From positions 1-25,477 of IMG/VR virus record IMGVR_UViG_3300044512_000031: 25,477 bases of DNA; one strand, given 5' to 3'. Below, in pieces: positions 1-25,477 of the stretch. The notes beneath the pieces are model-generated. The model was not told the DNA's origin, did no database searches, and saw only the letters and a list, made by a program, of their open reading frames with translations. Both the position numbers and the translations under genes were made by a program. Each line of letters begins with the position of its first letter. Positions within the stretch are counted from its first letter, which is position 1. The stretch is from a virus (lineage: Duplodnaviria; Caudoviricetes).

Positions 1-1011
1 AATATTATTGAATCAGTAACAATTGCGTCAACAGGAAATGCGTCAGATTTTGGTGATCTATTAACAGTAAATAAATTTCTTTCAGCAGGTTGCGCTGGTC
101 AGTCTTCAGTACAAAACGAAACAGGTTTTCCTCCTGCTGCTATAGGATTACTTGTAGGCATTGGGGCTTCTGGAGGGCATACAACAATACAGTATTTAAA
201 TATTGCAACTACAGGTTCATTTGCAATGTTCGGAGATATTCATGTTGGTTCAGACTATGATCAAGCCAATGGAACAATAGCAAATGCTACTAGAGGTGTG
301 TTTGCAGAGGGTGCTACTGGAAATACTTATTATTATTCAACATTTTCTACAAAAGGTAAAACAACTAATTTTGGTAATCCTGCGACAAACTCTTTTAGAG
401 GCATAGCTACAAGTAATGGTACTAGAGGATTAAGAGGTGGTGGTTTTAACGGAAGTGCGTATCAAAATAACATTGAATATATTACCATAGCCAGTACAGG
501 TAACGGTACGGATTTTGGTGACTTATCATCAGAAGTTCAATATGGTGCTGCTGCTTCAAGCACAACACGATCTGTGTTTCATTTAGGTGGAACTGGAGGA
601 TCGGGAACTACGGCAGTAAATACTTTAGAATATGTCACAATAGGAAGCACTGGTAACACTACAGACTTTGGTGATTTGACTAGTGCAAGAGATGAAACAG
701 CAGCCGTAAATAGTTCTACAAGAGGTGTATTTGGTGGAGGTGATACTGGAAGTGTATCAAATGTTATGGACTACATTACTCTTGCTAGTACAGGTAATGC
801 AGTAGATTTTGGCGATTTGACAGTGGCAAAAGATAGACATAGCGGTATATCCTCTTCAATAAGAGGTGTATTTACAGATAACGCTGATGGAGACCTGACA
901 GTAGATTATATTACCATAGCTTCTACTGGTAATGGTACAGATTTTGGAGATCCACTAACAAATAGTTATAGAGGTACAGGATCATCCAACTCACATGGTG
1001 GTATAGCTTAA
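1..1011 (+). CDS. Repeat (probable beta-propeller) protein, putative tail/receptor-binding protein; 5'-truncated by the window edge
   Basis: Frame 1 is open from base 1 (NIIESVTIASTGNASDFGDL...), so the track start at 226 is internal. About 7 copies of (I/L/M/V)(D/E)Y(I/V)T(I/L)ASTGNxxDFGD(L/P), mostly 45-50 aa apart, separated by SSxTRGVFxGG segments. This repeat type is seen in marine phage tail-associated proteins. Confidence 0.75.
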   Translation, partial: NIIESVTIASTGNASDFGDLLTVNKFLSAGCAGQSSVQNETGFPPAAIGLLVGIGASGGHTTIQYLNIATTGSFAMFGDIHVGSDYDQANGTIANATRGVFAEGATGNTYYYSTFSTKGKTTNFGNPATNSFRGIATSNGTRGLRGGGFNGSAYQNNIEYITIASTGNGTDFGDLSSEVQYGAAASSTTRSVFHLGGTGGSGTTAVNTLEYVTIGSTGNTTDFGDLTSARDETAAVNSSTRGVFGGGDTGSVSNVMDYITLASTGNAVDFGDLTVAKDRHSGISSSIRGVFTDNADGDLTVDYITIASTGNGTDFGDPLTNSYRGTGSSNSHGGIA

Positions 1012-1018
1012 ATAAAAC

Positions 1019-1047
1019 TTGACAAATGCTTAAAAATATGGTATATC
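1019..1047 (+). promoter_or_regulatory. sigma70-type promoter
   Basis: Perfect TTGACA at 1019-1024, 17-nt spacer, TG at 1039-1040 (extended -10) and TATATC at 1042-1047. It lies in an 85-nt intergenic gap, with RBS AAGGAG at 1082-1087 downstream. Confidence 0.65.
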
Positions 1048-1096
1048 TATATTCCCATTCAGGGGGATACATATACTAATAAAGGAGATAATATAT

Positions 1097-1927
1097 ATGA
1101 CCGATACAAACTTAGTAGTACATGAGTTAAAGGTAAACTTACCTGCTGATGTAAAGCCAGAATACAATACAATGTTAGCTAACATACAGGAAAAGATGCC
1201 AGCAGTTGCTCAAGCTACTTCTAACTTTCATAAATCACACTCACAGTTCATGGGTGTTACATTAGACGTAACTGCAATCACGCCTATTCGATCTGTAAAA
1301 CACACACTAGCTGAGATAGATAGAACTAGAGGTGCATTGCAAGAAGCATACATTGGTATGAAAAAGAAAGAGAATGAACTAAAGAAGAAAGAACGTGACC
1401 TAGAATCATGTGAAGATGATTTAGATCGTGAACTATTAGAAATAGAGATACTAGAAATAGAAGGACACTTAGCAGGTACTAAGAATAGTGTACAGGGTGC
1501 AATCAGAAAGATGTCATTCTTTACTAACCAGTATGATAACCTTATGAAGCACATAGGTAAAGAAGAACTGACTGAAGCTGACTACGAGTTAGAAGAAGCA
1601 CGATATCATATTATGACCTGTATGAAACAGGCACTAAATAGTGCTAGACCTAGAGGTGGTACAATTGATGAGGGTAATATGATCTACCTATTTGATTTAG
1701 GTATCAATGCAGCCCAAGCACAAGCAGAAGTATTTGCGTACCTACAATGGGAAAACAATATTATTAGTGAAGGTAAAGCCCCAACTCATGCTAACACAAT
1801 GGAATGGTTAGAGGCTTGTGCAGATAAGTGGGCAAGTTGTCCTGCTGAGTTTGCAAACAGTCGTGGTTTTGATGTATATGATCCATTGTCATTAACTAAT
1901 GTACCACAATTAGAAGCAGCCGAATAG
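1097..1927 (+). CDS. Hypothetical phage protein with central coiled coil (276 aa)
   Basis: Strong RBS AAAGGAG, long ORF, heptad-like K/E-rich segment (MKKKENELKKKERDLE...LLEIEILEIE). Confidence 0.8.
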   Translation: MTDTNLVVHELKVNLPADVKPEYNTMLANIQEKMPAVAQATSNFHKSHSQFMGVTLDVTAITPIRSVKHTLAEIDRTRGALQEAYIGMKKKENELKKKERDLESCEDDLDRELLEIEILEIEGHLAGTKNSVQGAIRKMSFFTNQYDNLMKHIGKEELTEADYELEEARYHIMTCMKQALNSARPRGGTIDEGNMIYLFDLGINAAQAQAEVFAYLQWENNIISEGKAPTHANTMEWLEACADKWASCPAEFANSRGFDVYDPLSLTNVPQLEAAE

Positions 1928-1941
1928 GAAAGGAAACCAAT

Positions 1942-2286
1942 ATGGCTTATAAAGTATGTAAATATCGGCTCAATGCTGATGGAACAATACCAGATTTCTT
2001 GCATTTCGGGCATAGCCCAATGGGGATGCATGGAGTGTATGTAGTTGTAGATGCCGATACAGCATCACCTAGAGATAATGTTATGATTGGCATTGTTAAA
2101 GATGGTGGTAGCGGTGACTTTACTGAGATTGCTAGTAAGTCTGATCTACAAACTTATCTAACTTCTGTATCAGGAGATTGGACAGATCCAGATCCAGATG
2201 ACCCTGATAGTACTGTAGCATTTGATAATGCAGCTCATGCAACTTTAGTATGGAATGCTTTAGACGCTTGTAACGCTACGTTGTAG
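1942..2286 (+). CDS. Hypothetical protein (114 aa)
   Basis: RBS AAGGA upstream, acidic DPDPDDPD segment, tightly follows the previous ORF. Confidence 0.8.
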   Translation: MAYKVCKYRLNADGTIPDFLHFGHSPMGMHGVYVVVDADTASPRDNVMIGIVKDGGSGDFTEIASKSDLQTYLTSVSGDWTDPDPDDPDSTVAFDNAAHATLVWNALDACNATL

Positions 2287-2297
2287 GAGTTACTGAG

Positions 2298-2534
2298 ATG
2301 GAAGAGATATCACCAGTAATTTTCTGGAACGTAGTATTAACGCTGGTGATTGGCCCAGCCATTTGGATGTTCAGAAATCTCATGGCAGAAGTTAAACGAA
2401 TAGATATACTTCTGAACAGGACTAGAGAAGATTACTCTACTAAACAGGAGTTAAGAGAAGATATGCGTATGGTGTCAGAAGCTCTACATAGGTTAGAGGA
2501 TAAGCTAGATAAGGTATTAGAAAAAAGGTTATAA
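2298..2534 (+). CDS. Small membrane-anchored coiled-coil protein (possible holin/lysis-associated)
   Basis: RBS AGGAG. N-terminal hydrophobic helix (VIFWNVVLTLVIGPAIWMF) followed by a coiled coil (LHRLEDKLDKVL). Function is inferred. Confidence 0.6.
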   Translation: MEEISPVIFWNVVLTLVIGPAIWMFRNLMAEVKRIDILLNRTREDYSTKQELREDMRMVSEALHRLEDKLDKVLEKRL

Positions 2535-2537
2535 ACA

Positions 2538-5500
2538 ATGCAAATGTTTCAAGGATTTAAACCAGAAGGCATGAAGAAGATACAGCAACGTATGGGTTAT
2601 ACTGGCCCTGCTGATCAGTTCCAATCTTATTTGCAAGCTAATCCAGATAAGCAGATGATGATGAATAGCTACGTAAACAAAGCTATGAACATGGCTAGTG
2701 GTGGTTATGTACGTAACTTTCAAGCTGGTGGTTTTAATCTGCCACAAGGTTTTAATCCTGAATCGTATTTAGCATCTAATCCAGATGTAAAAGCAGCTAT
2801 TGATGCAGGTCAGTTTACTAGTGCAGCTGATCACTTTCAAAAGTTTGGTGGTGGTGAAGACAGACAAGATGTAACAGGTTTTTCTGTACCTACAAATTTT
2901 ACTCCTCAAAACTATATTAATCCAGATATCAATCCAGATTTAGCAGTTGATTTTGAGCAAAGAAAACAAGCTGATCCTAATCTTACAGCCCAACAGTACG
3001 CAGTAGAACATTACACAAGGTTTGGCGGTGGTGAAGATAGACCGGGAGTTACAACAGTTCCGGGTTTACCTGATGGACCAGCAGATGCTAGAGATGAAGT
3101 AACGCAACCACCACCAGAAGATGGTACAACAGATCCACAACCTATACAACCTGATCCTAACCGTACATTTGCTACATTTCAAGATTTACAGACTGCACCT
3201 AGAGAAAGTTTAACTCCAGAACAAGTGCACATACTTAACTTTTATTCTAATACTCCCGAACAACAAGAAGCTATAAATGCAATGCCACAATTTAGTAATG
3301 CACAGCTACCTGTTGGACAGTATCAACCGGGTGTAAGAACAGCTGCACCACCACCACCACAAGAAGGAGCAGGTACAGGTACAGGAGCAGGAGCAGGTGA
3401 TACCATATCAGGAGCTACAGGTGTAGGTTCTGTAAATGGTGCAGTGGTGTTATCAAATAGACCAGATGTAGCACAAGCTATAGCAGATGGTAATACTTTT
3501 GGTGTAGACCCAGCTACATTAGAAGGACTAACTGATGAGCAGAAAAATCAAAGATTAGCAGAAGCATGGTTTAATACATTTGGTAATAAAGAAGGTGTTA
3601 ATCCTAATACTGGTTTATCTAATACACCTAGTAATTTTGATAATGTGTCAGATCAAGTAATTATAGACTACCTAGATCAGTACCCAGATTTACGTGAGGC
3701 ATTTGGTGGACCTCCTTACAGTCAGGCCACACTAGCACAAGCAAGATCGCACTATGCTGACTTTGGTAGAAAAGAAATAGCAGAAGGTGGTAGACCCAGA
3801 TTAGTGCAATTTGATTTATCACCTGCACAGCTAGAGGCATTTAGGTATTCTAATGATGAGTATCAAAATCTTACACCTGAAGAGTTACGTAGAACATACA
3901 TAGCTATTGGTGGTGCATCAGGTGCTACTAACTTTGATAGAAATGCACAGATATTAAATGACGCAGAGATGCAGATATATAGAGATAATAATCCTGATCT
4001 TGCAAACTTAAGTGATTTTGAATTAAGGCAACACTTTATACAGTTTGGTAGACAGGAGATGCTACAGGGTACTAGAACTAAAATAGATGCACTTGTACCA
4101 CCAACATCTCCATATGCAGGTTTAACTAGCATAGCAGATATAAGTGCATCTAGATTAGAAACTCCTGTACTAGCAGATGGTACACGTTTAGATGCACAGA
4201 CAATAGCAGGTCCAGATGGTACAATTCCTACAGGTACAGAGGTTAGTACGACAGCTAGTCAATTAAGTGCAACAGATCCAGTAGCTGTTGCTGGTACTGC
4301 ACCTGCACCATCAGGTGCTACAGCTACACAAGAAGGTACTTCATTAGCACAGGTAACAGACACAACTAAAACAGCAACTGGTGTTCAAGATATAACTGAT
4401 GCTACAACAGGACGTACTATGAGCCTGACTAAAGCTAAACCAGATGCAGCACAACAAACTACCTCTGCTGTGACAGGACAGGCTGCTGAGACAGGTACAG
4501 GTATAGCAATTGATCCTAGCACACAAGTACAACGTGCAGGTATAACAACAGCAGAAACAGTAGCTCCTGTTGCAGAAGCATCTGAAGCTGCTAAGTTTGT
4601 AGAACAGATAGTTGCACAGTCTGCTAACCCTACTGCTTCTGCTACTGTAGCTGGACAACTTAGTAACTTACTAACTGACTTTGATGCATCTAATCCTCCA
4701 TCATGGGCTGCTGGTGCAATGAGAGCTGCTACTGCTGAGATGGTTAGGCGTGGATTAGGTTCCTCATCTATAGCTGGACAGGCTATTGTACAGGCAGCAA
4801 TGGAAGCAGCCTTACCTATAGCACAGGCAGATGCACAGATACAGGCACAGTTTGAAGGACAGAACTTATCTAACAGGCAACAGATGGCTGTATTTTATGC
4901 ACAACAACGTGCTAGTTTTATGGGTCAGGAATTTGATCAGGGTTTCCAATCTCGTGTAACTAATGCAGCAAGAGTTGCAGACATTGCAGATAAGAACTTT
5001 ACCGCACAACAACAGGTACAGCTAGAGAATAGTAACATTGTAAACACAATGAACCTAAGTAACTTAAGTAATAGACAAGCTGTACAGATGGCAGAGATTG
5101 CATCACTAGCACAGTTAGATATATCAAACCTTAATAACAGACAACAGGCAGCTGTAATGGAAGCACAAGCATTCTTGCAGAAAGATCTAACTGATGTAAG
5201 TAATGATCAGCAGACTACACTATTTAATGCACAGCAACGTATACAGTCTCTGTTCACTGACAGTGCAGCAGACAATGCACGTAAGCAGTTTAATGCTTCA
5301 TCTGATAATCAGTCAAATCAATTCTTTGCTAACTTAGCTACACAGACTAGCCAGTTTAATGACGCACAAAAGAATGCTATAGCACAGTTTAATGCAGGTC
5401 AACAAGGTACTGTCAGTAGATTTAATGCGGAAATAGAAAACCAACGTGATCAGTTTAATGCACAGAATAGACTAGTCATCGATCAGGCAAATGCGGTATG

Positions 5501-5810
5501 GCGTAGGCAGATAGCTACAGCAGATACAGCTGCACAGAATCGTACTAACGAATTAAATGCTTCAGCTTTACTAGACATATCTAATACAGCTTACAGTGAT
5601 CTATGGCAACAGTATTCAGATATGATTGAATTTGCGTATACCTCTGCTGAGAATGAGCTAGATAGAATAGCATCACTAGCAGAGGCTAATATAAACGCTG
5701 ATACACGTAGAGATATAGCTGATGAACAGAGTAGCACTGCTGCAGGATCAGCAATAGGTAATTTAGTTGGTACACTAGGTGCTGCTTTTATAGGTGCAAA
5801 AATTAAATAG
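2538..5810 (+). CDS. Putative internal virion/ejection protein (1090 aa) with N-terminal YLxxNPDV-type repeats
   Basis: Q/A/N-rich C-terminal half with recurring QFNA motifs, terminal Gly/Ala hydrophobic helix (GSAIGNLVGTLGAAFIG), AxGG motifs near the N terminus, and position in the structural block before two other large ORFs. Confidence 0.65.
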   Translation: MQMFQGFKPEGMKKIQQRMGYTGPADQFQSYLQANPDKQMMMNSYVNKAMNMASGGYVRNFQAGGFNLPQGFNPESYLASNPDVKAAIDAGQFTSAADHFQKFGGGEDRQDVTGFSVPTNFTPQNYINPDINPDLAVDFEQRKQADPNLTAQQYAVEHYTRFGGGEDRPGVTTVPGLPDGPADARDEVTQPPPEDGTTDPQPIQPDPNRTFATFQDLQTAPRESLTPEQVHILNFYSNTPEQQEAINAMPQFSNAQLPVGQYQPGVRTAAPPPPQEGAGTGTGAGAGDTISGATGVGSVNGAVVLSNRPDVAQAIADGNTFGVDPATLEGLTDEQKNQRLAEAWFNTFGNKEGVNPNTGLSNTPSNFDNVSDQVIIDYLDQYPDLREAFGGPPYSQATLAQARSHYADFGRKEIAEGGRPRLVQFDLSPAQLEAFRYSNDEYQNLTPEELRRTYIAIGGASGATNFDRNAQILNDAEMQIYRDNNPDLANLSDFELRQHFIQFGRQEMLQGTRTKIDALVPPTSPYAGLTSIADISASRLETPVLADGTRLDAQTIAGPDGTIPTGTEVSTTASQLSATDPVAVAGTAPAPSGATATQEGTSLAQVTDTTKTATGVQDITDATTGRTMSLTKAKPDAAQQTTSAVTGQAAETGTGIAIDPSTQVQRAGITTAETVAPVAEASEAAKFVEQIVAQSANPTASATVAGQLSNLLTDFDASNPPSWAAGAMRAATAEMVRRGLGSSSIAGQAIVQAAMEAALPIAQADAQIQAQFEGQNLSNRQQMAVFYAQQRASFMGQEFDQGFQSRVTNAARVADIADKNFTAQQQVQLENSNIVNTMNLSNLSNRQAVQMAEIASLAQLDISNLNNRQQAAVMEAQAFLQKDLTDVSNDQQTTLFNAQQRIQSLFTDSAADNARKQFNASSDNQSNQFFANLATQTSQFNDAQKNAIAQFNAGQQGTVSRFNAEIENQRDQFNAQNRLVIDQANAVWRRQIATADTAAQNRTNELNASALLDISNTAYSDLWQQYSDMIEFAYTSAENELDRIASLAEANINADTRRDIADEQSSTAAGSAIGNLVGTLGAAFIGAKIK
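2751..4076 (+). repeat. Protein-level repeat array, about 5-6 copies of YxxxNPD(V/L)...H(F/Y)xxFGxxE
   Basis: Copies at about 2751-2864, 2898-3041, 3447-3597, 3666-3797 and 3975-4076, plus one degenerate copy between the last two. Copies 1 and 2 both end in FGGGEDR with near-identical DNA (tttggtggtggtgaagacaga / tttggcggtggtgaagataga). Confidence 0.8.
3345..3398 (+). repeat. Low-complexity linker (CCA)n plus GGAGCA/GGTACA hexamer repeats
   Basis: Encodes APPPPPQEGAGTGTGAGAG. Confidence 0.7.
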
Positions 5811-5823
5811 GGATACATACATT

Positions 5824-6027
5824 ATGAATACTAATTATACAACAGATGTTTACAAAAAAATAATGAAAACCATGAATGCTCCTAAACCTGAAGTTAAGAG
5901 TAAAGGATTGCTGACACGTAACATGGATACTAAGAAAACATCTACATCACAAGCTGAACCTATAGCTATAATAAAAGAGTATGTAAGTGCTATACAAGAA
6001 GAGAGAGGTAACATAGGCAATGGTTGA
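5824..6027 (+). CDS. Hypothetical protein (about 67 aa)
   Basis: The track start at 5794 overlaps the upstream gene. ATG 5824 follows AGGGA and is in frame. Overlaps the start of the next ORF. Confidence 0.65.
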   Translation: MNTNYTTDVYKKIMKTMNAPKPEVKSKGLLTRNMDTKKTSTSQAEPIAIIKEYVSAIQEERGNIGNG

Positions 6028-6511
6028 TGGACCTAGATTTGATGCACCTATTCCGGGCATGTCATTAACTACAGAGGTAGGCAACAGACCTTGGCAACAA
6101 CCGCCACGTTTTGTTGACACTAAAGATGTAGCAGAATATTATGTAGAAAAATTAGCTGAAGATAATTTTGCTGATATGTTAGTTGATGTAGCAGAGTCAG
6201 GCATTCCACTAACTACAATAGCTAATACAATACAAATGAATAGCGTAATGCAGGGCATACATAGTGTAGACTCTGGTATACTTGCATTACCTGTGATTAT
6301 GGAGATGATGTTAATTACAGTAGAAGCTGCTGGTATAGAGTATAATAGTGGTATGGATGATACTACATCTGATAAACCAATGAGTACCGAATTACTACTT
6401 TCTAAGTTAAAAGATTTTAGTACAGAGCAAATGGATGAAGATCCAAATGATATGCCAATACCAGACATAGAAACAGATACTGGTGGTGGGTTAATGAGCA
6501 GGAGACAATAA
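6020..6511 (+). CDS. Conserved-type acidic phage structural-module protein (163 aa)
   Basis: RBS GAGAGG. N-terminal FDAPIPGMSLT...RPWQQPP motif of a kind seen in marine podoviruses. Its stop codon overlaps the next ATG (TAATG). Confidence 0.75.
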   Translation: MVDGPRFDAPIPGMSLTTEVGNRPWQQPPRFVDTKDVAEYYVEKLAEDNFADMLVDVAESGIPLTTIANTIQMNSVMQGIHSVDSGILALPVIMEMMLITVEAAGIEYNSGMDDTTSDKPMSTELLLSKLKDFSTEQMDEDPNDMPIPDIETDTGGGLMSRRQ

Positions 6512-8049
6512 TGGGATTTGCATCAGGATTACTAGCAGGTATTGCTACAGGAGCAGAAAAAGTTATATCAGCAGATATTGAAGCTGGAAAGTTAGAAACA
6601 AGACAGCTTGCAAAGCTACGTGCTGAAAGAACAATACAACGACAGGATAAACGTGATGCAGAGGTGCGTGAAAATCTAGCCAAGACACAAAAACTAATAG
6701 CTCAAATAGGCGAAGGTGGTATACCTATTGTACGGCACTATATTGAAAAGGGTGGACTACCATATGCTGAAGAAGCTACTGCTAAATTGATAGCATATTC
6801 AAAACAAAATGGCATGACTCCTGCTGATTATGCTGGTATTGTAGTTGGTGAGGGAGATTTACCTACGCCTATGCAGTTAGCAGAGATGGCTACTCCAACA
6901 TCTAGACCTATAGCTATACCTGAATCTTCTGCACGAGGATGGAGTAGAATGTTTGGTATAGGTGGTGAGGACGCTATACGTAGGCAATCAGATAGTTTGA
7001 TACAAGCCGCTGGTTCTACTACTACTAAACCTACTGAATTAGGTGTGTCTATTTTAACAGATGAAAACAGAAGTAAGTTAAGTAAAGTTCCAGAAATACA
7101 ATCTATAAAGGAACAACAGCAGATGATACTAAGAAGATCATTAGATATATCAAAACAATTGCAAACTGCAACAGGAAAAGAAAGAGATAGTCTATTAGAA
7201 CAACAAAGTAAAAATAATGCTTTGATAGATTCTATGCGTAAAGCTAGTGACAGATTTTCAAGTGAAGGTAGGTTTAGTTTTCAAAGTCGTTTTCTAAGAC
7301 TTATGGATGAAGGTAAACCTGCTGAAGCAGAAGAGGTAAGAAAATCAGCAGCACTATTTTTTTCGTCTACTAGTAACTCAAAGACAGTAGGAAACTCTGG
7401 CGGTTTTACGCTTCAGATGATGAAAAGTTTAGAACAGGACGCTGCTGATGAGTTAGGTTATGATAGTAAAAATCCTAATAAAAGTATATATATATATAAA
7501 CCTGATGCTAGTGGTAAAAATGTTAGGGAGATACTAAAAGGACCAGAAGCTACTAAGTATTATCAGGCTTCCCTACTAGAAAAATATAAAAATTTACAAA
7601 ATAATTTAGTTATTGATGGTAGGGATCAAAATTCAGTAACAGCATATAGTATGCTACAAGAAAAAATAAAAAATCTACGTAGTATATTAACATTGCCTAC
7701 AGATGCAGCTAATAATAATAATAATACTATTACTAATGTAGGTAAAATAGATAGAAGTCAAGTAGATGATTTAGGTCCATCAGCAGGTAGAAGTGCACCT
7801 GTTGTAAAATCAGATGTTCCTAAATCAGCTAATCCTGCACAACCAACAGTATCTAGTAAAGTAAATGCTACTATGAAACAATTTGAAACCAATCCTAAAT
7901 TATTAGCTGAGTATACATCAGCAGCAATGAAAGCAGGTAGTAATCCACAACTACGAAATGAACTTGTACTAAACATAAAAAAGGATACAGGTCTTACAGC
8001 TAATGAGGCATTTCAAGTATTTAAATTACTTCAGGGGATGGGGCAATAG
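6511..8049 (+). CDS. Putative internal virion/ejection protein (512 aa)
   Basis: Gly-rich hydrophobic N terminus (MGFASGLLAGIATG), helical/coiled-coil composition, translationally coupled to the upstream ORF. Confidence 0.55.
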   Translation: MGFASGLLAGIATGAEKVISADIEAGKLETRQLAKLRAERTIQRQDKRDAEVRENLAKTQKLIAQIGEGGIPIVRHYIEKGGLPYAEEATAKLIAYSKQNGMTPADYAGIVVGEGDLPTPMQLAEMATPTSRPIAIPESSARGWSRMFGIGGEDAIRRQSDSLIQAAGSTTTKPTELGVSILTDENRSKLSKVPEIQSIKEQQQMILRRSLDISKQLQTATGKERDSLLEQQSKNNALIDSMRKASDRFSSEGRFSFQSRFLRLMDEGKPAEAEEVRKSAALFFSSTSNSKTVGNSGGFTLQMMKSLEQDAADELGYDSKNPNKSIYIYKPDASGKNVREILKGPEATKYYQASLLEKYKNLQNNLVIDGRDQNSVTAYSMLQEKIKNLRSILTLPTDAANNNNNTITNVGKIDRSQVDDLGPSAGRSAPVVKSDVPKSANPAQPTVSSKVNATMKQFETNPKLLAEYTSAAMKAGSNPQLRNELVLNIKKDTGLTANEAFQVFKLLQGMGQ

Positions 8050-8050
8050 T

Positions 8051-11000
8051 ATGTCTTTAGAAGCAGAGGTACTTGAAAATAGCATGAATACTTTAAATCT
8101 TACTCCCCTTAACAGGGTAGAAGAGGAAGAAGTAGAAGAGCAACAATCTCTCCCTGCTACAGATACTAGCTTAAACTTAACACCTTTACAAAAGGTAGAT
8201 GAGCCAGAAGAAAATAAAATATCTAAACTAGAATATATTAGTAATCCAGAAATAATGGATAAGATTAGACGTTTTGATAAAAGTAAATATGGTGAAGAAG
8301 GTGGTCAACAAGAAGGTGAAACTAACGAAGAATACTTTGAAAGATTTTTAACATTTAAAAGAGCTATAGAACAGAATACTATAGATCAATCGGGCATGAT
8401 TGATTGGATACGTACTGCTTCTCCTGAAGAGAGAGATGAATTTTTAGATGTATATATAGATGTAGAAAATAACCTACCTAATTTTTATCAGGAGGGTGGT
8501 GGTAATACTGGCAGTGCTATGCTTGATTACTTATTCTATACTGTATCTGAACCTATGAATTTAATAGGTGGTTTATTTGGTAAATTTTTTGGTAAGGCTG
8601 CAACTGCTAGTGTTAAAGAAACATTAATGAAGTATGGTAGAGAGGCAGCACTAAAAGAAGCTAAAAAAATTGGATTAAAAAGAGGTATTAAAATAGGTGC
8701 TGTAACTGAAGGTGCATTGCAAGCTGGTCAGGATATAGGAATGCAACGTATTGAACAGGCTAATTTAGATTTTGAAGATGTAGATATAGATTTAGGTAGA
8801 AGTGCTATTGTTGGGGGAGTTGGTGCAGCGGCTGGTGCTTTAGGCTTTGGGCTACAACAGCGAGGTGACTTTGCCGATTTGTCTGAGCGTATGGCATTTA
8901 GAGAAAAGGTTAAGAAAACTAAAGCTGATGAAATAGCAGCAGAAAAAGTAGCCAAACAACAATCCGATAGTGTATTAAAGGAAGCAGGAGAAGAAGCACC
9001 TGATGAAATATTTGATCCAGTAGAAGCAAAAGAATATCTAGAGATACTAGGCAATGTAGATAATATAGATTTAGTTGAATCTAAAGTAAGAACAGATATT
9101 CTTAATAGGATTAATAAAGTAGCACTGACTATCTTTGATGACTATACAGCTAGAGGCACAACACCTCCGGGTATAGAGGCGAACATGAAAGCTAATGAGG
9201 TTGTGCGTAATATCATACGTTCTACTGAAGCACAGGAATTAGATCCAGACCTATTAGATAAAGCAATATCCAAAGCAGGTTTAACTCCTGAAATATTTGA
9301 GGCTATAGTAGGCGTAACGTATAGTGATGCTGGTAAATCACTAGCTACACTAGCTCCAATGGGGCAGAGATTAAAGAAACTAAGAGAGCTACATCCTGAA
9401 TTTGTAAAGAGACTAGATGAGTTAGCAGGTGTGCAAGCTAGTTCTACTAATATCTTTGGTTATATCTGGGATGGTATAAGACGTTTAGACAGAGAAGGTA
9501 GAGCACTAGCTGTTACAAGATTTAGTACTACAGCAGGTAACTTAGCCACTCTCGCGGCAACACAAACTATGCAGGTAGGTTTTAATGCAGTAGAAAGTAC
9601 ACTGTACCACTTTGGTAAGTCTGCCAAATCTATATTAGAAGGCACTGCCTCTGTACAAGGTACAAAGAAAGGCATTAAAGATTTAGTAAAGGATACATTT
9701 GGAACTATAGCATACCTAGATGATCCACAGTTAGCTTCTGAGATGACAGAGTATATGCTACGTACTAATCCTGCATTAGCAAGAACTATAGACAGATCTC
9801 TTGGTGAAATAGGTGATGAAGGACTCAGTAAATTTACACGTATGGCTAACACACTAAACTTAATACAGGATGTGTATGCACGTAAGGCAGTATTCTCTGC
9901 TTCAGTAGACAAACATTTAAGAAGAGCAGGGCTAGACTTTGATACAGTACAAGCACAAGGTAAAGAGCTACCTATTAGTGTATTAAAAAATTCACAGAGG
10001 GATGCATTACAAGCTACCTTTGCTGCTATGCCACGTACTATAGCACAAGGAGGTGGTCGCACTGAGGATATAGCCCACACTTTTATTAAGTTTGTAGAGA
10101 AGTTACCTTTCGTACCTGTATTGGGTACTGGAGAACTTCCTTATGCTAGGTTTATGGTTAATGCAATGGCACACCAGCTATCCTTTAGTCCTGTAGGTGG
10201 TGTTAATGCTGCTGCAACCTTTACTAACGCTATGTATAGAAGGTTTGGTAGACAAATGAATGACGCTACCACCCAAGCAGATTTTGCTAAAGCCAGAACA
10301 CAATTTTCTAAGTCTGTAGTTGGTACGGCAGGATTGTATGCAGCTTTTAAATATCGTATGGAGAATCAAGATATAGAACCACATGAAATTAGAGGGCAGG
10401 ATGGTAAACCTAGTGATGTTAGAAGGTTCTGGCCTTTTGCTCCTATACTAACATTAGCTGATGTGTTCGTTAAGATTAAACTAGATAAATTTGATGAGAT
10501 TAGTTGGAGTAAAACAAAAGAAAATATAATAGGTACTAGATTCAGAATGGGTCAGTACGGTGGTGCTGTAGATGACATGATGGAGATCATGTACAAAGGT
10601 GTTACTGAAGGTATTGAAGCTGAAGAACTGGCAGATAAGTTTGGTGCGTATACAGGAGAGATGGGATCTAGATTTACTACACCTGCTAAGATAGTCACAG
10701 ATGCGTTAGCAATCTTTGATGATGAACAAGCAGTAGTAAGAGATGCTTCACAGGTAGAGGGTGTTACACCAGAAGAAAGATTCTTTGATGCAGCTAAGAA
10801 GAAGCTATACAACAACATGCCATTCTTACAGAAGTCCTTGCCTGTAAGAGAACAAACAACTAGAGAGGGAGATCGTTACTTACAAAGTCCTGTAATGAGA
10901 TTATTCTTTGGTATATCTTCAGTAGAACGTAGAAGTAAAATAGAAAACGAATTACTTAAACATGGCTTAGAAGATTACACACTAACACCACGTACAGGAG

Positions 11001-11377
11001 ACAAGAGAGCATCAGCCTTTGTAAATAAATACTTAGGTTCTTTTGTTGAGAAGGATCTAGGAGAGATAGTTGAATCTAAATACTATAAGGATGCAACTAA
11101 GAATGAACAGAAGCTAATAATAAATGATCAATTAGCGGAGGCTAAGAAGTTAGCAGAGATGCTAGGTAGGATGGACAGTAGAGATGTACAAGGTTCACGA
11201 GGTCCAACACCATTTACTAGAGGTGATTGGATTAAACTATCAGCACAGCAACGTGCTATAGCAGACGAAATGTATAAAGATAAATTTGGCAGATCGGTAG
11301 TAGAACAACAAAGGGAAGAACCCTCTGTTGATCACTTTTCTGAAGCTGTTGAAATTGCAAAACTGCTATCTCGTTAA
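8051..11377 (+). CDS. Large putative internal virion protein (about 1108 aa)
   Basis: ATG 8051 lies 2 nt after the upstream stop and is preferred to the track start at 8003. Gly/Ala-rich hydrophobic segments (AIVGGVGAAAGALGFG). Last gene of the structural block, the position of the largest ejection protein in T7-like podoviruses. Confidence 0.65.
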   Translation: MSLEAEVLENSMNTLNLTPLNRVEEEEVEEQQSLPATDTSLNLTPLQKVDEPEENKISKLEYISNPEIMDKIRRFDKSKYGEEGGQQEGETNEEYFERFLTFKRAIEQNTIDQSGMIDWIRTASPEERDEFLDVYIDVENNLPNFYQEGGGNTGSAMLDYLFYTVSEPMNLIGGLFGKFFGKAATASVKETLMKYGREAALKEAKKIGLKRGIKIGAVTEGALQAGQDIGMQRIEQANLDFEDVDIDLGRSAIVGGVGAAAGALGFGLQQRGDFADLSERMAFREKVKKTKADEIAAEKVAKQQSDSVLKEAGEEAPDEIFDPVEAKEYLEILGNVDNIDLVESKVRTDILNRINKVALTIFDDYTARGTTPPGIEANMKANEVVRNIIRSTEAQELDPDLLDKAISKAGLTPEIFEAIVGVTYSDAGKSLATLAPMGQRLKKLRELHPEFVKRLDELAGVQASSTNIFGYIWDGIRRLDREGRALAVTRFSTTAGNLATLAATQTMQVGFNAVESTLYHFGKSAKSILEGTASVQGTKKGIKDLVKDTFGTIAYLDDPQLASEMTEYMLRTNPALARTIDRSLGEIGDEGLSKFTRMANTLNLIQDVYARKAVFSASVDKHLRRAGLDFDTVQAQGKELPISVLKNSQRDALQATFAAMPRTIAQGGGRTEDIAHTFIKFVEKLPFVPVLGTGELPYARFMVNAMAHQLSFSPVGGVNAAATFTNAMYRRFGRQMNDATTQADFAKARTQFSKSVVGTAGLYAAFKYRMENQDIEPHEIRGQDGKPSDVRRFWPFAPILTLADVFVKIKLDKFDEISWSKTKENIIGTRFRMGQYGGAVDDMMEIMYKGVTEGIEAEELADKFGAYTGEMGSRFTTPAKIVTDALAIFDDEQAVVRDASQVEGVTPEERFFDAAKKKLYNNMPFLQKSLPVREQTTREGDRYLQSPVMRLFFGISSVERRSKIENELLKHGLEDYTLTPRTGDKRASAFVNKYLGSFVEKDLGEIVESKYYKDATKNEQKLIINDQLAEAKKLAEMLGRMDSRDVQGSRGPTPFTRGDWIKLSAQQRAIADEMYKDKFGRSVVEQQREEPSVDHFSEAVEIAKLLSR

Positions 11378-11757
11378 CGCTTATCACCACTACCCTGTAT
11401 CGTACCTTTCTTTAACCTAGCTTCTAGCTTATCTTTATTCTGTTTAGCTATAACACCCAACGACATGTCAAGATCAGATGCCAGTGCTGCACAGTACCAC
11501 AGCACATCACCTATCTCTGATGCTAGTTGTTCCTTCCAATCGTGAGGCATGGTATCTTCACCATCTCTAATAAGTTTCTTTACCTTATTAGCTACCTCAC
11601 CTGCTTCCCCAACCAAACCTAAAGCTGGATATGTAATCCTATATTCTCGTGGATATATAGCTGTTGTCTGTGCGATCTTTTGATAGTCATTAAAATCTAA
11701 CATTGCATATCTCTCCTTTAACCAGTTAAGTGCCGACTGTTCTAAGTTGCTCTTCAT
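11374..11757 (-). CDS. mazG: MazG-like nucleoside triphosphate pyrophosphohydrolase
   Basis: FNDYQ...YPALGLVGEAGEVANKVKK...EIGDVLWYCAALA...NKDKL motif set. An alternative start at 11703 also has an AAGGAG RBS. Confidence 0.9.
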   Translation of the reverse strand: MKSNLEQSALNWLKERYAMLDFNDYQKIAQTTAIYPREYRITYPALGLVGEAGEVANKVKKLIRDGEDTMPHDWKEQLASEIGDVLWYCAALASDLDMSLGVIAKQNKDKLEARLKKGTIQGSGDKR

Positions 11758-11935
11758 GCTTCACCTTTCGTAGTGTCTCAAAGTAGGCCTTGTTATAACC
11801 ACGTTCCCACTCTCTAGATTGCATGGAGTTTTCTTTGTATGGGTTGGTATACTTTGCTCCCCTATAGAAAGCGTCGTAACCTCTACGCCACTGTATTTTT
11901 AGTGGTGCATCATTCTTGTTTAGTCCTCTACGCAT
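11726..11935 (-). CDS. Small basic protein with an Rmf-like motif
   Basis: RGYDAFYRG...NPY...REWERGY resembles the ribosome modulation factor pattern RGYxAGxxG...CPY...WLxGW. RBS GGGAG. Confidence 0.55.
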   Translation of the reverse strand: MRRGLNKNDAPLKIQWRRGYDAFYRGAKYTNPYKENSMQSREWERGYNKAYFETLRKVKHEEQLRTVGT

Positions 11936-11949
11936 ACTACTTCTCCCTG

Positions 11950-12426
11950 CTAATTCGGTTGATCCAATTCAGTAATTGCCATATTATAACAATCAGACCT
12001 GATAACAAAGTTATTGTCACCATCTTTATCGCCTTTCTTTTTAAACACAGCCTTATCAAAGTACTCTATCTTATCCTTACTACCTAAGAACCATGCAGTG
12101 CTAAGATCTTTTTTAACACGTACAAAAGCATACATGTCACACTTCTGTCTGGTATTTAACTTAGCCACAGAACATTCGTAATGACTTAGTGGAGGTACAC
12201 TTGTCTGCTTTGTCTTTACGTCTACTGTCTTACCATTGTCAAGCATGATGTCATAGTCATAAGTGTTCAACCACTTACCTCCCATTACTTTCAGAGCTAC
12301 CTGCTCCCCTATGAAACCTGCTAGTGTACCTCCACCATTCAAGATGGACTGCTGTAACATGCCCATCTCTAACATCTTGTGCCTAGCTTCCATTACCATA
12401 TCGTCTGTTATATCTAATGCGATCAT
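11950..12426 (-). CDS. PD-(D/E)XK restriction-endonuclease-like protein
   Basis: GFIGE...YDYDI...TVDVKTK pattern. RBS AAGGAG. Confidence 0.6.
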   Translation of the reverse strand: MIALDITDDMVMEARHKMLEMGMLQQSILNGGGTLAGFIGEQVALKVMGGKWLNTYDYDIMLDNGKTVDVKTKQTSVPPLSHYECSVAKLNTRQKCDMYAFVRVKKDLSTAWFLGSKDKIEYFDKAVFKKKGDKDGDNNFVIRSDCYNMAITELDQPN

Positions 12427-12438
12427 ATTGTATACTCC

Positions 12439-14376
12439 TTATGCAGTTAAGTCAACAACTTCACATACACCTGCTGAACAGGCTAGTTCCCTGCCTCCAG
12501 ATGTACCGTCTTCTTTTTCGTAGTCAGATAGCTTACTCCAATCTATTCTACTTGGCATACGCTTAACCATCTCCATGCATGTAGACTTATCTACCTCTTG
12601 ATAGGGAGCTTGCTTATATACATGCTCACTGTAAGGTAGAAAGCTAATGCCTGATAGATCATCAAAGTTTTCATATACCCATGCTCCTACTTCCATCCAT
12701 TCATTCTGTTTAACTGATATTGTAACAGATGGTTTGTGTTCACACCAGTGTGTTTGATATGTTAGCCACAGATTTAATTGCTCTATAGCTGTCATGTCAT
12801 TACGTGTGACAGCCCCTGTTGGTGCTATAGTAGGAAAGCTAAACACTGTAGTGTCTAATGGCTTAGTAACGTCAGGCTCATTAGGTATACCCATATCAAC
12901 CATGAACTGTGTCATAGGGTCTTTGTTATCAGCACGTACTGTCCTGATGTAGTATGGGCTATGCCTTGCATGAATGCCACTAGCACTGTCTACTAACTGT
13001 GACACAGTACCTGATGGCTTAACACATGTAATAGCTACTGACATGTTAATACCTATTGCTTCTGCTATCTCTTTGTTGGTATCTACAGCTACCTGCTTTA
13101 GTTCCTCTAGTATCTTAGGAAGAGTAAGACTCTGATGTGTGCCATTTAACAATGGACAGTCCATGATACCTGTAAGAGATACGCCTAACAACCTTTCTTC
13201 TTCTGTGTTAGTCTTCCATATCTTACGTAGGTATCTAAAATCAGTAAGTGTAGACTGTAATGTACCTAGTATAGTAGCTAACTTTACTTTCTCTTTAAGT
13301 GTTTTAAGTGTATCAGTATTACGTGCGACTACTTCTGACAGGTTACAGAATTGAAATGGTCTTAGTATAATCTCAGAACATGGGTTACAACCAAAGACAT
13401 GATCACTATCTCTTCTGCCAGTTTTAGATGCTTGCTTCAGTGCTGACTGCCTGTTGAATATACCACGTTCACCTGACTGACTTTCGTACAGTGATGTCCA
13501 CTCTCGCATGAATGTTCCCATGTCAGGTTTAGTACTGTACGCTACACTGTTATTAGCTAGTGCTCTCTGTCCTTCATTCTCCCACCACTGTCCTGACTTA
13601 GCATGACGCATCTGGTCATCATCAATGTCTGACAGGCTGATCAATGCACTACGTCTTACACCACCTACAACTACTACCTCACCTATCTTACACATGATGT
13701 CATGGCATTCTAGTGGTGTTAGTCTACGTCCTACCGCACCTTTAAACTTCTCAATGCAGAAGTTAAACAGATCCTCTAGTGGTGCAGGACCAGATGCCCT
13801 ACCACCAAACGTCTTTAGCCTAGCACCAGCAGGACGTACTGCACTGACATCCCATGTAGGTATCTGACCAGAGTATAACATAGCTAGTAATTCTTTCAGA
13901 GACTTTGCCCAACCAACACGTGAGTCTCCTACCTTAATTACTGTATCAGAACTATGCAGTTCTTCATTAACTATGGGTAGCTTATCTGTATACTGTCTTT
14001 CAACAGAGAAGCCAACACCTGTACCACACATAAGTATGTACATGCATTCATCAAATACTCTTGGTGTATCTACTGTCATGTATGAACAGTTGTAACTAGG
14101 TACGTGGCATATATCCAATGGTGCACCTGCTGTCATCAATGCTCTCATACTTGGCATAATATTTAAGTCCTGTACTGCACTAGATAGTTTCTCGTGTATA
14201 CTGTCAGGCATTATGTAGCCATACTTCTCTAGTACATAACTTTCAAGATAGTTAAAGTATCTCTCGACTGTTTCAAGCCAACCTTCACGCCTCTGATCAC
14301 CTTCTCTCCATCTGGCATAACGTGATAGTGCAATAAAATTTTGGTAGTCAGAACTTAAATAGTTATTTGTGTGCAT
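12439..14376 (-). CDS. nrdJ: Class II (adenosylcobalamin-dependent) ribonucleotide reductase
   Basis: PSMR, YNCSY, GGVRRSALI, GCNPCSEI (thiyl Cys), TCVKPSGTVSQL, and C-terminal CSAGVC redox pair. No beta-subunit gene nearby. Confidence 0.9.
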   Translation of the reverse strand: MHTNNYLSSDYQNFIALSRYARWREGDQRREGWLETVERYFNYLESYVLEKYGYIMPDSIHEKLSSAVQDLNIMPSMRALMTAGAPLDICHVPSYNCSYMTVDTPRVFDECMYILMCGTGVGFSVERQYTDKLPIVNEELHSSDTVIKVGDSRVGWAKSLKELLAMLYSGQIPTWDVSAVRPAGARLKTFGGRASGPAPLEDLFNFCIEKFKGAVGRRLTPLECHDIMCKIGEVVVVGGVRRSALISLSDIDDDQMRHAKSGQWWENEGQRALANNSVAYSTKPDMGTFMREWTSLYESQSGERGIFNRQSALKQASKTGRRDSDHVFGCNPCSEIILRPFQFCNLSEVVARNTDTLKTLKEKVKLATILGTLQSTLTDFRYLRKIWKTNTEEERLLGVSLTGIMDCPLLNGTHQSLTLPKILEELKQVAVDTNKEIAEAIGINMSVAITCVKPSGTVSQLVDSASGIHARHSPYYIRTVRADNKDPMTQFMVDMGIPNEPDVTKPLDTTVFSFPTIAPTGAVTRNDMTAIEQLNLWLTYQTHWCEHKPSVTISVKQNEWMEVGAWVYENFDDLSGISFLPYSEHVYKQAPYQEVDKSTCMEMVKRMPSRIDWSKLSDYEKEDGTSGGRELACSAGVCEVVDLTA

Positions 14377-14378
14377 GT

Positions 14379-14540
14379 CTATCTCTCCATAGTAATTTTT
14401 AATGATGATACCTCTAAGCCTCCTACATCGTGGATATAGTCACGTAAGCCATCATCTATTTCAGATGCGACATCTCCATCAGAAGGCATAGGATACTCTT
14501 CTTTGTCAATGTCTAAGGTTAAAAATACTTTTATTTTCAT
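14379..14540 (-). CDS. Hypothetical protein (53 aa), missing from the ORF track
   Basis: Hand translation: MKIKVFLTLDIDKEEYPMPSDGDVASEIDDGLRDYIHDVGGLEVSSLKITMER*. ATGA overlap with the upstream stop; fills the gap to the RNR start. Confidence 0.8.
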   Translation of the reverse strand: MKIKVFLTLDIDKEEYPMPSDGDVASEIDDGLRDYIHDVGGLEVSSLKITMER

Positions 14541-14842
14541 GTAAATGATTCCGCTAATTCACTCACTTCATTCTTCTCAGTTTCTTCTATTAGTTTATTA
14601 AGATACCACTGTGCTTTCTTAAGATCTTCAACTGGTTTGTTCTTGTACTCATATCTCCATAGATACTTGATTACTGTGCCTTGTAGATAATACTTGTACC
14701 CTGCATCAGTAGCTGCACCTATAGCATCTATACATTCTATACCACTTTTATTATAGTGTGGTGGACTATTTACCATATCAGCAAAAGGTAGTTCAGGTTC
14801 TGATATAGTAAACGTGTTATCTCCCATTGTAATTGTCTGCAT
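14537..14842 (-). CDS. DUF3310 family protein (T7 gp1.7-like putative nucleotide kinase)
   Basis: VNSPPHY...IECIDAI...KYLWRY..K...EDLKKAQWYL. Confidence 0.85.
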   Translation of the reverse strand: MQTITMGDNTFTISEPELPFADMVNSPPHYNKSGIECIDAIGAATDAGYKYYLQGTVIKYLWRYEYKNKPVEDLKKAQWYLNKLIEETEKNEVSELAESFT

Positions 14843-15204
14843 TATGCTGATCCTTTCGTTTTAGTGTTAAAGGTTAAGTGTATTACATTACCATCTATGC
14901 TAGTTACTTCTGCCTGAACAGGTTCAGTTATATGTGTCTTTGGTAACGTGTCATTCTCGTAGTCTGTTACGTAATTACTTATGTCACTTCTTAGTACTTC
15001 ATCATACTCCATCATAGGTACAGAAGCACAAATCATTTTAGTCAAATGCATCAGCTTTGTAAAGTCCTCTCCTGTAAGTTTGTGTTTGTCATCCCACATT
15101 ATACATATATCTACATCACCATTCCACTGACCATCTACCATATGAGGACGCAATCGTATTGCAAAATCATTAGGATCAAACTCAGGTGTTATTTCTTCTG
15201 TCAT
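14842..15204 (-). CDS. Hypothetical protein (120 aa)
   Basis: Translationally coupled at both ends (ATGA and TAATG). RBS GAGGAG. Confidence 0.8.
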   Translation of the reverse strand: MTEEITPEFDPNDFAIRLRPHMVDGQWNGDVDICIMWDDKHKLTGEDFTKLMHLTKMICASVPMMEYDEVLRSDISNYVTDYENDTLPKTHITEPVQAEVTSIDGNVIHLTFNTKTKGSA

Positions 15205-15656
15205 ACGATTCTCCTCTTAGTTCCTGTAAAGGCTATAAACTTTTTGTGTTTGTTCTTGCCTTTTTCTTTTAACCATTCTTCAGGTATAACCCTGTTACTA
15301 TACAGTAAGCCATACTTATAACACCATTCTCCATACGTACTCTTCGCTCCTTTACGTAGCTTTCTTCTACTGTTTTCAAAGACAAATCTTATATCCAGTT
15401 TAGGATGTTGTCTCTTAATTGCGAGATGCTTACGCCTATCAGCAGCAGTAAACATCCCCTTAGACTCTATGATTATACCATTATCCAGTACAAAATCAGG
15501 AGTATAGGTACGGTAGGCTAGATCTTCCCACTCTATCTTAAGGCTTTCATATGTAAACTTTACTTTTAAAACCTTAAGCTCATCTGCGAGTTTCTTTTCT
15601 AAGCCTGACCTGTACCCATACTTCCTTGCATGAGAGAACTTTGTATAGTTCATCAC
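15201..15656 (-). CDS. Endonuclease I (T7 gp3-like Holliday junction resolvase)
   Basis: YRSGLE...YTPDF.L.NGIIIESKG.F...DRRKHL..K.QHP.LDIRFVF...IPEEWL. Confidence 0.92.
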   Translation of the reverse strand: MMNYTKFSHARKYGYRSGLEKKLADELKVLKVKFTYESLKIEWEDLAYRTYTPDFVLDNGIIIESKGMFTAADRRKHLAIKRQHPKLDIRFVFENSRRKLRKGAKSTYGEWCYKYGLLYSNRVIPEEWLKEKGKNKHKKFIAFTGTKRRIV

Positions 15657-15659
15657 GTG

Positions 15660-15887
15660 TTATGAAGCTCTGCCATGCCAGAATGAAAATGCACCAGAGC
15701 CTAGTTGATTTACACCGTAGCCTAGTGTCTTTAGCTCCTCACGTATCGTAGAGTCTATGTCTTTCCTAGCCTCTAATGCAGCACGTAAGGAAGCAGTACG
15801 CTTCTCTTTGTACTCACGTTTCATTTCAGATAGCTGTGATTCAGCTTCTCTGATTGCACTTTCTAATTCTGCTAAGTCTGTGTCCAT
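15660..15887 (-). CDS. Small coiled-coil protein (75 aa)
   Basis: LAELESAIREAESQLSEMKREY heptads. RBS AAGGGG. Confidence 0.75.
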   Translation of the reverse strand: MDTDLAELESAIREAESQLSEMKREYKEKRTASLRAALEARKDIDSTIREELKTLGYGVNQLGSGAFSFWHGRAS

Positions 15888-16024
15888 TCTTCTAACCCCT
15901 TTCTGTTTTCATTCTTACCATATGCATCGTAGTGATGCTTACCATTACGAAACTGTCCATTCTCTACAGCTTCCTTAACGTCTGGATTTGCCTCAAGATA
16001 ACTTGCTTCAGGAAAATCAGTCAT
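15872..16024 (-). CDS. 50-aa stand-alone YLxxNPDV-repeat protein, missing from the ORF track
   Basis: Hand translation: MTDFPEASYLEANPDVKEAVENGQFRNGKHHYDAYGKNENRKGLEEWTQT*. RBS AAGGAG, ATGA overlap with the exonuclease stop. 17 of 38 positions identical, ungapped, to repeat 1 of ORF 2538-5810. Confidence 0.85.
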   Translation of the reverse strand: MTDFPEASYLEANPDVKEAVENGQFRNGKHHYDAYGKNENRKGLEEWTQT

Positions 16025-16887
16025 GCTTTACTCTCCTTCTCTATATGCACGTAAGAAACTATCTTAGGTTCCTTTGCACGTGACTTCAATGCTGGCAGTT
16101 CTTTCAACTTAGGCCAACAGGTTTTGCGGAAAGAACACCAGCTACACTCACTGCCTAGTATTTTATTTCCTGTTGGTTTACCATTAAAGGTTTCATCTAC
16201 TGCATCAAAACATCTCTTGAACTCATTATCATTAACAGTCTTAACTGTCTTGTTAATATGGTACATTTCTTCCATCATGTCAATGCCTTTAGCTGGTACA
16301 TATTTAAAGCTACCATTTGCTTTATTAACTACCCACCAACCACCGGGCTTAAGACCTGATGCTGTAGCGTACCCTGCAAGTTGACCCACATAACCAAACG
16401 AGTCATGTGCTTTTAACGTAGCAAAGTCTTTGAACTTATTTCTATAGGACCAATCAGATGCAGACTTAATATCATCTACAGCCCCATCAATCTCTATATC
16501 ATAAGTGCCTTTAATCTTAGTGTCTTGTTCAGGTAGGTCTAGCTCTACTGTATCAGCATCTCCATACTCTACCTTCGCTTCAGTCAATAGTCCTTTGAAT
16601 ACTGCCTCTACTATATCTCCTAACATCATATTCATTACAAAGTTACTGGGTAGGGGCTGTGCTTTCTCAGGCTGGTTCTTTTGAAACCAGAGTTGGCAAG
16701 AGGGTCTGCCTATATTAGACATCCTCAAGCCGAACTCACCACGCTTGTTGCCCCCACCAAACTGACGAGCTAGTGCATCCATGACATCCTTACCAATACG
16801 TTCTATTGTATCTTCAGATAACACAGCTTTACCATTAGCTGCATCTGTCATGTACTGCGCTAGTGCCAGTTCAGCAGGATGATTCAT
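16021..16887 (-). CDS. PD-(D/E)XK (RecB/Cas4-like) exonuclease
   Basis: RMSNIGRPSCQLW, G...E, GTYD...DDIKSAS, GYVGQLAGY, and C-terminal CSWCSFRKTCW. Confidence 0.8.
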   Translation of the reverse strand: MNHPAELALAQYMTDAANGKAVLSEDTIERIGKDVMDALARQFGGGNKRGEFGLRMSNIGRPSCQLWFQKNQPEKAQPLPSNFVMNMMLGDIVEAVFKGLLTEAKVEYGDADTVELDLPEQDTKIKGTYDIEIDGAVDDIKSASDWSYRNKFKDFATLKAHDSFGYVGQLAGYATASGLKPGGWWVVNKANGSFKYVPAKGIDMMEEMYHINKTVKTVNDNEFKRCFDAVDETFNGKPTGNKILGSECSWCSFRKTCWPKLKELPALKSRAKEPKIVSYVHIEKESKA

Positions 16888-17780
16888 TACGCTACTGCTT
16901 CATCTTCAAGGTCAACAAACTCATTCACTAAGTCTGTATCATCAGCAGACATCTTACGCTTGGACTTATCATTCCATGCAGTAGCAATGTACTCATTGTA
17001 ACTATCTACCCACTCCATGAAGTCAGCAAACGTAGACTGATCATCTGATGTCAGGGCAATCGTGTTGTCCATATCAACAGATACTTCAGGAATATAGAAG
17101 CTACTACCATTTGGCAATGGCTTTTCTTCTGTGCCAACAGTAAGCACGTGTGAGATAGGTAGTAACCTCTGCTTATTAAAGGAGTTGTATGTGTCACCTA
17201 GTATCTTAAAGGCATCACGATTATCTATCTCCCATATGAAAGGTGTAGTGCCTACCTTAGTTTCTGCACCTGACTCATCTACAGGATCAACTAGATCGGC
17301 TAAACCAAACACAACACGTGTGCGCTTGATCTGTCTGATCAGATCCTGTTGTGCAGTAGGCAGTGCCTTGAAGTCTTTGATCCAACCACTAGGCTTACCA
17401 CAGTTGAACCCGCCATCGTTGTCTTTGAGATCGACATACAAGGACTCACCCATGACAGTCTTGACAAAGCGATTAGGAATGTTACCTGAACCTTTAATGA
17501 AACGCTTGTACATAAAGCGTTGTAAGAATGTACGTATCTTAATCTGTGGTGCGTACACAGTGCTACTGTCTGGTACTTCTAACTTGAAGTGTCCACCTGA
17601 CACCACCTCCATGTTTACCTTCTTACCTTTCAGTTCAGTCTCACCCATAATAGCTGAATGAGAGATACGTAGTCTAGCTAGATTGCTAGTCTGCTTACTC
17701 TTGTTACCAGCATCTGCTGTGATGCCCATTGCTTTAGCCATTTCGTCATAGTTGTTTGTATCTACAGTTGTTATCGACAT
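16887..17780 (-). CDS. Putative ssDNA-binding/annealing protein (297 aa)
   Basis: Sits between PolA and the exonuclease, has an acidic C-terminal tail (DDTDLVNEFVDLEDEAVA) and RBS GAGGAG. Function is inferred from position and tail. Confidence 0.5.
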   Translation of the reverse strand: MSITTVDTNNYDEMAKAMGITADAGNKSKQTSNLARLRISHSAIMGETELKGKKVNMEVVSGGHFKLEVPDSSTVYAPQIKIRTFLQRFMYKRFIKGSGNIPNRFVKTVMGESLYVDLKDNDGGFNCGKPSGWIKDFKALPTAQQDLIRQIKRTRVVFGLADLVDPVDESGAETKVGTTPFIWEIDNRDAFKILGDTYNSFNKQRLLPISHVLTVGTEEKPLPNGSSFYIPEVSVDMDNTIALTSDDQSTFADFMEWVDSYNEYIATAWNDKSKRKMSADDTDLVNEFVDLEDEAVA

Positions 17781-17817
17781 GTGTTATTCTCCTCACATAG
17801 TTTTTCAAAAGAGCATA

Positions 17818-17846
17818 GTTATACTACGCAACGTCCTTAATGTCAA
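17818..17846 (-). promoter_or_regulatory. sigma70-type promoter
   Basis: On the - strand: TTGACA (17846-17841), 17-nt spacer TTAAGGACGTTGCGTAG, TATAAC (17823-17818), just upstream of the RBS of ORF 17780. Confidence 0.75.
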
Positions 17847-19866
17847 GCCAATTATTACCTATTTTAGATTCTAATAATAAAGGTACATTAATATCAACAC
17901 CTAGATGTTGTTTAATACATGTATCTAAATTAGTATTACAATCTTCAATAGCTGTTAAGACCTGTTCTTCTTCTTCTGGATGTACATCAATAACAATACT
18001 ATCATGTACTGTATTGACAACACAGGACTTTTTACCTTTCAATAAAGTCTCTATCCATAGTAATGCTACAGGTACAATATCTGCTGTAGCAAATGATTGC
18101 ACAGGATAGTTCTTGATCTGTGTAAAGTAACTGATCCTACCACGTGCATTTCTTTGTACATCAGGAAAAGAAAACTCCCTACCTGATGGTGTTGTAATCT
18201 TGCCTGTGTTAAGTGCTTCTTTGGCAAGAGTGTCATGCCAGTTAGCAATACCCTTGTACTTCTCATTGAAGTGGGTGTAGTAGGTAGCTTCTGCTTTAGA
18301 TCTACCATATCCACTAGCCCCATATAGAGGAGCAAAGGTATGTGCTTTGGCATCTTGTCTGGACATAACCTGCCCAGCATCTGTGATGATCTTGGCTGTG
18401 TAGGAATGCACATCAAAACCATCTGTTACTTCCCTGATAGCTACAGGATCTTGAGATAGGTACGCAGCTACACGAAACTCTAGCTGTGCAAAGTCAGCTT
18501 CAAGTATCTTGCCTCCATTGAACCTCGATACGAATACACGCTTGACAGGGAACGTACCTCCACGTGGCATGTTCTGCATGTTAGGCTCTTTCCCACTAAG
18601 CCTACCAGTAGATGTCATGTGTTGGTTCAGTCTTACGTGTAACTTACCATCGGCTTTCACATTGTTAGCTATCCCACCAACGAATGAGGATAGGTAAGTA
18701 TCCAATGCAGATAGCCTTTGTACCTTCTCAAGAAACTCTAGTGCCTCAGTCATGCCTTTAGTTCTCGCTGAGTTTGCCAGTAGCTCTAGATTCTTTCTGT
18801 TAGTAGAGAACCCATTAGCTGTAGCCCACTTAGCATTGGGAGCATTAAACTTTAAACCACCAACAATACTAGTAGGAATAACATGATACCCATTGCCATC
18901 GCACGAGTTACACTTTGACAGTTTGGCGTATGGTGTTCCATCCTTTTTCTCCTTTCTTATTTTACCTGACCCATAGCAATCGGCACACCGCTTTACATGT
19001 GACTTGTACACTATATCAGTTTCTTCCCTGACCAGTTGTTTGAAAGCAGTCTGCCCCATATACGGATCGAACTTATTTATCCAGACTGTTTTATCTACAG
19101 GCTTACGACTATATATCAGAGTGGATAGTTGCTCTGGACTGCTTAAGTTTAATGGTACATCTCCCATTAATTCCCTTACTTTAGTTTCTAAGTATGATAG
19201 TACCTCCTTTCTTTCTTCTTCAAATGCAATACGTACACCTTCCAGTGCAGTAATGTCTACGTTAAAACCTCTCGTGTAGATCTTAGCTAATGCAATAACC
19301 ATCTCATTAGTTAGCTGCACTACATTGTGCATACCACTAGCATCTGTACCTACTAGCTTGATACGCAATTCATGTGCCAGTTGTTGTGTTGCATGTAGGT
19401 CAGCACTTAGATACTCAGCTAACTCAGCATGTGGTACGTCACGTACTGATACACCCTGCTTGAGATAAGCCTTGAGTGTGTCCTGCTTCTTAGTGTCCAG
19501 ATCGTAGCGTTGTGCACATGCTTCCAATGACAGAGGTTGCTTGACACCACGTAGTATCAGGTACTCCATCATCATTGTGTCAAACACTGATCCATTGTAG
19601 GTAAAGCCTGACTCCCATAACCACACTAAGTCATGGCCTATGTTGTGACCAATCAGTACAGTAGCCTGATCTAACTTGCTCTGTACAATAGCATGACCAT
19701 TAGGAGTAGCCTCTACTTCACTGTGATCAAACGTAACGATGTCTTCATTGCCATGATCATCTAGCATACCCACCATAACTAATGTGTTCTCTGGCTCGAA
19801 AGGATCTAGCTGTAGCTTACCTTCACGTTTGATTACTGTGTTTTCTACATCAAGAGTCAGTTTCAC
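17824..19866 (-). CDS. polA: Family A DNA polymerase with 3'-5' exonuclease and DnaJ-type zinc-finger insertion
   Basis: Exonuclease motifs LDVE, GHNIGHD, FDTM, YLSAD. Polymerase motifs TGRLS, NMQN, ADFAQLEFR, RQDAKAHTFAPLYG, NYPVQS, VHDS. Insertion CADCYGSG...CNSCDGNG. GTG start. Confidence 0.95.
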   Translation of the reverse strand: MKLTLDVENTVIKREGKLQLDPFEPENTLVMVGMLDDHGNEDIVTFDHSEVEATPNGHAIVQSKLDQATVLIGHNIGHDLVWLWESGFTYNGSVFDTMMMEYLILRGVKQPLSLEACAQRYDLDTKKQDTLKAYLKQGVSVRDVPHAELAEYLSADLHATQQLAHELRIKLVGTDASGMHNVVQLTNEMVIALAKIYTRGFNVDITALEGVRIAFEEERKEVLSYLETKVRELMGDVPLNLSSPEQLSTLIYSRKPVDKTVWINKFDPYMGQTAFKQLVREETDIVYKSHVKRCADCYGSGKIRKEKKDGTPYAKLSKCNSCDGNGYHVIPTSIVGGLKFNAPNAKWATANGFSTNRKNLELLANSARTKGMTEALEFLEKVQRLSALDTYLSSFVGGIANNVKADGKLHVRLNQHMTSTGRLSGKEPNMQNMPRGGTFPVKRVFVSRFNGGKILEADFAQLEFRVAAYLSQDPVAIREVTDGFDVHSYTAKIITDAGQVMSRQDAKAHTFAPLYGASGYGRSKAEATYYTHFNEKYKGIANWHDTLAKEALNTGKITTPSGREFSFPDVQRNARGRISYFTQIKNYPVQSFATADIVPVALLWIETLLKGKKSCVVNTVHDSIVIDVHPEEEEQVLTAIEDCNTNLDTCIKQHLGVDINVPLLLESKIGNNWLDIKDVA

Positions 19867-20536
19867 TTTTCTCTCCTTTAGGAATTTCTACAAAGTTAAA
19901 GTTAGAACTAAACGATCTGCGCTCACCTTTAGTATAGAAAGGATACACACAATGGAACAACTCACTAGGAAATACATAGAAGTCTCCCACTTGTGGTCTT
20001 ACCATAAAGTTTGTAGCACTGTAGCTACCTGCACTACCAGATATAAACTGTATGTGACCATGAGAAGGATGATGATCTTTGTAGTCCTCTTCCCATTCTT
20101 TCTCGATACCTTCAGGTAGTTTAAGATACCCAACACAGGACATACGACATCCTGTATGTAGATGTACTGGATTGTACTCAGTCTCAAACTGCCTGACTAA
20201 CCAGCCAGATACAAACTGCATACTGTACTCAAAGTTATCTGTATTCAATCTGTTTCTACCATATGAGTTTCTTATAGTAGCTGTCTGGTTATACCTACCT
20301 ATAAAGTCTTTGACTTCATTCAAGAACAAGTCTCTCATTGCTTCATTGAAGTGTAGCTCCTGACCTACCTTACCTACCAGATTATCTGAGTAGTCCTGTA
20401 GATCAGGCTCTTCTTCATAGAAACTATTCATGTTCTTTACAAACTCAGGACTTAGTTTCTTGTAGCCCATGACAGGACCAAATGGAAAGAAGATCTGCTC
20501 ATCTGCATCCTTCTTAGGTGTGAATATATTAACCAT
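19850..20536 (-). CDS. Putative 2OG-Fe(II) oxygenase (TIGR02466-like double-stranded beta-helix)
   Basis: EYNPVHLH...SCVGYL...GHIQF...PQVGDFYVFPSELFHCVYPF...ERRSFSSN. RBS AGGAGG. Confidence 0.75.
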   Translation of the reverse strand: MVNIFTPKKDADEQIFFPFGPVMGYKKLSPEFVKNMNSFYEEEPDLQDYSDNLVGKVGQELHFNEAMRDLFLNEVKDFIGRYNQTATIRNSYGRNRLNTDNFEYSMQFVSGWLVRQFETEYNPVHLHTGCRMSCVGYLKLPEGIEKEWEEDYKDHHPSHGHIQFISGSAGSYSATNFMVRPQVGDFYVFPSELFHCVYPFYTKGERRSFSSNFNFVEIPKGEKSETDS

Positions 20537-20547
20537 GTTTAACCTCC

Positions 20548-21771
20548 TTATGCTGAAAACAATGCTGTCTTATAATCAAACTCACAAGTTACCATACCAT
20601 GCCAACCTGTCAACTTGTTTTTTGCAATGTTAATATGTCTCTGTGTGTCTTCCTCAGTCTGGTTCTCTGTTGGTGGGTTCCTTGCAATCAGGAGCATGAG
20701 GTCAGCTTCAGCTGCCTTGCCTGTCTTAGAACCTTCCATCATAGATTGATTGAGTACTACTCTACCTTCAGCTTCAGCAGATAACTGTGACATATAGAAC
20801 ACAGCACACTCCTGTTGCTTTGCTATCTGTCTAGCGTACATGACATTTTGTTTGAGTGTCTCATGTATACTGGCAGAGTTAGCTGTGGATGTAAACTTGT
20901 CACCCATATCTAGCATGATGATGTCAGGCTTGTAGTATTTACATACTGACTCTACCCATGCCATGTCTTTCTCTGTACTGTCCTTGAACTTCAGGTGACG
21001 AGACTTAGATCTATACGTAGCTAGATGCCTAGCCTTATCCTTACGTATGCCTACTGAGTCTGTGCCTACTGCACATGTCAGATACCTGTGACCTACACGA
21101 GTGGGTGTTTCCTCATTACAGAGCACAATAACTTTAGCACCCTGATCTGCGAAACCATCTGGCCCCATAACCAAGCTGGCATGGAAGCTAGTCTTACCTG
21201 TGTTAGACCTAGCACCTATCTCAATAAGCTGACCTGCATTCACGCCCGGAACCTTACGTGCAAGGCTAGGTATGTTGAAGGTCCACTTGCTTTGTAAGTC
21301 ACCCTCGTCTAGTATCCTGTCCATGTTCATGTCTTCCCACTGTACCTGTAACTTAGGTATGAAGTCATCACCATGCACCTCAAGCAGATTACGTAGTGGC
21401 TGTAGACTTTTGAGTGATCCATTAACAAAGTCGAAACCTAAGTTGGCAACCTCTTCACCAATCACCTGCTGAAATAACTTAGATAGTACCTCTTGTGCTA
21501 TGTCCTTACCCATAGGCTGTTGTGTTTTAATCTGACCAAACAAAGCAGAGTACTGTTGCTTCTGTGCTGTAGTCAGTGTTGGATTATCCGATAAAAAAAG
21601 TGCCTCAACTTCATCTGGTGAGACACTGCGATCATAGTCATCCATTGCTTTATCTATTACACGTTTAACTTTCTGTATGTCCTTGCTGAATAGTTTCATA
21701 GGGCAACGTGAACCCCTGTGTTCCTCGTAAAATTGTTTCTCCATAAGGCTTCGTATAAGTGAAAGTTCCAT
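20548..21771 (-). CDS. DnaB-like SF4 replicative helicase
   Basis: Walker A GARSNTGKTS, LCNEE, IIMLD, SQLS, AEADL, IAKNKLTG. Confidence 0.92.
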   Translation of the reverse strand: MELSLIRSLMEKQFYEEHRGSRCPMKLFSKDIQKVKRVIDKAMDDYDRSVSPDEVEALFLSDNPTLTTAQKQQYSALFGQIKTQQPMGKDIAQEVLSKLFQQVIGEEVANLGFDFVNGSLKSLQPLRNLLEVHGDDFIPKLQVQWEDMNMDRILDEGDLQSKWTFNIPSLARKVPGVNAGQLIEIGARSNTGKTSFHASLVMGPDGFADQGAKVIVLCNEETPTRVGHRYLTCAVGTDSVGIRKDKARHLATYRSKSRHLKFKDSTEKDMAWVESVCKYYKPDIIMLDMGDKFTSTANSASIHETLKQNVMYARQIAKQQECAVFYMSQLSAEAEGRVVLNQSMMEGSKTGKAAEADLMLLIARNPPTENQTEEDTQRHINIAKNKLTGWHGMVTCEFDYKTALFSA

Positions 21772-21782
21772 AGCTCATCCTT

Positions 21783-22541
21783 TCATAGTTCATTAAGAGC
21801 GTCCATATCTTTCTTGTGTCTATACTTTATATCGTCCTGTAGACGTAGGACTTTTACATTATCAACTACACTTCTTAACTCCTTTGCTATTGTTAATGTT
21901 TTCTTTGATGCATCAGGATCTAATGCTACTACTGCTGTAGAGAACTGCGCTAGGTATTGCCTCTGTTCATTGGACATGGAGGTTCCCATTAAAGCTACCC
22001 CTGTATGTCGATCTCCTCCAACAACTGCTGCACTAACGCAATCCTCTACAACAACAGCTACCTTACCACAACCATGTACATAAGGCAACCCACTATTTCC
22101 ATATCGCTTCCACTTAGGTATTCGCTTACCCAATGCCCTACCTGTAGCGTCAACTGTAATACTATTGTGTACTACAGGAAACACAACACGATGCTCACGT
22201 ATGTCATACATCAGACCATGCTTTCCTACATCAAGACCCCACTCACTTGCATACTCATAGACTGGGGCATCAGTAGGTACAGGCACTGGCACTACATACA
22301 TAGGCATGTCAAAGCTAGTGTCCTTTACCTTTACTATCTTGTTTAGCTTGTCCTGTATAGCAGTGGCAGACATGCTCACCCTGTTAGCACCACTGCTATT
22401 GCATCCTGCCTTGTAACAGTTCCACATTAGCTGTCCATTGTTGTTGGTTACTGTGAATGTCTTGCGTCCTTTGCATTCAGGACAATCCATCCTGACTGTT
22501 TCAGACTCTTGTATGTCTAGGTTTTGGATGAAGTTGTACAT
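21783..22541 (-). CDS. DNA primase (zinc-binding domain plus TOPRIM)
   Basis: CPEC...CYKAGC, RVVFP, GRAL, KWKRY, VVVED, ALDPD. Confidence 0.88.
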   Translation of the reverse strand: MYNFIQNLDIQESETVRMDCPECKGRKTFTVTNNNGQLMWNCYKAGCNSSGANRVSMSATAIQDKLNKIVKVKDTSFDMPMYVVPVPVPTDAPVYEYASEWGLDVGKHGLMYDIREHRVVFPVVHNSITVDATGRALGKRIPKWKRYGNSGLPYVHGCGKVAVVVEDCVSAAVVGGDRHTGVALMGTSMSNEQRQYLAQFSTAVVALDPDASKKTLTIAKELRSVVDNVKVLRLQDDIKYRHKKDMDALNEL

Positions 22542-22957
22542 TTCTGATGCTCCTGTAAATATTTTATTGCTCTTTTAAAGGTATCAATATCATTGTTAAA
22601 ATTACCTAAGTCTCTATTACATTTTCCACAAAGCCAACCTCTAAACGTACCAGTGTCGTGACAGTGATCTAACACCCATGATTTTTTACTAGCACCTTCG
22701 GCTGCCTCTTCTTTATTACGCAAACATATAGGACATACGTAGTCATCATCAGGCATACCGTAAATACTACGTAACTTCTCTACCTCCTTCTGAAGTTTGG
22801 ATGTGCATTTTTTACATTCATTTCTAACTTTGTATAACTTATCTGGTGAAGAGGGAAAAAAGGACACAGGTAAGTATTCTTTACACTTGGTGCATGTTTT
22901 TCCTTTATCTCCCTCTAGTTTAATTAGATAACTAGGAGTGAATAAATCTCCTTGCAT
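22517..22957 (-). CDS. Endonuclease VII-family (His-Me finger) nuclease, probable homing endonuclease
   Basis: CPIC...VLDHCHDTGTFRGWLCGKCNRDLG, with N-terminal CTKC...CKKC. Confidence 0.85.
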   Translation of the reverse strand: MQGDLFTPSYLIKLEGDKGKTCTKCKEYLPVSFFPSSPDKLYKVRNECKKCTSKLQKEVEKLRSIYGMPDDDYVCPICLRNKEEAAEGASKKSWVLDHCHDTGTFRGWLCGKCNRDLGNFNNDIDTFKRAIKYLQEHQKCTTSSKT

Positions 22958-22958
22958 G

Positions 22959-23531
22959 TTACCCCACTTTCTTTTCTAGTTCATAATAAAAATCTGCAAC
23001 TTGGTATAGCTCCTTAAGTGTGGCTGAACTTTTCATGGCATTAGCTTTAAAAGAAACAACCACCACGTTATCTTTATGATAACCTTTGTTATTATCTATT
23101 CTATCTATAGACATACTAAATTCATTTAGACCTTTACCAAATGAAAATTTAGTTCCAAACACAGGACATTTTAAATCTTTTGGTATCAATTCCAGTAGTT
23201 CTTCAGTTGTTAAACTGCAATTTTTTTCTATCTTTTTACCTCTTGCTTGGCATCCAAGTATTCTTTTATTTAAAAATGAGTAGGTTAAATCAGAGTGTTT
23301 TTTAATGTTACGTATCTTTTCCAGCCGTCTGGCATTTACTTCTTCTCCATGTTCTGCGTAGTATTGTTTCCTGTATTCTAATAACCTTTCTCTGTTTTTC
23401 TCATAGTGCTTTTTAGTATGCAACATTACTTTTTCTTTGTTGTTTTTCTTGTATTCTTTACCGTATGCTAATATACGCTCTCTATTTTTAGCATAATATT
23501 TTTTATGATATTCTACTCTATCAAATGACAT
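22959..23531 (-). CDS. HNH-type endonuclease, probable homing endonuclease
   Basis: CPVFG...SIDRIDNNKGYHKDNVVVVSFKANAMK, with N-terminal basic helical repeats YxxNRERxLxY. Confidence 0.75.
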   Translation of the reverse strand: MSFDRVEYHKKYYAKNRERILAYGKEYKKNNKEKVMLHTKKHYEKNRERLLEYRKQYYAEHGEEVNARRLEKIRNIKKHSDLTYSFLNKRILGCQARGKKIEKNCSLTTEELLELIPKDLKCPVFGTKFSFGKGLNEFSMSIDRIDNNKGYHKDNVVVVSFKANAMKSSATLKELYQVADFYYELEKKVG

Positions 23532-23532
23532 A

Positions 23533-24414
23533 TCATTCCCCCTTAAACTGTTGTCGTGCAGTCAATGCACTGTTAGCACTAAGATAAGTATTCTTTATGT
23601 AAGGCTTCACCGACTGTGGATTAGCATGACCTGTCACTGACATGATCTGTGGCAATGGCACACCTGCCTCTACCATTTCAGTTGTACCAGTTCTTCGCAG
23701 ATCCATCAAGCGTAATTCATCTGGTAGTTTAGCCTGTCTCATAATTGTTCTACCTATCTTGGACAATCGTTCCATTGAGAATGGTTTGTACTCACCACCT
23801 TTAGGTGAAGGCATAGGTGCTACATATTTCTGGAAGTCAAAGTCCTGACGTTGTTCTGTAAGCATATCAAGTAACGCATCTGAAATGGGTAGCTGTACCT
23901 CTGCACCACGCTTAGACTGTAGCAGTCTTAGTCTACGTGTATTGAAGTCAATACTATCCCATGTCAGCATACGCATGTCACCTACACGTTGACACCACTC
24001 ATAGGCCATCTGCACTATCAGTCCTACGTTACGATACACAAAGTCACCATAAGCTACGTCAAGAAACTGACGCACCTGATCCTGTGTCCATACTGTGTTA
24101 CGTGCAGTAGGTGATAGCTTCCTTACTAGCGTGAATGGATTATTCTTAACATACTCCATGTCCTGACCATGCCTGTACACAATGCCAGCTACTGCTGCCA
24201 CATGATTAGCTAGGTGTATGCCTCGTATAACCCATTCTTCATACGCCATCCTTGCGTCCTTACCTGATACAACAGATGCAGTTGTTTCACCTAACGTGTC
24301 TGTCAATATCTTTAAGAACCTAGTGTAGTCTAACTTTGTTTGATCACGTAAGCGATTAAACTCAGATGACTGTAAGTATAGCTTGACCAACTTCTTTAGT
24401 GGTATCGCTCTCAT
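23533..24414 (-). CDS. int: Tyrosine recombinase/integrase
   Basis: CQRVGD (Arg I), QSKRG (Lys), MDLRRTG (Arg II), VTGH, VKPY (Tyr nucleophile). RBS AGGAGG. Confidence 0.9.
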   Translation of the reverse strand: MRAIPLKKLVKLYLQSSEFNRLRDQTKLDYTRFLKILTDTLGETTASVVSGKDARMAYEEWVIRGIHLANHVAAVAGIVYRHGQDMEYVKNNPFTLVRKLSPTARNTVWTQDQVRQFLDVAYGDFVYRNVGLIVQMAYEWCQRVGDMRMLTWDSIDFNTRRLRLLQSKRGAEVQLPISDALLDMLTEQRQDFDFQKYVAPMPSPKGGEYKPFSMERLSKIGRTIMRQAKLPDELRLMDLRRTGTTEMVEAGVPLPQIMSVTGHANPQSVKPYIKNTYLSANSALTARQQFKGE

Positions 24415-24429
24415 TGTTATTCCTCCTGT

Positions 24430-24531
24430 TTATAATAAAACTTCTGCTACGTATGTACTTAATAACATAAGTATTATTATAGTTAGTGATATAATAAGTT
24501 TAACTTTAGTATTGTTTGGATCTAGAGTCAT
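24430..24531 (-). CDS. 33-aa single-helix membrane peptide, missing from the ORF track
   Basis: Hand translation: MTLDPNNTKVKLIISLTIIILMLLSTYVAEVLL*. ATGA overlap with the upstream stop; ends just before the integrase RBS. Confidence 0.6.
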   Translation of the reverse strand: MTLDPNNTKVKLIISLTIIILMLLSTYVAEVLL

Positions 24532-24800
24532 AGTATATATATCTTAGCTAGACTACTAGTCAATGTGGCTAAAGCAAATGTGTTGATAAAGATCAACGCC
24601 CTATCATTCCATAGCATACCTACCCACAACCAACCTGCAATGCCTATTGCATGAAAGATTAGATTGACAGGAAAGATATTGTTAGCAGTCAGCACCATGC
24701 CTATCATAAGCAGTATACTGGCTACCCATTTTATGTACCAGTCAAATGTATACAGTGGGGTTTTAGTTATTGTTCTTGTTCCTTCATGGTCATCTAACAT
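24528..24800 (-). CDS. Small multi-pass membrane protein (DUF6552-like)
   Basis: WYIKWVASILLMIG...NIFPVNL...GIAGWLWVGMLWNDRALIFIN; three hydrophobic segments. Confidence 0.65.
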   Translation of the reverse strand: MLDDHEGTRTITKTPLYTFDWYIKWVASILLMIGMVLTANNIFPVNLIFHAIGIAGWLWVGMLWNDRALIFINTFALATLTSSLAKIYIL

Positions 24801-24815
24801 AATGTATATCCTTTA

Positions 24816-25022
24816 TTAAGTAAAGTTTCCACTGACTCTATTCCATTCAACAGACTTAGGTGTACGTTGTGCATGTCGCACTACTTTCATAAGCGTAGTT
24901 ATAGGTATATTGTGCATGGAAGCAACCACTGATGCGTGTTTCTCACCATAATCAGGATCGTGATGTGCTGCATTCCATACCATTTCAAAGATACTATTAC
25001 TGTACGCCTTATCCTCTACCAT
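24816..25022 (-). CDS. Hypothetical protein (68 aa)
   Basis: Co-oriented and tightly packed, overlapping the upstream ORF end. Confidence 0.6.
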   Translation of the reverse strand: MVEDKAYSNSIFEMVWNAAHHDPDYGEKHASVVASMHNIPITTLMKVVRHAQRTPKSVEWNRVSGNFT

Positions 25023-25354
25023 GTCTTCTTCTTTTTCTTCAGTGTACTACCATCACCATTAGCCATAATCTCACCTGTACCACCATTGTCTACACCACAC
25101 AGCAAGGTAGGGTTCTGTGTACGTATGATACTGGCAGTCCATTCACCTGTATTACTATTGAAGTGTATCAGTGTGACATGTCCTCTTGTAGATATACCTC
25201 TGAATACTAACTCTTCACCATGCACATTTTCTAAATAACTTATAGCTTTATCCCTGTCTCTACATGGTGCAGGATTCTGTGCATATGCAGTGAGTGGTAG
25301 CACTACCATTAGCACTACTACATATAGTATGTTCTTAAGTTTTCTAGTGGACAT
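25016..25354 (-). CDS. Putative exported/periplasmic protein (112 aa)
   Basis: Signal peptide with basic N terminus, hydrophobic core and AYA cleavage motif. Two Cys residues. RBS AAGGAG. Confidence 0.7.
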   Translation of the reverse strand: MSTRKLKNILYVVVLMVVLPLTAYAQNPAPCRDRDKAISYLENVHGEELVFRGISTRGHVTLIHFNSNTGEWTASIIRTQNPTLLCGVDNGGTGEIMANGDGSTLKKKKKTW

Positions 25355-25475
25355 ATTGTATCTCCTTTATAAATTCTAATTCCACTTTTGAGTGTGGATA
25401 ATCTTCACGTGCATGATCAAGTGCATAGTGCACTAACTTAGGTATGGTGTTTAGTTCTAATGTCTCCACCATATT
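25344..25475 (-). CDS. Hypothetical protein, probably 5'-truncated by the window edge
   Basis: Open frame ...MVETLELNTIPKLVHYALDHAREDYPHSKVELEFIKEIQYVH*, overlapping the start of the next ORF. Confidence 0.55.
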   Translation of the reverse strand, partial: NMVETLELNTIPKLVHYALDHAREDYPHSKVELEFIKEIQYVH

Positions 25476-25477
25476 GT

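Follow-up and report, generated by a model that had tools for sequence, protein, structure and literature searches.

A small repeat module carried twice by an HMO-2011-type phage: an array on a putative ejection protein and a conserved 50-residue solo gene

Why a phage should carry the same small domain both as a row of repeats in a large protein that is probably ejected into the host and as a free-standing gene among its replication genes is the question raised by the locus considered here. The window, that is the whole stretch of 25,477 nucleotides that was analysed, can be recognised from its sequence as a fragment of an HMO-2011-type phage in the sense of PMC9038755. Its polymerase (17824-19866) contains the DnaJ insertion, found by profile search as PF00684 at residues 289-328 and with both motifs visible in the sequence, and is 65% identical to the polymerases of HMO-2011, CRP-1 and CRP-345; capsid and terminase genes lie beyond the window. 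Two further features of the window are recorded here for themselves. On the minus strand at 22517-23531, between integrase and primase, endonuclease VII-like and HNH-like genes stand in tandem at a site where relatives usually have one of the two, and a 69-residue ORF at 11726-11935 (minus strand), kept in relatives, gives a weak match to ribosome modulation factor (E 5e-4, under the cut-off).

The free-standing gene, called here the solo gene, lies in the following arrangement:

15201..15656, minus strand, endonuclease I gene, which closes the insertion site of the solo gene
15660..15887, minus strand, 75-residue coiled-coil-like ORF downstream of the solo gene, which it overlaps by 16 nt
15872..16024, minus strand, solo gene, 50 residues: one complete 42-residue module of three predicted helices (residues 3-44) and a short tail
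16021..16887, minus strand, Cas4-like/PD-(D/E)XK exonuclease directly upstream of the solo gene (phrog_1990, E 8e-33)
16033..16038, minus strand, ribosome-binding site AAGGAG, 8 nt before the solo-gene ATG; a GGAG-type site is kept in relatives

The first-pass annotation described this as an unannotated gene with a good ribosome-binding site and with ATGA coupling to the exonuclease gene. Translation of the minus strand at 15872-16024 returns the 50-residue protein that it gave, and the AAGGAG precedes the ATG by 8 nt. The coupling is true of this genome, where the exonuclease stop overlaps the solo start, but is not conserved: only three of nine relatives checked share it, and in the other six the solo gene overlaps the exonuclease end by 17 nt. 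To call the gene unannotated is fair insofar as relatives are labelled hypothetical protein, yet gene callers do call the ORF and its exact sequence is recorded on 85 contigs. Pfam, PHROGs and NCBIfam hold no match for the protein, nor was one found among isolated phages, and in the Atlas it falls in unnamed clusters only. Two 770-residue members of its cluster, tape-measure-like and without the module, were set aside as a clustering artefact.

So short an ORF, whose translation is predicted from sequence signals, might be suspected of being a non-functional fragment. Selection makes this barely credible. The solo protein was found at 45 loci, of which 39 are orthologues (77-100% identity), and all 39 are intact, 48-50 residues long, preceded by a GGAG-type site and placed right after the exonuclease. 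Across 23 distinct DNA sequences dN/dS is 0.08 (codons 3-44), variable columns fall 9/5/31 at codon positions 1/2/3, and four of the five other reading frames are closed in every one of the 23, while the ribosome-binding site is kept across two different overlap geometries. The solo gene is real and under purifying selection, having passed both the frameshift and the dN/dS check, and as far as sequences can tell the fragment reading is largely refuted. Frameshifted versions in P0009, P0010 and P0202, one record each, are taken as probable sequencing errors. Metatranscriptome contigs of one study span the gene in three of four runs and are absent in the fourth, although contigs of this kind cannot show transcription; a promoter scan was uninformative, with 9 sites against 5.3 +/- 2.3 in shuffles. 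The protein is probably cytoplasmic, because it has no hydrophobic stretch. In relatives that lack the solo gene the insertion site is shorter than 50 nt or holds just the 75-residue ORF. That ORF is itself patchy, being present at 21 of 66 outgroup junctions and missing in L037-L039.

The second occurrence of the module is in the structural operon:

2538..5810, plus strand, 1090-residue putative ejection protein, orthologue of HMO-2011 phage1322_25 (hypothetical)
2748..2873, plus strand, array repeat 1, the canonical module (HMM E 9e-16)
2895..3050, plus strand, array repeat 2, with a variable loop insertion (HMM E 9e-4)
3441..3600 (end approximate), plus strand, degenerate repeat with a long insertion, its His replaced here; detected by HMM in orthologues
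3657..3791, plus strand, array repeat, invariant Arg lost (HMM E 2e-7)
3966..4073, plus strand, weak last repeat, invariant Arg lost (HMM E 0.05)
5794..11377, plus strand, four hypothetical genes (77, 163, 512 and 1124 residues) at the end of the structural operon, without family matches

An ungapped match had been reported between the solo protein and this larger one, and it stands: 17 of 38 residues are identical to the translation of 2751-2864 (plus strand), which is residues 72-109 of the 1090-residue protein (BLASTP E 1e-9). The local score of 95 exceeds the maximum of 50 reached in 1000 shuffles against the 1090-residue protein and that of 54 in 200 shuffles against all six frames of the window. 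At the DNA level the solo gene and repeat 1 agree at only 65 of 114 positions, so the two do not stem from a recent duplication. The array itself has four copies detectable by HMM and a degenerate one; only repeat 1 is canonical. It lies in the variable middle of the protein, between a conserved N-terminal part of 62 residues and a conserved Gln/Asn/Ala-rich C-terminal part of 400 residues. Within the N-terminal domain, window positions 2625-2648 (plus strand) encode a half-motif similar to the module's first two helices; it is present also in orthologues without the array and could have seeded capture. The array is a mosaic (window 2748-3050 compared with L208 and L201), as repeats 1-2 are 97% identical to those of a relative that is only 81% identical C-terminally, and 50% identical to those of a relative that is 97% identical in the C-terminal part.

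That the 1090-residue protein is ejected is probable, judging from gene order. Its gene heads a block of five that closes the structural operon after the tail genes, and this block is likely an ejection cassette; a complete relative has a portal and adaptor of SU10 type. The occurrence of the module on phrog_598 DNA-ejection proteins and tape-measure proteins elsewhere lends indirect support. The ejection role proposed at first pass is thus favoured by context, but not by direct homology, as the protein has no match in PHROG, Pfam, NCBIfam or PDB sequences. The Atlas lists P22_gp7 for it at 0.85 on 18% of members, which we take as a lead only, and places a viral 518-residue cluster with DUF4214 near its C-terminal part. 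No virion proteomics bearing on it was found in PMC10410586, PMC6256558 and PMC6918029.

Solo gene and array were both present in all 11 contigs that cover both sites, namely the window itself and 10 contigs from the 18 small-gene records that were searched. At 105 exonuclease-endonuclease junctions the solo gene was found in 39, with exonucleases 76-99% identical, and was missing from 66, with exonucleases at 63-72%; its carriers form one clade on the exonuclease tree (39 of 77 rows). The array is found in 11 of 135 distinct full-length orthologues of the 1090-residue protein, again as one clade (100/100 in a tree of 67 rows). The module is absent throughout 46 outgroup records, of which 8 are at least 90% complete, in a scan in which three positive controls matched and one truncated clade member did not. 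The co-occurrence that was to be checked is therefore perfect, but it amounts to one gain in one clade. Among 39 other module-bearing virus records (8 near complete) none has a solo gene, every full match there lying in a frame of at least 129 residues. Two distant HMO-type fragments (37% and 48% complete) have the module in the orthologue, an exonuclease that overlaps the endonuclease and no gene between them. There are other lineages (P0034, L483, L489, L492) in which an orthologue of the 1090-residue protein has acquired the module; the contigs of P0034 and L492, which have arrays, are too short to enter the solo-gene count. Short proteins and genome loci yielded no further clean single-module gene within reach of the search seeds, more distant copies being possible. 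As a general arrangement, the proposed two-stage system, in which the domain is injected at infection and supplied again during replication, is not borne out; within this clade it is possible.

Across ten genomes the solo protein keeps pace with the replication enzymes and not with the array. Mean identity is 88% for the solo protein, 83% for the exonuclease, 82% for RNR and 88% for the endonuclease, against 62% for repeat 1 and 57% for the array. Solo identity follows RNR and the exonuclease (Spearman 0.75 and 0.68) rather than repeat 1 or the array (0.14 and 0.19), and genomes with an identical solo protein can differ in repeat 1 down to 67% identity. The solo gene has a dN/dS of 0.11 (8 sequences), compared with 0.43 in repeat 1 (9 sequences). 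This lack of covariation argues against a cognate competitor of relatives' arrays, so the suggestion that the solo protein blocks the ejection protein of superinfecting relatives is not upheld. The solo gene had also been called a copy of the repeat. Homology to repeat 1 is clear, but descent from it is unproven, since the solo protein reaches scores of up to 135 with bacterial copies, in a search that was seeded with it, compared with 116 for the best array copy and 95 for the phage's own repeat. A single clade of solo and array copies, tested with array repeats 1-2 where these have 40-44 residues and with the 40 other copies that scored best, was neither rejected nor shown (p-AU 0.88), as 42 columns cannot settle descent. 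A first one-clade test (p 7e-111) was invalid because near-copies of array repeats had been left outside the group. Prediction of a complex between the solo module and array repeats 1-2 scored 0.00, which is no evidence either way.

The module belongs to a large family. At E up to 0.001, a profile built from 38 copies matches 17,007 protein representatives, with 1 to 28 copies per protein; no match was found in Pfam, PHROG or NCBIfam, and none under E 0.1 among PDB sequences. In the sequence libraries and searches used here the module thus appears undescribed, despite at least 17,000 representatives, and we found no paper on the motif in the literature within our search coverage, which did not extend to subscription journals and bioRxiv supplements. 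Weak matches to a mycobacterial hemophore, DUF5338 and others were rejected, as they cover the first helix pair only and come under or near the cut-off through repetition. AlphaFold2 predicts helices at 4-10, 12-19 and 26-34 of the solo module (pLDDT 86), and four tandem bacterial copies are predicted as one rigid unit (pLDDT 96.6, pTM 0.88). Fold searches gave a best Z of 2.5 for the monomer, to ribbon-helix-helix-like antitoxins (rmsd 3.4 over 38 aligned residues), and of 2.1 for the four-repeat array, and Foldseek returned nothing under E 2 for the monomer; such a missing match does not prove a new fold. Six residues, Y9, D15, H31, G36, E39 and R41, are conserved at 99-100% in 488 aligned copies, an invariance that is partly circular as the copies were picked by profile, and the solo protein keeps all six.

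From recall, the first-pass annotation had placed the motif in RTX/S-layer-like proteins and glycosyltransferases, and partner scan and profile matches bear this out. The scan covered 92 of 101 ORFs from 79 genome loci and found 15 glycosyltransferases, 16 SAM methyltransferases, 5 PhyH dioxygenases, 3 GSCFA proteins, 1 SPASM protein and 14 secreted-type proteins (RTX, proteases, FG-GAP, beta-helix), with 38 lacking a match. The methyltransferases, PhyH and GSCFA proteins would be tailoring enzymes of polysaccharide. Of 150 profile matches the best 40 are for the most part RTX, Calx-beta, cadherin, Ig and protease proteins, with two glycosyltransferases, and the best viral structure matches are giant-virus glycosyltransferases (best E 2e-4), followed by weaker glycan enzymes and a dTDP-sugar reductase (E 0.057). 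In a SAR116 genome the module occurs twice in an RTX-repeat protein with a metalloprotease-like motif. Where the module protein is not itself a recognised glycan enzyme, a polysaccharide gene was found among the scanned neighbours at 9 of 38 loci and at none of the other 29, with crude ORF picking and no background control. Three short bacterial proteins consist almost wholly of two modules (L432:4866-5312, L449:4764-5315, L434:4905-5267), and those of L432 and L449 directly follow a three-module WbsX-type glycosyltransferase.

In viruses outside the clade the module is almost exclusively a part of virion proteins whose kind passes into the host. Among 27 module ORFs scanned there were five phrog_598 DNA-ejection proteins (L498, L499, L501, L521, L525), three tape measures (L481, L482, L524), one virion structural protein and one weak tape-measure match; a host-like methyltransferase in a provirus record and 16 ORFs without a match made up the rest. 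A family of 20 members of 800-1090 residues (L044, L495-L519, L523) was checked in one member, where the gene stands behind one for a virion structural protein. With the module masked, the 53 module ORFs form 21 clusters, and capture must therefore have happened many times; it spans at least four unrelated families of proteins that enter the host at infection. It may be the larger finding that unrelated podo- and siphoviruses carry the module time and again as a passenger on their ejected virion proteins. Distant HMO-type phages (L483:71-1231, L500, L503) have an extra ORF of 346-386 residues with one N-terminal module just before the orthologue of the 1090-residue protein. HMO-2011 and phiM6 themselves are without the module.

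What, then, might the two copies do? Our preferred reading, tentative and drawn from domain partners, is that the module is an envelope-glycan-binding unit and that the phage uses the solo copy to disturb synthesis of the host's surface glycan. The 42-residue unit would be a mobile envelope-glycan-recognition module acquired from bacteria, with a surface polysaccharide of O-antigen or capsule type, or its lipid-linked precursor, as ligand. An envelope glycan is favoured because nothing else would be encountered alike by polysaccharide enzymes in the cytoplasm, by secreted surface proteins and by virion proteins on extrusion. The array on the 1090-residue protein would grip this glycan during extrusion at infection. 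The solo copy would be a cytoplasmic product, expressed along with the replication genes, and could occupy the same kind of site on nascent polysaccharide and compete with the host's module-tagged transferases and tailoring enzymes; without a hydrophobic stretch, action on nascent glycan or competition with tagged host enzymes is what would be expected of it. Any glycan partner would be the host's, as no glycosyltransferase was found among 43 ORFs scanned in a complete relative. A thinned or altered surface glycan might then reduce adsorption of competing phage and let fewer progeny be lost to cell debris. Array and solo protein would have a class of ligand in common and would not bind one another, nor need either descend from the other, and the contrast between a conserved solo protein (88%) and a variable array (57-62%) is as expected if the ligand inside the cell is fixed and glycans outside vary. 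Several points weigh against the glycan reading. The invariant Tyr, Asp, His, Gly, Glu and Arg may be purely structural, and only 9 of the 38 loci of the crude, uncontrolled scan had a polysaccharide gene nearby. As tape-measure and ejection proteins end in the periplasm, membrane or cytoplasm, one ligand must be reachable in several compartments, and other lineages have the module on ejected proteins without any solo gene. The boldest form of the proposal, a glycan-recognition domain of unsolved fold common to bacteria, giant viruses and phages, which unrelated phages repeatedly attach to injected proteins (gp7-type, tape measures, large internal proteins) for a hold on the host envelope, with the solo protein as a dominant-negative that jams assembly of the host surface glycan, is rather improbable.

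The same partners could also be explained, though we think it unlikely, if the module were a protein-docking tag, the copies of which stack on each other or on a shared partner and so assemble complexes of glycan enzymes and layers of surface proteins; the solo protein would then cap the array before packaging or break up complexes of module-tagged host enzymes. The rigid unit predicted for four bacterial repeats implies, at the level of a model, that repeats have packing faces, the dTDP-sugar reductase extends the module to enzymes with soluble substrates, and the two-module proteins of L432 and L449 adjoin three-module glycosyltransferases. Against docking stand an unchanged solo protein beside differing repeat-1 sequences, uncorrelated solo and array identities in ten genomes, and a gene in the replication operon, away from the structural genes; single-module ejection proteins elsewhere do without a solo partner. 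A small, soluble, strongly conserved protein from the middle operon is likewise what an anti-defence decoy or small-molecule sponge would look like, the idea of the first-pass annotation, injected as an array and supplied again during replication. Repeated capture by host-entering proteins would fit an early conflict, as argued for polyvalent proteins (PMC5512222), and the weaker constraint on repeat 1 (0.43 vs 0.11) would be in keeping with it. Set against this, the cellular partners are glycan enzymes and secreted proteins and not signalling or defence proteins, arrays on secreted proteins lie outside the cell, far from nucleotide signals, and a module in the normal protein set of likely hosts (SAR116) makes a poor foreign pattern; moreover, none of the 39 other module-bearing virus records supplies a solo gene. 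We consider a decoy or sponge less likely than the glycan reading, and quite improbable in itself.

The array and the solo module may finally be two unlinked acquisitions by the clade's ancestor, the latter acting elsewhere, for example on the flanking nucleases or a host enzyme, in which case they would occur together through shared descent only. Each is a single gain on the trees, the solo gene tracks the replication genes, bacterial copies outscore any array copy (135 vs 116, in the solo-seeded search), and the module was also acquired by orthologues of the 1090-residue protein in other lineages (P0034, L483, L489 and L492). But the module is rare among these orthologues (11 of 135) and the solo gene occurs in the very same clade only, a coincidence that is unlikely without a link; both parts are retained in every clade member that covers both sites (11 of 11), and a single clade of solo and array copies is not rejected (p-AU 0.88). 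Independence of the two is also rather improbable.

A passenger domain on an injected protein, together with a solo version of it, is a known theme; it is the module itself that appears undescribed within the scope of the present searches. One close parallel is provided by phage polyvalent proteins, domains of which also occur solo (Iyer et al. 2017, PMC5512222). As there, a domain is found here both on its own and within a large virion protein that is probably injected, and the same domain has been captured repeatedly by unrelated elements. Polyvalent proteins differ in carrying several biochemically different, mostly enzymatic, domains, whereas no family match was found in the 1090-residue protein or in 18 related virion proteins; the module is an envelope-associated repeat of the host rather than a conflict enzyme, and its solo gene lies in the replication operon of the same genome. 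Ejection proteins of podoviruses offer a second comparison. P22 gp7-type proteins are classed as outer-membrane ejection proteins and gp14-16 are those of T7 (PMC8954989), while SU10 has five, gp20-24 (PMC9509320). The five-gene block at the end of the structural operon resembles these sets, and the module rides on phrog_598 proteins, the P22 gp7 type, elsewhere, but the 1090-residue protein has no sequence match to any ejection protein of P22, SU10 or T7. Internal virion proteins diverge fast and carry passenger domains, of which the known ones, unlike the module, are enzymes (PMC4819975); that paper gives no IVP-D for HMO-2011.

The SLH domain is a short three-helix unit, repeated at protein ends, that anchors surface proteins to cell-wall polysaccharide. 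The module is likewise a short repeated unit of three predicted helices, but it has no match to Pfam SLH, is found largely in Gram-negative bacteria, giant viruses and phages, and comes in 1 to 28 copies. DUF4214 (PF13946) is proposed to hold Psh of Pseudomonas putida on O-antigen, the binding being modelled (bioRxiv 10.64898/2026.09.02.748959). It too is a small helical module on RTX, serralysin, cadherin, Ig and S-layer proteins and is present in phage virion-type proteins, and one such protein (L495:2858-6115) carries both. DUF4214 is however about 72 residues long compared with 42, the module is common on cytoplasmic glycan enzymes as well, and none of 38 module copies matched PF13946 at E up to 10, so that the range of partners is a shared behaviour and not membership; as such it is a parallel for the glycan reading. 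The sponges Acb2, Tad1, Tad2 and Acb4 are, like the solo protein, small soluble phage proteins expressed during infection; they were not among the sequence or fold matches of the module, a missing match being no exclusion, and the module differs from them in that its cellular relatives are envelope proteins.

That ejection and tape-measure proteins have taken up the module again and again hints at a further, undescribed stage in the delivery of the genome across the host envelope. The solo gene provides a natural, conserved 50-residue isolate of the domain and thus the easiest handle for its structure and ligand, from which annotation would follow in one stroke for glycosyltransferases, S-layer-like proteins and virion proteins in their thousands. 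If the boldest form of the glycan reading is true, the solo gene would be an enzyme-free form, of 50 residues, of receptor conversion or superinfection exclusion. Given how abundant HMO-2011-type phages are in the ocean (PMC9038755), a receptor-altering gene in one of their clades would bear on host range.
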